A DNA stretch of 64,000 nucleotides from a virus (taxonomy: Duplodnaviria > Caudoviricetes), in the IMG/VR virus record IMGVR_UViG_3300044475_000035, positions 1-64,000 of that record; one strand, 5' to 3'. Positions within the stretch are counted from its first letter, which is position 1. Every line of letters begins with the position of its first letter. The position numbers were made by a program, and so were the translations under genes. This document shows positions 1 through 64,000 of the stretch, one piece after another. The notes under the pieces were generated by a model that had not been told where the DNA came from, did no database searches, and saw nothing but the letters and a program-made list of their open reading frames with translations.

Positions 1-186
1 ACTAACGAAATAACCTTAAACAAGACTTTACGTTGTATTCATTGTGGTTCAGATGATATTTTTCCTATGGAAGCTAAAACATTTACAGCGGTTAGTAGTT
101 TTGATTTATATCGTTGCGCTAACGAAGGTTGTAGAGGGATTAGTCGTATTACTAAAGGTGGTAAATCTTTAACAGGAGTTATCTGA
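1..186 (+). CDS. 3' end of a gene with a C-terminal Zn-ribbon, likely an RNase H-like (YprB/PolB exo-type) exonuclease; partial
   Basis: Frame 1 reads ...RCIHCGSDDIFPMEAKTFTAVSSFDLYRCANEGCRGISR...* (CxxCGS...YRC...C..SR), typical of the C-terminus of this phage exonuclease family. Confidence 0.5.
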   Translation, partial: TNEITLNKTLRCIHCGSDDIFPMEAKTFTAVSSFDLYRCANEGCRGISRITKGGKSLTGVI

Positions 187-336
187 TTAATTAATCTACA
201 AAACAAAGGCAATAATGATTGATAGTTATGTTTAGTTAGTTTATACTAAAGCTTCAACAGTGATAAATTAGTGCGCACATGTTTGTGCATATAGACATAA
301 CTTTCAACATGTTTTAGATAAGGTAAGGAGTAAGAT

Positions 337-786
337 ATGAAATATCCAATTGGTACAAAAGTTAGAGTTGTTAGTTTGCCATATTCGTTAATTGAAGAAG
401 AAGCTCCGATTGGCAGTGAAGGAGTCGTTATTGGTATTGGGCACAATCCAGAGTATAAGGTAGAAAGTCCAAATTTTAAATATCGAGGAAAAACTGAAAC
501 TTGGCGTTTTCACGAAGAAAATTTAGAACCTGTTGAAGAAGTTATAATGGAAAAATTGGTAAATGATACTGTAAACAAACCTAGTCATTATACAAACAGC
601 TCAATTGAATGTATTGATGCTATGAAAGCTTCCTTATCTCCTGAAGAGTTCAAAGGTTTCTGTAAAGGAAATGCTTTTAAATATTTATGGAGAACAAACC
701 ATAAAAACGGCTTAGAAGATTTAAAGAAAGCTCAGTGGTATTTGAATAAATTAATTACCACAATCGAAGAAGAGGGAACTTTATGA
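337..786 (+). CDS. DUF3310 (T7 gp1.7 nucleotide kinase-like) domain protein with an N-terminal SH3-like segment
   Basis: Motif VNKPSHY...IECIDA...GFCKGNAFKYLWR...KNGLEDLKKAQWYL; RBS AAGGAG. Confidence 0.8.
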   Translation: MKYPIGTKVRVVSLPYSLIEEEAPIGSEGVVIGIGHNPEYKVESPNFKYRGKTETWRFHEENLEPVEEVIMEKLVNDTVNKPSHYTNSSIECIDAMKASLSPEEFKGFCKGNAFKYLWRTNHKNGLEDLKKAQWYLNKLITTIEEEGTL

Positions 787-1145
787 AAGTAGTATGTACA
801 TATACATTACATGAATTACAGAGATTAACACCATCTCTACGGAAAGAACATTTTAGTTCAACATGTCCTAAAGTTAAAGAAGCTTTGAAGAAGCTGTTTT
901 GGAACTTAGGTTGTACGATTGAAGATAAGTTTGATATTGTTGAAGGTGTTACAACATTGAATAGGTTTGGTGAAGAAGATAATAGTATTCGTATTAATGT
1001 CGTAGAGCGAGACGATTTGTCGTGGAAGTCAACAAAATATGCATCACATCAAGTTAAGATAGCAACAGACGATGTAACATTAATGAAGCAGATTGATGGT
1101 ATTGCTAACCAAAGATCATATGAAGCAAGTTCAGAAGTTAATTAA
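783..1145 (+). CDS. hypothetical protein
   Basis: 120-aa ORF with ATGA overlap to the upstream gene. Confidence 0.7.
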   Translation: MKVVCTYTLHELQRLTPSLRKEHFSSTCPKVKEALKKLFWNLGCTIEDKFDIVEGVTTLNRFGEEDNSIRINVVERDDLSWKSTKYASHQVKIATDDVTLMKQIDGIANQRSYEASSEVN

Positions 1146-1162
1146 ATTAGAAAGGAATTTAA

Positions 1163-2188
1163 ATGCAAACAAGTGATTTACAAACAGAGACAAGTAGTTT
1201 TGTTGACCGTTACCCTCAATTTATTGAAGCCATTGTTAAACAAAAAGAAGATTTGTTTTGGACAGAAAAGGAAATTGATCTGACTAAAGATAAACACGAT
1301 CTTAGAAAGAAACTAACACCAGCACAACGACATGCTGTATCTTTTAACCAAAGACTATTTACTAAATATGAAAGCGTAATTGGTGTAGATTATTGGGCGA
1401 ATATTGTTTTAAAGCGTTATAAACGACACGAAATTCAACGTATGGCTGTATGTTTCTCTGATGTTGAAATGAACATTCACTTTCCATTCTATCGTAAAGT
1501 AAACGAAGTGTTAGGTGTTCATAATGATGAATTTTATTCTTTGTTTGAGACAGACCCTTTGTTAATTGAACGTGTTAAGTTTATGCACGAGCTAGTTGGT
1601 GACAAAGATTCTTTAGCTTCAATGGGTGGGTTTGCTTTTATGGAAGGTGCTGTATTGTTTACCGCTTTCGCTATGATCAAATCACTTGGTATCAAAGGTC
1701 AAAACTACATGCCTAACCTGATTGCAGGTATTGATATGTCAGTGCTAGATGAATCTCATCATTTTGAGATGTCAGCAGAAATCTTTAAGTTACAAAAGAA
1801 GCAAGAAAAACGTAATAAAACAGAGTTAGCAGAGTTAGAAGATAAAATCTATGATCATGCTCGTAATGTTTTAGAACATGAAAAGTTAATCATTAAAGCT
1901 ATGTTGAGTGAAGGTGATATTCCTTTTGCTAGTTACGATGACTTGGTTGGGTTTGCTTCACACCGTTGTAACTTGGTTTTACAAGGTTTAGGGTATGCAC
2001 CTATATTTGATGAAAGTGCAGACTCAATTAGTGAATGGTTTTATTCTTCTATGAACTCCTTCAAGTTTAATGACAACTTCCACACTCGTGGACGTAACTA
2101 CAAGAAAGAGTTTAGTGCAAAAGATTTTGACATCTTTACAGATGGAAGTTTTAAAGAAGTATTACAGAAAGTAGAGGAAAGTGTTTAA
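1163..2188 (+). CDS. nrdB: ribonucleotide reductase class Ia beta subunit
   Basis: FWTEKEIDL..D, ExxH (EMNIH), EGAVLF, DESHH di-iron motifs; C-terminal DNF...RxxxY. Confidence 0.93.
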   Translation: MQTSDLQTETSSFVDRYPQFIEAIVKQKEDLFWTEKEIDLTKDKHDLRKKLTPAQRHAVSFNQRLFTKYESVIGVDYWANIVLKRYKRHEIQRMAVCFSDVEMNIHFPFYRKVNEVLGVHNDEFYSLFETDPLLIERVKFMHELVGDKDSLASMGGFAFMEGAVLFTAFAMIKSLGIKGQNYMPNLIAGIDMSVLDESHHFEMSAEIFKLQKKQEKRNKTELAELEDKIYDHARNVLEHEKLIIKAMLSEGDIPFASYDDLVGFASHRCNLVLQGLGYAPIFDESADSISEWFYSSMNSFKFNDNFHTRGRNYKKEFSAKDFDIFTDGSFKEVLQKVEESV

Positions 2189-3936
2189 TGAGTAAGGTTC
2201 GTAATTTTTCAAAAGAACGTAAAGATTTGCAAGCAAAAGGTTTGTGTCCTGATTGGATGACTACACAAGGTTATCAGTTACTAGCAACAAAGTATATTAA
2301 TGGTGACAGTAAGAATCCTAAAGATCAATATCAACGTATTGCTAAAACACTAGCTCAATATGTCGGTGACAACTACCCTGAGTGGTGGAATGATATTGAA
2401 TATTGGAAAGGTAAGACTTGGGAAGAAGCATTCTTTTCTGTGCTGTGGGATGGTTTCTTATCGCCATCTACCCCTGTACTTTCAAACACAGGAACAGATT
2501 TAGGTCAATCTGTAAGTTGTTCAGGGGCTTATGTTGGAGATAGTGTATATGACTTCTATGAAAGTCGTTTACAGAATGCTTTACTTAGCAAGGAAGGTTT
2601 TGGTACTTCTGCTTATTTAGGTGACATCCGACCTCGTGGCAGTACAATGAAAGGTGGTGAGGCATCGGGGGCACAACCTGTCGCTGAGATGTTTGTTGAT
2701 GACAGTAAGAAGATTTCACAGGGTAGTGCGAGACGTGGAGCGACTGCATGGTATTATCCTATTGATGGTGGAGACTTCTACGAGCTTGTACATTATTTAG
2801 AAACAGATACAGATGGTAATAACGGTGGTTGGTGTTTAACAGATAAGTTTAAAGAGCGTTTAGAGAGTGGTGATAAAGATGCTATCAAACGTTGGGGAGA
2901 GATGTTAAGTTGTAAGACCTCTGTTGGTAGTGGTTATCAATTCTTTGTTGATAAAGCCATGCGTCAGCGACCCCAAGCTTATATCAACAACAACTTAGAT
3001 GTTAAAGCTAGTCAACTTTGTACGGAAATAACATTGTTTTCTGATCAACAACATACATATACGTGTGTGTTAGGTAGTGAGAACTTAAGATTTTGGTATT
3101 CTCGTCCCCCTATGTTGTCCTTCATTAATACAGTATTCTTAGATTGTGTGTGTGAAGACTTTTTACAGAAAGCAAAAGATTTAAAAGGTATTGAAAAGGC
3201 TATACGTTTTACAGAAAAAGGTCGCGCTCTAGGTTTAGGTGCAATGGCGTTCCACACATTACTTCTTGATAACAATATTGTTTATGGAAGTATGGAGAGT
3301 AAGCTACTCAATCATGACATCTTTCAAACTGTACAAGAAGAAGCTGTAGAAGGTTCTAAATGGTTAGCTAAGAAATTTGGTGAACCTGAGTGGTGTAAAG
3401 GTACAGGAATGCGTAATACACACCTGACGGCTATAGCACCAAATAAATCGACAGCTTTGATTTTAGGTGGTGTTAGTGAAGGGATTAACCCTCAACCTGC
3501 TTTTGTATTTACACAATCTACACCATCAGGAGAGGTTGTGCGTATTGACCCATCTTTCTTGACCCTACTTAAACGTAAAGGTTTGTATGTTGATGAAGAT
3601 GACTTAGAAACTAAGAAGTTATTGAGTGATATTAATGGTCACAAAGGTAGCATTCAACATCGACCTGAATTTACAGAAGATGAGAAAGCTGTTTTCCGCA
3701 CAGCGTTTGAGAGTAGTCCTTACGATCACATTGATCTGGTTGATTACCGACAACAGTTTATTTGTCAGGCACAGAGTTGTAATTTGTTTATGGCAAACGC
3801 AACAGGTAAAGAGGTTAGTAAAGTGTACTTCTACGCTTACGCTAAACCTAACATTGTTAGTTTGTACTACCATACAGGGCTACGTGATGTGAGTATTAAG
3901 ACAAGTTTTGAACCTGTGTGTAGTAGTTGTGAGTAA
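2188..3936 (+). CDS. nrdA: ribonucleotide reductase class Ia alpha subunit, short form with no ATP-cone
   Basis: SPSTPVLSN, VSC, RRGA, SQLCTEI, AIAPNKST, SLYY, C-terminal CSSCE. Confidence 0.93.
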   Translation: MSKVRNFSKERKDLQAKGLCPDWMTTQGYQLLATKYINGDSKNPKDQYQRIAKTLAQYVGDNYPEWWNDIEYWKGKTWEEAFFSVLWDGFLSPSTPVLSNTGTDLGQSVSCSGAYVGDSVYDFYESRLQNALLSKEGFGTSAYLGDIRPRGSTMKGGEASGAQPVAEMFVDDSKKISQGSARRGATAWYYPIDGGDFYELVHYLETDTDGNNGGWCLTDKFKERLESGDKDAIKRWGEMLSCKTSVGSGYQFFVDKAMRQRPQAYINNNLDVKASQLCTEITLFSDQQHTYTCVLGSENLRFWYSRPPMLSFINTVFLDCVCEDFLQKAKDLKGIEKAIRFTEKGRALGLGAMAFHTLLLDNNIVYGSMESKLLNHDIFQTVQEEAVEGSKWLAKKFGEPEWCKGTGMRNTHLTAIAPNKSTALILGGVSEGINPQPAFVFTQSTPSGEVVRIDPSFLTLLKRKGLYVDEDDLETKKLLSDINGHKGSIQHRPEFTEDEKAVFRTAFESSPYDHIDLVDYRQQFICQAQSCNLFMANATGKEVSKVYFYAYAKPNIVSLYYHTGLRDVSIKTSFEPVCSSCE

Positions 3937-3945
3937 GGAGGGTAA

Positions 3946-4581
3946 ATGAGATCAGCAGAAGAATTGTTAGAATTATTTCATAAAGTGCATTTTGGTAAGT
4001 ATGAGTACCCTGACTTCTCTGCTTGCCTATCTAACGACAGAATTGTTATTCGTTGTAGAGAACATGGTGAGTGGACGCAAAGACTTAGTAAACACCTAGA
4101 GGGTCAAGGTTGTAAGAAATGTGCAGGAAGAAATAGTTCAACTAAATGGGAAAACCCAACAGGATTCAGGGACGAGCAAGGTGTTCAGGTACAATACAGA
4201 GAGTACACTATCTGGCGAGCGATGTTACAAAGGTCAAAACCTGCATATTGGGAAAAGCATAAGCACTACACTGATACTAAGGTGTCGGAGAATTTTCGAT
4301 CTTGGGACTACTTCAAACGTTGGTGGGATGCTCAGTTTAATTCTAACTTCTTAGATGAACATGGTAAACCTTTTGAATTGGATAAAGATATACTCTCTTG
4401 CGAAGGTAAACTCTATTCAGAAGATACTTGTTGTTTTATACCTAGAAGACTAAACGAAGCGTTAGGAAACAAACAGTACGAGTATATTAGAACCAATTTA
4501 AGCAGGTTTGAGAGTGTTGTTTCAGCTAACGTCTTATCAAATCTAAAAATGTTATTAGGAGAACAAAATGGTAAAGTTTAA
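3946..4581 (+). CDS. HNH homing endonuclease with an N-terminal DUF723-like Zn domain
   Basis: CREHGEWTQ..HLEGQGCKKC; YTIWRAMLQR, ELDKDIL, YSEDTCCFIP..LN. Confidence 0.85.
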   Translation: MRSAEELLELFHKVHFGKYEYPDFSACLSNDRIVIRCREHGEWTQRLSKHLEGQGCKKCAGRNSSTKWENPTGFRDEQGVQVQYREYTIWRAMLQRSKPAYWEKHKHYTDTKVSENFRSWDYFKRWWDAQFNSNFLDEHGKPFELDKDILSCEGKLYSEDTCCFIPRRLNEALGNKQYEYIRTNLSRFESVVSANVLSNLKMLLGEQNGKV

Positions 4582-4816
4582 AATCTATGGTAAAACAAAT
4601 TGTTCTAGTTGTATTTCAGCTAAACAACTTTTAGAACAAAAAGGTAAACCTTTTGAGTATTTAGTTTTTGGTAAGGATTTTGATTTAGGTAAGTTCACTT
4701 CTTTTAACAAGAGTCACAAATCCTTTCCGTTGATTACTGTAATAGAGGATGAGACAGAAAACTATCTTGGTAGTTTAAATACACTACAACAACTCCTAAA
4801 CGGTGACAACTTATAA
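4568..4816 (+). CDS. glutaredoxin (NrdC/NrdH-like)
   Basis: IYGKTNCSSC redox motif, SFP cis-proline, adjacent to RNR. Confidence 0.85.
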   Translation: MVKFKIYGKTNCSSCISAKQLLEQKGKPFEYLVFGKDFDLGKFTSFNKSHKSFPLITVIEDETENYLGSLNTLQQLLNGDNL

Positions 4817-4835
4817 CGTAGGTGTTATCACAAAC

Positions 4836-4865
4836 AAGAGAATGACTTCGGTTGTTCTCTTTTTA
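4836..4865 (+). terminator. intrinsic terminator
   Basis: AAGAGAATGAC-TTCG-GTTGTTCTCTT followed by a T tract. Confidence 0.85.
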
Positions 4866-4892
4866 TTTATCTAAATTATTTGAAACTTTGTA

Positions 4893-4921
4893 TTGACAAC
4901 TTACAGCAACAACTTTATGAT
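4893..4921 (+). promoter_or_regulatory. sigma70-like promoter
   Basis: TTGACA followed ~17 nt later by TATGAT, just after the terminator. Confidence 0.75.
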
Positions 4922-4949
4922 TACTTCATTACGAACAAGGAGACATAAA

Positions 4950-5312
4950 ATGTCAAAACAATATTTAGAAGTGCTTGGTACAGATTCTTTTGATAAACTG
5001 GTTAACTGGTTAAATGACTTTGGTATCCAAACAGAATTAGTTAATAAGTGCGAAGTTTCAGGTTATTCACGAACAATTCAGTTTGTACTTGATGAACAAA
5101 CATATCAGATTGTTTGGTTTAATAATGAGAGTAAATTGAAAATTGGTACAAACAACAGAAGTCCTTTTGTAAACTTCAAATATATTTACTTAGATACCAC
5201 ATATCCGTTAGTCGGTGGTAATCAATCACTAGGTTTTTCTTTTGCTAAAAAAGAATGTGTTGGTATGTTCGATCAACCTTTCTTATATCAAGACTTCCGT
5301 ATTCCGATTTAA
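4950..5312 (+). CDS. hypothetical protein (start corrected to the ATG at 4950)
   Basis: RBS AAGGAGA before ATG 4950; the track's TTG start lies inside the promoter. Confidence 0.7.
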   Translation: MSKQYLEVLGTDSFDKLVNWLNDFGIQTELVNKCEVSGYSRTIQFVLDEQTYQIVWFNNESKLKIGTNNRSPFVNFKYIYLDTTYPLVGGNQSLGFSFAKKECVGMFDQPFLYQDFRIPI

Positions 5313-5325
5313 GGAGGAGATTAAT

Positions 5326-5800
5326 ATGAAGACATACTTAGACCCTACCAATAACTACTGTTGTATTTTATCTCATTACAAACGTGATAAATCTTGGATT
5401 GAAATACCCGTAGGAACAGAAGTTTTAACGGGATTGAAAATTGACAAATATTCTTTAGTGTTTTGGAAACCAAGTGTGGGTGAAGTATGGGCTAATGGTA
5501 GGTTTGCTAAATACGCTGTTCAGGATTCTGTGTCGTTTGAGGAATACACTGATAGATGGGTAACTAATCCTGTGTTGTGGAGAAAAGATAGTGTTTGATA
5601 CTAAACAAACAAAAGAGTTAATGAATATTACATACGAACTTCATACTCTAAACGTACAACATAAGTCTTTAGCTCTTGCAGAGAAAGTATTTGTTTTAGA
5701 TAAAGATGAAATGCTTGCTAAAAGATTGAAAATAGAAGAAGATATTCATGCTGTATTGGTTAAGCTTGAAGATGCTCTTATAGGAGAACGTAATGCGTAA
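5326..5800 (+). other. two small hypothetical CDS (~5326-5598 and 5591-5800)
   Basis: RBS AGGAGGAG; overlapping, translationally coupled ORFs. Confidence 0.65.
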
Positions 5801-6113
5801 ATTTAGTTTTAAGTTAGTTACATATGAATTAAGAGTTACTCATATATTAGATGCTAATAACAAGCAAGCTTTAAAAGCTAATCTAATCTTCTTAGCGACA
5901 GGGGATGCTGTAAAGGGTTTTACTGCTTTTAATGAACACAACTTATGTTATCAAGTACATCAAGAGATTCTATGCTATCAAGAGAATAAGTGTGACAGTG
6001 CTTTACTACTCTATGCTGTAGAAGCAATGAGAGACTATTTAAGTCATTACTTTAGTCAATTAGAGTTTAAAGATATTGTACCAAGTATTGAGTTATTAGG
6101 AGAAGAGGTTTGA
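5793..6113 (+). CDS. hypothetical protein, paralog of 6110-6376
   Basis: LCYQVHQEIL...LYAVEAMRDYL resembles LCFMTHQEML...LHAVERMRDEL. Confidence 0.7.
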   Translation: MRKFSFKLVTYELRVTHILDANNKQALKANLIFLATGDAVKGFTAFNEHNLCYQVHQEILCYQENKCDSALLLYAVEAMRDYLSHYFSQLEFKDIVPSIELLGEEV

Positions 6114-6376
6114 AAGAATTTGATTTATTAGATTATAGAGCAGAAGTATTTTATAAGAGTGAACAGCACTACCCTTTTACTGTATCTCTATTGGATAAGG
6201 TAACAGAGAAAGAAGCCCATTTAGGGAACTATGTCACTATTGACCAACTATGCTTTATGACACATCAAGAGATGTTGTTACATGACTTTCATTCTCTTAA
6301 CCCTATGCAGACGTTACATGCTGTAGAAAGAATGAGAGATGAGTTAGATTTGTGGATGGATATATTGGGAGAGTAA
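6110..6376 (+). CDS. hypothetical protein, paralog of 5793-6113
   Basis: Shared motifs with the upstream gene; coupled start. Confidence 0.7.
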   Translation: MKEFDLLDYRAEVFYKSEQHYPFTVSLLDKVTEKEAHLGNYVTIDQLCFMTHQEMLLHDFHSLNPMQTLHAVERMRDELDLWMDILGE

Positions 6377-6377
6377 T

Positions 6378-6554
6378 ATGTGGATTATGATTGTAATGAG
6401 TAGTTATTTTGGTAAGTTTGCTTATAAAGCAACTACAGCAACACCAATTGAAATGACATATATTGAGTTTACAAGTAGAGAACGTTGTATAGCTGCTGCT
6501 ACCTTTACTAAGAAGCAACCAAAAGTATACAATGCTTTTTGCGTACAGAAGTAG
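6378..6554 (+). CDS. small phage protein, 58 aa (not in the ORF track)
   Basis: MWIMIVMSS...EFTSRERCIAAA...NAFCVQK; hydrophobic N-terminus plus two Cys; RBS GGAGAG. Confidence 0.65.
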   Translation: MWIMIVMSSYFGKFAYKATTATPIEMTYIEFTSRERCIAAATFTKKQPKVYNAFCVQK

Positions 6555-6579
6555 TGGTTTTAATTAAAGGATATTTAGT

Positions 6580-6831
6580 ATGTTAACAGCTAAAGTAGCT
6601 ACATTAAATGCAGGATATAAATCTGAACAAGAAGAGGTTGAAAAACTTGGATGGGTGCTTGGACAGGAGTTTGAAATTGATGGTATGAATATTGGATGTT
6701 CTTCCTCTGTAGTTAGAATTAAAGATATTGGTTGGTTCAACTCAGTGTTTTTTGAATTTCACAAAAATGGGAGTCCTTACAATATTTATCAACATTTTTT
6801 CAATAAATATAATTTTAATGAGGAGGGTTAG
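6580..6831 (+). CDS. hypothetical protein
   Basis: 83-aa ORF with RBS AAGGA. Confidence 0.7.
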   Translation: MLTAKVATLNAGYKSEQEEVEKLGWVLGQEFEIDGMNIGCSSSVVRIKDIGWFNSVFFEFHKNGSPYNIYQHFFNKYNFNEEG

Positions 6832-6924
6832 ATGTTGTTATTAATACAGTGGTTAATTAGTTATTTGATTGTTGTTTGTGGTAAGTTGTTTGGTAAATCA
6901 GATAATAGAGATAAGGACAAGTAG
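6832..6924 (+). CDS. 30-aa hydrophobic peptide, copy A (not in the ORF track)
   Basis: RBS GAGGAGG; MLLLIQWLISYLIVVCGKLFGKSDNRDKDK*; followed by a terminator. Confidence 0.6.
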   Translation: MLLLIQWLISYLIVVCGKLFGKSDNRDKDK

Positions 6925-6928
6925 AAAG

Positions 6929-6960
6929 AAGGGGATTACTTTAGAGTGGTCTCCTTTTAT
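6929..6960 (+). terminator. intrinsic terminator, followed by a TTGACA promoter at ~6975
   Basis: AAGGGGATTACT-TTAG-AGTGGTCTCCTT plus T tract; TTGACA-N17-TAACAT at 6975-7003. Confidence 0.75.
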
Positions 6961-7030
6961 TTTATATAATGCACTTGACAGACATATCAAGACTCAGTAA
7001 CATGCGTTAAATAATCAATAGGAGATTAAA

Positions 7031-7876
7031 ATGTTAATACTAATAGCACTTGTTGTTCTTGTAATTGTCCTTATATGCGTAGCTGTAAATAAGGATAGTA
7101 AGAGTGATAACACTATACAACAACTTAAAGACAGAAAAGCACAACAACCCTTATCTACTTATGATAGGTTGGTTGAAAAGGAGAAAGAGTTGACAGATAC
7201 AAAAACAAGTTTCCTCTTTAAAGATATGGAGTTTGATCTTTGTTTATTTAAACATAGTAGACGATTTCTAATACAAAGTTACTGTGTTTTTGTGAGGTCT
7301 CCTCAGAACCTAGTGGGGGCTTACTCTTACCATTTGGATGACTTCTATGCTGACGGTAACCACGACCATGAAAGATTTGTTGAAGATTTTATTAAAGAAG
7401 CTGTACCTGTTGAAAACAGTAGGAAAACCCTAAAAGGTTTGTTAGGGGAAAACGATCATACAATGTGTGAACAATGGTTACAAATTGGAAGTGGTGAATA
7501 TTTCACTAACACCAATTGGAAGATATTCCGTTTTTCGGATTGGGAGTCTATAACAAACCCAAGAGAAATTTTAAAACTAATACAAGGTGTGGAGATCAAA
7601 CGCTGTGAAGACCCTCATAAAACTCATTGGCAGCATTTCTTAGAATTAAAGATGAAAGCTAAGAAACAACGTGAAGAAGATTGTGTTAAGTTTGTTGATA
7701 AGATTTTAGATAAACAAAAAGAGTATAATGATTTACAATACAAGTACGAGATGTTACCTTCTGCTCCAATCTCAGACTACGAAAGTTTTACTAACTTCTG
7801 TAAGATAGTAAAAGAAGATGTTTGTTATGAAGATCATGAGATTCAGAACTACATCTTTATGAAGAAACTTAAATAG
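7031..7876 (+). CDS. membrane-anchored hypothetical protein in a stand-alone transcription unit
   Basis: N-terminal hydrophobic helix MLILIALVVLVIVLICVAV; own promoter and RBS AGGAGA. Confidence 0.75.
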   Translation: MLILIALVVLVIVLICVAVNKDSKSDNTIQQLKDRKAQQPLSTYDRLVEKEKELTDTKTSFLFKDMEFDLCLFKHSRRFLIQSYCVFVRSPQNLVGAYSYHLDDFYADGNHDHERFVEDFIKEAVPVENSRKTLKGLLGENDHTMCEQWLQIGSGEYFTNTNWKIFRFSDWESITNPREILKLIQGVEIKRCEDPHKTHWQHFLELKMKAKKQREEDCVKFVDKILDKQKEYNDLQYKYEMLPSAPISDYESFTNFCKIVKEDVCYEDHEIQNYIFMKKLK

Positions 7877-7925
7877 GATTTTTAACAAGAGCATATACAT
7901 CTATGTATATTATGAGGAGGTAAAG

Positions 7926-8000
7926 ATGTTTTTATTATTTGAATATTTAATGAATTGGTTTATCTTGGTACTAAATAAGTTCTTTAATAAGCCACCATAA
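7926..8000 (+). CDS. 24-aa hydrophobic peptide, copy B (not in the ORF track)
   Basis: RBS GAGGAGG; MFLLFEYLMNWFILVLNKFFNKPP*; terminator at ~8019-8053. Confidence 0.6.
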   Translation: MFLLFEYLMNWFILVLNKFFNKPP

Positions 8001-8298
8001 CGTAACACTGTAACACAATAGGGGTATTATCTGTTTAGGTAGTACCTCTTTTTATTTACTGAGATTAAGGGCAACACCAAAACATTAACACCACAACAGG
8101 TTAATATTTAGTATTAAACATGTTTATACACCAAAACAAGTTACAGATTTATAAATATTTACGATCAAGCGTGGATTTTATTTTGTAACTATATGATTTT
8201 ATTATCTATATTGGAGTTTTTCTTATAAATATGTAGGGGTTGTATTTCTATCTTTATGGTGTTAAACTCTGTATTAATAATGTAGATTAGGAAAGCAA

Positions 8299-9597
8299 AT
8301 GAATACTCAATTAACAAGAAACAAAGTGGTTGAAATAGTAGACTCATGTATGGGTTCTAGTAAAAGCACTAACACACTAAAGTATATGGACGACAATCCA
8401 CAACAAAGATATATTTATGTATCTCCTCTGCTATCAGAAGTAGATATAGATGGTCGTGTACCTAAAGCATTAAACAACATAGAAATATTTTCACCAACTG
8501 ATGCTAATGGTACTAAAGGTGATCATTTATTAGAATTAATCAAACAAGGTTGTAATGTTTGTTGTTCTCATTCTCTTTATTCTAGTTTAACAGACCAACA
8601 TTTTAATCAAATTGCTATAGGCAACTACATTGTAATTATTGATGAAGAAATCAATGTCATTGGTGGTTTTGATAACTATTCTGATAGTGATATTCAGTGG
8701 TTGATCGAAAAAGGTGATGTTTCTATATCTGATACGGATGGTATGGTGTCTTGGGTTGGTGATAAGAGTAAGATTACTAAAGATCACAAATACTATGAAT
8801 TTCTACGTTGTTGTGAATCTGGTGTTTTGTATTCATCTAAACGATCATCAACTATGATGGTAACACAACTACCTATCAGATTATTTGAATGTGCTAACAG
8901 AGTAATTATCCTAACATATTTGTTTGACAATAATATTCTTAACTCCTTTCTAAAACTTAAAGGTTTTGATGTTATACAGTGCAAAGATATTGTACCTAAC
9001 AAGGTTGACAAGAAAGAGTTTGTTAAACTATTAAACATTATCCCACCAACAAGAAAAGTTAAACAACATAAACTAACCTCTACTTGGTGGTCAGAAGCTA
9101 ATGGCGATATGATTAAAGAGGTTAAGAACTTTACTGAAACAACTTGCAGAAGTCTTGGTGTTAAAGGAGATGATGTACTATGGACAGTACCTAAAGACAG
9201 AGCTGTTAAACAAAACAATCATGGTAAGATTTTATTCAAACCAAGAGGTTTTATTATTGACAGTGAAGGTGGTTCTTGCTATCTTTCTTCTAATATTCGA
9301 GCAACAAATGAGTATGCACACAAGACAACTATGGTACATTTGATAAACAGATACCCTTTAGTTTGTGTTAATGCCTACTTACAAGACTTTGGTTGTAAAA
9401 TGAATCCTAATGTATTTGCTTTGTCAGAAATGCTACAATGGTTGTGGAGAGGTTGTATTCGTAATAAAGAACCAATGAATATTGTAATCGGTAGTGAAAG
9501 GATGTATTGGTTGTTTATGAATTGGTTAAATGCTTACGAGATTTCACCTAAACCTATTATTGGTAAAACGTATTTAAAAGGAAAAGATAATGACTAA
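8299..9597 (+). CDS. SF2 helicase-like P-loop protein, paralog 1 (possible origin-binding protein)
   Basis: Walker A-like DSCMGSSKS, YVSPLLSE, CSHSL, IIDEE, SEMLQWLWRGCIR; colinear with 52034-53311. Confidence 0.75.
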   Translation: MNTQLTRNKVVEIVDSCMGSSKSTNTLKYMDDNPQQRYIYVSPLLSEVDIDGRVPKALNNIEIFSPTDANGTKGDHLLELIKQGCNVCCSHSLYSSLTDQHFNQIAIGNYIVIIDEEINVIGGFDNYSDSDIQWLIEKGDVSISDTDGMVSWVGDKSKITKDHKYYEFLRCCESGVLYSSKRSSTMMVTQLPIRLFECANRVIILTYLFDNNILNSFLKLKGFDVIQCKDIVPNKVDKKEFVKLLNIIPPTRKVKQHKLTSTWWSEANGDMIKEVKNFTETTCRSLGVKGDDVLWTVPKDRAVKQNNHGKILFKPRGFIIDSEGGSCYLSSNIRATNEYAHKTTMVHLINRYPLVCVNAYLQDFGCKMNPNVFALSEMLQWLWRGCIRNKEPMNIVIGSERMYWLFMNWLNAYEISPKPIIGKTYLKGKDND

Positions 9598-10555
9598 CAA
9601 GTTACAAGAGTTTTATAACGCAAGCTACCCTATTCTAAGAAAGGTTGACAACTCAATTAATATTGAAATCATTAACTCCCTTAGAGCAAATAGTTTATAT
9701 ATTGCAACAACATATTATTCAAAGTATTATGAAGATAACGGTGAGTATGTTAAAACTATTGACTGCACTTTCTATGCTAATTCTGTTAGAAGTTTGAGAA
9801 AGCAATTGAAAGATACATATTTGAAGTATGATTAATTTGAAGGAGATTTAAAATGAGTAATATTATCTCACTATCTTTGTTAAACGAATACATATCTTGT
9901 AATTGTTGGGAGGAGTTTTGTAATGGTGACTACCTAGTGTTGTCAAATAACTATGCTATCCGTATGACCGAAGTTAATGGTGAAGTGTGGTTTGAAGTTG
10001 ACCAAGAACCTTTACTCGATGGTTGTTATTTATTTCAATCTAACAACTTGAAAGATACCCTTGATTGGTGTTATGATAATTTAAATATTGATTTAATGTA
10101 TTACTAGGAGAAGTGAAATGATGAATTGGGGTTCTGTTAATATGAAAGGGAAGTTGACAAAGAAGCTCGGATGTAAGTGTTGTATTGCGTTTAATGGGAA
10201 GAAACTTAAGAAGTATTCAAAAGTTAATGAGAACCTTGAGATTAAGAGAGGTATTAGTGAGCTTGATGTTCATACACTTGATCTCAGTAATGAACCTTTC
10301 TACAAGAACTTATTTCCTAAAGCAAATAAGATTGAATATTATGAAGATGTATATGGTGATTTAGTTCTTGAAGTTGATGGAAAATACTTTGGTTATTTAG
10401 AACAATGGGAAGATTTAATGTCTTTTCAATATTTCACAGGATGTAGCTTTGTTGACCACGAAGATGTAATGAAACAATATTCTGAATACTTAGAAACAAA
10501 TGAACGTGGTGATTGGTTACATAAACAACACAATAAAAAACCTAACAGTGATTAG
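9590..10555 (+). other. three hypothetical CDS (9590-9835, 9853-10107, 10118-10555)
   Basis: ORFs with RBSs; 9853-10107 is a paralog of 57518-57754. Confidence 0.65.
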
Positions 10556-10573
10556 TTGTTAGGTGAGGAGAGT

Positions 10574-10595
10574 GGAGACTTTATAGTCTCCTTTT
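10574..10595. terminator. terminator between convergent blocks
   Basis: GGAGACT-TTAT-AGTCTCC-TTTT. Confidence 0.75.
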
Positions 10596-10617
10596 CTGTT
10601 TTTATTATTATAATTTA

Positions 10618-10875
10618 TTAACGAAATTGGTTATAGAAAGCTTTAGCAAAATCAATAAAACTAATAATAGCTTGTACCCAATTATCCCAATTCTCTCCAA
10701 GATCAATCAAGAAACTTTCTAAAAAAGCTAATACCCAAGCTTTCTTATCTTGTCCTGATTCCTTTTCTGCTTCTGCTGCATCCATTGCATTCAATACAGT
10801 TTGATAAATCTCTTTACCTACTGTAATACCTTGAATCAATACTTCTGCTGTTTCTGCTATTGTTTTAGTTTGCAT
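10618..10875 (-). CDS. lysis-cassette small amphipathic protein
   Basis: Immediately downstream of the endolysin; helical, with aromatic-rich C-terminus. Confidence 0.55.
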   Translation of the reverse strand: MQTKTIAETAEVLIQGITVGKEIYQTVLNAMDAAEAEKESGQDKKAWVLAFLESFLIDLGENWDNWVQAIISFIDFAKAFYNQFR

Positions 10876-10884
10876 TGTATTTCC

Positions 10885-11451
10885 TCATACTAAAGGTTTA
10901 ATACCTAGATGTTCACAGATTACAAGATATACAGCTTTAGCTACTAACCAATACTTATCTTTAAAGGTTTGTAGCTCTGTAGGGTTAGAGATAAACATTA
11001 ACTCTAATATCAATCCTCCATTAGCTACATAACCTAACCTAGAGTGCTGTGATTGCTCTTGTGTAGAGTAACCCTTATCACCCCTAAGCTTTGTTCCTAA
11101 TACGTCTGCTACAGCCTTTGAGAGCTTCTGAGCTAGTAATTTATCTTTAGGTAATGCAATTGTCTCTGTACCACCTGCTGATGTATTAGTAGAAGCATTA
11201 CAATGTATTTCTAGTGCTATCTGTGAACCCTTAATTAACTTAATAGCTTCTGTTAAAGGTAAGTTAGTTACTCCATAACCATCTACTCTTGTGTGTATCT
11301 CTGTATGCTTCTGTAAGTAGGTTAGTACCGCATTTCTAAACATGACAGCTAAGTCAGCTTCTTTAGACCCGTCTTTAGATACAGCCCCACTATCTTTGGC
11401 AGAATGCCCTGCTGTGAGACAGACTACCTTTTGTTTTGTTGTATTTGTCAT
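10885..11451 (-). CDS. endolysin, N-acetylmuramoyl-L-alanine amidase (Amidase_3)
   Basis: LTAGHS..DSGA...E, LEIHCNA, LELMFISN Zn-amidase motifs. Confidence 0.92.
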   Translation of the reverse strand: MTNTTKQKVVCLTAGHSAKDSGAVSKDGSKEADLAVMFRNAVLTYLQKHTEIHTRVDGYGVTNLPLTEAIKLIKGSQIALEIHCNASTNTSAGGTETIALPKDKLLAQKLSKAVADVLGTKLRGDKGYSTQEQSQHSRLGYVANGGLILELMFISNPTELQTFKDKYWLVAKAVYLVICEHLGIKPLV

Positions 11452-11477
11452 AAAACCCTCTAATATTTCTAATCTAT

Positions 11478-12497
11478 TTAATATGCTAACATACCGATAA
11501 TTGTAGGTGGAATGTTAATTGTTCCGTCTGCTGTTGATAGTGCAGTCTTTGCTTCGAATATTGCGTCTACCGTAGATGCTTGTGTTGAATTTGTTATATT
11601 CCCTAAAGCACTAAAACCAATTTGTCGAGCAGGTATTGCAGATAAGTTCCAAGCACTTATGACTTGTAATAACCTAGCTGTTCCTGCTGTACTATAAGCA
11701 TATGGTTTATACGTTTGATTTGTTATTCTGAACAATTCACTATTAGTAGCTACGCTTGTGTTTACATTGAATTGCCCCTTAACCCACAACATGCCTTGAA
11801 ACCTAGCAACTTGTATTGTTTGTGGAGTTACATAAGCTTGTACTGTACCTACTGTTGTTATGTCTACCCATGCAGGGTTGCTAGAACCTCCACCTGAATT
11901 TGTTACTTGGTTTTGTAATTTACCCAAAGCAGATAGAACTGAATCAGTCGGTGTAATAACCCCTCCTGTAGTTGTATTCAACCCTGTCAGAGGTGTTACC
12001 CTAACACGAGCATCTGTAAACCATAAATTAGAAGATTCTGTAATCTGCCCTGTTAATGTACCATGAGGATTACCTGTTGTTTGACTATGATCATAAGCTA
12101 TTTTACCTCTATCTCCTCTGTAAGCATCTGTAGAGGTTTCACCTAATGCGAGTGAACTAGAAGCAGGTAATTGACTCAAAGGTACTTTACCTGCGACAAG
12201 ATCAGCTTTATTTGCTAGTAAGGTATTAACTGTAATTGTATCTGCTTTGAGAGCAATAGTTGTATTTTGTAAAGCATTTTGTGCATCTACATATGTGATA
12301 TTAGCTTTACTTGAAACAGCATTGCTTATCTGAGTATCTGTTTGTACTTTTGTGTAATAGTTAGTTAAATCAGAACCACTACTAGGGTCAACAATAATAG
12401 CGCCAAGGGGGAGATTAAATTCAAGTTCTTGTAAACTAGTAGTGGTTGTCATCTCTATAGGATTCTTCCACATGATTTTAAAAGCTGCATTGATCAT
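11478..12497 (-). CDS. tail fibre / receptor-binding protein
   Basis: KADL..GKVPLSQLP, LGETSTDAYRGDRGK, ESSNLWFTDARVR, DSVLSALGKLQNQ fibre-shaft motifs; beta-rich C-terminus. Confidence 0.75.
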   Translation of the reverse strand: MINAAFKIMWKNPIEMTTTTSLQELEFNLPLGAIIVDPSSGSDLTNYYTKVQTDTQISNAVSSKANITYVDAQNALQNTTIALKADTITVNTLLANKADLVAGKVPLSQLPASSSLALGETSTDAYRGDRGKIAYDHSQTTGNPHGTLTGQITESSNLWFTDARVRVTPLTGLNTTTGGVITPTDSVLSALGKLQNQVTNSGGGSSNPAWVDITTVGTVQAYVTPQTIQVARFQGMLWVKGQFNVNTSVATNSELFRITNQTYKPYAYSTAGTARLLQVISAWNLSAIPARQIGFSALGNITNSTQASTVDAIFEAKTALSTADGTINIPPTIIGMLAY

Positions 12498-12847
12498 GTA
12501 ATACTCTCCACAACATAGAATGAAAAGTCTTGTGAGTGCCTTACACTCCCGTCTAATTCAAACTTAATATCAAATTTAGCTTTACCTACTGACCAACCTT
12601 GTGTAATAGAAGAATCTACTGTAATAAGTAAATAACCTTTATCTTGTACTTGATTAGGATAAGGTGTAATAGTAGGTGTCGCTATAATGTTACCCAGTAA
12701 GTCAACAATCTTTGTTGTAAAATCCATACTAGGTGTAATCTCTACAGCTTCACCTGTTACTGTATTAATTAATTGAATAGGGACATCAAACGAGTCACCT
12801 GTTTTAATATAGGGTTTTGTGTTTGTTGTACAAGATGCTGATTGCAT
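12494..12847 (-). CDS. BppU/LtfC-like fibre-attachment adaptor
   Basis: IKTGDSF...Ig-like pattern ..T..W..G...FDI.....F.V..SIT; coupled to the fibre gene. Confidence 0.65.
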   Translation of the reverse strand: MQSASCTTNTKPYIKTGDSFDVPIQLINTVTGEAVEITPSMDFTTKIVDLLGNIIATPTITPYPNQVQDKGYLLITVDSSITQGWSVGKAKFDIKFELDGSVRHSQDFSFYVVESIT

Positions 12848-12867
12848 TGATGTCTCTCCTATTATAA

Positions 12868-13161
12868 TTATTCTTTTGACATACCTAGTTTATCACTAAC
12901 CCATTTACTGATAACGTGTGTACCTTTATATCCTATAAAACCCCCGATCAATACACCTACACCTTCGGGAATATTAAACCAAGATAAGGCAAACCAAATA
13001 CCATAAGCAAACAATGCACACATAGCACTCTCTAACCAATCTACTTTACCGTGATTCTTAGCTGTACGGAATACAGACATTAAACCTGCTGTTGCAACCA
13101 TAGCGATTAGAAACCAATATTCTAATACTTTTAAACAAATTTCTTGTAATGAATCTTGCAC
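12868..13161 (-). CDS. holin, lambda S-like
   Basis: Three TM segments; LESAMCAL, IGGFIGYKG motifs; basic C-terminus. Confidence 0.8.
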   Translation of the reverse strand: MQDSLQEICLKVLEYWFLIAMVATAGLMSVFRTAKNHGKVDWLESAMCALFAYGIWFALSWFNIPEGVGVLIGGFIGYKGTHVISKWVSDKLGMSKE

Positions 13162-13171
13162 TTCTTTCTCC

Positions 13172-13582
13172 TTATAGGGTCAAGGCATATTGCCAAAATG
13201 AATTAATTTCTTCTTCTGTTTTATCTAATAAATCAAACATAGCTTTAATACTATCAGAAGTTCTTACAAACTCTGTAGATTCTACATATTCGATTTCAAT
13301 TCTTTTCTTCTTTGTTATATCGTTAATAGTAGATATACTGGTTTCTAAATTATCTAACAAACCTTTATCTAGTAAAGCTAGTTTGAATTGTTTACGTGTA
13401 AGAGGTCTTAATGAAACTGTCAGAGCTACTAACTTTTCTTCTTCTGACATGTACTTTTCAGGGTTAATATGTTTATCAACTTCTAACTCTTGCATCAGTT
13501 GCATATCTTCTGTAATGTAATCGTCTTGACTACCGTCAGATTCAAAAGCGTATACCTGATCATTCTTTTTATAATATTTCAT
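13172..13582 (-). CDS. tail fibre assembly-like protein
   Basis: MKYYKK.DQVYAFESDGSQD N-terminus; LTRKQFKLALL...IEY..STEF.R; follows the fibre gene. Confidence 0.65.
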   Translation of the reverse strand: MKYYKKNDQVYAFESDGSQDDYITEDMQLMQELEVDKHINPEKYMSEEEKLVALTVSLRPLTRKQFKLALLDKGLLDNLETSISTINDITKKKRIEIEYVESTEFVRTSDSIKAMFDLLDKTEEEINSFWQYALTL

Positions 13583-14157
13583 TATTTAACCTCAACCCAA
13601 GATTTAATTGTCAACGGAGCTACCCCTTGTAACTCATAAGTACCTCCAACTCTAACAGTGAAGCTTAAACTTTGATCCATGACAAGCGATGAGTCAAGAG
13701 TCCCTATCACTACATTATCCAACTTTAAGAAGGTTGTAGATGCCATATCATAAGTCACAATGAATACGAAAATAGGTTTGCCTGTTGTGTTGGTGTAAAC
13801 AGTGTTAATTGCTCTGTCACCTGTGACATCTTGAGTCGACTGGTTTACACCAAACGCCTGATCATTTAGAACCTTCCCCTGTGCTGCTGTTAAAGCTTGG
13901 TTGGTGTTTGTAGAAGTTAATGTGTTGTTAAATAAACCTGTTGAATTAATGCTTCCTGCCGATGTACCATCTTTTTTAATTAAACTAATTGAGCCGTCAG
14001 CATTAGCTCTACTTGCAGATGGAAAACCACCTACGGTAGCCCCATCATGTACAACAATAACATCTTTTGTTGTATCTACTGTGACTTCGCCTAAAGCCCC
14101 TGTAAAGGTACTATGTTCTGCTGTAGTACCACGTCTTAATTGTAAGCGTTTAGCCAT
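13582..14157 (-). CDS. short tail fibre with an Mtd_N-like N-terminal domain
   Basis: RLQLRRGTTAEHSTFTGALGEVTVDT..VVHDG..GGFP; NTLTST...ALTAAQGKVL; GVNQ..QDVT..R...TVYTNTTGKPI C-terminus. Confidence 0.8.
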   Translation of the reverse strand: MAKRLQLRRGTTAEHSTFTGALGEVTVDTTKDVIVVHDGATVGGFPSASRANADGSISLIKKDGTSAGSINSTGLFNNTLTSTNTNQALTAAQGKVLNDQAFGVNQSTQDVTGDRAINTVYTNTTGKPIFVFIVTYDMASTTFLKLDNVVIGTLDSSLVMDQSLSFTVRVGGTYELQGVAPLTIKSWVEVK

Positions 14158-14165
14158 AAAATCCT

Positions 14166-14783
14166 CTAATAAGTAATATCTGAATCTGTAATACTTCCAC
14201 AGTCAGTAAATGATATAATTGTGTTATCTGTAATTAATCCGTTGTCATCATCTCCACAACAGATTGTATAAGTATACCAAATACTTTGGTACATAGAGTT
14301 TAGATTCTCTAAAGCTGTTTCACTAAAAGAAGCTGCACTTGCATTAAATGCTGTACGTTCTTGTGTTCTTAGCATTGGTGATGTTACACCTTGAACAAGA
14401 GGTTTATCTAAATCGTAAGGAGCTAAACCATTCTCTGCAATAACTAAGTCTAACCAAATACCTGATGCTGTTACGTTGTCACTATAATCTTTAAGTACAA
14501 AATAGATAGAATCAATATTACTTGTAAATTCTAAACTGTTATTGTCATAAGGAATATCTGTAACTGTAGTTTGAGATAACACTGGGAAAGTTCTAATTCC
14601 ATTTAGAACGCCTAAATTAAACTTATTTAAAATCTTTTCATTTACATAAGAACTTAATTGGTTTACTTGTGTTCTGTATGCAGGTAAAGCTTCAAGAAAT
14701 AAAGCTGATTCTGTTACAAAGTTACTAGGGTGACTCAATCTTGTTGGGGCTGTAGGTAGTGCATTAACAATAGGTGCTGTCAT
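14166..14783 (-). CDS. tail tip / fibre-anchor protein
   Basis: Located after the distal tail gene; LPTAPTR..PSNF N-terminus; two acidic DxGxIT motifs at the C-terminus. Confidence 0.6.
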   Translation of the reverse strand: MTAPIVNALPTAPTRLSHPSNFVTESALFLEALPAYRTQVNQLSSYVNEKILNKFNLGVLNGIRTFPVLSQTTVTDIPYDNNSLEFTSNIDSIYFVLKDYSDNVTASGIWLDLVIAENGLAPYDLDKPLVQGVTSPMLRTQERTAFNASAASFSETALENLNSMYQSIWYTYTICCGDDDNGLITDNTIISFTDCGSITDSDITY

Positions 14784-14799
14784 AATATTAATTCCTGCA

Positions 14800-15696
14800 T
14801 TAAACTAATCCTTCCACCCTTAATGTGCATTTACTTACTGTAGGGAATGAAATAGTAGATTTAAAATCATTGTAAAAACCATAAACAATTAAAGGTTCTA
14901 TATCAGGATTACCGATAAACAAACAAGGTACAGAATCAATGTCTTGGAATAACCTTTGAACAAAAGACAAGTTTACATTATCAATATCAATATCGTATTC
15001 GCAGTATTTAGAGTTCTTACGTTTAACTACTGTAACCTTACCAAATTCATCTATATCTTTCCTACTGAAAGATTTCAAACCAAATGAAGTATTATAGTTT
15101 GTTCTACCAACTACACTTTGAATACCGTACACTACTTCACCCACTTCTACTAAACTCGCTCCTGATGAAACATAAACCATGATAGTTGCTGTTGGTTTAT
15201 TTGGTAAGTCTAAGAAGATAGCTGTATTTAAATCTGAGATAGCAACAATAGGAGCAAAGAAGTAAGTGTAATAATCTACCACTTCGTTAGACGATCTTAA
15301 TTCTTTTGTTTGATCATAAACAACACCCTCAACAGGGTCAGTCATAACAACTCGAACAGTAGTTGCGTTTACATTAAGTAAAGCAATACCATTTACAATC
15401 TGACTAGGAGTAAGTTCGAATTGGATACCACCTGTTCTGCTACTTACACTTGATATAACATTATCAAACATTCTATACTTGTTTGTAGCACCTAAATCTA
15501 ACCAATTTGTTTGATCTAAATTAGGAGGTGTTGCTGTAATCCCTGCTACTATTCTTGAATATATCTTATGTTGGTAGATTACTTGATCACCAATATTATA
15601 ACTTGTGTCATCACCCCAATCAGGATATTCATCTTCTGTAATATTGCTATAGGTTAAAATAGCATCTGTTGTTTCTATACTTTTAATAACCCTCAT
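14800..15696 (-). CDS. distal tail / baseplate protein with a CBM5/12-like insert
   Basis: Directly after the TMP; W....Y..GD.V.Y..K.Y and WLDLGATNKYRMFD motifs. Confidence 0.65.
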   Translation of the reverse strand: MRVIKSIETTDAILTYSNITEDEYPDWGDDTSYNIGDQVIYQHKIYSRIVAGITATPPNLDQTNWLDLGATNKYRMFDNVISSVSSRTGGIQFELTPSQIVNGIALLNVNATTVRVVMTDPVEGVVYDQTKELRSSNEVVDYYTYFFAPIVAISDLNTAIFLDLPNKPTATIMVYVSSGASLVEVGEVVYGIQSVVGRTNYNTSFGLKSFSRKDIDEFGKVTVVKRKNSKYCEYDIDIDNVNLSFVQRLFQDIDSVPCLFIGNPDIEPLIVYGFYNDFKSTISFPTVSKCTLRVEGLV

Positions 15697-15795
15697 TGAA
15701 GTTCCTCAAATTTATAATTATTCTTTATATTGTACTAGGAGAGTCGAAACCCTCCATATACGATGTGTATATACTTTATTATACCAAGTATTACT

Positions 15796-18700
15796 TTATG
15801 TAACAACTTTAACAGGTGTATCGTCAGATTCAGTAATAATACCAACCATCATACGATTACCATCATCCCAACGTTCAGTTCTTGAATCAAGCTTTTGAAC
15901 AAACTTAGCAACAGCTAATATCCCTGCATTAAATTCTTCTCTCATAGCTTTCATTTCTGTTTGCATGCTTGAGTTAGTTGTTTCAATAGTAGGTGTAGTA
16001 GTTGTGCTAGTAGATGGAGTTAAGCTTGTATTAGTAACTGTAGTACCTAATCCTTTAGCTTGTAAATCTGCTACTGTTGTCGCAATACCCTGAATAAAGG
16101 CTAAGTCTTTAGCATAGTCTGCACCTGTAGTTGAATACAGCTTGCTTATTTGCATCAAGTCCTTACCTAGTGATACTACCCTAGCAGCAGCTTCCGTATC
16201 GCCCTGTAAAGCGAGTTTAGAAGCGTTTTGGAACTCATTACGAAGGTACTCAAGGTTACGTGGTTGTTCTGTTTCGCCTCTTGCTGCTCTAGCTTGTTCA
16301 GCTAAATCACGTAGAGATTGTACAAGAGCATTCGTTTCGCTATTTGCACTTTCTAAAGCATCTTGTAAGTCATTAAACTCAGGAGCTAACGCAATGATTT
16401 GACCATAAAGCTTTTGACCTGCTTCTGTACTAACATCAATACCATTTACAAGGTTTCTGAAAGCTTTTACATCAGCAGGAAGTTCCTTACCAAATATAGC
16501 AAACTCTTTAGTCAACCTACGAGTAAGTTCAGCAGCTTGTTCAGCAGGAGATAGCATTTCAAAGTAAGCATCTAAACCACTACTTAACTTATCTAAACCA
16601 CCTGCCCCTAAGATCATAGAAGAAGTTAGGTAATCTGCATTCTTACCTGTCATCAAAAGTTGATCTTGCAAATCACGGAGTTGTAATACAAAGCTTGTTA
16701 GTTCTTCTGCTGTACCACTAAAGGTATTTACTAGATCATAGAAACCACCTTTGATATTCTTATTACCCTCTACAAGTAATACTGATTGTCTTACAATCTC
16801 AGCAGCTACATCACCTTGTTTGTTCAAGATGTCTGTGTACTTAATTGCTTTAACATTCAGTCTTTCTGTAAAGTAAGAAGCTTGTTCAACAGATGAAGCT
16901 ACACGCATTAATGTTTCATAATACCCTTCACCTACTTTTTGGAAAGCATCTAAACCTTTAAAACCTTGTTGTGCTAAACTATCAGCAGCAGCACCAAATA
17001 CAGCTTCTAATCGTTCTTGTATCTGTTCACCATTCAAACCTTTAAGATCAATCTTACCGATGTTGATAATAGCAGCTTGTAGTTGCTTCTTAACTTCATC
17101 TGTATTTGCACTTAAAGCTCCTGTAGCTGATACGATAGAATCATAGAATCCTGTAAAGATTAAACCAAACTGATTCTCTAACTCTTGACTAGCAGCAGAG
17201 TATTGTGTACTGTTCTTGGTTGAAGTCGTTACACCTAATGTTTTCTTCTTAGTTTGAACATCTACATATTCTTGTAAGTTAAAACCATTCTGCATAATAG
17301 CCGATAAGCTTTGTGCTCCACCAAACAACCCTTGTCCTTGTACAGTAGTCTTCTTACCAAACAAACCACCCAAGAAACCGCCTAGCATTTTATTGATACC
17401 TAAGAAGTCACCAATACCTGCAAAGAACGTATTACCTGCTTTCTCTAAGAAACTACCAATACTGTTTTGTGTAAAGCCTTCTGAAACATTAAAACCTTTA
17501 CCTGTAGCTCCACGAACAATTAAGTTAGTTACACCACCAATACTACTTTCAATATTTCTAAGAGAAGTAAGCATTGCAGAAGTAAGAGGAAGCATTAAAT
17601 CACTATTGTCAGATAGTAACTCAATACTATTCTTGATACTTTCTGATTGTGCTTCTGAATCACCAAATACAGTACCTACACCTTCGTTAGTAGGTTCAAA
17701 GCTACTTGAACTTCCTGCACTGCCACTAATAGCAATACCGATACCTGCTAATAAAGCAATCATTGCAGCAGCAGAAGCAAACCCAACAGGAGGTGGAGCG
17801 TTAGCAGCAGAAGCAACAGCCCCTTGTGCTTCTACGACATTAAGCCCCATTTGAGCACCTATCTTAGTCGTAACACCTGCTATAAAAGCAACCATGTCTT
17901 TAGCGTACCCTGCTAGTTTAGAAGCAAGCTTCATGGCATCATCTTTCTTTTCCCAAATAGCAAAAGCAATCTTTTTAGCTTGCAATGCCATCTCTAAAGC
18001 AGACACCACTTTGTAACCTTTACTTCCTTCTTTGAAGAAAGCTTTAGCTAGTTTCAATCCTTGACCATAAGCAATATCATTTGTCTCTTCTTTCTGCTTC
18101 TGTAAGTCTTTCTCTAAGTTTACTTGTCCTTCAATTTGTTTAGTAAGTGCATTAGCTGCATCTGTATTACCAAACATTTCTTCTACAAAAGCTTGTGATT
18201 TAAGACTTTGTATTTGTTCAGCAACAATAGATAAGCTTTCAGTTAGTTTAGTATTACCTGAAATAAAAGCATTCAAACCATCTAAAGCTTCTTTGAAAGG
18301 ATTACCAATGTCACCAAATACATCAAAATTAACATTACTGAAATCACCAATAGGGAGAGTCTTTTGTTGTTCCATCTTAGAAGCATAAACTTCTGCAAGG
18401 GTTACTAACTTTCTATTAGCTTCAATACGTTTAGCTTCTTCATCTGTAATGAATAGATAAGTATTCTTAACATCTCTAAGGGTTTCGCTTTCACCTGATA
18501 ACAAACTATTCAAAGAAAGTTGATTCTTAATACGTTCGTTTAATAAATCATTTTCTTCTTGTTGCTTTTGTTGCATCTCAGCTTGTGAAAAGATTAAACC
18601 TGTTGTAGCCCCTGCTAGTTTAGCAACAGCTACGTTAGCAGCAGTATAACCTATAGCAATTGCTTTAGTTAAGATGTTAGACTCTCGTACAAGAGAATTA

Positions 18701-21700
18701 ATCTTAATTTCAGAAGCTTCTGTAGCTTTCTTAACTCTTAGAATTTTCATAGAGTCTTCATACTGTTCACCAAACTCATCAAAGATATTCTTCCCTCCAC
18801 TTAGTTTAGCAATACGAGATAGAGCTACTTTGAATCTAGCTTCTTCTATCCCCATACCTTCACGTAAGTATTGGTTTAAAGTTTCTTGTTCTGTAATTTG
18901 ATCAGACAAAGCGTATGATTGACCAAGTAGAGCATTTGTAATTGCTTTCTCAGCAGCTTCACGACCAATAGCATCATTAGAGAAATTAGCAGCAGCTAAA
19001 GATTTTGCTGTTTCGTAATCTGCACCTGCTTTAGTTAGTTCAGCAATATTGCTTAGTTGACTAACTTGCTCTTTAAGAGATTTTGAATATTCGAGACGAG
19101 CTTCTGCTTGTTTATTACTTAATTGAATCTCAGCAATCTTTTCAGCAACAGATAGGTTGTCTTTATAAATATCAATATATTCTTTCTGACTTGCTATACG
19201 TGCTACGTCTAAATCAGTAACTTGTTCAAGCATCTTCTGATACGTTGAGATTTCAAGGAGTTGTTTATTAAACTTCTCTAAGTCTCTTAGTTCATCTTTC
19301 TTATCTTTCTTGTCCTTTCTTTTTTGTTCTGCACGAGATTGAGTTAACGCATTAACTCTTGCTGCTTCTTCTTGTGCTTGTTTAACAAGAGGGGCATCAA
19401 CTTCTGCGTAATACTTCTTCTTAGTTTCACCAAGTTTCTTGTTCAACTCTAAAGTTTCTTTTGCTTTATCTACAATAACTTGTAACGACTTACGTTGAGG
19501 GTCTGTTGCGTCAAGTTTATTGATTAACTTTTGAGCTGACTCAATTTTCTCAACAGCCTTATCAATAGCACCTTGCGTACCTGCAAACTTTTCATTTACA
19601 CGATCTACAAGCTTCTTAGCGTAGGCTTCATCAAGATCAAACTTTTGCATTAGGTCATAAGTATCTTTACTATCTTGAATAACTTTCTTTAAGTCTGTAG
19701 TAAATTTACTAAGCTTACTTCCTGCAATCTCTACGTTATCCCCCAACTCACTTGATTGATCAGATAAACCCTTAATCAAAGGGGTCGCATTTTGTGCTTT
19801 ATTCCCTGCAATTTCAGTATTAACACCTACTATTTTAGCTGCATCACTAAACGTAATAGCAGATTTAGCTGTTTCATTATAGATGTCTTTTTCCTTTTTA
19901 AAATCTTCTACAATGTTTTTAGGTACGTTTTTGTTTTCAGATAGTAACCTAAGAGCTGTATCGTAACTGAGAACACCTTGTGTCACACCGTTGATGATTT
20001 CTTTTGTCCCCTTGTCCAAACCAAGACCTGAGAATTGACGAGACATAGCGTAACTCTTTAATACGTTCTCTACAGCAGCAGCTTGTTCATCTAACTTCTT
20101 ATTCGTATCATTTAAATCATTTACAATACTAGAGCGAGCGTTTAACTGCTGTTCTTTATTTAAACGTTGATACGCTTCTGTTGTTATATCTACATACTTA
20201 CTTTGTTCAACTAACTTCTGTGTTGCTTCTGCTGAGTTATCTCGTAATACAAGGTATGTTGCAGCAACCCCTGCGATAGTAAGTAAAATACCTGCCCAAC
20301 CACCCATGAATGTGAAAGCTGTTTGAGCAGCTCTACCGAAAGCGGTTACAGCAGTAGCCCCTAAGACAAACGAACGCATAGAGGCTGTTTGAGCAGCAGC
20401 TAAAGCACTTGTTTGATACGCTAGTTTAAGACTTTCCGCACGAGCTAATACCATAGCAACAATGTATCGAGTAATAATAACCGTAGATAATAGTTTGAAA
20501 GCTTCTACAAGATTATCAATATTCTCAGCATTGCCTGTAGCCCAAGCTTTAAATGCTTCACCTGATTCTTTAGCACTCTTAGCGTCATCAATCATACTAA
20601 CACCCATGTCAGCCATAAGCTCACCTAAGTATTTAGTAATTCCTGCACCTTCGTTGAACTCACCAATCAAAGACATGAAACCTGTTTTTAAAGCATTCGT
20701 ACCTTGTTCTAATGTATAACCTAAGCTTTCAGATTCTAAAGAGAGATTATGATACTCTTTAACCAAAGCTCTAGCAATTACTTCTGTTGTTAAAGCTCCT
20801 GCTGATGACATTTCTTTAAGCTTTTGAGCAGCAATGCCACTACCGTCTGCAATAGCTTTTAAGAAGCGTGGAGAAGCTTCTGAGATACTTCTAAACTCAT
20901 CCCCTGCTAATTTACCTGATGCCATAGCCTGAGCAAACTGAATAGTAGCTGATGTTGCTTCCATTACAGTAGCACCACCAATACGAAGTGATTTACCGAA
21001 AGCATCTACCACTTGGTTAGTTGCTGCTGTATTAGCTCCAATACGTTGCATAGCAGGTGCTAACTTAGCATACAGTGCAGCATTTTCTCTTAAACCTACG
21101 TTGTTCTGAATGGCAGATTTAGCTAAGAAAGTATTTACTTCACCTAGCGTTTGAGCATCTTTAATGTAAAGTTTTAAACGTTGTTGTGTAGATGTATATT
21201 CGTCTGCCATTTTAATTGTAGCAGCAATCAAACCAAAGGTTGCCGTCATTGCACCATAAATAGCTGTAGACAATAAAGCATAAGCAGCGATACCTTTAAT
21301 CTGATCAAATGTGCCACTTCCTGTAGAAGGTGTTACCTGACCACGAAGTTCTGCTTGTCTAGCCCTTTCTGCTGCTGCTATTTGTTTTTGTCTTTCTTTT
21401 TCTGCATTCTGTGCTGCTTTTTCTTCAGCAGCTCTTTGAGCAGCAGTTTGACGAGCTAACAGTTCCATATTTTTCTGATAATGTTGCTGCTCAGCAGAGA
21501 ACCTTTTAACACGAGCTTTTTCTGCATCATCTATAACTTTTTGTGCAGCAGCTTTTTGAGATGCAGTTTGCCTAGCAAGCAACTCCATATTTTTCTGATA
21601 TTCGTTCTGAACAGCAGCCATTCTTTTTTGTCTTGCTTTTTCAGCATCATCAATAGTCTTTTGTGCTGCTGTTCGTTGGGCTAATGTCTGCTTGTTTAAC

Positions 21701-22305
21701 AATTCCATTTGTTGTTGATAATATTTCTGTGCAGATGCAAACTTCTGTTGTCTTGCTTTTTCTTCGTCATCAATAACCTTTTGTTGAGCTACTTTCCTAG
21801 CAGCAACTTCTCTACTGAGAAGTTCCATGTTCTTTTGATATTGGTTTTGCTCTCCTGCAAACCTCTTCTGTCTAGCTTTTTCAGCGTCATCGAGAGCTTT
21901 TTGCTGTTGTTCAATTTGCTCTCTTGCTAACTTAGTAGTATCTTTCTGTGCTTGCACAAGACTTTTATTAGAAGCTAAAGAAGACATTAACGCATTAACT
22001 TGTGCTGTTGTACCTCCCAACTGTCTAAAACTAGCAATAGCAGAAGCTGTAGTCTTATCTAAACCTTTACCTAAATACTCACCAATAATTCTTTGACGTT
22101 CAAGAGCTTTAGTTGTTTTATCAACTTCTTCTCCTGTCTTTTTAACAGAGTCTTTTGTCTTCTTTTGACTTGATTCAAAATCAGAAGCAGCTTTCTTACC
22201 CTTAGTACCAATACTGTCCACTCTTGTAAGTAGCGCATCAACTTGTGTATTAGCATCTTTAAGACCATCAGCTTTTACTAGAAAACCAATCTTAACTAAA
22301 TCCAT
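15796..22305 (-). CDS. tape measure protein
   Basis: 2169 aa, Ala/Gln-rich; tape_meas domain QFAQAMASGKLAGDEFRSISE; follows the chaperone genes. Confidence 0.95.
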   Translation of the reverse strand: MDLVKIGFLVKADGLKDANTQVDALLTRVDSIGTKGKKAASDFESSQKKTKDSVKKTGEEVDKTTKALERQRIIGEYLGKGLDKTTASAIASFRQLGGTTAQVNALMSSLASNKSLVQAQKDTTKLAREQIEQQQKALDDAEKARQKRFAGEQNQYQKNMELLSREVAARKVAQQKVIDDEEKARQQKFASAQKYYQQQMELLNKQTLAQRTAAQKTIDDAEKARQKRMAAVQNEYQKNMELLARQTASQKAAAQKVIDDAEKARVKRFSAEQQHYQKNMELLARQTAAQRAAEEKAAQNAEKERQKQIAAAERARQAELRGQVTPSTGSGTFDQIKGIAAYALLSTAIYGAMTATFGLIAATIKMADEYTSTQQRLKLYIKDAQTLGEVNTFLAKSAIQNNVGLRENAALYAKLAPAMQRIGANTAATNQVVDAFGKSLRIGGATVMEATSATIQFAQAMASGKLAGDEFRSISEASPRFLKAIADGSGIAAQKLKEMSSAGALTTEVIARALVKEYHNLSLESESLGYTLEQGTNALKTGFMSLIGEFNEGAGITKYLGELMADMGVSMIDDAKSAKESGEAFKAWATGNAENIDNLVEAFKLLSTVIITRYIVAMVLARAESLKLAYQTSALAAAQTASMRSFVLGATAVTAFGRAAQTAFTFMGGWAGILLTIAGVAATYLVLRDNSAEATQKLVEQSKYVDITTEAYQRLNKEQQLNARSSIVNDLNDTNKKLDEQAAAVENVLKSYAMSRQFSGLGLDKGTKEIINGVTQGVLSYDTALRLLSENKNVPKNIVEDFKKEKDIYNETAKSAITFSDAAKIVGVNTEIAGNKAQNATPLIKGLSDQSSELGDNVEIAGSKLSKFTTDLKKVIQDSKDTYDLMQKFDLDEAYAKKLVDRVNEKFAGTQGAIDKAVEKIESAQKLINKLDATDPQRKSLQVIVDKAKETLELNKKLGETKKKYYAEVDAPLVKQAQEEAARVNALTQSRAEQKRKDKKDKKDELRDLEKFNKQLLEISTYQKMLEQVTDLDVARIASQKEYIDIYKDNLSVAEKIAEIQLSNKQAEARLEYSKSLKEQVSQLSNIAELTKAGADYETAKSLAAANFSNDAIGREAAEKAITNALLGQSYALSDQITEQETLNQYLREGMGIEEARFKVALSRIAKLSGGKNIFDEFGEQYEDSMKILRVKKATEASEIKINSLVRESNILTKAIAIGYTAANVAVAKLAGATTGLIFSQAEMQQKQQEENDLLNERIKNQLSLNSLLSGESETLRDVKNTYLFITDEEAKRIEANRKLVTLAEVYASKMEQQKTLPIGDFSNVNFDVFGDIGNPFKEALDGLNAFISGNTKLTESLSIVAEQIQSLKSQAFVEEMFGNTDAANALTKQIEGQVNLEKDLQKQKEETNDIAYGQGLKLAKAFFKEGSKGYKVVSALEMALQAKKIAFAIWEKKDDAMKLASKLAGYAKDMVAFIAGVTTKIGAQMGLNVVEAQGAVASAANAPPPVGFASAAAMIALLAGIGIAISGSAGSSSSFEPTNEGVGTVFGDSEAQSESIKNSIELLSDNSDLMLPLTSAMLTSLRNIESSIGGVTNLIVRGATGKGFNVSEGFTQNSIGSFLEKAGNTFFAGIGDFLGINKMLGGFLGGLFGKKTTVQGQGLFGGAQSLSAIMQNGFNLQEYVDVQTKKKTLGVTTSTKNSTQYSAASQELENQFGLIFTGFYDSIVSATGALSANTDEVKKQLQAAIINIGKIDLKGLNGEQIQERLEAVFGAAADSLAQQGFKGLDAFQKVGEGYYETLMRVASSVEQASYFTERLNVKAIKYTDILNKQGDVAAEIVRQSVLLVEGNKNIKGGFYDLVNTFSGTAEELTSFVLQLRDLQDQLLMTGKNADYLTSSMILGAGGLDKLSSGLDAYFEMLSPAEQAAELTRRLTKEFAIFGKELPADVKAFRNLVNGIDVSTEAGQKLYGQIIALAPEFNDLQDALESANSETNALVQSLRDLAEQARAARGETEQPRNLEYLRNEFQNASKLALQGDTEAAARVVSLGKDLMQISKLYSTTGADYAKDLAFIQGIATTVADLQAKGLGTTVTNTSLTPSTSTTTTPTIETTNSSMQTEMKAMREEFNAGILAVAKFVQKLDSRTERWDDGNRMMVGIITESDDTPVKVVT
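21400..21910 (-). repeat. about four 120-bp (40-aa) tandem repeats inside the TMP
   Basis: (QK)xxDDAEKARQKR...YQKNMELL.RQTA repeated; TTCCAT...TGATA recurs at 120-nt spacing (~21462, 21582, 21702, 21822). Confidence 0.9.
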
Positions 22306-22336
22306 AGTTCTTCCTCAATGTATGTATCTTTTGTTA

Positions 22337-22759
22337 TTATTTGGAAGGCTTATCTTTACTTTGTTTGTTATAATGTTTTAACCACATATTATCCCATAAC
22401 CTGATAAGCTCTAATTCATATGGTTCAGGGAAAGTATCTTCTAAAGTAAAGAAGGCTAACATTTCTTGGTAACTAATAGCAGAAAAACCCCCAAAACCCC
22501 CTGACTGTCTCGTTTGATTTAATCGTAAGAAATACGACCATGCAAAATGAGCAGCCATAGGAAGTATTGGAGGTTCACTTTCTGTTGCTTCTTGAATTAC
22601 TTTTGGTGTTGCACCACCCATAGCAGCAAGGAATGGATTCTCTTTAGCTGCTTCTAGGTGATCATTTACAGTTGACCCATCAGACGTTTGTTGATTGTAT
22701 TCAATCTGATATTGGCAATACTCAATACAGTCATCAAGAATATTGCTTAGATGAAATTT
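22337..22759 (-). CDS. tail assembly chaperone, -1 frameshift extension (lambda T-like)
   Basis: The -1 frame is open from slippery A-AAT-TTC (22759-22753) into MGGATP...; AWSYFLRLNQTRQSG.GGFSAISYQE motif. Confidence 0.8.
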   Translation of the reverse strand, partial: KFHLSNILDDCIEYCQYQIEYNQQTSDGSTVNDHLEAAKENPFLAAMGGATPKVIQEATESEPPILPMAAHFAWSYFLRLNQTRQSGGFGGFSAISYQEMLAFFTLEDTFPEPYELELIRLWDNMWLKHYNKQSKDKPSK

Positions 22760-23151
22760 GCAGCATCATCGCTCTGTTCTAATACTTGCGAACGAATCCA
22801 ATCATGTTCAAGCATTACCTTAGCTAGATTCTCTTGTGTAGGTTCAACAACCTTACCATCTTCTTCTAAACCTCGCCAAGTAACAATACGTGCTACTGCT
22901 GATTCTACAAGAGTTTGTTCAGCTTCATCTAGGTCAATAGGTTGTTCACCTTTACCTCTGCGTTTATTCTGAATCTCTTTCATTTGCATCTTATTAAATA
23001 AATCTTTACTGTACTTCTTCATTTTATGTGATAAGTTACCACGTACAGTAATGTAAAAATCTGTTGAACCACCATCAGGTAGTTTCACTTCAAACTCATA
23101 ACCTGTTTCAGCTTGTTCTGCAAGGTTAGTTTTTTTAATATCAAAAGCCAT
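22747..23151 (-). CDS. tail assembly chaperone (lambda G-like), start MAFDIKK
   Basis: Between tail tube and TMP; RBS GAGG before 23151; ends ...DDAANFI*. Confidence 0.85.
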   Translation of the reverse strand: MAFDIKKTNLAEQAETGYEFEVKLPDGGSTDFYITVRGNLSHKMKKYSKDLFNKMQMKEIQNKRRGKGEQPIDLDEAEQTLVESAVARIVTWRGLEEDGKVVEPTQENLAKVMLEHDWIRSQVLEQSDDAANFI

Positions 23152-23238
23152 GTTGTATTTCCTCAAATAAAATATAAAATTAAATAGTGAGGGGATTTTC
23201 ACCCCTCTAAGTAATCATTTGTTCTTTGTTAATTAAGA

Positions 23239-24438
23239 TTAAAGAGAACTATCTTGAACCATAATAGTAGTTGCTTCAAAACCATTAGTACCAAAACCTT
23301 TCAAAGCTTGGAATGAGTTTTGTGCTACAATACCTTTCTCACCATCATCTTTAGTGTTCGTAGAGAACTTGAGACGTGGAATAGTAAACGCCATAAAGTC
23401 AGCATTAGGTAAGTTGTTTGATGTTAATGCCATTACTAAACTAACTTCTGTTTCATCATTGAAGTAACCACCGAATGTGCCGTCTTGATACAATACAGAT
23501 AAGTCACCATCTACAATGATACGACCTTCATACAATTCAGGTTTGATATTGCTACCAACCACTGCTTCTGATGTAAGGTTACGGTTGATGTTAAAGTTAG
23601 CTGCTGTTACCAAAGCTACTGCTACACCATTTACAATCAAAGCACCATTTACAGCAGCAAAAATACCGTTAGTTGTAGGAGCTGTAGGAGAAGTGAAGTA
23701 CTGAGTAGCTCCTTGCTGTTTTAAGTCTTGCCCCATGAAACCTAATTCAATAGTAGTCAAACCAGTAGCAGGAAGTGCAACACCTACTGTATTTACTTTA
23801 TTCCCTGTAAACACTTCTGACTGAGCAATATCAGATTGCCAAGCTTCAAAAGAGTAAGAGTCATCAGTATGTCCTGTACTAGGAGCATATGTTGATTTAC
23901 CTGTAGCTGCGTATGTACCACCTGATGCTACTGTTTCAGCAATTAACGTACTACCGTTTAAAACAACTACTGTAGCTACTGTTGCAGTTAACGAGATAAT
24001 AAGTAAGTTCTTACCGTTGTTTGTAGCATTGAAACCAGTTAAGCGAATTACGTTACCTACACGAACACCATCTGTTAAATAACTTCCTGTAGTACGAGTA
24101 ATCGTATATGTAGCACCTACTGTTGCAATCGTTGTACTACCTAAAGCACTAGGGGTTGCTGCTGTCCAGTTACGTGCTAAAGCTGATGCTAAGAAATCTG
24201 AATAAGCTCCTGAACTCAATTCACCTGAAATACTACCTTCTACTGCACGAACACCATGTCGGAAGTCTTGCATTTGATAATCAGGGCGAATTTCTTCTGA
24301 TTGATAAGTTTCTTTTGTTAAGTTAAAGTTAGAACTAACTCTGCGGATTGTTTGCGCTCCTGTTGCTACAGGTAGAACACCGAATGTTACTTCTTTCTTG
24401 TATGATACTATTTTATTAATACCACTAGCTGTTGCCAT
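23239..24438 (-). CDS. major tail tube protein (siphovirus) with an inserted domain
   Basis: YKKEVTFG, QSEEIRPD, SISGELS motifs; no sheath gene in the module. Confidence 0.88.
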   Translation of the reverse strand: MATASGINKIVSYKKEVTFGVLPVATGAQTIRRVSSNFNLTKETYQSEEIRPDYQMQDFRHGVRAVEGSISGELSSGAYSDFLASALARNWTAATPSALGSTTIATVGATYTITRTTGSYLTDGVRVGNVIRLTGFNATNNGKNLLIISLTATVATVVVLNGSTLIAETVASGGTYAATGKSTYAPSTGHTDDSYSFEAWQSDIAQSEVFTGNKVNTVGVALPATGLTTIELGFMGQDLKQQGATQYFTSPTAPTTNGIFAAVNGALIVNGVAVALVTAANFNINRNLTSEAVVGSNIKPELYEGRIIVDGDLSVLYQDGTFGGYFNDETEVSLVMALTSNNLPNADFMAFTIPRLKFSTNTKDDGEKGIVAQNSFQALKGFGTNGFEATTIMVQDSSL

Positions 24439-24485
24439 TATTTACTCCAATACTTTGTGTAATTAAATTATCTTAAATCGAGCTA

Positions 24486-24896
24486 TTAGAGTTGTTCACA
24501 ATAGTATCTAATTCTGATTGTAATCTCTGCTCTGTTATCATTTATGTAGACAGGAGATATTTCGGGTGTCCTATCTATTATTACTTTATCCGAACCCTCG
24601 ACTAGCGTAGTACCTCTTTTAAAATAATCTTTCACCTTATCAGCCATTACAGCTAAGTTACCTACACCTTCACCTTTTGGATAAGATAAGACAACCTGAT
24701 AAAAACCAACTTCTCTATTATAGTTATCACCAAACGTAGGGTTTTCAATTGGTAAAGGTACAAGTCTTGACATTTGATAAGGTTCAGAAACAATTGGTTT
24801 GAACGTTGTATTTTCAAATGCTGTCTTTGTTGCACCTAAACCTAAAGGCATTACAACTAAATACTTTTCAAAAGATTTTCGAATATTACTTTGCAT
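24486..24896 (-). CDS. tail terminator (DUF4128-like)
   Basis: AFENTTF.P, GFYQV...YPKG.G, FKRGT motifs; synteny. Confidence 0.8.
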   Translation of the reverse strand: MQSNIRKSFEKYLVVMPLGLGATKTAFENTTFKPIVSEPYQMSRLVPLPIENPTFGDNYNREVGFYQVVLSYPKGEGVGNLAVMADKVKDYFKRGTTLVEGSDKVIIDRTPEISPVYINDNRAEITIRIRYYCEQL

Positions 24897-24906
24897 ATTT
24901 AGTCCT

Positions 24907-25380
24907 TTATATTTTACTAATCTTCTCAGCTATGATGTGCATTATTGTTTTAGCTGTACCTATGTTACTACTTACTACGTGATAACCTTCTTTAGGTTTC
25001 CAACCATATTCAGGGTTAGCATCCCAACCATTCTCGACCATGTTTGCATAATCTTTACTGTTAGTAATGTAGTTAAGTTCTTCTAGGTTATATGTCTTAC
25101 CTTTAACAATTGCATCAGCTATTGCTGCTGTACCTGCTGTATCGGCTGCTCTAGTAGTTAAGTTAATGTTACCTACACCAACAGCCCAAGAGTTCTTAAA
25201 ATCACCTACATCGTTCTGTATATTACCTTGCTTAGAATGATAGTATTCTGCACCTAACGGAGAGTCATCAACTAATACCGTAGTAATCTTCTCTAAAGAT
25301 TCACCTACAAGCATTTTACTTTTCATTGCAATCTTAGCTTTAAGTGCAGCAATACCTTGAGAACCTTCGTATATAGCCAT
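24907..25380 (-). CDS. neck / tail-completion protein (HK97 gp10-like)
   Basis: SP...G.FKNSW.V, YITN..DYA..VENG motifs. Confidence 0.75.
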   Translation of the reverse strand: MAIYEGSQGIAALKAKIAMKSKMLVGESLEKITTVLVDDSPLGAEYYHSKQGNIQNDVGDFKNSWAVGVGNINLTTRAADTAGTAAIADAIVKGKTYNLEELNYITNSKDYANMVENGWDANPEYGWKPKEGYHVVSSNIGTAKTIMHIIAEKISKI

Positions 25381-25389
25381 GAGTATTCC

Positions 25390-25767
25390 TTATGTACTTG
25401 CACAAAGAACACGGTACATACATATAGAACCTAATCCTTCATATTCAGTCCAACTCAATACTTCTAAGACATCTTCTACACCTGAATAAATATCTCTAAT
25501 CTTGTCGCCAACTTGAGGTTTTACAGTAAGGTCTTGAGGGGATATTAAGAAAGCAGATAAGTTTCTTTCAACTAAGTTAGGACTCTTTGCTTCTTTATAT
25601 GTAGGTTTTGTTTTAAACATCTTAATAGTAAATAACTGCGTTACGAATGTAGTTGTCTGTGTCTCCATGTCGTATTCAGATTGACCTGTTTGACTGTCAT
25701 AAACTCGTATCATACCGTGTCTACCTACTAAACCCTGTGCGCTTGATTTAAAGCGATTACTTCGCAT
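25390..25767 (-). CDS. head closure / stopper protein
   Basis: Synteny; YD.ET, P.VGDKI motifs; probable start MRSNRF at 25767. Confidence 0.65.
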   Translation of the reverse strand: MRSNRFKSSAQGLVGRHGMIRVYDSQTGQSEYDMETQTTTFVTQLFTIKMFKTKPTYKEAKSPNLVERNLSAFLISPQDLTVKPQVGDKIRDIYSGVEDVLEVLSWTEYEGLGSICMYRVLCAST

Positions 25768-25796
25768 ATCGTGCATACTGATCACCAAATCACTTA

Positions 25797-26252
25797 TTAC
25801 CAAATACTAAAAGGGTCTTTCTTAAATACATCTTGTGAAGTATTCCAAGAACAAGGTACACCAATATCTGTAGGTATTCCTATATTTACATCTACAACCT
25901 GATTATCAAAGTTATCTATATTTTGTCTAATATCTTTTCTACTAACTCCACCTGCATACGGTGTAGCGTTATTAATAGCTGTACTGTAACTAGGGTCATT
26001 TAAATATAATTGTAATGACTTATAATAGTTATTAAACCAGTCATGTCCCCATATTTCTAAGACATCTGCTTTCTCATGTACTCTTTGAGAGAGAATGAAT
26101 AAAACAGTCTTTGCACAATCTCTTGCTGTTTTAGATGTGTTGTCGTTATTCTTTGTTAAGTAGTATGTAATTTCATCATCAGTAAGTAGGTCATATGCTT
26201 CACCAACTAAACCAATTTCTAAACGAACTATTTCAATATTAGTTAGTGCCAT
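25797..26252 (-). CDS. head-tail adaptor
   Basis: VRLEIG...LLTDDEI.Y.L, PYAGGVS motifs; follows the capsid gene. Confidence 0.75.
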   Translation of the reverse strand: MALTNIEIVRLEIGLVGEAYDLLTDDEITYYLTKNNDNTSKTARDCAKTVLFILSQRVHEKADVLEIWGHDWFNNYYKSLQLYLNDPSYSTAINNATPYAGGVSRKDIRQNIDNFDNQVVDVNIGIPTDIGVPCSWNTSQDVFKKDPFSIW

Positions 26253-26339
26253 ATTATTTCCTTTGTACTAAATTCTAATATTAATGCAACCTCAAATAAG
26301 AAGTTGCATGGTATTAAAACTTATTAAATCTTTCTGCTA

Positions 26340-27368
26340 TTAAACAGTGTTACCTTTAACTGCACGAACTACTGCTTGTGGTCTACGAAGTAAATGAACA
26401 TGAGAGAACTCTAATTCCATTTCTTCTTTTTCACCTTTGAAATCAGGATAAACCCAAAGGTATTGATTCTCACCAAGAGTATTAGCAAGGTTCAACTTAG
26501 AGCTTGGAGCTACATAAGAGATGAAAGTATCTTCTGTACCTGTTGGAACGAAGTAAGCATCGTTAGCAGGGATGAAACGTTGACCATTTACACCATCACG
26601 GATTTCACGGAACAAACAACCTGCGTAAACGAATTCACGATAAAGAGTTGTATTACCACCTAAACGATTACGCAAAGGTTCTTGCGTAGAGCTATAGAAT
26701 TTATAAGCTTCTTTAACACCTGCTTGAGCGATTAACGCAGAGAAGAACTCAGGAGAACATAAAGCTACAACACCTGTATAAGTATCACCTGATAGTGAAT
26801 TATCTTGGATATGAGCAATAATTTCTTCTACTTTAGCAATAACATCAGTAGTAGCGTTAGTTAAGTCAAAAGCTACTTCTTTACGAGTTACACCAAAATC
26901 AGCATAGAAAGAGTTGTGAGCTACTGTACCGTTAGGAGACCAAATCTTACCTTGTGTTAAGGCATAGAACTTAGCGTATTCTTCTGTCATTAAAGCACTA
27001 CGCTTCATACGAATCATCTTACGTTCTAATACAGCAGCTTTTGTATCAGCTTGATCTGCGCTACCATAAGCACGCTGACCTTGTACATCAGCTTGTGTTA
27101 AGTAATCAATTACTTTATGATAAGGTACTTGATAAGTGTGAATCTTACGAGATTCATCTTTGTTTGCTAAAACACTACCACCACGAGTAACGTCACCAAT
27201 TAAACCTAATGTACCAAAGGTTTGTTCAAACGCTACAGTTGTTTGTGAGATTGCTTCTTGACGGAAGATGCCTAAATCCGATAATGGTGTACGGATGTTT
27301 GGAACCATTTGGAGTTCTTCTGTCCAATCCTGTACTGCAAAGTTATTTGCAAAACTACGAGTAATCAT
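26340..27368 (-). CDS. major capsid protein (lambda E-like)
   Basis: 342 aa; DWTEEL..VPN, FYADFGVT, ALCSPEFF..LI.., RPQAVV. Confidence 0.92.
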   Translation of the reverse strand: MITRSFANNFAVQDWTEELQMVPNIRTPLSDLGIFRQEAISQTTVAFEQTFGTLGLIGDVTRGGSVLANKDESRKIHTYQVPYHKVIDYLTQADVQGQRAYGSADQADTKAAVLERKMIRMKRSALMTEEYAKFYALTQGKIWSPNGTVAHNSFYADFGVTRKEVAFDLTNATTDVIAKVEEIIAHIQDNSLSGDTYTGVVALCSPEFFSALIAQAGVKEAYKFYSSTQEPLRNRLGGNTTLYREFVYAGCLFREIRDGVNGQRFIPANDAYFVPTGTEDTFISYVAPSSKLNLANTLGENQYLWVYPDFKGEKEEMELEFSHVHLLRRPQAVVRAVKGNTV

Positions 27369-27409
27369 TGTTATTTTATTCCTTCTTAATTTATATTATT
27401 CTTAACTGA

Positions 27410-27757
27410 TTAGAATGCAGTAAGGACTTTAATATCTTTTGTTAAAAGCTGAGTAGTTACGTTAGGTAGAGTTAAAGCGCCTAAGTTAATGCCATAAGCA
27501 CTTACACCTGCTGCACCACGAGCTAGAACAACTACGTTTGTATTAGTTGTAGCAGGAGCAGAGACGTTTTCTAATACGATACCTGCAATGTTAGCAGCAG
27601 CAGCAGGAACACCACCTGTAGCATCAACTAGATCACCAATGGCGAAGCTTTTAGCAGCACCGTTATAAACGATTACATCACGGCAATGACGTACTTCGGG
27701 AAAGAGTTCGTATTTAAGTAAGTTACTTAGACGTTGTGTATCAGTTGCAATAAGCAT
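27410..27757 (-). CDS. head decoration protein
   Basis: 115 aa between scaffold and capsid; VVLARG.A motif. Confidence 0.8.
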   Translation of the reverse strand: MLIATDTQRLSNLLKYELFPEVRHCRDVIVYNGAAKSFAIGDLVDATGGVPAAAANIAGIVLENVSAPATTNTNVVVLARGAAGVSAYGINLGALTLPNVTTQLLTKDIKVLTAF

Positions 27758-27778
27758 TAATATTCTCCAATGTTCTTA

Positions 27779-28840
27779 TTATTGTTGAGTTTGTTTAGTT
27801 AAACGAGCTAAAAGGGCATTAGCAACAGGGTCAGCAGACTTAGTAACTTTAGCGTTTGTTTCAGGTGAACCTTGTTCTTTGAATAAATCAGCTTGATCTA
27901 ATTTAGCTACTAATGATTTAACAACATCAACTACGTCAGTAAATGCAGCTTCATCTAAATCTTTAATTGCTTTGAATAACTTAGCAGATGCTTCATCTTC
28001 TTGAACAGCAGCTTTAAGAGTAGTTTCACGAGCTTTTTCAATACTAGCTTTTTCTTTAGCTTTGAATAATTCAATTTCTTCTTTAGCTTTTTGAATATCA
28101 GCTAAAGCTTTCTGTAACTCTACTTGCTGAGCATCGTATTGAGCTTTTTCAATAGTTTCCATTTTGTTTCCTTTTGTGTCGGCTGTAATAGCCTGTTTGT
28201 TATTAGGCTTACCGCCACTTTTTGATTTTGTTAAATCTGTATCTTGTTTTGGTTGTTCTTTGTTTTGTTCTTTTACATCTTCTTTCTTAGTAAAAGATTT
28301 CTCAATAAACTCTTGGTCTTTTAAAAGATTTAAATATTGTTCTTCTGTTAGAGAAGCAATGAAATCTGCTGTACCTTTAGCTAGAGTAGCTGATTTAAGG
28401 ATTTCAATCCCTTTCAGTTGTTCTTGTAACCACTCTTGTTTATCTGCATCTGTAGCACGAGTAATAGGGTCTCCCCAATAATCCAAGTTGCCTGCTTCTG
28501 CTGCTTTCTCTCTGTACCAACACCAAAAGCTTTCTCGTTCATATTCATCTTCTGTCTCTTCGCTTGGTGTATAACCAAATAAGTTTGCTAAGATTTCAGC
28601 ATCATCACCCCAAACATGAAAGAACTTCTCTAAGAAGTCAGGGAGAGATAATGTAACTTTTACTTGAGATGCTTTCTGAATAAATTCTTCTGAATATTTA
28701 TCTGTAGCTTTCATTACAAGAGTAGAGTAACCCGAAGCTGCACCGCCTTGTACTTTATGAACTAGGGCTAAGTGTGCCCCTTCTTTTTCAAAACTAATAT
28801 CTGTTAACTTTCGTTTTGCTTTGACTTTATCAGTCATCAC
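27779..28840 (-). CDS. capsid scaffolding protein
   Basis: KRKLTDISF..EGAHLALV N-terminus; charged coiled-coil C-terminus; synteny. Confidence 0.75.
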   Translation of the reverse strand: MMTDKVKAKRKLTDISFEKEGAHLALVHKVQGGAASGYSTLVMKATDKYSEEFIQKASQVKVTLSLPDFLEKFFHVWGDDAEILANLFGYTPSEETEDEYERESFWCWYREKAAEAGNLDYWGDPITRATDADKQEWLQEQLKGIEILKSATLAKGTADFIASLTEEQYLNLLKDQEFIEKSFTKKEDVKEQNKEQPKQDTDLTKSKSGGKPNNKQAITADTKGNKMETIEKAQYDAQQVELQKALADIQKAKEEIELFKAKEKASIEKARETTLKAAVQEDEASAKLFKAIKDLDEAAFTDVVDVVKSLVAKLDQADLFKEQGSPETNAKVTKSADPVANALLARLTKQTQQ

Positions 28841-29225
28841 TTCCTCCTAATTCTTCTACTGTAGCTGTAGCACCAATCGAAACTCCTGTGTAATCACCTG
28901 CCTTAACACCTTCCCAAATAGCATCATCGTTGAATTGTAGTACAGCTAACCAACTGCCTGCTTTGATAACAACATCATTCATTTGTAAATCAACAGGTGA
29001 AATATAGTTTTCTACTACAGAGAATGTATCTGTTTCAAAGAGGTGTAATAAGTTTGCTTTACGACAATGAATAAAGAAGTTATGACAAGCTTTACGAACT
29101 TCTGTGGCATCGTAAATATCACCATGTAGATCGACTTCATCAGGAGCTAGTACAAGGAATGTTGCTTGTTTTAATTCTTCGTTTGCTTGTTTAATAATAG
29201 GAATGTTTGTCTTCTTAGGACGCAT
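28830..29225 (-). CDS. XkdF-like prohead serine protease
   Basis: VLAPDEVDLHGD, ANLLH, GSW, W..VK.G.YTGVSIG. Confidence 0.85.
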   Translation of the reverse strand: MRPKKTNIPIIKQANEELKQATFLVLAPDEVDLHGDIYDATEVRKACHNFFIHCRKANLLHLFETDTFSVVENYISPVDLQMNDVVIKAGSWLAVLQFNDDAIWEGVKAGDYTGVSIGATATVEELGGSDD

Positions 29226-29293
29226 ATACTTACCCTTATTGTTGTTATGATGGGTAAGCTCATATTTAGGTAATCGTACAACCTTATAGCTGT

Positions 29294-29322
29294 ATTATAT
29301 ATTTAAGATTTTTATTTGTAAA
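29294..29322 (-). promoter_or_regulatory. sigma70-like promoter for the protease-scaffold-capsid genes
   Basis: Minus strand TTTACA-N17-TATAAT. Confidence 0.7.
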
Positions 29323-29390
29323 CACCTTAATCATATATTTTTATAATTATGAGCTTATATCATCAGTTTTATTTATGTTGATAGGGTAAG

Positions 29391-30845
29391 TTACCCTGCA
29401 TTATCTAAGTTGTTATCGTTGTCGTTAGAGTTAGTTGCTGCCTTTCTTGAACCTTCTAACGGGTTATCTAACTCTTGTCCACTCTTACTTGTACTTTCAG
29501 GTAGAACATCATCAAGGTTTGTACCTTCGGGTAATGAGTCTAATCCGATTAAGTTAAGAACACGATCTACAACTTCTTTAGTTCTTGGTAGTAAGCCTAC
29601 ACTAGCCGTTCTTTGGATAAATTTTGAGACTTCTTCGATTGAGACAGACTCTAAATCATCAATATCCAAATAAGGCAATCTAGTTAAATCCCAACCATTC
29701 AATCGACCTAACATTGGAATCAAATGCTTGTTAATTACATTACAGATTTCTTTTAATTTAGATTCAATAGCAATAGCAGATAAAGTACCTTTGATATTAC
29801 CTAAAGCATAACTACCTGTACTACCCTGTCCCATTATGAGAATATCTGCACTCAATGCCGTGAGGATAGAGTTTACATAGTATTGTTTAATACTTGATGT
29901 ATCATAAGCTTTACCACCTTCATTCTTTAACAACTCAAACTTGTACAATGGTTGTTTAGTTTCAGGGTCAATCTTTTGTGGTAATACTAAACCTGCTTGT
30001 TGGTTTTGATGAATATTCCTTACGATGTTCTTCCACAACTCATACTGCGCTTTTGTAACTGCATCAGCATCAGAAGCCATAACTTCGGGTGGAATCCAAG
30101 CAATAGGTACTCCACTTAAATCTTTCGACAAACCTGTTGATTCCAGTTCTTCACAAGCTGTCTTGTATTTCCAAGAGAAGTAACAAGCGTTTAAAGGAGA
30201 ATCACCAATAGGAGAATCTTTCTTCTTACCCAACCTAAACAATAAGAACTTATTTCTAGGGATTTTGATTTCAGTACCTTTAGCTGATACTAGTACTTGT
30301 CCTCGTTTACCTGTTACAGCAATAGATTGTGTTACACTCTCTAAGTTCTGATCATCATCGTAATTCCACTTAGCAATAGTATCTTGTGATCTAATTGGTA
30401 ACTTACGGATACCAATCTTACCATCATTATACAAACTGCCTTTAGAGTATAATCTCTTACGAAGTACAATCTCGTTTACACAGAAGCCGTATGTATTCAT
30501 ACTACTTACTTCTTGGATAAAGTCTTGCCAACTATGTTCCATATCATCTGTGCATTGTTGAGCAAACTCGGCATAACCTTTCTGTTCTTCATTAGCTAAT
30601 GGATGAGGTTTAAACTGAAACTTAGACTTTAACATCATGTGTTCATAGTAGTTTAAAGCAGAAGCAATAGCACTATCATAAGACATTTGTTTATAAGTGA
30701 TTACACTGTATGGGAACTGCAATTCTCGTTTTAACGACTCATAGATTTGCCCACTAGCTACACTAAGTCCTGTATAACCAATTTCACTCATTGCTATCTT
30801 TTGGGTTTCTTTTGATGCTTTTTCTACATCTACTTTTTCATTCAT
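29391..30845 (-). CDS. portal protein
   Basis: EIGYTGL, YGFCVNEIV, KLPIRSQDTI, GSYALG; follows TerL. Confidence 0.9.
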   Translation of the reverse strand: MNEKVDVEKASKETQKIAMSEIGYTGLSVASGQIYESLKRELQFPYSVITYKQMSYDSAIASALNYYEHMMLKSKFQFKPHPLANEEQKGYAEFAQQCTDDMEHSWQDFIQEVSSMNTYGFCVNEIVLRKRLYSKGSLYNDGKIGIRKLPIRSQDTIAKWNYDDDQNLESVTQSIAVTGKRGQVLVSAKGTEIKIPRNKFLLFRLGKKKDSPIGDSPLNACYFSWKYKTACEELESTGLSKDLSGVPIAWIPPEVMASDADAVTKAQYELWKNIVRNIHQNQQAGLVLPQKIDPETKQPLYKFELLKNEGGKAYDTSSIKQYYVNSILTALSADILIMGQGSTGSYALGNIKGTLSAIAIESKLKEICNVINKHLIPMLGRLNGWDLTRLPYLDIDDLESVSIEEVSKFIQRTASVGLLPRTKEVVDRVLNLIGLDSLPEGTNLDDVLPESTSKSGQELDNPLEGSRKAATNSNDNDNNLDNAG

Positions 30846-30885
30846 ATTCTTCCTCTAACGATTGTTGATGTAGCTGCGTATTCAT

Positions 30886-32337
30886 TTAAAACTCCCTACT
30901 AAATGGATTCTCTTGTGTAAATGAAGTAATGTCTATTTGTGGTAATGCTAACTGTTTGTTTATTAAGTAGAAATTGTCCGATGTGGCATCGACCATATCA
31001 TCATGTCCTTTCCTACCACCATCAAACTGCTCTAATTCATTGAGATAAGCTTCACACCACAACTCATCAGCAGGACGACCATCATCTGTTACATACTTTA
31101 CATAACCTGCTTCTGCCATAGCTGCAAATGGACCAAACCGTAATACTTTATTTAACTTAGGTTTGATTAATCTTACTGTAAAACCTCTTTCAGCTAACTT
31201 TGCTTGCAGGGTTCTTGCATAACTGTTACCACCTGCTCCTGCATCTAAAGGCAATGAGATTATAACATCATACCCATCTGCTTCTGCTGTTTGTAATACC
31301 ATTTCTTCAACACCTAGAAACTTCTTACGAAACCTCACAACATCTTCAATAGTAATTACCTTATCTTTATCTCTTGATAACAATACACCTGCTGTATAGT
31401 CAGGGTCTTTATATGTTTCACTAGGTTCTGATGCAGCTAAATCCCAAGACCTTACTCTGTGTGTAGCTTTAGGGTTAGGGTGTGTTACTCTAGTCAACCA
31501 TTCACGTTTAAAGTAACCTGCTGATTCTTCTCGTGCTGTCCAACTACCGTACAACAAACGATCTTGCTCTACACGAGAGAGTTCTTTTAGTTTACCGATA
31601 TAAGCTTTAGAGATAAATGGATTGTCATACACTGTACTTCCGATAACGCACATTGAAGTAATACCACTATCTTCTTCTTTACCGTATACCTTTTCTGCTT
31701 CTTCTCTTGTGTTATACCAATCTAAACTGCCATCACGTTGCTTAACAAAGTATCTAACCATTCCTCTCTTACTCGGGTCAGGGATACCTGTTTCAGGGTC
31801 TAACCACCACCATATTTGATTCTTTAAGAAACTATCACAGTGAGGGTTTGTTGCCATTACCATACAAGCTTTATGATCATTCTCAGCTAAAGCATTACGG
31901 TTACGAGAACGAAGATATGTAATCATTTCTTCTGTAAATTCTGTTGCTTCATCAAAGGCAATATAGTCTGCTTGTAGACCCTTAAACTTCTCTTTAGCTG
32001 CTTCATTCTCATAATGACTAAACTGCAAAGACGCTCCGCTAGGAAACGTAATCTTCATGTGTTTAATACTGATCTTTAGTTTGTTGCCATATACCTTACG
32101 GTATAAAGATTGAGCTTCTTCCCATAAACCACCTTGAGATGATAACTGAGTTGAGGTTCTTCGGAAGATAACGCCTCGTGAATAAGGGCAGTTTACATAC
32201 CTAAACCATCTCAGTAAGATTGAATATGATTTACTACTCCCTGCACTTCCACTAGCGATAGTAATATCTGCATCTGAGTTAATGAATAACTCTTGTGGAA
32301 TACTTGCAGGAGCGATTACTACTTGTTCTTGCATCAT
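30886..32337 (-). CDS. terL: terminase large subunit
   Basis: Walker A GSAGSSKS, FDEATEF, ATNP, RSWDLAA, HDDMVDA. Confidence 0.95.
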   Translation of the reverse strand: MMQEQVVIAPASIPQELFINSDADITIASGSAGSSKSYSILLRWFRYVNCPYSRGVIFRRTSTQLSSQGGLWEEAQSLYRKVYGNKLKISIKHMKITFPSGASLQFSHYENEAAKEKFKGLQADYIAFDEATEFTEEMITYLRSRNRNALAENDHKACMVMATNPHCDSFLKNQIWWWLDPETGIPDPSKRGMVRYFVKQRDGSLDWYNTREEAEKVYGKEEDSGITSMCVIGSTVYDNPFISKAYIGKLKELSRVEQDRLLYGSWTAREESAGYFKREWLTRVTHPNPKATHRVRSWDLAASEPSETYKDPDYTAGVLLSRDKDKVITIEDVVRFRKKFLGVEEMVLQTAEADGYDVIISLPLDAGAGGNSYARTLQAKLAERGFTVRLIKPKLNKVLRFGPFAAMAEAGYVKYVTDDGRPADELWCEAYLNELEQFDGGRKGHDDMVDATSDNFYLINKQLALPQIDITSFTQENPFSREF

Positions 32338-32355
32338 CTTCCTTTATTATTTAGT

Positions 32356-32709
32356 TTAACCTTGTTTTTCTAATACTTTAAATGAAATGATAGGAGCATT
32401 AGTCTTTTCTTCATTATCTTGTTCTTCTGAACTGTTAGATTCTTTACCATAAGCTTCATTTAGTAACTTAGGGTATTCAGCAAGGATTAAAGCTGTTGCT
32501 CGTAACTTCCCTTGTTCTGATGCACCTTCGCTATCCAATACTTTCTCTGCATTAGCTAGAGCTTTAGCAACTAAAGGTTTATACCTACGAAGTAGTTGCT
32601 TTAACTCTTTCTCTCTTACTTCACTTCCTGTAAGAGACTTGGGATTAACCAAGTCCTTAGCATTTGGTCTTCCGTGAGGGTTTCCACTTTTTCCTTTTTC
32701 AAAAGGCAT
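32356..32709 (-). CDS. terminase small subunit (DUF5681-like)
   Basis: PFEKGKSGNPHGRP N-terminus; directly upstream of TerL. Confidence 0.8.
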   Translation of the reverse strand: MPFEKGKSGNPHGRPNAKDLVNPKSLTGSEVREKELKQLLRRYKPLVAKALANAEKVLDSEGASEQGKLRATALILAEYPKLLNEAYGKESNSSEEQDNEEKTNAPIISFKVLEKQG

Positions 32710-32718
32710 AATTAACTC

Positions 32719-35595
32719 CTATGTTAATTTGATAGTTACTGTTGCGTAGTTATTCACAACAGAACATAAAAGTCCACCGTCACTCACCATTTCACTGTGT
32801 AGTGTAAAGTTTGCGTGAGTATCAATCAAAGTAGCAGATTTACCTGCAAAATCTTGTGGTAGTGGTAGTTTTAACATTGAAACGTTCTGATGAATATCTA
32901 GCACTACCTTGACACTATCACCATCAGCATACCACGTATATACAGTAGCTTCGGGAAGAACACTAGAACTATAAACAGACCTATAGGCAACAGCATTTAC
33001 AACAGTACCACTTGGGATTAAACCACTTGGATATAAGTTAGAGGTTATAGCTTTAGGGTACATTTTTTTAGTACCACCGTTAAAGAAACCTGCATCATTA
33101 ACGTTCTGACGTAAACTTGGTTTAGTGATTCCTCTTTCTAATGAATACCCTACAACATGACCAAATTCTTTAACACTACCATTTTTAACGATGTGAGCTA
33201 AACGATCAGGTGGGTTGGTAGCACTTGTCCAATTTGCTTTAAGTAAGTAGATAATATCTGTTACAGAAGTAACATCAGTAACATTACTTAAATTGTAAGT
33301 ATTTGAACCTACTGTTACTGTATTCATTCTTGGAACATAGTAAAGTAGAGACTTACCTGAATAATTTAAAGCACCTGCTTGTGTAATACCTGAGAAGGTA
33401 AAATTAAGTGCAGATTTGGTTTGTAATTGAGTATTAACAGTACAACTTCCGTTGAGACTATAACGATAAACTGTACTAACTCGTACATCAGATGAAATGT
33501 TTGTGTTACTTAAATTTTGTTCGGTAGGTGTTCCTACGTTTGCTTGTAAGTACGTCAATGTAGCAGGTACACTCATAATATCGTAATTATCAACAAACTC
33601 TACAAACTTAACATCGTATACACCATTTTCTGTTAGCTCTATAAAACTGTCTGCAATAATCTTTTTACTGTGATTATTCACAGAAGGATAGAATTGCGTC
33701 AAAGATGAAGCTGTTGGTGTAATCGCTGATGTATTAGTTGCACCTGTGCTATGCGTAAGAGTTAAACCATTTAAAGATGTTGTAACGAACTGCCAATATG
33801 TTGAACCTGTATTTTGACTTACTAACCAAAGCTTGTTAACATCAACAACCCTTACAATAGTCCAAGTATTTGCACCTTGCGTCCATTGTGACCCTACATC
33901 AACAAAAGTCTTACCGTGAGCTGTCATTGTGATTTCTTGTACAATTAAAGCTCCGTGATTCGCACCGATATATGTACCATTATAATACAATGGTGCTGCA
34001 TCATCACCCAAAGCAGCTAGAGATGTACCTGTTGCAAAAGCAATAACAGTTCCGTCCCTAGAAGTACTTGATGGTATGGTTCTAACGTTTTGAGGGTTTA
34101 TTGCGTTATTCACCCAAAGACTGTTTGCTCCATATCTAATCTGTTGTACCAAATCTAAAGAGCTAGTGAATTTAGTTCTGATGTACGCATCTATTCCACT
34201 GATTGTTACTGTGAAAATATCTCCTGAAACAGTAGCTTCTTGTGAAGATGTTGTTGGGAGTGAAGAAGGTTTTAATACTAGATAAGTGCTTGAACCTGTG
34301 TATGGTGTAAAAGCTGTTCTTACAGAACCAATCTCTAACTTAGTATTATTAACAAGATTATCAAAATCATCAGTTGTATGCGTTATATAGGTCGTCATCA
34401 TTGCTATTTTAGCAATACTTGAACCTACAGGGATTGTAAACTTAACAGTCCTATCAGCATCAGAATAAGCAATACCTGTCGGAGGGTTTGGATTAACTAA
34501 CTCACCTGCGGATGGAATAGAGTGATCTACACCAAGATACACACCATTCGAATCGTATGTGTAAATTGCTCTAGTGAATGTAAACCCTTGATCTAAAGGT
34601 AATGCAAAGATGTACGTGTTACCTGCCGTAACATTATGCTTACCAAGAGAAATACCGTTTGCAAATGAAGATGTGTTACCTGTTGCGTAACTAATAATAA
34701 CACCGTTTGTAGCTAATGTTGGGTTATATAAGTTATTTGTTACGTTCTCTGTAAAGGCAGAATTTAACACATCTACGGCTGCATTAGTCAAGTCTATTTC
34801 ATTTCCAAAATCTGTCACAGGGGTAATAAAATCAGTAGATGTACCATCTGCAATAAACGGATTATAAACGTACATCTCTCTAGTGCTAGTTGTTTGCATA
34901 TTTATAATCAAACGAATTTTTACAGCACCAACCGTTACAGACCCTACGTTTACTTTAAATGTTTGTTTCTGCACTGCTGCTGATGCGCTTGTAATAGCAT
35001 AAGTAGAACTAATAATAGTGTTACTACTATTAAGTTGTTGGATACCAATGTAACCGTTACTCCCTGCTGTTAAATCCTCTACAGTAATCGCTGCTGAAAA
35101 GTCACGAGTAAATAGGCTAGCATCAAAATCCCAATAAGTGATAATTGAACCACCTGTAGATGCACTTACTAGCTTCATCTGTTTAATGTTGTTTCGATAA
35201 ACAAATGTTCTTGTACCTGTTGTTGATGTAGGTAGTGCGTTAAACAACACTTGATCTAATGTAAGCTTGTTAGGGTTTTGAGTTCTATTAAATTCTAAGT
35301 TATTTGTGTACGTTTGAGCTTGTGTTAAAGGGTCATAGTTTGATTTAGTTAATACTGTACCGTTCCATAAATACAAACCATTGTTTGTTGAGGTACTATC
35401 GTTTGTAACCTCTACTACAGTGTTAGCAGGGAGTGTAGAAGTTGCTGCTGTAGCTAAAGCTAATGTAGCGTAACCTTTATGTCCACCTGCAATAGCACCA
35501 ACCATACTATCTACATATGTAATATCTGCTTTCTTTTGTATTGCACTTGCGTTATCGTATAAACCTAGTGTTGTCGTACCACCACTTGTAATCAT
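32719..35595 (-). CDS. large spike/fibre structural protein
   Basis: GHKGYATLALA...LPANTVVEVTND....NNGLYLWNG..LTKS.YDPLTQA anchor, recalled from Acinetobacter phage spikes; long Thr/Ser beta-rich body. Confidence 0.7.
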   Translation of the reverse strand: MITSGGTTTLGLYDNASAIQKKADITYVDSMVGAIAGGHKGYATLALATAATSTLPANTVVEVTNDSTSTNNGLYLWNGTVLTKSNYDPLTQAQTYTNNLEFNRTQNPNKLTLDQVLFNALPTSTTGTRTFVYRNNIKQMKLVSASTGGSIITYWDFDASLFTRDFSAAITVEDLTAGSNGYIGIQQLNSSNTIISSTYAITSASAAVQKQTFKVNVGSVTVGAVKIRLIINMQTTSTREMYVYNPFIADGTSTDFITPVTDFGNEIDLTNAAVDVLNSAFTENVTNNLYNPTLATNGVIISYATGNTSSFANGISLGKHNVTAGNTYIFALPLDQGFTFTRAIYTYDSNGVYLGVDHSIPSAGELVNPNPPTGIAYSDADRTVKFTIPVGSSIAKIAMMTTYITHTTDDFDNLVNNTKLEIGSVRTAFTPYTGSSTYLVLKPSSLPTTSSQEATVSGDIFTVTISGIDAYIRTKFTSSLDLVQQIRYGANSLWVNNAINPQNVRTIPSSTSRDGTVIAFATGTSLAALGDDAAPLYYNGTYIGANHGALIVQEITMTAHGKTFVDVGSQWTQGANTWTIVRVVDVNKLWLVSQNTGSTYWQFVTTSLNGLTLTHSTGATNTSAITPTASSLTQFYPSVNNHSKKIIADSFIELTENGVYDVKFVEFVDNYDIMSVPATLTYLQANVGTPTEQNLSNTNISSDVRVSTVYRYSLNGSCTVNTQLQTKSALNFTFSGITQAGALNYSGKSLLYYVPRMNTVTVGSNTYNLSNVTDVTSVTDIIYLLKANWTSATNPPDRLAHIVKNGSVKEFGHVVGYSLERGITKPSLRQNVNDAGFFNGGTKKMYPKAITSNLYPSGLIPSGTVVNAVAYRSVYSSSVLPEATVYTWYADGDSVKVVLDIHQNVSMLKLPLPQDFAGKSATLIDTHANFTLHSEMVSDGGLLCSVVNNYATVTIKLT

Positions 35596-35609
35596 TTATT
35601 CTAACTCCT

Positions 35610-35867
35610 TTAAAGTGGTTGTTCTGAGATCAACACGGTAATTGTTATATTGTCTGTTGTTGGTGTCCATGCCCAAATTGGGAATCCTGCTGTTACATTT
35701 AAGTCATTTCTTAAAATTGTACAATAAGGGGTTTCTTCAATGTTAGGGGGAGTGGTTGAAACTGTATATCGTGTACCTTTACCAATAGTCTCTTGGACGT
35801 ATGCTGATCTAGTACCATCTAATATTTGAACAGGGGTTTCTGTAAGGACGAATGTTGTAGCAGGCAT
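35610..35867 (-). CDS. small structural or adaptor protein
   Basis: 85-aa beta-rich ORF immediately upstream of the spike gene. Confidence 0.55.
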   Translation of the reverse strand: MPATTFVLTETPVQILDGTRSAYVQETIGKGTRYTVSTTPPNIEETPYCTILRNDLNVTAGFPIWAWTPTTDNITITVLISEQPL

Positions 35868-35976
35868 GTCTTATCCTATTTCAATAGTTTTCCTATTTGT
35901 GGAAATCTTTAAATGTTTAATTGTTTTAATAAGAGCAATTCCTTATGCTCTTAAATATTTTTTATAACGACTGAGA

Positions 35977-37386
35977 CTATTCCCAAGTTGCATTGATTGA
36001 AACAACACCACGAATAATTTGAGAAGCTGTTGCCGTCCCAACTGGTATCTTTAAAATTATATGCAAATAGTTTCCTGCGTTTACAGATAAAGGTTGCCTA
36101 AAATCAACACGTAAATCAGGAACACTGCCTCCAACCGCTAAACCGACAGGAAGTGATTGACAACCCAATGGTACACGTCTTGGAGCTTTAGTTGACGCTG
36201 AGTCTGCTGTTGCTAAAGATACTGCTGTACCATCATAAGCAATACCCCACTGTAGTAATGTAGGGGTTGTCGCTACTGCTGCGCCCATATTAAATGTACC
36301 GATGTTAACGCCATGTACAACCAAAGTTCTACCTTGATTTGTTGCGGTTTGAGTAGGTACTTGGAATGCAAATAAAGCACAATCTGTTTCTGAACCTGAT
36401 ACTGCTGTAAATTGGAACTGTCCACCAAGACTAGTGTAACCTGCTGCTGTGTTAGATAATGTAGCTGATACAGGTGCAGCAGAGTTTGCCCAGTTAGCAA
36501 GAGACCCTGTTCCTGCTCCTACGACACCTTGAGAACCGATATCTCCACCTAGAGCAGCTAGGAATTGTCTGTCGTAACCATAAGTTCCACCGTACAAAGC
36601 ACCTACACAACGATGCAAGTAAACTTGTTGTGCTGTAGCTGTTGCAGAGGCGTTATATAATCTTGCACAAAATGGAGATGATTCTGAGGTAACAGGGCTA
36701 GGTGCTGTAATTCCTAGTGGAATACTTCCAACAACAACATCGTCAATCTGAAATACAATAGCTTTCCCCATAATCCAAATTACATAGTCGTGTGCTGCGT
36801 TTAAACTTGGAGTAGGGATAACACTTGTAGTTGACTCTGTACCCGTTACGGAAACAGATACACCTCTTAAAGTTCCATCTGAACCGTACCTAAAGAAAGA
36901 CCCTGATGTTGGGGAGGTTACTCCTGTAGCAACGAATGCTCCAATCTCTGTTACTGCTCCTGCTACAAGGTTAGGTAGCATCATACGCCAAGCGATTATT
37001 CTATCCGAACCTCTTGGAGTCTTAGCTTGTCGGTAAGATACTAAACGAGCTACTGCTGCTGATGCTACGGAGTTACCTGAGTTTAATGTAATAGAGTTAT
37101 TTGCTACCCCAACTGTCATCGTCCCTAGAACTTGAGACCAAATAGAAGGTGAAATAGCGGAAGCACTAAAACCTTGTTCAAAGTCTACTTGAACTGCTCC
37201 TGTTCCTAACAAACCTTGTGAGCTAGCTCCTACGGGAATTCGTACATTCCCTGCATCATCTGCAAATCCTGCAATCCCTACATAACCTGCCTGTTCTTTT
37301 ACGGAAGGTAGTGCTACTTTTAAATTAAAATTACTATCTACGTTAGCAACACCAGTTGAACTATCACCAGTTTCAATTAAAGCCAT
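35977..37386 (-). CDS. virion protein, putative lectin-like / receptor-binding
   Basis: Ala/Gly/Thr/Val-rich; HDYVIWI....VFQIDD ConA-like pattern; in the fibre cluster. Confidence 0.55.
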   Translation of the reverse strand: MALIETGDSSTGVANVDSNFNLKVALPSVKEQAGYVGIAGFADDAGNVRIPVGASSQGLLGTGAVQVDFEQGFSASAISPSIWSQVLGTMTVGVANNSITLNSGNSVASAAVARLVSYRQAKTPRGSDRIIAWRMMLPNLVAGAVTEIGAFVATGVTSPTSGSFFRYGSDGTLRGVSVSVTGTESTTSVIPTPSLNAAHDYVIWIMGKAIVFQIDDVVVGSIPLGITAPSPVTSESSPFCARLYNASATATAQQVYLHRCVGALYGGTYGYDRQFLAALGGDIGSQGVVGAGTGSLANWANSAAPVSATLSNTAAGYTSLGGQFQFTAVSGSETDCALFAFQVPTQTATNQGRTLVVHGVNIGTFNMGAAVATTPTLLQWGIAYDGTAVSLATADSASTKAPRRVPLGCQSLPVGLAVGGSVPDLRVDFRQPLSVNAGNYLHIILKIPVGTATASQIIRGVVSINATWE

Positions 37387-37399
37387 GTCAATCCTCTAT

Positions 37400-37807
37400 T
37401 TAATTAATAACGTACAGTATTCTACGATTGCCTTTTACTTTTCCTGTAAAAATACAATACACTGTACATGAACCGTTGTTAGTTTTTACTGCAAATTGTG
37501 CTGTATCCCATTCCCAGTCATCTGTTCCTCGATTTGTTGCAGGAGTTCCATCAGGATAAACTACAACTTTAGATGTAGCTAGAATCTTAGAATCTGTGAT
37601 GGTGAATTTAAATTCTTTTCTTGGTTTATTACCTAGATCAACTTCATAAGGGATTAGATTAAAACCTACAGTTGTTATCGTATCATCAGTGTGTTTAGTG
37701 TAAAGCTTACCATCAGCCGTATTAACAGCTAATTCACCAACTTCTATCTGACTAGTATTTGGGATAACTCCAAATGTACTGCTCTTTTTTGTAATTAACG
37801 TAGCCAT
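37400..37807 (-). CDS. fibre module with an Mtd_N/hyaluronidase-N-like domain
   Basis: KKSST.G.IP....EVGELAVNTADGKLY motif. Confidence 0.7.
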   Translation of the reverse strand: MATLITKKSSTFGVIPNTSQIEVGELAVNTADGKLYTKHTDDTITTVGFNLIPYEVDLGNKPRKEFKFTITDSKILATSKVVVYPDGTPATNRGTDDWEWDTAQFAVKTNNGSCTVYCIFTGKVKGNRRILYVIN

Positions 37808-37814
37808 ATATTAA

Positions 37815-38267
37815 CTAGAATACCCCACCATCTACTGTACCAACAGCTAGGGTGACGAAACCGTTTCCTGCATCCTTAGACCACTGCATACTAGAGTTCA
37901 TTCTTAGCACACCATCAGTTCCATCTGTTCCCCAAATATAACCTGATGTAGCACCTGCAACAACAGCAACTTTCTCGTCTGTACTTGCAGTAGGAATATT
38001 TAGTGCTGTTTTAAAACTATCAAAAGTAATTTTCTTTTCTTTTTGACCAGTTGCAGAAGCATCATGAATAATTAGTAAATCAGAAGACCCATCTACAGAT
38101 GCTAATGTTGTTAAATCGTCAATTGCAGGGACAACAGGAATTTTAGTTGTAGCGTCTGTTGCAACGTGTAATGTTCCCCGATCTGTGGTTACATGAGCTT
38201 CACCTGCGAGCATACCCGATGTTGGTAAATTTGCCTTTAAACCTCTGCGTAATTGAATACGTGCCAT
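37815..38267 (-). CDS. fibre module with an Mtd_N-like N-terminus and C-terminal DGG motif
   Basis: RIQLRRGLKANLP....AGE...TTD; ends VDGGVF. Confidence 0.7.
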   Translation of the reverse strand: MARIQLRRGLKANLPTSGMLAGEAHVTTDRGTLHVATDATTKIPVVPAIDDLTTLASVDGSSDLLIIHDASATGQKEKKITFDSFKTALNIPTASTDEKVAVVAGATSGYIWGTDGTDGVLRMNSSMQWSKDAGNGFVTLAVGTVDGGVF

Positions 38268-38276
38268 ATTTATTCC

Positions 38277-38522
38277 TTAGTTAAAAGTGCCCCCATCAAC
38301 GGGGGTAGTAATTGAGTCATCAGTGATATTCTCAGCAACCCATTCACCTGATTGAAAAGTTAGTACTTGACCATCTTGAGCAAAGGAAGTATTTACATCA
38401 GATAAAGACCCTAATGAATTAGTGTTTGTGTTTGGAGGAATCACGATATTTGTATCTGCATCTACTACAGAAATTACTACAGATGGTAAACTTTCTTCAA
38501 TAACTACGATCAAGTCTTCCAT
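38277..38522 (-). CDS. small fibre connector
   Basis: LGSLSDV....AQDGQVL.F..GEW fibre repeat; ends VDGGTFN. Confidence 0.65.
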   Translation of the reverse strand: MEDLIVVIEESLPSVVISVVDADTNIVIPPNTNTNSLGSLSDVNTSFAQDGQVLTFQSGEWVAENITDDSITTPVDGGTFN

Positions 38523-38863
38523 TCAGTTACTCCCATACTGATTTTAATACTACCTTCTAATGCTTTAAAGGTTTTTTCTTCTTTAATAAGAATCAAGTCA
38601 TATACAGACTTTGTGTAATATAATAAATCTGTGTCGTCACTACTTAAAATGATGGTTATAGCCCCAGTAGGAATATCTATGTGCAGTTTTAAATTTGTTG
38701 TACTTAGATCAAGAAGAAGTTCTTTTGAACCCTTATAAGGTTTGATTTGCATTCTAGCAGAATACCCTGTCAAATCTTTTACAGAGTTGTCTGAGTTCTT
38801 CAAAAGAATCATTTTCTGAAAAGGTATGCTTTTTTCAATTGAGAAATTATAAACGGCAGCCAT
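38510..38863 (-). CDS. BppU/LtfC-like adaptor
   Basis: DLTGYSARMQIK....G.I.I.LS..DT...VYDL....LEG.I...GVT. Confidence 0.75.
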   Translation of the reverse strand: MAAVYNFSIEKSIPFQKMILLKNSDNSVKDLTGYSARMQIKPYKGSKELLLDLSTTNLKLHIDIPTGAITIILSSDDTDLLYYTKSVYDLILIKEEKTFKALEGSIKISMGVTEWKT

Positions 38864-39030
38864 GTATTATCCTTTATCGTAATAGACACATCAATAGCCA
38901 CGCTAACCTGCCTTGATGCTGAGAACACATAAGCTGTTCCCCTCTCCACAACTATCGAACTTATTTGCTAAGTTCTTTATTTATTGTTGTTATGCTCATT
39001 ATTCAATGAGTCTTCTTGTTGCAAACTGAA

Positions 39031-39133
39031 TTGTCAATTAAGATTAATGAGTATTGTATCTAGTTGTCATACTCACTTACGGATACACAGAGTTTATTTA
39101 TCTCTAGCCTAGATTGGTAACAATAATTGACAA
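39031..39133 (-). ncRNA. putative structured RNA A (possible pseudoknot)
   Basis: 10-bp closing IR TTGTCAATTA/TAATTGACAA; internal TGAGTAT/ATACTCA stem whose loop GATACA can pair with upstream TGTATC. Confidence 0.5.
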
Positions 39134-39137
39134 AACT

Positions 39138-39359
39138 TTAATAAATTGGATTCTTCTGAGGGGTTACACAACCAAAATACATTTGTTGTTCTACAATCCC
39201 TTCAAACTTATAGTTCTTAGAATATTCAGCATCACGTAATATTTTATTTACTTCGTTTCTACAGATATTGCAGAATGTCTCTTCAATCGTCGTTCCGTCT
39301 TCTAATTTACGTTTACCTGTTGTTCTTGACAAGATTCTATCACAGCACTGACAACGCAC
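39138..39359 (-). CDS. small Zn-finger protein
   Basis: MRCQCCD...FCNIC; GTG start with RBS GAGGT. Confidence 0.7.
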   Translation of the reverse strand: MRCQCCDRILSRTTGKRKLEDGTTIEETFCNICRNEVNKILRDAEYSKNYKFEGIVEQQMYFGCVTPQKNPIY

Positions 39360-39399
39360 ATAACACCTCTTAATTATATTTGTTTATTAATTCTAAATC

Positions 39400-39518
39400 T
39401 TAAAGAAGGAGCAATCTGTAACGACATTGCAAATAGTTACACATGCAGTCTAAATCTATGCACTTGGACAGATTGTCAAACAACTGAATGAACCGAAAGA
39501 AGCATTGCTCCTCTTTAA
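39400..39518 (-). ncRNA. putative structured RNA C (multibranch)
   Basis: 15-bp closing stem TTAAAG(A)AGGAGCAAT/ATTGCTCCTCTTTAA; three internal hairpins. Confidence 0.55.
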
Positions 39519-39522
39519 AATC

Positions 39523-39717
39523 TAATCAAACAAGTAAGGCGTATGTTGAACTTAGCTGATTCGGTACAACCACGAATGTCTGTACTAACGGTTCGTTCAA
39601 TAGCCTCTAGGACTTCCTCTTACTTCTACTTACACCTAGCAGATCACCTAACTTAGAGCTTATGTATGCAAGGATAACGGTGTACATACTAAGCATCATC
39701 TTGTGATTGTTTGATTA
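39523..39717 (-). ncRNA. putative structured RNA B (~195 nt, multibranch)
   Basis: 11-bp closing IR TAATCAAACAA/TTGTTTGATTA; internal stems GCTTA-GTATGTA/TGCATAC-A-TAAGC, CTAGG/CCTAG, TTGAAC/GTTCAA, GTACA/TGTAC. Confidence 0.55.
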
Positions 39718-39904
39718 AGTTGTGTTTTATAGACTTTAACACCTGTCATCAATGTCTCTTAAAGAGACTTTACTTCGGGGAGAAGTATTCAGTATTGTAC
39801 ATTTGAAAGGCTGTACTTCACCCACAATCCAAACAGAGAAACTTGTTCTTGTGTAAGGTTGCTTATGGAGAGCTGATCTTATAACCATACTCTCAGGGTT
39901 AGTA

Positions 39905-39980
39905 ACTAGGTGGTCTTGATCATTTCTGATTTGCCATTGTTATCAGGCGACTCTTATGTGCTTGCAAACACAAACCTAGT
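39905..39980 (-). ncRNA. putative structured RNA D (76 nt)
   Basis: 7-bp closing stem ACTAGGT/ACCTAGT with two internal hairpins. Confidence 0.4.
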
Positions 39981-39985
39981 ATTTG

Positions 39986-40050
39986 ATATGTCTTGTCAGG
40001 ATGTGTAACCCTTACTGCCGATCAGCACTGTTAACAGTTACAAGACATAT
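39986..40050 (-). ncRNA. putative structured RNA E (65-nt mini-cloverleaf)
   Basis: 11-bp closing IR ATATGTCTTGT/ACAAGACATAT; three short hairpins, two with G-U pairs that form only on the minus strand. Confidence 0.5.
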
Positions 40051-40376
40051 TTGTTAAATTAAGTGACTTCTTGTGTACAGGGGAGAAGTCTTAACCCTTT
40101 ACTTAGACTTGCAACATAACCTTAATCTACACTGACATTTCTGAATGGTAGACCCCCCTGTTAGTCATCACGCTAGTTTAGTTCACCTTTAACACCACAA
40201 TAACCGAAGCTCTTGCGTCTATCGGGGTAGGTGGGGTAGTGAGACACCCTTTTTAACATTGTAAGAACTGCTTATCTCAAATATGTCTGAGAGGTTTTCA
40301 ACTTACAACGTATTACCTAAACCGTAACCTTCGTTTATAATATCCATAATTTACTCCAATAAATTTAAATTAGTTG

Positions 40377-40715
40377 CTAGTCTTTTCCTTTAGGACGTTT
40401 ATCTTTAGCATATTCACTATAGAAATTTAACTCATCTTCGGAACGATCTCCGACATAAACATCTAAATTCTTTTCTTTTTTGACTTTGTATTGGTAAGAG
40501 CTAATCGTATTTCCACTCTCATTCATGATAAAGACATCACCATCTAACCAATGTCTTCCTTGTTGTAGATTATCAAAGTTATCATAATATGTGTAAACTA
40601 ATTCAACACCTTGAATATCAATCTCAGGTTTATCAACTTTAATAAACTCAATATAGTCTTGAGCCTCTAAGAGTTGATAAGTACCATCTTGTTTCATGGA
40701 TTTAATATATAACAT
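40377..40715 (-). CDS. hypothetical protein embedded in the ncRNA region
   Basis: RBS GAGG; VFIMNESGNTI motif common in small phage proteins. Confidence 0.7.
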   Translation of the reverse strand: MLYIKSMKQDGTYQLLEAQDYIEFIKVDKPEIDIQGVELVYTYYDNFDNLQQGRHWLDGDVFIMNESGNTISSYQYKVKKEKNLDVYVGDRSEDELNFYSEYAKDKRPKGKD

Positions 40716-40842
40716 TTATTTTCCTCGTGGTTGTAGTAGTAAGGTGCTAGTTAGGATTATCTAGCTTTCCTAGCTAACCAAAAGTATAAGGAGATTAATT
40801 CCTTCTGATTAGGGAAACCACATAGGAGATATTCTTACAAAT

Positions 40843-40914
40843 CACTGTGTATAGGATTCAAACCTATCTGAGACGGAGTAGAATTCCGTTGCATATTCTC
40901 TCTGCCAACACAGT
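40843..40914 (-). tRNA. degenerate tRNA-Arg(UCU)-like gene
   Basis: Acceptor ACTGTGT/ACACAGT, D-stem GCA/TGC, anticodon stem ACGGA/TCCGT with loop ATTCTAC, T-arm ATAGG-TTTGAAT-CCTAT; lacks D-loop GG, C56 and encoded CCA. Confidence 0.65.
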
Positions 40915-41026
40915 GATTTAGAAGTTGTGAGGTGGTGACTCACAGTTAGTGAGGGAGAAGGAGAACTCCGATCTAACACCTTTACCAACAGAATTAACTA
41001 GTATGTTTTCTTGTTGGTATAAGTTA

Positions 41027-41055
41027 AGAATAACATCACATCTCGATTTTGTCTA
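41027..41055 (-). promoter_or_regulatory. sigma70-like promoter driving the ncRNA/tRNA/structural block
   Basis: Minus strand TAGACA-N17-TATTCT, followed by the hairpin TACCAACA/TGTTGGTA. Confidence 0.6.
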
Positions 41056-41059
41056 CCCC

Positions 41060-41700
41060 TTTTCTAGCACAAAACACAAAATAATTAAGATTTTTATTGT
41101 TATTTGCATAAATTAACAACAATTCCAACTGATTTAGGGATATTTAGCACCAAAACAAGATTAAGATCAGTACAACAACAACAAATAAGATTAAACCCCT
41201 TGCACCTCAAACAGTAGTGACTACAGTCAGACTATGGTCTAATTGAGTGCAAACAAGGTAGCAAACAAGAACCTAACACAAAAGATGATCAACAAACAGA
41301 AAACATAGCACCAACAAGTATTCTTATATCATCTAAACTAATTGAATCTACTGTTCTAATAGATAATTCTTATATAAGTATATTATAATTAATATCTAAT
41401 ACTAAATGTAATTCTTTAAGTGTATATTTAATATATACTAATAATATACTATAAGTATTCTTTATATGTATTTAAGTAAGTATATAATTATTATTTAATA
41501 TATATATATCTTTTCTCTTATCCTAGTAAGTCTAGGATTCTAATAATATATAATTTATTTTGTTTTAATTAATATCTTATAACCCCAACCCCATGTCTTA
41601 AATATAACCCCTGTGTCAAGCCTTGTCAAGTCTTATTTTTTGTAACGATGGTTAAGTTGTTGTTTGTGTTGTAGTTAAATATTTTCATTTATTTGTGCTA
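41060..41700. other. divergent AT-rich intergenic region, candidate replication origin
   Basis: No ORFs; nearly pure A/T tract ~41360-41580; CACCAA(A)ACA boxes; promoters facing both ways (minus TTGACA ~41628, plus TAGACA-N17-TACAAT ~41708). Confidence 0.45.
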
Positions 41701-41796
41701 AAACATGTAGACAAATATAAATTCGTGTATTACAATGGTTAATGTGATTAGGTATTAGGAGACTTAGTCATTTCTTAAATCAAGAGGAGTGAGAAA

Positions 41797-42387
41797 ATGT
41801 CGATGGTTTATGGTGTTGGGTTAACCGATATTGAGAGTACAAGAAATGGGAAACTTACCAAAGAATACAAACTGTGGATAAACATGCTAGGTAGGTGTTA
41901 CAGTGAAAAAGAGCTACTAAAACGACCATCGTATCGTGATTGTAAAGTTTCTGAAAACTTCTTAATTCTAAGTAACTTCAAAGACTGGTGTTCTAAGCAA
42001 GTTGGTTTTACAAGTAAAGATGCTAAAGGTAAGAGTTTTCAACTAGATAAAGATCTCTTACTCAAAGGCAGCAAGATATACTCAGAGTACACTTGTTGTT
42101 TTGTGCCTAACGAGATAAACGGTTTTCTAACAAAGGCTAACACTATTAGAGGTAAGTACCTAATAGGTGTTTCTTGGTGTAAGAAGAGGAGCAGATTTGT
42201 GTCAATGATAAAGATTGACGGAAAGAATGTTAATCTTGGTGGATTTGATAGCGAATGGGAAGCTTTTCTAGCGTACAAGAAAACCAAAGAATTTCGTGCT
42301 AAAGAACTTGCTGAGAGGTGGAAAGGACAGATTGATGATCGTGTCTATGGTAAACTAATCAACTATAAAGTGTTACTAACAGATTAA
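41797..42387 (+). CDS. HNH homing endonuclease with an AP2-like C-terminus
   Basis: VYGVG, YKLWINMLGRCY, QLDKDLL, YSEYTCCFVP.EIN, GVSW...NLGGF. Confidence 0.9.
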   Translation: MSMVYGVGLTDIESTRNGKLTKEYKLWINMLGRCYSEKELLKRPSYRDCKVSENFLILSNFKDWCSKQVGFTSKDAKGKSFQLDKDLLLKGSKIYSEYTCCFVPNEINGFLTKANTIRGKYLIGVSWCKKRSRFVSMIKIDGKNVNLGGFDSEWEAFLAYKKTKEFRAKELAERWKGQIDDRVYGKLINYKVLLTD

Positions 42388-42415
42388 AATAAATTTAAAC
42401 AAGAGGAAATAAACA

Positions 42416-42763
42416 ATGAGTCATGAATTAAACACTGATAACACAGTATCAGTGATTGCATATTCTTTACATGAGTTTGCATATGAGTTGTGTGAATTAG
42501 GAGCAAAAGGTTTTACAGTAAGTTTAGAAAACGATAAGTTACCTACTGGTGGTTTTACAAGTTACTACACAGCAATTCTAGTACCACGACACGGTTATCG
42601 AATTGACATTGAAGGGAATCATGTTAACTTACCTGACAGTACCCCTGAAACATCAACAGAAACCCCTCTAAAAGCTCCTACAAGCGATGTTAGTACCCCT
42701 AAAGCTACTCCTGTAGCTACAGAGCCTAAAACAGCTCGTACAGCAGCTAAAAAGGCTACATAG
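42416..42763 (+). CDS. hypothetical protein with a low-complexity T/P/A/K tail
   Basis: RBS GAGGA; 115 aa. Confidence 0.7.
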   Translation: MSHELNTDNTVSVIAYSLHEFAYELCELGAKGFTVSLENDKLPTGGFTSYYTAILVPRHGYRIDIEGNHVNLPDSTPETSTETPLKAPTSDVSTPKATPVATEPKTARTAAKKAT

Positions 42764-42855
42764 TAATTTAATTTATTTAAGCACAACTACTTGTTAATCA
42801 TATTTAGTTGTGCTAATTTCTAACTTCAATGTAAAAACAAATTTGGAGATAAGTT

Positions 42856-43668
42856 ATGTCAAATAATGCTAATCGCTTTAGTGGTCATGGGGATCGTGGA
42901 GTCAAAGGTACTGGTAAACGGGGTGATAGAAATACTAATAACCGTGAAAATAAAAAGAGTGGTGTTGGTGGTAGTGAACCTAAGCAAAAGTGGGAAGAAG
43001 ATCGTCTAGCGAGAGGTAAGTCAATTCACATTCAACCAAAGACACTAAACCAAGAGTTGTTCTTAAAGAGTATGCGAGAGAATATTATTACAATTGGTAG
43101 TGGTAGTGCGGGGAGTGGCAAATCATTTTTAGCTTGTTATTACGCTGCATCTGAACTTCTATCAGGTAATATTCAAAAGATTGTGATTACTCGTCCTTAT
43201 GTTGCTGTATCAGGGCGTACAACAGGGTTTAAACCTAATACTGATCTTGAAAAGTTACGTGCGTTTGTATTACCTATGATCGGCTACTTATCAGAAGTGT
43301 TAGGTAAAGGAATGGTTGAAGAGCAGTTACAATTGGCAGATAAGATTGAGTTAGCACCTTTAGAAAGCATTCGTGGAAGAAGCTTTGATAATTGTATTTT
43401 AATTGTAGACGAGTGTTCTAATACAACTATTGGTGAAATTCAAGCAATCAGTACACGACTTGGTGAAAACTGTCGCTGCGTAATGATAGGCGATTGCGCT
43501 CAATCGGACACAAAACACAACGGTTTAGAGTGGTTCACAAACTTAGTTCAAAAACACTACATACAAGATATTGGTGTTGTACGTTTTAATCATGATGATA
43601 TTGTTCGCTCAGGAATGGTAAAACAACTTGTTATTGCATTTGAACGAGAGGGTGGTTATGTCAGTTAG
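42856..43668 (+). CDS. phoH: PhoH family ATPase
   Basis: GSAGSGKS, ITRP, LAPLESIRGRSF, VDECSN, RLGEN, GD..QSD, DIVRS. Confidence 0.95.
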   Translation: MSNNANRFSGHGDRGVKGTGKRGDRNTNNRENKKSGVGGSEPKQKWEEDRLARGKSIHIQPKTLNQELFLKSMRENIITIGSGSAGSGKSFLACYYAASELLSGNIQKIVITRPYVAVSGRTTGFKPNTDLEKLRAFVLPMIGYLSEVLGKGMVEEQLQLADKIELAPLESIRGRSFDNCILIVDECSNTTIGEIQAISTRLGENCRCVMIGDCAQSDTKHNGLEWFTNLVQKHYIQDIGVVRFNHDDIVRSGMVKQLVIAFEREGGYVS

Positions 43669-44311
43669 TATTGGTGATGTATTTAGCCGAATGACAGTAG
43701 TTAAAGAACCTTTTAATATCAACGGTAGGAAGGTAGTTGAATGCTTATGTTCTTGTGGAGTTGTTAAGACTGTACGTGTTGATGGATTACAAGGAGGAAC
43801 AACAAACTCTTGTGGTTGTTATCGACTAGACAAACTTCGAGAAAAGATAGTTACACATGGTGCTGCAAATACTAAAACATATGGTGTATGGAAGGGAATG
43901 TTGCAACGATGTAATAACCCAAACTCATCAGGTTATCCTAATTACGGTGGTCGTGGTATTACAATTTGTAATCGTTGGTTAGGTGAAACAGGATTTGAGA
44001 ATTTTCTAAAGGACATGGGTGAAAAACCAAAAGCACTTACACTTGATCGTATTGATGTGAATGGTGATTACTCTAAAGAAAACTGTAGGTGGGCAGATGC
44101 AAGTTTGCAAGGGTTTAATACACGTTTAAGCTCGAATAACACATCAGGTAGAACAGGAGTATCTTGGGATAAAACCGAACTGAAATGGTCAGCTTATATT
44201 ATGAAAGATAGGAAAAATATTCATTTGGGAAGATACGAAACATTTGAAGATGCTGTGGTAGCTAGAGAGTGTGGAGAATTGAAATATTTTGGGATGATAA
44301 AGGAGATTTAA
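43658..44311 (+). CDS. HNH homing endonuclease with an AP2 domain
   Basis: CLCSCG, SCGC, YGGRGITIC.RW, TLDRIDVNGDYSKENCRWA, NNTSGRTGV; probable start MSVSIG. Confidence 0.9.
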   Translation: MSVSIGDVFSRMTVVKEPFNINGRKVVECLCSCGVVKTVRVDGLQGGTTNSCGCYRLDKLREKIVTHGAANTKTYGVWKGMLQRCNNPNSSGYPNYGGRGITICNRWLGETGFENFLKDMGEKPKALTLDRIDVNGDYSKENCRWADASLQGFNTRLSSNNTSGRTGVSWDKTELKWSAYIMKDRKNIHLGRYETFEDAVVARECGELKYFGMIKEI

Positions 44312-44312
44312 A

Positions 44313-44990
44313 ATGATTTATATTGTGTTTTGGTATTTAGTAACTACTACGTTCGTTAGTGTCCTTTCAGGTTTCTATCGTACTGTTGTTGCAAAAGATA
44401 CTAACGCTAACAAAGTTGGGAAGTTATTTGGTATTACATTACAAATGACTACTGCATTATACTTCTTGTATGTTGTATACCCATTACTTGAATTGATTAA
44501 ATAAGGAGGTTTTATGTTTACACCACAACAGGTTGCAGATACGTTACGTAGTATCACACCAAAAGATTTAGAAGAAACTACACAAGTATATGAAAAACTC
44601 ATACAATTCTTTGATGGCGAATTTAAACCTTTTATCACCGAAAAAGAAATTGATGAACTGGATGGTTTGTTGTTAGGGTACACTGACGAGATTAAGGCTG
44701 CAACAATTGTTCGTAAACTATTAAAGGGGGTTTAAATGTATCAGGTTAAACAACTCTATGTCTTGTGGGAAACTGGTGAAGGGGGTAAGAAGTTAATTCC
44801 TAAAGAGTCTTACAACAAATTCTTAGAAGATTTAGATAATCTTGAATCCGAGCTTGGCATGCCGTTAGGTGCTTGGGATGATCGAGATAAAGACGAAGTA
44901 CAACAAGATATTTATGATTTGATTGATGAACAAGTTTCCCTAGAAGGTGAATTAGTTTATGTTGTACTACCACAAGATGTTAAGGAGTAA
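44313..44990 (+). other. three small hypothetical CDS (44313-44504 membrane, 44514-44735, 44736-44990)
   Basis: ORFs with strong RBSs. Confidence 0.7.
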
Positions 44991-44992
44991 AT

Positions 44993-45679
44993 ATGAAGAA
45001 GCTATTAAACAAACCTAAGATGAATCAAGATGAATTTGATTTTCTACCAACGACTATTGACCAACCTAGTCGTTTACTACGAAAAGAAGTAACAAACACT
45101 TTGTATGAGTATCACTTGTTTGGTGATATTGAAGACTCATCTAGTTATATTGAATTGATTGACGCTTTGCGAAGTGCAGGAGAGAATGACGATTTTGTGA
45201 TACGAATTGATTCAGGTGGTGGGTTATTGTCCTCTGCAAATGTGATTATCAATGCAATTAATCAAAGTCAAGCGCATGTACATGGCGTTATTGAGAGTAG
45301 TTGTGCTAGTGCTGCTACTATGGTTTTCCTAGCATGTCATTCGTACAGTTTAGGCGATGAAGCAGACATGATGATTCATACCAGCAGCAGTGGGTACGTT
45401 GGAAAGGAGCAAGAGATTTATCAATATGCTGCACATACACGTAAGAAAATTCATCGGATGATGAAGAACCGATACACAGGGTTCTTGACTGATGCTGAAT
45501 TACTGCGAATCCTAGATGGTCTAGACTTATACTTCGATCGTGATGAAATTGAAGAACGGTTAGGTAAGTATGTAGAACATCAACAGAAGTTATATATTGC
45601 AGAAATGGAAGCAATGCAAAACGAAGTTGATGAATCAGAAAGAGAAGAACCAATCTATAAGAAAATTATTCCTTCTTAA
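44993..45679 (+). CDS. ClpP-like (S14) protease
   Basis: IRIDSGGG, CASAATMVFL (catalytic Ser), MMIH. Confidence 0.85.
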   Translation: MKKLLNKPKMNQDEFDFLPTTIDQPSRLLRKEVTNTLYEYHLFGDIEDSSSYIELIDALRSAGENDDFVIRIDSGGGLLSSANVIINAINQSQAHVHGVIESSCASAATMVFLACHSYSLGDEADMMIHTSSSGYVGKEQEIYQYAAHTRKKIHRMMKNRYTGFLTDAELLRILDGLDLYFDRDEIEERLGKYVEHQQKLYIAEMEAMQNEVDESEREEPIYKKIIPS

Positions 45680-45681
45680 TA

Positions 45682-45727
45682 TTGACATATAGGATGTAGT
45701 CGAGGTAAACTTGCTGCATCCTTTTTA
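45682..45727 (+). promoter_or_regulatory. overlapping terminator and sigma70 promoter
   Basis: TTGACA...TAAACT overlapping the hairpin GGATGTAG/CTGCATCC plus T tract. Confidence 0.65.
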
Positions 45728-45742
45728 TTGTATGGAGTAATT

Positions 45743-48018
45743 ATGAAATATATTAAAGTTTTTGAAGGTTCGAGTTCTTATATCCTAGATGCGGCGATAA
45801 ACCAACATTGCAGAGATACGAAACATACGATTGTTCAGCAATCTTGTAGTTGTGCTGTAGGTGGTGAAGGTTTTGGACGTAAAATTATCTACATGATTGT
45901 TGTTACACTAGATGATGCGGAGACGTAGTATGAACATTAAAGATATTGTAGACCAAGAGAAACAACGAGCTTTACAAGTTAAAGTTAAAAACAATCAAGA
46001 TAAGCATATTCGTAAGTTATTCTTGAAAGATTGTTATAAAATGTGGAAAGATTACAAGAAAGTTGAGAAACCTTATACTTGGAGGTTGGAGTTGTTTAGC
46101 TTACTTAAACTAGTATCTTGTGTAGAGTATGTCTATTGGGTTGTTGACTACGCACCACAAGAATATACTAAAGACTCTTGGTTTGATAAGAAGTGGAGTG
46201 TTGTTGCTATTAGTGATCTTGTAGTATTACCTACTTACAAGATTAAACTAAAAACAAACCCAAACGATGATTATATTTATTTAAGTTAGGAGATTGAAAT
46301 GAGTAATTTAAAAGGTAAAGTATTTGTAATTATCTTTGATAAACGAATGAAAGAAGCTTATAGCGAAGCAGCTTTCCTTTATCAACAACTATATTTAAGG
46401 GGTTTTATTTCTGTATTAGCAGCAGATAAAAATGACTTAATTATGATTCAGGATAATGGCTATGATTTACGTTATGTGTTCTTAGAAAGTATGTTACCTA
46501 TACCAACTAAAGAGCAAGAAGATTCAATTTATCATATGCACGATGTTACTAATCATTTACACTTTTGGTTAGATGATTTCAATAGTGTTGATAAAGTACT
46601 TGATAACTTTGAACGTGTTGAGTTAGAATTAATACAACAGAGGAGTTAAGTTATGATACTTCGATTCTTGAAAAGGTTGTTTTGTTTTCATTGGTATGAA
46701 CAAGAAGAAAGCTTCTTAACTAATGAATACTACGAAGTTTGTAAGAAGTGCAATAAAGAACGTAAGATTAAGATTGTTATTGGTAAAGGAGATTAAAATG
46801 CAAATACTACATGTACACTCAGATTTTGACGAGCATGAGTTACACACAGAAGTTTACACTTCGTTGCAAGAGTTTATTCACGATTGGGTAGGTGTAAATT
46901 ACACTTATGATGAATTACAAAAACTCGATCTAGACGATGAAGATTATGTTTCTGAAAAGTATTGTTATGAACTAATTCGAAATGGTGAACACATTGGAGA
47001 ATGGTCTACTGATGAGTTTTGGGTTGTGTTGGATGGTAAGTTACAACAAGGGATGGGTGTACTGAATGCAATACGTTAAATTATACACATTAAAGGAAGA
47101 AATGGTTGTTACTTCAAGTGATCGTATCGAAATATGTAGTTCAATAAAACAACCTATTCATATTAGCTACAGTGATGATTTTATCATTAGTGCTACAGTA
47201 GATGTTGTTTCTGTTCCTGTTGAACGATATGTTAATTGTGTCGATATAGGTTATGGAGAATCTTCTTGTAGTGAAGATTTAGTAGCTTTTGACCCAAAGA
47301 TTCGTAAGTTGTTAATGATTGATTCTGATAAGCTGAAAGGTGAGTTAAAAGACCTAACATCAAAGCACAAAGAATTGAACAGAGAACACGAAGAACTTAA
47401 AGAATATCTAAGTAAGGTTGAAAGAAGTTTAACTAAGAGCTATAGTCTACTTTACACTTATGAAAACCTTTCGTTTTGGAAACGTTTATTGTTCTTGTTG
47501 TTTAAGAAAATCTAGGAGATTAATATGAGATTATGGTATGGAAGGTGGGTTAGTAGTTATAAAGATAAAGACGAAGTCATGTTTATTGATTCAGATGAAA
47601 CCAAGTTGTTAAGAGGACACATACAATTACCTTGCGGTCACTTCACAGAAGATTGGTACATTATTTCAAGTGGTAGTTACTATAAAGACAATGTTAAATT
47701 AGTATGTCCGTCAAATAGTTGGTATGAAGATCACACATCTAACATTTTTATTGCGTTTAAAGAACATAAGGAAGGGACATGGAAACTAAAGAAATAGAAG
47801 CTCTAAACGATCTTAGGAAAGCATTACTACAAGTTAATGGTTCTATGTCGAGGTTAGGTAAAGATAAGAATGAAATCGTAATTATCCTACCTAAAGATGA
47901 TTGGAATTACTTTAACAACGTATTAAGTTCAGGTGTTAGTAGTTTTAGTAATTTCTATATCAGGATTAATGATAAGGAGTTTTCGTTGAGTGGTATTAAG
48001 ATTCAAAAACAAAGTTAA
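45743..48018 (+). other. cluster of about eight small hypothetical CDS
   Basis: Tightly packed ORFs with AGGAG RBSs (e.g. 46299-46649, 46798-47079, 47066-47515, 47525-47797, 47779-48018). Confidence 0.65.
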
Positions 48019-48029
48019 GGAGAAGTGAT

Positions 48030-48509
48030 GTGGCAACACAAGAACAGTTAGATAAATGCTACATGAATATGGCTGAAAATATTTCTACGCTATCACGTGC
48101 GGTTAGAAAGAAAGTAGGTTGTGTTTTAGTTACACCTGAATCAGTAATTTTAAGTGCGTATAATGGCACTCCTAGCGGTTGGGATAACACATGCGAAAAA
48201 GATACTTACAATGTGGTATCTTTATTTGGGCACAAACCTGAAATTGTTAAGACAGGGACAGAAACATTAGAGGTTGTACTTCATGCAGAATTAAATGCAA
48301 TCTTACACGCAGCTAGACAAGGTGTTTCTGTTAAAGGTGCTACACTATATACCACACTCAGTTGTTGTACTTCTTGTAGTGCTATGGTAGCTCAAGCAGG
48401 AATTAAGCGATTAGTGTTCAAAGAGCAATATCGAGATACAACAGGTATTCAACTCTTAAAAGAACATGGTATTATTGTTGAGCAATTAACTGTTGACAAC
48501 CAAAACTAA
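48030..48509 (+). CDS. dCMP deaminase
   Basis: KVGCVLV, YNGTPSG, HAELNA, SCCTSC Zn motif. Confidence 0.92.
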   Translation: MATQEQLDKCYMNMAENISTLSRAVRKKVGCVLVTPESVILSAYNGTPSGWDNTCEKDTYNVVSLFGHKPEIVKTGTETLEVVLHAELNAILHAARQGVSVKGATLYTTLSCCTSCSAMVAQAGIKRLVFKEQYRDTTGIQLLKEHGIIVEQLTVDNQN

Positions 48510-48566
48510 AACGTTTATAGTCTATATCTGTAGATATACAAACATAGTAAACAAAGGAGATATATA

Positions 48567-51500
48567 ATGATTAACTTACTTGAAGAAACATTGCGAGTAT
48601 TGAAACGTAATGGTAAAACACCACAAGATGTTTTATGGGTTGGTGATCAATTTAAAAAGACAACATGGGATGACTTTGCTTCTATTGCTAACTTTAATTA
48701 TGATAATGGGTTTGGTTTCAACGAGATTGAATCAAGCTTACTTATAGTTGGAAAAGATTTTTGGTTAGAACGTGAAGAATATGATGGTTCTGAATGCTGG
48801 GTGTATAAAGAATACCCTACTTGTGAGTCCGACAAGTTCACAAAGATACTAGATGTAAAAGATGGATGTTTTATGGGTATTAAGTGGGGAGAAGTGGTGT
48901 GATTATAAAAATAGGTACATCCAGTGACGGTGAATTTGCAATCCATTTTGATTCAAACGAAAACCTTGTGTTTTTAGAGATGAATGGAGTATGTTCAGCA
49001 GATTATACAAGAGAAGAATTGAAAGGTATTTTGAAAGAAATGGTCACTTCATTGGAGGTGATACAATGAAACTTAAAATACTTAGCTTATTAGCTACTTT
49101 ACTTGTCTCTTGTCAATATTCTCCCGTATACGCTAACATTACAGATAATTCTTCTGTTTATTTAGGTAATAAGGGTACAGAACTTACTTTATGTAAAGAT
49201 ATTGCAGGTTTTGCTTATGTTTCTATGAAAGCTAGACAAGATGGTATTGCAGAAGAAGTACAGAAAGACTTAGCACCTGTCCCAACTAATCAAGATGAAT
49301 ATCAACTTAGACTGTTGTTAGATAGTATTGTAAATGGTGCTTATATCTTTCCTGTTTATAAAGATAAACAAGACAAAGAAGAAATTAGTTTACGTTTTAG
49401 TGAAGTAATTTATCATAAATGTAAAGGGGAGAAGTAAATGCTAGATTTATTTGTATTAGTGTTTCTAACTATGTTTATCGCTTTACTTATTGTTCTTGTT
49501 TGTTTAAACCTTAATGTAATGTTTAATAAGGGTAAGGAAAGGTAGATGAAAGTATATATTCTTTACACAACAGACGTATGTGGGTTTGATTCAGTAGAAG
49601 GGGTATTTGCATCTTACTCTGCTATGACAACATGGTTAAAGGAGAAGTACAACTATTCCTCTGATCTTTGTAAGCAAGACGATACAGAAGGTTGTTTTAG
49701 TGCTTTGTTGTATGTGAAAGGGGATGTTTATGATGTTGGGTATTATGTATTTGATGTTATAGGTGAACATAGTCATAAGACAAACACTATTGAGTTTAAA
49801 TAAGGAGATGTAATGAAATACATATTTAACATTTACAACAATGATCTTAACGGCATTATTGAAGTAGAAGCTCCTAACGATCAGAAAGCAATTGAGATAG
49901 TAAATAATTTAGGTTTGAAGTTTAATAGTATGCAACCTAGTATTTGTGTTTATAAGATTCAATATACTAGTGTAAATACAAAGAAGTGGAATCTTTAAGG
50001 AGAGTAGAATGAATTATAAAGATGTTGTTGTAGAAGAAAACTGGGGTAACAGTTACATGGTAAAGGTAAAAGGTGTAGAAGAACCTTTACTGTTGTGTGT
50101 AGGCGCAGATACACCTGATGGTACTATTTGTTTACACGAAGTTGGGTGGGATGGTAAAGAGTATTTTGAAAAAGATATTGTAGAAATATTATCAGAGTGC
50201 GAGTATGAGGAAGAAGATGACTATGAAGACGAGGATAACATTGACTGGAAGATGCTTGAGAACTACATGGTGCAGCCTAATGTCTTTGAGTACGGGTCAA
50301 AAGAAGATTTGAATCAAATTGTGAGTTGGCTAGACCAGCCCAACATCAGTCACGACAGTTTCTATAACGGGACTTATGAACAGTATGTAGAAAACTTAGA
50401 TAAAGAATACGGTATAGTGTTTTATTGGTGTGAATATGATGACTATAGTCTTGGGGATGGGTTAAGACACTTCATCAAAATTATATCAGGTGCTAAAATC
50501 GTATAACTTTTAAAGGATGACAGAAATGTTGTCCTTTTTCTTTATAAGGTATTGACAGAAAAGAATAGAACAACTAGAATCTATTAATCAACAAAGGAGT
50601 TTAATATGATTACAGCAACACAGGCTTTAAACATAAGTGTAAATATGCAAACAGTAGAAAGAATGCTTTTCATAGCAGACAAGGGGGTTAAAGAAGCAGC
50701 TTCTAAGGGTCACACGCACTGTATATTGAAGTATTCTAAAACCTTGTACAGCAATTCTGAAAGGTTACTTGTAAAACAGAAGTTAAATAAATGCGGTTAT
50801 TACATCCGCACAGAGTTATTCTTAGAGGATAAAGATGAAACTCTTGTTTTGGTGTGGTTATAAGGAGATACAAACATGAGTAACGAACAGAAACGACAAG
50901 AGCTTCTAGCACAAGGTTATGTTAAGGTAGGGTCTAAGACATATCTTGAGTACTGGAAGAAAGGAGAAGAAGTAATTACACTAAATATAGACGAGGAAGT
51001 TAATATGAAACAAGGTTTGATTGAGTTTGATGGTCATACAATTACCTACCCAAACGGTAATAAGATATACATTAACTGCGATGATTATAGTTATACATTT
51101 GATGTGGCTGATTCAACGGGTAATGAGTTAGGTAGCGACATGTGGGTACTTGAACAGGCACATAAAGTAGCTTTAGGAGATTTACAATGAATAAAGACAG
51201 TAAACCTCTAGTTGAGCTGCGTCTATGTGGAAGTCATAAGGATGAAAAAGGTGAACGTTGTTACGTTAACTGCACTTTAGAGTATGGTAAGACAGATGGT
51301 TGTGACAACGAAGAAATAGTAAAAATGCTACAAAAAGTTGCTACAGAGATATTAATTAAAGCGAAGGGTTTAGAATGAGTTGGAATTACCGTGTTGTTGA
51401 GAAAGAATACTTACTACCACGAGAACTACGTGTGTATGAAAATGAAACACAAACATACTATCAAATTCATGAAGTGTATTATGATGCTAATGGAAATATT

Positions 51501-52000
51501 ACAATGTACTCTAAAGAAGCAATTACACCTTTTGGAGAGGATTCTGTAGATAGTTTGCAATTAGATTTACATAAGATGCAAGAAGCTTTTAACAAACCTA
51601 TCTTGTTAGAAAAAGATTTAATCAATTTATTTAAAAAGGAAACAAAATGAAAAATGTAATTAAGTTAAAAACTAAACGTGAATTTGACATTGCTGAACAA
51701 GCTTATGCTCATGGAATGAGTCAAGGTATGGCAAACATCATGCACCAATTCACAAATGGTCTGCTAGACAAAGAGTTTGTTAAGGAGATGCTAGAAGAAT
51801 CTGAAATTGAAATGACACAAGAAGTTCATATTGGAGATGGTGTGTTACAGAAGAATAATTTGAATGATCATGGTTGTGTTATCGGGGTTAAAGATGGTAA
51901 GTTCTTAGTTAGTTGGCACTCAGGCACTATTAATGAATGCGAGACTTCTGTAGAACCTAGTGATTTAATTCTAGCTAACGACCCTACTAGGGAGTGGTGA
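48567..52000 (+). other. cluster of about twelve small hypothetical early/middle CDS
   Basis: Sigma70 promoters at ~48493 and ~50552; terminator ~50513; ORFs with AAGGAGA RBSs; one signal-peptide protein (~49066-49437). Confidence 0.65.
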
Positions 52001-52007
52001 TATAAAT

Positions 52008-52034
52008 AAGGGAGCTATTAAGCTCCCTTTCTTT
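52008..52034. terminator. bidirectional terminator between convergent blocks
   Basis: AAGGGAGCT-ATTA-AGCTCCCTT flanked by A and T tracts. Confidence 0.85.
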
Positions 52035-53311
52035 TACTCTTGATTTAACCAATCAACAAACAACGTGTGCATACGCTTACTAGCAATAGCTAATACGATT
52101 GGTTCTCCTTTCCTAATACGACTTCTCCAAACCCATTGTAACAGTTCACTTAAAGCAAACACATTGCGATCAATCTTACAACCATAATCAGTCAGATAAG
52201 AGTCTACAGCAAGGTTAGGAAAACGATTATAACAATGCACTAAACACCATTTAAAAGCATAATTATTTGTAGCTCTTGTACTAGAAGCTAACCAACAAGG
52301 GAAACTATCAAACACTTGCTTACCTTGTTTATCGACTACTTCACAGCCATCTGCATCTAGCTTAGGTAGCTTGTATTCTCTAAATCCTATTGGAGAAATC
52401 TTCTTACCCCCTTTACGAGTAGTTGTATGTAAAGACTTAGGAAATGTATACATCACATCTATACTCTTAGCATCATACTTCCTACACACACCACGAATAT
52501 AGTTAGAGATAGTTGTGCAATCCTTTACTGTAATCTTATTCTTATAATCTCCATAAGACATACCAAGAAGATTAACAGCACGGTTGATAGGTTGTAGATC
52601 AATTAAATCTTTAATCTGTTGCTTACATACAGCATTTGTTTTAACCTCTGTAAATGGTATGGTATCAATCTTCTTTAGTTGCAAGAAAGCATCTAGAACA
52701 TTACCATCAAACATGTAAGTCATAATGATAACCCTCTTAGCACGAGTAAATAATTCAATAGGTAATTGAGTTACCATCATTGTATCTTTTCGTTTGGTTG
52801 AATATACAGCCTTAGCTTTGCATAAGTTATAAAAATATCTATACTTAGCTTTAGCACCAACATCTTTACCACACCAAGAAATCATACCATCTTCATCTGC
52901 TATACAAATATCTTCGTTATCTAGTAAGTATTTAAGATCATCTGTTGTGTACTTAGTGAAGTCATCAATTACACCAACTTCTTCATCAATGATGACAATG
53001 TATTTCCATTTATCAATTAGGTCTAAATGTTCTTCTGACATATTCAAGTACAAAGAATGAGTACAGCAAATGTTAGCACCTTCTGTAAGTTTAAGAAGTA
53101 GGTCTTCTGATTTAGTATTTTCATCACAACTAGGTTGAACAAAGGTTACATGTAAAAGGTCATTCATAACTCTACTTGTATCATCTATCTCAGAGATAAG
53201 AGGGGAGACATAGATGTATCTTTCATTAGGGTTTTCATCTATCCATTTAAGTATTCCATTGGTTTTACTACTGCCCATGATACTGTCTAAGATTTCAATT
53301 TGTGTTGCCAA
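52034..53311 (-). CDS. SF2 helicase-like P-loop protein, paralog 2
   Basis: DSIMGSSKT, YVSPLISE, CTHSLY, IIDEE, TMMVTQLPI, SELLQWVWRSRIR. Confidence 0.75.
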   Translation of the reverse strand: MATQIEILDSIMGSSKTNGILKWIDENPNERYIYVSPLISEIDDTSRVMNDLLHVTFVQPSCDENTKSEDLLLKLTEGANICCTHSLYLNMSEEHLDLIDKWKYIVIIDEEVGVIDDFTKYTTDDLKYLLDNEDICIADEDGMISWCGKDVGAKAKYRYFYNLCKAKAVYSTKRKDTMMVTQLPIELFTRAKRVIIMTYMFDGNVLDAFLQLKKIDTIPFTEVKTNAVCKQQIKDLIDLQPINRAVNLLGMSYGDYKNKITVKDCTTISNYIRGVCRKYDAKSIDVMYTFPKSLHTTTRKGGKKISPIGFREYKLPKLDADGCEVVDKQGKQVFDSFPCWLASSTRATNNYAFKWCLVHCYNRFPNLAVDSYLTDYGCKIDRNVFALSELLQWVWRSRIRKGEPIVLAIASKRMHTLFVDWLNQE

Positions 53312-54500
53312 GAGATACTCCTGTGTAATTGTTTAAGAATTATGGTTAGATACCCTAACCAAAGTGACTTGTATGTAGTTGATATATAAGAAGAATAAAC
53401 AGGTTTTCTTTAGACAAAGATACCTTAAAATATACTAAAACTACAGACTAATAGAGAAGTATAGCACTAGAGTAGAGATATGACAAGGTGTTAGAGGTAA
53501 GAAATATCATAATATTTGTAGTATTAAAGATATAAATAAACAATAATAAAAGATAGCACACAAATAAATAAAGCATATAATAATTACATAGTAGAAATAT
53601 AATATAACAATATAATAACCTTAATCTTGTACCTAAAATATCAACTAAGTATAAGTTAATAATCAGATATAATGTTGTATCAAAAATATCTCTATCGTCT
53701 TAGCACTCATAACAATAAATTTACATCTAAAATATCTATACTTCTTATTGTTCTTTCATTGTTTTCTATTGTTCTTGTTCTATTGTTAAGGTATTGGTGC
53801 ATATAAGTTCTTATAAAAATATCTAGTATCTCTGATGTGCTGCTTAACAGCGCAGTATCACCCTAATCCTTACCCTGCTCTTTTTCTAAAATATCTATAA
53901 CAAATATACTCTAATCATACTGCTGGTGTCAATAGGTTTATATATAGTTATTTCTTATTTATCTTATACCTTATCATAAGGATTAATGATAAATCATAAG
54001 TAATAGTTATATCTTAATTGAGTACACATATGTTCACTGATCTTATCCGGTCGTTCTATTGTTTGCTAATACTTACTCATAACTAATGATCATAGCTGAA
54101 TAGAATCTTGTTGTGTGCTTATGCTCTTATCTTTGTTAGTGCTTATCTTATGCTTGTATGTAGTAGTTACTCAAAGATACTATACTGATCATATAGAGTA
54201 ATGAATAAAGGTTAAATAGTGCCATAGGTGTGACCAGTTATAACAACTGTTATAAATAACCAGTGCTGTAACTGTTTGTATAGCTTAGGGAATAGACTAA
54301 GGGTCTAAGAGAAGGTTGTCTAACAGAACAAGACTTTAAAGAAACATAAGTAACTAATAGAGACTAACTAAGAACAATCATAAATAATAGTATAAACTAA
54401 TAATATATTATAAAGATGCGTAAGAATGCTCAAAAGATATTATTGTCTTAGTGCTATTTTTATAATCCTATGAACATAATAAAGGGACTTATTAGTCCCT
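53312..54500. other. ~1.2 kb AT-rich non-coding tract (candidate genome end, terminal repeat or origin)
   Basis: No ORF of 60 aa or more on either strand; few CG dinucleotides; hairpin AGGGACT/AGTCCCT at ~54483-54500. Confidence 0.5.
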
Positions 54501-54530
54501 ATGTGTTGGTGCTATATGTATGTGTTATCT

Positions 54531-54677
54531 TCAATCAATGTCCTTGTCATCACTATCTATATCTTTACTATTAGCTATAGCCTTACAAGATAAGTAAGCT
54601 AAAGCTATCACTAGCATTAAAGCTACTGCAAAGACAATAGCTAGTATTAAATCAATGTTATGTTGTTGTATATTCAT
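54531..54677 (-). CDS. 48-aa membrane peptide (not in the ORF track)
   Basis: MNIQQHNIDLILAIVFAVALMLVIALAYLSCK...; ATGA overlap with the upstream peptide. Confidence 0.55.
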   Translation of the reverse strand: MNIQQHNIDLILAIVFAVALMLVIALAYLSCKAIANSKDIDSDDKDID

Positions 54678-54814
54678 TTGTTATACCCTCTTAAATAGTT
54701 ACTAATTTGTTTATCTTTCATAATCTTATCTTGCTTATCTGCTTTAGATAAGATTAGATAGCTTACAATGAATAAGAATAAGCATAGTAAGCTAATAATT
54801 AGATCAATATTCAT
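54674..54814 (-). CDS. 46-aa membrane peptide (not in the ORF track)
   Basis: MNIDLIISLLCLFLFIVSYLILSKADKQDK...; RBS AAGGG. Confidence 0.55.
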   Translation of the reverse strand: MNIDLIISLLCLFLFIVSYLILSKADKQDKIMKDKQISNYLRGYNK

Positions 54815-54834
54815 AACGTTACCCTTTTAATAAA

Positions 54835-56582
54835 TTAAACAATACGAACAATGCTATTTGTATTCTCTATTGAGTCTAGCATCCCTTTAAACAACTTACA
54901 ACAAGTGATATTCAACTTATAAAGCATTGTGGTAGTGTTTACACCTTGTTTATTAAAGACTACTATTGTCTTACCTTGTTTGTAAGCTTGTTCTATCGTG
55001 CAGAGTGTTAACATTGTCTTAATCCTTAAATTACTTTCTTAATTCTGTTTTATTCAATACGTTAACAAAGTCAATGATTGAATGATTGTTATATTGCTTT
55101 AAAAGCATATCATACGTTGTTTGATCAACACTGGGATAAGCTCTAAATACTCGACCTTTATCAAGCACTTTAACAGTATAGTATGCTTGCGTCAAACACC
55201 CTTTGCATCTATGTTCCCATCTTCTAATGAGTAAAGCCATTGTTTACTCCTTAAAGCTAATGCAATGTTCTTGATATAACTTGCTACCTTTAAAATAAGT
55301 AGTTAAACAAGCTTTCTTACCTTTAATATGCTGATCTATCTGATCATATTCTTGTCTAGATATACGAACAAAACGATTGCATGTAGAATTATTGATATGT
55401 GCGTAAAAGTAAATTTTTCCTTTTGAATCAGTTCTACGCAATGTAGTCCCTTTTTGCGTGTCTTTAATAAAATAAAATACATCTAAATATTTACTGGTCA
55501 TGTCGTATTCCTTAATCAGTACAAGCTTTTAACTGTATTTACTTGGTATTGTGAGTTGTTCCAATTTATGTATTCAATTGGATAATTACTAAATGGTTTA
55601 TACTTGATTAAACGAGTATGAGTTTTTCCACTATGTTCAATCAAAACGTATTGCTTACCGTCTTTAACTTCACCTTTTACTGCATATTGTACATGATCAA
55701 TTAATTGTTTCATTTCAGTTACTCAACTCTTAAACATTTAAACCAAGTTTATGAGCTTTTTCCAAAGCTTCACCCAAGCATTTTACATATATTACATAAT
55801 AATTTGATAACGTAACTTTTAACATACTGCGCTTCATCCTTAACTCTCTGCGATCGGCTTGCCTTGTTCGCTTGGTTTAAACCTTATCGGATATGTCAAG
55901 ATACCAACCACAATTAATATTATCAATATAATGCTTAACGTTAAACATATCAGCAGACTTTACATACTCGCTATGGCTAAAGTCGATTGATTCAGGCAAG
56001 TCAAGCAAAGCCAATACCTTTTGCGCCCGTCTTTCATATTCACGATCATAACCGTAAGACTCAAAACCTTTAGCTAACTGTCGAATTGTTCCGTCACTCA
56101 GCTTGACTTCTAAATTAAAGCAATTATATGTACTACCGCTACGAAAACGTAAACGCCCTAAGACACTGGTTGCAACTACGGTTAGTTGCTCATCTTTGAT
56201 TGCTTGCAATGTATTGGTGTTCACAATACATTTCACCAGTTTAGCATTCTTTACTGTTAATGTAGCCATTTTAGTTCCTCACTTTGTTTAAATTGCTCAT
56301 TATTGAGCTTTGATTAAAGATTCATTTATTGGATAACCTTATTTAAAAGTTATCCTAAAATAAAACTTAAATCCAGTAAATTCCATAATGTTGATTATGA
56401 ACAAGTAATGTTGATTCTCGACTGGATTTAGACACATAAAACAAAGTAGTTAGGTGCATTACACCTTTACTATTAATAAAACACATTGTGTTTGTGCGAA
56501 TAACTTGTTTCTTGATTGACTTAATCATCTTAATCTCCTTTCTGTTTAAGATTGTTTGCTTTCGATGAAACAAAGATAACAA
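54835..56582 (-). other. cluster of small basic hypothetical CDS, probably immediate-early (54835-55014, 55031-55240, 55244-55501, 55516-55713, 55877-56269, ~56367-56528)
   Basis: ORFs with RBSs; minus-strand TTGACA-N17-TATCTT promoter near 56600. Confidence 0.6.
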
Positions 56583-56822
56583 TTAATTAATTTTGTGTCA
56601 ACTCTTTTATTCATCTTTTTATCATTATTTTAATATTAATTTTAATAAAATACATAACTACTTAATTTATAAAGAATTAAAGATTAGATAATTACATTAA
56701 ATGCTAATGATTCAAGGCATTTTCTTTTTCTGTTTATGGTTTATCAAAGAATAGAGAATAGATAACACAAGGATAGGTAGCTATATAGCTTGGTGTTACT
56801 GGTGTTTTAACCTTAGTTTTAT

Positions 56823-57494
56823 TTATATAAGGAGACGCGTGCGTAAATACACTAAACCAAGGTATCTTGTAAACAACTTTCTGAATATTTTTGTAATTGT
56901 AAGGATTCTGTTTTCACTATAACACCTTTGTAACATAGATGCCCATACTTGATAAGTTTTAAAATTTTCAGCGATAAGTTTTCTGTCTCCTCCGTTATCT
57001 CCAACCTTGTGAACTGTATTCAAGGTTTTTGGTTTTACAATTTTCTCAACACTATAATCCCTAACATTACCTGTCGGGATTTGTCCTTTCGAACAAATTT
57101 GTTCTGTTTCTGTATTAAGAAACCTTATTTTAACTTGTGTCGATGAAACCTCCCCAACTACGATAAAATCTCCGTAGTTTTTAGAGGAAAACAGTTTACC
57201 TAAGTGTTTATATGTTTTCTTTCGTTTTCCAGTAGGTGTAAATTTTGGTAAAGATGGGTCTCTTACTCCTCCATCTTTAATTGCTGTAGAACTTACAAAA
57301 CACTCAACTTTTGTGTCTATGAATTGGATCTTTACATTCGAGCAATCTACATACTCTAACACCACAAAATCCCCGTAATTGGCAGATTTAAATATTCTAC
57401 CAACATACTGAACTCTTGTTGAGCGTATTTTACCATTCTCTTTTAAATTAGTCATAACCTTCTCCGTATAAGTATCAAACAATTCGACTTTCAA
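56823..57494 (-). pseudogene. HNH homing endonuclease truncated before the nuclease core
   Basis: Two F.S.NYGDF.V repeats and YQVWASMLQRCYSEN, then similarity stops (~56905); no LDKD or TCCF motifs. Confidence 0.7.
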
Positions 57495-57517
57495 AACCTA
57501 AATGCTACATGATTATT

Positions 57518-58773
57518 CTAATAATATATAAAGTTCGTATTTAGGTTTAAATTACACCATTCTAACAGTTCACGTAAATCTCTAGTTGAATAATCATAAG
57601 CTACACACAACCTATTACTAGGTAAGTAATAGCATTCATACCAAACCTCTCCGTTGATGTATTTAGCTCCTATAGAACAAATAGGGTTGTACCAAACATA
57701 GTGGTTATCCCTATCTTTAAAGTAGGTTATGAAGTTTTCGATGTTTATAAGCATAATTTATTTATACTCTCCTAAAGAAAATTCATTAACCATTTCATAC
57801 CTACCTGAATAGTAACCTTCTAGCACTTCTCTAGCAGTAGAACAGCATTTATCCCATTCACCTTTACTTTTATACCACATTGTAATTTGTTTACAATTAA
57901 CCACCTTATACAACCTCTTGTTCTCTGTATTGTAATAGAACTTAATCTGTTGTTTCATACAAATCCCTCTTTACGGCTTGTTCTAATTCTTGTCTTAATT
58001 GTTCTTGTGTTTGTTCATCACCTAAAGGTAACAGTTTGTTTACAGGAAAGTAACCGTAACCAATCCTTTTTAAATTCGCACCCAATAGTTCAGAGTTGTT
58101 TACCAAAAACCAATCTACACCATCACAATATCTGTTTGGATAAAACTCAGTTAATTCTACAGTTAACCCAATATTATTAGGAGATATTTTTGAACCCAGT
58201 GTTAAAGCTAACCCACCAACTTGTAATCTACTCATCTTTATTATTCCTCAAAATTATAGAATTGTTGAGCTAAATGCTCGATTACATTATCTTCATCATA
58301 ACCTAATAAGGTTAAGTTGTCATCGGATAATTCAGGTACAATTGTAATCTTACCAATAAACTTATGGTTGACAAACTCTCCATACAGATCATCATAATCT
58401 TTAAAGATTTGCATAACACCGTTCCATTTAAAGACTACATATTGTTCTTCGTCTCTATGGTTTAGGTAGTAAAAAGCTATCAAATTATCTTTAAAGTCAA
58501 TGCTATCGAATTGCCAATGATTGTTCTCGTTTATAAAATTAATATCATGTTTCATTTTACCTCTCCTCTATTTTCATAATCTTTCCAAAACCAAACATCA
58601 CCGACATAATTATCTAAATCATCAAACACTGCTAAATCTGCTTGACCAGTAATTGTTTCATCGAATCTAGCAGGATACCACTCTAAATCTGAGTGTCCAT
58701 ACTTACTGATAATTTGTACGAGAATCTCACGACCTTTCGGTGGTGCAATCACTCTTGCATCATATTCATTCAT
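57518..58773 (-). other. five small hypothetical CDS
   Basis: Packed ORFs; 57518-57754 is a paralog of 9853-10107. Confidence 0.65.
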
Positions 58774-59016
58774 CTCTGTCTCCTTTGTACATCTGTACGT
58801 TTATTTAATAATTCAATTATACACACAAAATAAAAGAGAACAACCCTAAAGTCATCCTCTTTGTAATTATTCTTTAAAATAAATATTGTAACTTTCAAAT
58901 ACTGCTTCTTTAGGAGAGAGATAATTACTCACAACATCTCCATAGATACAAACAAAATTATGGAATTGTAAACAACTAAAACCACCTTCATCAACTTTGA
59001 GGGTTGGTAGTTTCAT
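58771..59016 (-). repeat. direct repeat copy 1 (gene 3' half, terminator, promoter, RBS)
   Basis: Near-identical ~120-bp core shared with 59521-59640, with diverged coding homology extending to 59016. Confidence 0.9.
58867..59016 (-). CDS. 49-aa truncated paralog of 59615-59866 (not in the ORF track)
   Basis: MKLPTLKVDEGGFSCLQFHNFVCIYG...SPKEAVFESYNIYFKE; RBS AAGGAGA. Confidence 0.65.
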   Translation of the reverse strand: MKLPTLKVDEGGFSCLQFHNFVCIYGDVVSNYLSPKEAVFESYNIYFKE

Positions 59017-59026
59017 ACCTGTCTCC

Positions 59027-59523
59027 TTATCTTACTGCTGCTTCTGTGATAATACCTTCACCATAAGGAGAATAAGCTCCATAAGTTTGTTGTGCGAACT
59101 TTGAACACTCATCTACTGTTTCTGCTTGATCGTTACTTGCTGCTGTTAAAGTTTTGATAGATGCAGAAGACTTTATACAATCATTTGTAGCTGTAATAAT
59201 CTCTTTAGCGTAAGTTTGACGATTTTTCATAATGTGCTTAGCTTCTAACCTTAGATTGTCTTGGTGTTGTTCTCCTGCGAACCAAGGGATTAGAACAATT
59301 GCAATACAAATAAACCCTGAAATCCATAAAGGTGCTTTACTCATTGCACTTCCTCCATCATTCGTAAATCTGAATCTAGCACTTCACACCACAATTCACC
59401 AGTTTTTTCTAAATTAAACTGACTCCAACGACCAACTTGTCCAACATAGATAAGAATGTCATTTTCATATTTCCACTTGTATTTGTTGCCAATAATTAGA
59501 TTTGTTACTGTCAGTTGTTTCAT
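59027..59523 (-). other. two CDS between the direct repeats (59027-59344 membrane-anchored; 59341-59523)
   Basis: Coupled ORFs; N-terminal TM helix in the first. Confidence 0.7.
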
Positions 59524-59764
59524 CTCTATCTCCTTTGTGCTTCTGCACGTTATTTAATAATTCAATTATACACACAAAATAAAAGAGAACAACTAAAAGT
59601 CATCCTCTTTGTAATTATTCTTTAAAATAAATATTGTAATCTTCGAATATAGGTTCTCTTGGAGAGAAGTAAGTACTTACAGAATTACCATAGATTCTAA
59701 CAAACTCATGGAATTGCAAACGACTAAATCCGTCTTCATCAACTTTGAGCTTTGGTAATTCCAT
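59521..59764 (-). repeat. direct repeat copy 2
   Basis: CATCTCTATCTCCTTTGT...TTATTTAATAATTCAATTATACACACAAAATAAAAGAGAACAAC...GTCATCCTCTTTGTAATTATTCTTTAAAATAAATATTGTAA. Confidence 0.9.
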
Positions 59765-61083
59765 ACCGTTAGGTAATTTCTGTTTCATATAGTGATGAAG
59801 ATACATCTTTATACCTAATTTAGTAGGTTTGAAATATACAAAATCATTCATGTTAAATTTAATCATGGGTTATCTCCAACACCTTTAAAAAGCTTTCGTG
59901 TAAAGCCCCTCCATTAATCAAAACTCTGAAACGCATTTGAAGAAGATCAAGTTGCTTTTGAAGAACATCTCTTTCTTCAAGGTATTTACGTTTATCTTCA
60001 CCATTACTTTGTGCAATCTTTTCCCATCCTTTCATTAAATCTAGTTGCTTTGTTAGTTCTTTAGTCTTTTTACACTCTCGAACATAGAGATCATCTAAAC
60101 TTTCTGCAACGAGAATGTATTCATTTAATGTGTGGTTTAATTCGTCAGTTTCATAACTAATTCGATGTTGCCCGTCAATATAACCGTGATGGTATCCGTC
60201 ATCGTATTGATCACTCATTTTGACATCACTCCTACAATACAAGTAGCTCGAAACTCTACATTACGAGTTGTACTACTACCTTTAACCTCTTTACCAACAT
60301 AAGCTTTCTTATTAAGTATACATTGTTGCATATTAGCTTGTGGAATCATTTGTGATGTGGGTGCAGGACTGTTAGTATTCATCACTAAAACTAAATAAAC
60401 TACGTTTAACACTTCACTTCTTCCCAATCTCCGCCATTTAGATGGAATGTATCACTAAACAATGTGTAAATTTCACTTCCTTCATCGTCTTCAATATTAA
60501 ACCCAAAACTATCATAATCTAATTCTACAACTTCATACTCTTTACCATAAGTTAAATATTCTACCAACTCACCGTTATAACTTTTAATCTTGACTTTCAT
60601 TTCACCATCTCCATAAATTGCTCCATTGTTGTTTTGTCAAAAGTGTAGCATATAGACTTTTGACCGCTCGTTATCCAAACACATATACCCTTACCACCAT
60701 GTCTTTCAGGATGTACACATTCAATAAATATTGTGTTTAAAATCTTATCTTCAATACGAATAAACATTTTACATCCCCTTTTCAACAGCCAATTGATTGA
60801 TTACTTCAAACACTTCGTTAGCTTTGATACTCTGTGCATTGAAATAATACCAAAGTTTCTTTAACATGATTGTTTCTAATTCACTGTACTCTATTTCAGT
60901 TATCTCTTTACCTTTTGTTGTGTAAAGTATCTCAGCTTTACTGAAATTTAGAGATAAAACATAACGCATTTCACCATTGCACATTTGATATTGTAATAGT
61001 TTAAAAACGTTGTAAAATTCCCAACTATACGAATCTGATAAGTAGCTGTAAGTTGGTTCTGATTTCAGTAAAATAAAACTCAT
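59615..61083 (-). other. six small hypothetical CDS
   Basis: Packed, coupled ORFs. Confidence 0.65.
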
Positions 61084-61094
61084 TTCATATCTCC

Positions 61095-61361
61095 TTATTT
61101 CAAAATAATACGTTTACAACGAAACTCTGTAACTGACGACAATCTAAATGATTTGTAACTTTTAGATTCCATATCGAATACACAAAGTAGGTTAGGGTTA
61201 TTACGAACTATTGTACGTTTGTTTGGTTTACGAGATAAGAAACGTTTAATGTTTGTCTTAGCTAATAGTGTACGTTCTGTTCCATCTGCTTTAATGAAAC
61301 GTATAGTCATAGTAGTTGAATGACTAGAGTTAATTGCTTGTCTTAATTGCTCGATGTTCAT
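61095..61361 (-). CDS. WYL_2/DUF2693-like SH3-fold protein
   Basis: IRFIKADGTERTL...VFDMESKSYKSFR motif. Confidence 0.7.
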   Translation of the reverse strand: MNIEQLRQAINSSHSTTMTIRFIKADGTERTLLAKTNIKRFLSRKPNKRTIVRNNPNLLCVFDMESKSYKSFRLSSVTEFRCKRIILK

Positions 61362-61465
61362 GTAAATCTCCTTTAGTTAATACCTAACTAACATTGTGTG
61401 TATAAAACAAATATACGGATACTAAAAAGAGAATGCAAGGGTTTTCAAGCATTCTCTTAAATTAA

Positions 61466-61972
61466 TTATGTACCACTACTGCCGAAACCGCCATCTCCAC
61501 GTTCTGTCTCAGATAATTCTTGTACTTCGACCAAACTCACTCTAGGGTAAGGTAAGATAATTAACTGACCAATACGATCACCAATGTCATAGTCCCCTAT
61601 GTCCGACTCTTGCACCGAAACTCTCCAATGCTTATCGTCTTCTAAACCTTCATAGTTTTCATTAATATCGTATGAAGGTTTTGTTGGTACAAACTTAAAT
61701 GTAACTTCACCCCGATAACCTGAATCAACTACACCTACACTATTGCTTAAACTCAAATCTTTCTTTGAAACACTAGAACGAGGGAATATTAACCCTACAT
61801 ACCCATCAGGAATTTCAAAAGCTAAACCTGTACCGTAGCAAATATTTCCATTTTCATCAAAATACTTTTCTGTAGCTGTTAAATCTAATCCTGCGTCACC
61901 ATATTTTGCATAAGTTGGAATGACAGCATCTTTGTGTAACTTCTTAACCTTTACGTTCAGTGCTTGTAACAT
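61466..61972 (-). CDS. dut: trimeric dUTPase
   Basis: DAGLDL, PRSS, GVVDSGYRGE, DRIGQL, RGDGGFGSSG. Confidence 0.96.
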   Translation of the reverse strand: MLQALNVKVKKLHKDAVIPTYAKYGDAGLDLTATEKYFDENGNICYGTGLAFEIPDGYVGLIFPRSSVSKKDLSLSNSVGVVDSGYRGEVTFKFVPTKPSYDINENYEGLEDDKHWRVSVQESDIGDYDIGDRIGQLIILPYPRVSLVEVQELSETERGDGGFGSSGT

Positions 61973-61988
61973 CTTTGTTTCTCCTTAA

Positions 61989-62448
61989 TTAATAATCGAA
62001 ATCTAGTTTAATAGTAATACCTAAATCTTGTTCAAGCATAATCTTGTAGTGACTCTCAGAGTATTGTTCTTCGTATTTGTACCCAAATAAGTTCGCAATA
62101 TCGTCTAGCAAATCACCAATTAAAGGTGAACAACGTACTACACCATTAATATCACAAGAGAACTTATTGAGTTCATCTTCCCATTCAATTGTAAATTCTG
62201 TTTGCATTCTATTACTCCAAAAAAGTCGAATCAAATCGGAATGTAATCCCTCAATCTTTCTCTAAAACATCCATATATTCCATGTCTGTGTAGATAGTCT
62301 TAGGGTGATATTCATATAACTTAGCTATGTGGTTTAAGATTTGACAAATGTAATCAGCAGATATAACCTTTCGACCTATCGTAACTAATAAAGCATCTGT
62401 AAACTTATCATAACCAATAACGTATTCCGTTTGTGCAGGTTTACCCAC
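61989..62448 (-). other. two small, probably paralogous hypothetical CDS
   Basis: LLDDIANLFGY vs ILNHIAKLYEY; promoter TTGACA...TATAAT at ~62493-62522. Confidence 0.6.
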
Positions 62449-62606
62449 AACAATCTCCTTTGTACAACTAAGTACGTTTATTTGATGAAGTGATTATAGA
62501 ACTTTCTTTAACTACATGTCAATACGATATCGAAGTATTTGTTGAATTATTTGTATTACTTAAATTACAGATAATAAAAAACACCAACCGAAGTCAGTGC
62601 TGTTGT

Positions 62607-64000
62607 TTAGTTACTCAAAACTTCTTCAAGACAAGGGAAATGTTTGAGTAATTCCGACTTAACCTTACGAGCAACATCTACAACTTCTTTCTGAGCAATA
62701 CCTTCATCATCACGAACTTGTACAAAATGAATAAAACTGCGAACAGAACCTTGCATGTACATCTTACTCATTGTTAATCCTTCAGGAAGCAATGTACGAG
62801 CAACTTCTTTTGCAATACCAATATCTAAAGCGTGTTGGTAATTTTTCTCAGCAACTTCAAGAAGCTCTTGCTGCATAACTTTCCAAACATGAGCTGTATC
62901 TTCATCAAAGCATTCCAAACTGTTCTGACGATTTTTAGTGTCTTGTAGTCGGCACTCACGTTTAATAAACTCTGTAGATTGTGCATATCGTTGACTATTG
63001 TGAGTGATAATACCGTTTGCCACATAGTTATGAGAGTCATGATCAATCTCTAAGTCATAAGTTTCTTTTTCACCAACATAAGTGATCGAAACAACCTTAT
63101 GCCAACTTGCAGTTAAGTATCGTTCAGATGACTCTTTTGCTGATTTATTTAAATGCTCTTTACGAGAAAGCAATTGAATGTTGTTTTCATCGTATGCTAA
63201 CTCAGGATATTTAGATACAGGTAAGATGTGATCAATTTCTAAATCATCTTCATTACATACCTCTCCTGAAATAGCACACACAGAACCCAACTTCTTAACT
63301 AAAAAGTTTTTACGTTTGTACCAATAATCTCGCACCTCTTTAGAAAAAGATCGTGGTTTTCCGTTAGTAAAAAAGTTACTATCCTCACCACAACGAGCAG
63401 AGTTTTTCATTTTCAACCGTGTTCCCTCTGAAACAACCTTTCCGAAACGTGGTTGCATCTCAGAATCTAAACCTTTATTCCATATCGTTGTGTACATGGC
63501 AACTTGCTTCTTAGTAAACTGTAAATTATGCTTCTTTAACCATTTACGTATTGTGTGGGTGCTAACGCCTGCCTTATTGGCAATGCCCTCTAACCCTGTA
63601 CCATTCTCAATTGCTTCAAACTTAGCTTCAGCTAACCACTGTTGCATCTGATAAACAGGAACTCCGTTACAGCCTAAAAAGTCTTTTGTCGTTATCTCTG
63701 ACAACATTTTAAAACCATCTTTAGTCAGGAATTTGTGTTCCATTGTAGATTCAATCTTACGACCATTATCCAGCAACAACGCATAAACAGGTTTAACTCC
63801 TGTTTTAAATACCTCTTTAATTGGTGCTGAAATCAAAGTTTTAGTTTTTTCATCAAAAACCCTTACAAGGTTTTCAGACATATTCCAATATTGATCGCTT
63901 GTGAATCGCTTATACAAAGCTTCAATACTTATTTTTTTAACCTTACTACCAACCACTGTTGAGATTTTAGTCCCTTCTGCTACACAGAACTCTTGGAATG
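62607..64000 (-). CDS. thyX: flavin-dependent thymidylate synthase ThyX, intein-interrupted, 5' end outside the window
   Basis: ...FQEF|intein|SQRYA...RLQD.KNRQNS...GIAKEVAR.LLP...GSVRSFIHF..R...AQKE. Confidence 0.92.
   Translation of the reverse strand, partial: FQEFCVAEGTKISTVVGSKVKKISIEALYKRFTSDQYWNMSENLVRVFDEKTKTLISAPIKEVFKTGVKPVYALLLDNGRKIESTMEHKFLTKDGFKMLSEITTKDFLGCNGVPVYQMQQWLAEAKFEAIENGTGLEGIANKAGVSTHTIRKWLKKHNLQFTKKQVAMYTTIWNKGLDSEMQPRFGKVVSEGTRLKMKNSARCGEDSNFFTNGKPRSFSKEVRDYWYKRKNFLVKKLGSVCAISGEVCNEDDLEIDHILPVSKYPELAYDENNIQLLSRKEHLNKSAKESSERYLTASWHKVVSITYVGEKETYDLEIDHDSHNYVANGIITHNSQRYAQSTEFIKRECRLQDTKNRQNSLECFDEDTAHVWKVMQQELLEVAEKNYQHALDIGIAKEVARTLLPEGLTMSKMYMQGSVRSFIHFVQVRDDEGIAQKEVVDVARKVKSELLKHFPCLEEVLSN
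62997..63986 (-). mobile_element. 330-aa intein carrying an HNH endonuclease
   Basis: Starts CVAEGTKI; block B STMEHKFLT; block F/G TYDLEI..HNYVANGIITHN/S; internal HTH, NUMOD3-like and EIDHILP..N.QLL...H motifs. Confidence 0.92.

Follow-up and report, generated by a model that had tools for sequence, protein, structure and literature searches.

A row of swappable, predicted structured RNAs in the tRNA slot of a probable Acinetobacter myovirus, with head modules that may pair with AGGAG ribosome-binding sites

What does a phage encode in a 2-kb region that appears to consist mainly of closed stems? We examined this question for 38887..41030 (minus strand) of the window, by which we mean the whole 64,000-nucleotide stretch analyzed (positions 1 to 64,000 of IMG/VR virus record IMGVR_UViG_3300044475_000035). 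A sequence-only reading had described the region as an almost ORF-free array of structured RNAs at the head of the late operon. The first part was overstated, as three ORFs (112, 73, and 14 aa) occupy 606 of 2,144 nt, a coding fraction of 28%. The region is the tRNA-cluster slot of the phage, upstream of the virion operon; the source is probably an 83-kb myovirus of an uncultured group with Acinetobacter as its host. L033, which is a close relative, and the phages Herod, R2096, Felix O1, and DC31 have tRNA clusters at the syntenic slot. In relatives the slot holds tRNAs, GOLLD, or hammerheads: tRNA hits range from about 19 (L033) down to none, an Rfam search found GOLLD (RF02032) in the equivalent slot of Herod, L001, L033, and L034, and a type I scan found hammerheads in the loci of L028 and L044. 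The slot position and a tRNA gene, two marks of a phage tRNA cluster with interspersed non-tRNA RNAs, are present. None of the RNA runs on record contained the region. In contigs from two runs of one sample, probably of DNA, the flanking tail genes were deep and the array middle was thin, which we do not count as evidence. The features are listed in Table 1. Homologues per module were counted out of 60 loci, a wider homologue search covered 157 loci, and order and position were compared over 12 complete arrays (the window and 11 relatives).

Table 1. Features of the array and its promoter, in the direction of the predicted transcript
Feature	Position	Strand	Remark
Promoter, sigma-70 type (TAGACA, 17 nt, TG-extended TATTCT)	41027..41055	-	9/12 match
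M1, fixed first module: 5' hairpin and branched domain	40926..41020	-	14/60 loci
tRNA-Arg(UCU), acceptor stem extended to 12 bp	40842..40915	-	ARAGORN
M2, fixed second module: linker, long hairpin, small 3' hairpin	40744..40835	-	17/60 loci
Accessory ORF, 112 aa, with ribosome-binding site	40377..40715	-	Weak PHROG 3909, E 7e-4
Micro-ORF, 14 aa, with word (D/E)GYGLG	40303..40347	-	Recurs elsewhere
M4, stem-closed hairpin (40259-40308 in the sequence-only reading)	40255..40311	-	Single sequence only
M5, variable module	40185..40250	-	Homologue in one relative, L028
M6, compact H-type pseudoknot	40065..40098	-	20/60 loci
M7, 65-nt mini-cloverleaf without canonical T-loop	39986..40050	-	Folding z -3.1
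M8, stem-closed module	39905..39980	-	Single sequence only
M9, variable module common to cultured A. baumannii phages	39796..39871	-	81% identity to Ab3-TPeters
M10, 195-nt multi-stem module	39523..39717	-	9/60 loci; 22/53 pairs changed on both sides
M11, most frequent cargo of socket A (closing stem long and bulged)	39400..39518	-	19/60 loci
Cys-rich ORF, 73 aa, conserved, inside array	39138..39359	-	311 homologues
M12, cargo behind the 73-aa ORF	39031..39133	-	59-nt core common to Friunavirus podoviruses
M13, near-fixed tail module (core 38888-38950), directly ahead of first virion gene	38888..39003	-	43/60 loci

All seven closing inverted repeats reported earlier were present at their coordinates, but only the longer ones carry signal. 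Perfect stems of at least 10 bp closing 30 to 200 nt numbered 4 in the array versus 0.5 ± 0.7 in 200 dinucleotide shuffles (maximum, 3), and equal-sized tiles of the genome had a mean of 0.6 (36 tiles). Stems of 7 to 8 bp were at chance, with no excess (33 versus 26 ± 5 and 8 versus 6.9 ± 2.7). Blind 100-nt tiles showed no folding advantage over controls (mean z -0.49; p 0.14 to 0.46), which goes against the folding expected of the modules. The claim that G-U pairs favor the minus strand was supported by alignments of the tail module (61 G-U versus 2 A-C cells) but not by folding energy (p 0.08; minus better in only 4/7 modules). Segmenting the arrays automatically by minimum-energy domains gave too much noise for family counts.

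In relatives, we observed compensatory changes for six modules, and a seventh, M7, has one covarying homologue. Among the stems proposed earlier, those of M11 (13/40 pairs changed on both sides) and M10 showed such changes, and the core of M12 was shared with L029 and Friunavirus records (9 records, at 86 to 90% identity). M8 and M4 had no homologue in 157 loci and therefore rest on a single sequence. The array has a fixed frame, with M1 and M2 each in 12/12 complete arrays and M13 in 11/12, around a hypervariable middle; any one relative covers only 8 to 32% of the window's array. Covariation, homology that ends at module borders, and reordering of modules among relatives argue for the earlier interpretation of the array as a polycistronic cassette of separate structured RNAs. 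One closing stem was found with 10 cargo families and a second with 6, after chance matches were removed: the fuzzy search had returned 26 and 8, of which 16 and 2 were discarded by eye because they lay in coding or unrelated DNA or belonged to a different stem. M13 consists of an A-rich leader, an invariant GGAGAG, and two hairpins, with a conserved 11-nt loop, and 12/17 of its pairs are changed on both sides. The sequence-only reading lacked the most conserved modules, namely M1, M2, the M6 pseudoknot, and the M13 core.

Promoter sites matching 9/12 are, taken alone, at chance level. However, this one lies at the identical place in 12/12 complete arrays, the 11 relatives have TTGACA, and the earlier promoter call is upheld. 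Transcription would start near 41020. The promoter is of the sigma-70 type, and the earlier label "late" for the operon is not supported. We rejected ATAAATA, a T4-like word for late promoters present in the M13 leader, as it occurs in 19 to 20 copies per strand without enrichment before virion genes.

The head modules carry loops that resemble an anti-Shine-Dalgarno (anti-SD) sequence, the strongest functional clue and one also missing from the sequence-only reading. The apical loop of M1 is UUCUCCU; the linker of M2 has the word UCUCCU, and the loop of its long hairpin is an invariant AUCUCCUU. Consensus pairs changed on both sides amount to 10/12 in M1 (folding z -3.1) and 20/23 in M2, the latter reached by 0/500 shuffles. 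The M2 model matched clade genomes only, in a single copy each. The transcript predicted for the window has three CUCCU words in its initial ~250 nt, and the best 8 perfect complements of the M2 loop (10 to 13 nt) all lie directly before ATG, outside the virion operon.

The tRNA-like element placed earlier at 40843-40914 proved to be a true tRNA-Arg(UCU) by ARAGORN, with a cloverleaf, a 7-nt anticodon loop, and a D/T elbow; at lowered thresholds the program made hundreds of noise calls. It is 85% identical to an annotated phage tRNA, has no encoded CCA, and is below the Rfam threshold for RF00005. Relative to phage Herod, a D-loop G>A is paired with a T-loop C>U, a compensatory change of the elbow pair that is presumably G19-C56 in standard numbering. 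The anticodon loop W-U-UCU-A-C is present in 8/10 aligned tRNA-Arg(UCU), on four different tRNA bodies. The suggestion of "tRNA mimics" fits part of the array (this tRNA, the M7 mini-cloverleaf, and a T-arm-like hairpin at the end of 4/10 cargo families in relatives).

We then compared ribosome-binding sites, using simple ORF calls. AGGAG was present at 3/103 virion genes versus 155/369 other genes in five clade genomes: 2/21 versus 34/78 in the window and 0/22 versus 37/71, 1/20 versus 24/63, 0/19 versus 25/73, and 0/21 versus 35/84 in four relatives. The split was unchanged under another start-calling rule. Since the five genomes are related, it is one evolutionary observation, not five, and a pooled p value exaggerates its weight. 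AGGAG inside virion genes was not depleted (18 versus 20.6 ± 4.0). The exceptions are the two genes with starts at 35595 and 32709, where the virion run begins, and the site at 32709 has a 9-nt complement of the linker word. We found no such split in seven other phages (36/156 virion versus 149/622 other) and no significant one in the partial genome of L033, where M2 is present (1/13 versus 9/37). The comparison phages are not free of similar loops. Ab3-TPeters has a ACUCCUUA hairpin loop behind a promoter, yet no split (7/23 versus 25/107); PAK_P1 has a CCUCCUCCU loop ahead of the terminase, yet no split; and DC31, with such a loop as read by eye, showed a nonsignificant trend (2/20 versus 18/69).

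Because the head modules carry the complement of a word that virion genes avoid, they may steer translation toward virion proteins. We give about even chances to the following explanation: the tRNA slot is a row of swappable modules, likely made as one sigma-70 transcript and likely cut, whose head modules pair with AGGAG sites and tilt translation toward the virion genes. Host RNA polymerase would make the single transcript, running toward the virion operon, and host RNases would cut the AU-rich linkers, which are short, and the long closing stems, in the manner of tRNA operons. As infection proceeds, stable head RNAs would accumulate and block AGGAG(AU) sites on host mRNAs as well as on the early and middle mRNAs of the phage, while virion mRNAs with GAGGA, AAGGA, or UGGAG sites would pair less well and escape. 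The middle modules would be accessory RNAs and would be swapped through recombination at their conserved closing stems, with inserted HNH genes helping. One caveat is that a sigma-70 promoter should act early, when repression of early genes would be costly to the phage. A bolder version, in which an RNA-run early-to-late translation switch, with virion sites evolved away from the anti-SD loops, is combined with a traded counter-defense library of dozens of uncatalogued RNAs, is tentative, and we regard it as somewhat doubtful.

In this explanation the middle modules would most likely be host directed, as counter-defense decoys or tRNA-derived RNAs. In M6, 98.8% of cells are paired, and 4/11 pairs are changed on both sides, in both helices. 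M7 has its sole homologue at L033 4819-4880, where the four-stem fold is kept and the stems have changed; a match in L159 was rejected as a GC-rich coding stretch, and only chance matches were found for M7 and M8 in cultured phages. M9 is also present in L029 and MD-2021a. M10 is placed after the 73-aa ORF in relatives, where module order differs. M11, with a palindromic loop UUGCAA, was also found in an unrelated 89-kb phage, inside another closing stem. Several modules are present in cultured A. baumannii phages (BS46, Phab24, Ab5, Ab3-TPeters, and Friunavirus). As for the ORFs, the body of the 112-aa ORF had no DNA match in 60 loci. Short ORFs with SD sites in 4 further, distinct phage sequences also encode the (D/E)GYGLG word, and their codons show synonymous changes. 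The product of the 73-aa ORF is possibly a zinc ribbon, with no Pfam match among the 120 homologues listed (of 311) and no match in cultured phages.

A rival possibility is that the whole array, including the CUCCU loops, is a counter-defense kit of 16S-tail decoys for host RNases and of tRNA and RNA-antitoxin mimics, and that the SD split has another cause. Hypervariability fits this, as do modules that recur in unrelated phages infecting one host genus (M12 in Friunavirus, M11 in the 89-kb phage), the retained tRNA-Arg(UCU) with its recurrent anticodon loop, and the small M6 pseudoknot, which we take to be like type III antitoxin RNAs. There is also a precedent: in the available text of 10.1101/2023.03.15.532788, T5 tRNA-Tyr cancels retron Ec78, and the tRNA-rich region of T5 has anti-defense genes. 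However, M1 and M2 are fixed rather than variable, and the start-site-specific AGGAG split is left unexplained. Moreover, exact M6 and M12 patterns were absent from GTDB genomes, a narrow test, so no host original of either is known; a plasmid match in this search was chance. We consider it unlikely that a kit of this kind accounts for the whole array.

Specific known systems were also sought. A type III antitoxin mimic (pseudo-ToxI) has tandem pseudoknot repeats homologous to the host antitoxin; M6 is single copy in arrays, with no Rfam match and no exact pattern in GTDB. A retron msr-msd has a reverse transcriptase adjoining a long msd hairpin; we found no reverse transcriptase in 66 + 19 scanned ORFs (≤64 kb) and no msd-like hairpin in the folds. 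The array has no direct-repeat family and no Rfam CRISPR-DR match, which excludes a CRISPR or solitary-repeat array, as already proposed. The type I scan found no hammerhead in the window (other topologies were covered via Rfam only), and likenesses to Y RNA, RNase P, retron, integron attC, HDV-like, twister, and pistol RNAs were rejected on the lack of an Rfam match alone. Matches of 13 to 15 nt to the array as a long antisense were few and scattered and indicated no single target. At the gathering threshold Rfam had no match in the window, not even to the tRNA, while the same search found the relatives' GOLLD; a snoRNA match was chance (E 1.7).

Alternatively, the SD split could come from a phage protein, a RegB-like nuclease or repressor, or simply from weaker virion SDs, with the loops serving folding, processing, or protein binding. 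In T4, RegB cleaves the SDs of early mRNAs at GGAG and leaves late mRNAs intact (PMC3014915, available part), so the outcome proposed here, early mRNAs silenced via an SD word while late mRNAs escape, is like that of RegB; the agent differs, as RegB is a nuclease, a protein that targets GGAG, and the array would act through RNA pairing with AGGAG. Virion starts also have fewer GGAG sites as such (14/80 versus 191/309), virion SD pairing to the 16S tail is slightly weaker (-5.3 versus -6.0 kcal/mol; p 0.03 in the window), and most small ORFs have no Pfam match, one having a WYL_2 Sm-like fold. However, UGGAG and CGGAG are tolerated at virion starts, and the leading A is mostly missing from the virion GGAG sites (4/14 versus 159/191), so that CUCCU pairing fits better than a GGAG nuclease. 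RegB (PF10715) had no match at E ≤ 1 in 4 to 5 genomes of the clade in a search run without a T4 positive control, and the seven other phages have no such split. We regard this explanation as improbable. That the locus is a decayed tRNA island and homing-endonuclease playground, of largely neutral relics whose closing stems are kept only for safe processing and read-through into the virion operon, is very improbable: the range of tRNA hits, broken tRNA bodies inside closing stems, HNH-like ORFs interrupting many arrays, and hammerheads, which are common passengers, are in keeping with it, but invariant loops on covarying stems (M2, M11, and M13) and the conserved pseudoknot point to selection on function, a compensatory elbow change is kept in the tRNA, and modules persist across distant phages.

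T4 RNAC and RNAD sit in the T4 tRNA cluster. They are small RNAs of unknown function, classed late (PMC9697503, available part). Like them, the predicted RNAs of the array are non-tRNA RNAs of 100 to 200 nt that lie in the tRNA locus of a phage; unlike them, the array has ~10 modules, one tRNA, swappable cargo, and anti-SD loops, with homology compared through Rfam only. GOLLD/ROOL-like long noncoding RNAs adjoin tRNA genes of Herelleviridae (PMC10383478, available part). The array shares its genomic slot with GOLLD but has no match to the GOLLD/ROOL Rfam model and is made up of numerous small modules, each independent, instead of a single large RNA. The genome layout of PAK_P3 is similar to that of the array-bearing phage. 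In the accessible portion of PMC10914365, ncRNA1 and ncRNA2 of this Pseudomonas myovirus are processed, late-accumulating, and without their own start site; unlike the array, they are two single RNAs from 3' UTRs, compared by description only. The Cuckoo/alpha-r14 small RNAs have 2 to 4 adjacent hairpins, each with the loop CCUCCUCCC (PMC4615179, available part). In both cases covarying, variable stems present an invariant, repeated anti-SD loop, and by analogy the M1/M2 loops likely share their mode of action. However, the array presents UUCUCCU and AUCUCCUU on unlike scaffolds, with the word UCUCCU(U) rather than CCUCCUCCC, lacks 2 to 4 adjacent like hairpins, is phage encoded, and has no Rfam match. 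Thus, the earlier claim of an undescribed system of no known family holds for Rfam but not for the setting, which has precedent in T4 RNAC/RNAD and in the relatives' GOLLD. In the literature, with few subscription papers covered, we came across neither these modules nor any anti-SD RNA of a phage. Six sample identifiers were not found in the part of the Fremin 2023 catalogue supplements available (PMC10690425), a catalogue that could include some modules.

Stable RNAs whose role has not been revealed have long been present in phage tRNA loci, as with T4 RNAC/RNAD and GOLLD. One RNA of this slot now has a target signature that is testable genome-wide, a conserved anti-SD loop and a matching SD split. 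Some modules are already open to bench tests, because several of them also occur in A. baumannii phages that are in culture. The middle of the array is a source of RNA families, with at least six well supported and absent from Rfam 15. If the proposed pairing is true, the head modules would do with RNA what RegB does in T4 and would offer a compact means of controlling translation class-wide.

The array is a real feature, and the case for it depends on relatives, because folding energy, short stems and Rfam give no support. The sequence-only reading had described an almost ORF-free tract of modules sealed by seven inverted repeats. All seven repeats are present; those of at least 10 bp are in excess (4 versus 0.5 ± 0.7 expected), but those of 7 to 8 bp are not enriched. 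Blind tiles folded no better than other non-coding or coding DNA. The tract is also less empty than described, since three ORFs (112, 73 and 14 aa) occupy 28% of it. An Rfam search of the stretch was empty, in keeping with the earlier statement that no known RNA family could be recognised. Compensatory changes in homologs, the check then proposed, are present in M1, M2, M6, M10, M11 and M13.

We retrieved 55 loci through the 73-aa ORF (several duplicates or fragments, two weak matches) and sought module homologs by iterated profile searches across 60 loci. For M2, M6, M11 and M13, 0 of 500 shuffles came up to the observed covariation score or percentage of pairing, and the paired fraction dropped to 31-57% in slid registers. 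M7 has one homolog, a cloverleaf identical in fold; M4 and M8 have none among 157 loci. Cells of the M13 alignment hold 61 G-U against 2 A-C pairs, which supports the claimed minus strand; folding energy does not tell the strands apart.

Array modules and associated features. Unlabeled positions are those of the window; L numbers are comparison loci. Homologs are counted among 60 loci; kinship among sequences may inflate the covariation counts (pairs changed on both sides), and structures were drawn from the same alignments.
Feature	Location	Strand	Homologs	Covarying pairs	Remark
M1	40926-41020		14	10/12	
tRNA-Arg(UCU)	40842-40915; also L022, L025, L026, L030, L033, L062, L128				often sole tRNA retained
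M2	40744-40835		17	20/23	
M6	40065-40098		20	4/11	spans both pseudoknot helices
M9	39796-39871		3		
M10	39523-39717		9	22/53	
M11	39400-39518		19	13/40	terminal loop palindrome UUGCAA; GUGCAU in L042, L069
M12	39031-39133		3		
M13	38888-39003		43	12/17	38888-38950: unpaired GGAGAG and 11-nt loop AGGWUAGNGUG kept, directly before first virion gene
112-aa ORF	within array stretch				
73-aa ORF	39138-39359				Cys-rich; 311 homologs
14-aa micro-ORF	40303-40347	-			carries (D/E)GYGLG
Other (D/E)GYGLG micro-ORFs	L023 4429; L033 3169; L047 4308; L081 2140				
tRNA-like RNA	L033 4925-4985; L070 775-862; L078 near 4170-4260				UAU anticodon loop, long variable arm
Type I hammerhead cores	L028 5312-5360; L044 1028-1075				both behind 73-aa ORF
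Insertion, ~1.2 kb	L023, between 5420 and 6630				between last modules; end resembles transposase-associated ORF
Two module arrays, 89-kb phage (G006)	L128; G006 87400-89450				one surrounded by non-virion genes, holding M11, tRNA-Arg and a perfect 16S-tail word; the other ahead of terminase
Group I intron hits	L001 2943-3212; L030 9112-9376; L032 7163-7429				near terminase gene, three related phages
tRNA slot of Limnohabitans phage DC31	L143 4587-4796 / 5600-5640				small Cys-rich ORF; hairpin like the 3' hairpin of M2 (both by eye)
Thy1 (ThyX) gene	62607-64058	-			split by intein with HNH domain
WYL_2 Sm-like SH3 protein	61095-61361	-			Pfam E 7e-6

The window covers 64 kb from the start of a complete 83,188-bp phage genome with a Felix O1/PAK_P1-type layout, as seen from its genes for terminase, portal, capsid, PhoH and Clp-like proteins. 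Its terminase is 48.5% identical to the closest cultured counterpart. All 11 cultured-phage DNA matches to the region are Acinetobacter phages, so Acinetobacter is the likely host. The array separates a divergent PhoH block from the virion genes, in the slot occupied by the tRNA clusters of Herod, R2096, Felix O1 and DC31; Herod also has GOLLD there, and L033 has 19 Rfam tRNA hits plus GOLLD. The locus is very probably a modular structured-RNA operon in a tRNA slot. A group I intron hit in Herod lies between annotated genes. In DC31, a hairpin resembling the 3' hairpin of M2 stands right before the gene upstream of terminase (by eye).

Comparing 12 complete arrays (the window and 11 others), we found a sigma-70-type promoter, M1 and M2 each in 12/12, M13 in 11, M6 in 9, M11 in 6 and M10 in 3; absence is the informative part of these counts, because the profiles were built from these very sequences. 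A single relative shares just 8-32% of the array found in the window, and the position of M10 is not constant: before the 73-aa ORF in the window, behind it in relatives. Ahead of this ORF, an extended closing stem with bulges encloses 10 unrelated cargo families, 4 of which end in a T-arm-like hairpin, and a second closing stem behind it holds 6 (counts after 16 and 2 rows, respectively, were removed by eye). The stem around M11 in the window is a variant of the first one, with compensating changes. M12 also occurs in Friunavirus podoviruses, M9 and further modules in the BS46/Phab24/Ab5 group, and M11 in the 89-kb phage. Judged by these matches, modules cross lineage lines between phages. 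Many arrays are broken up by HNH-like ORFs.

The variable cargo is probably accessory and host-directed; that it acts in counter-defence is a tentative suggestion. The anticodon loop is W-U-UCU-A-C on four different tRNA-Arg(UCU) bodies, but C-U-UCU-A-A in Herod and L009; evasion of an anticodon nuclease is one possible cause. That the array is a decoy kit throughout we consider unlikely. The M11 loop may mediate dimer formation through a kissing loop, or it may be anticodon-like, and the WYL_2 protein is a candidate RNA-binding partner of the array RNAs. The (D/E)GYGLG micro-ORFs (8-32 aa, one in cultured phage Phab24) have SD sites, synonymous codon changes and sometimes a doubled word. The UAU tRNA-like RNA is not annotated in R2096. 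No type I hammerhead core was found in the window; that of L028 was below Rfam's gathering threshold when the same genome was scanned as L021.

The stem of the M2 hairpin varies freely, but its loop, AUCUCCUU, is invariant in 12/12 aligned sequences, and a more distant copy retains CUCCUU on a different stem. The word recurs in the M1 loop and the M1-M2 linker of most arrays and is complementary to AGGAG(AU). We called ORFs of at least 60 aa and took as virion genes those on the same strand up to 20 kb downstream of terminase; the comparison set lay outside the zone from -9 to +30 kb. Four genomes were read over their first 80 kb only. In the window, AGGAG stands upstream of 2/21 virion versus 34/78 other genes; four relatives gave 0/22 versus 37/71, 1/20 versus 24/63, 0/19 versus 25/73 and 0/21 versus 35/84. 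A second start-calling rule reproduced the split, which counts as one evolutionary event because these genomes are kin. Seven other phages showed no split (pooled, 36/156 versus 149/622); the partial genome L033, kept out of the pool, gave 1/13 versus 9/37, not significant. Among 48 sources, the M2 model matched genomes of the clade only. Of perfect complements to the M2 loop of the window, the best eight all precede ATGs outside the virion operon. Ab3-TPeters and PAK_P1 have anti-SD-like loops in the same zone, yet no split; in DC31 such a loop, identified by eye, goes with a weak trend.

It is doubtful that a protein or weak SDs cause the split. SD words, of GAGGA, AAGGA or UGGAG type in virion genes, are equally frequent in both sets (17/21 versus 57/78), and our search found no RegB. 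Virion genes show no internal depletion of AGGAG. Against a role of M1 and M2 in translation, the pairing of virion SDs with the 16S tail is a little weaker, and two genes heading the virion run have the word, one with 9 nt complementary to the linker word. GGAGAG in M13 could be a cis pairing partner of the M1/M2 loops.

On the reading that M1 and M2 act on translation, host polymerase would make one transcript across the array, and cleavage in the AU-rich linkers and at the closing stems would release stable RNAs. RNases E, III and P are general precedents for such cutting. M1 and M2 would build up and block AGGAG sites on host mRNAs and on those of phage non-virion genes; the virion operon would have lost the word by evolution. 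We give this scheme, the likeliest one, an even chance; early firing of the sigma-70 promoter would count against it. That the array is a neutral, decayed island is very improbable.

The array shares its placement with T4 RNAC/D (PMC9697503) and GOLLD-like RNAs (PMC10383478) but is neither by Rfam. Its head would work like cuckoo sRNAs (PMC4615179) without their defining loop and layout, and the proposed outcome equals that of RegB (PMC3014915) without RegB. Processed late ncRNAs have been described in PAK_P3 (PMC10914365), and counter-defence in the T5 tRNA region (10.1101/2023.03.15.532788). Our literature search, which covered the Fremin 2023 supplements in part, found no account of these modules. 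The array belongs with the known non-tRNA RNAs of phage tRNA loci, several of its RNA families are uncatalogued, and it gives a testable translation-switch hypothesis.
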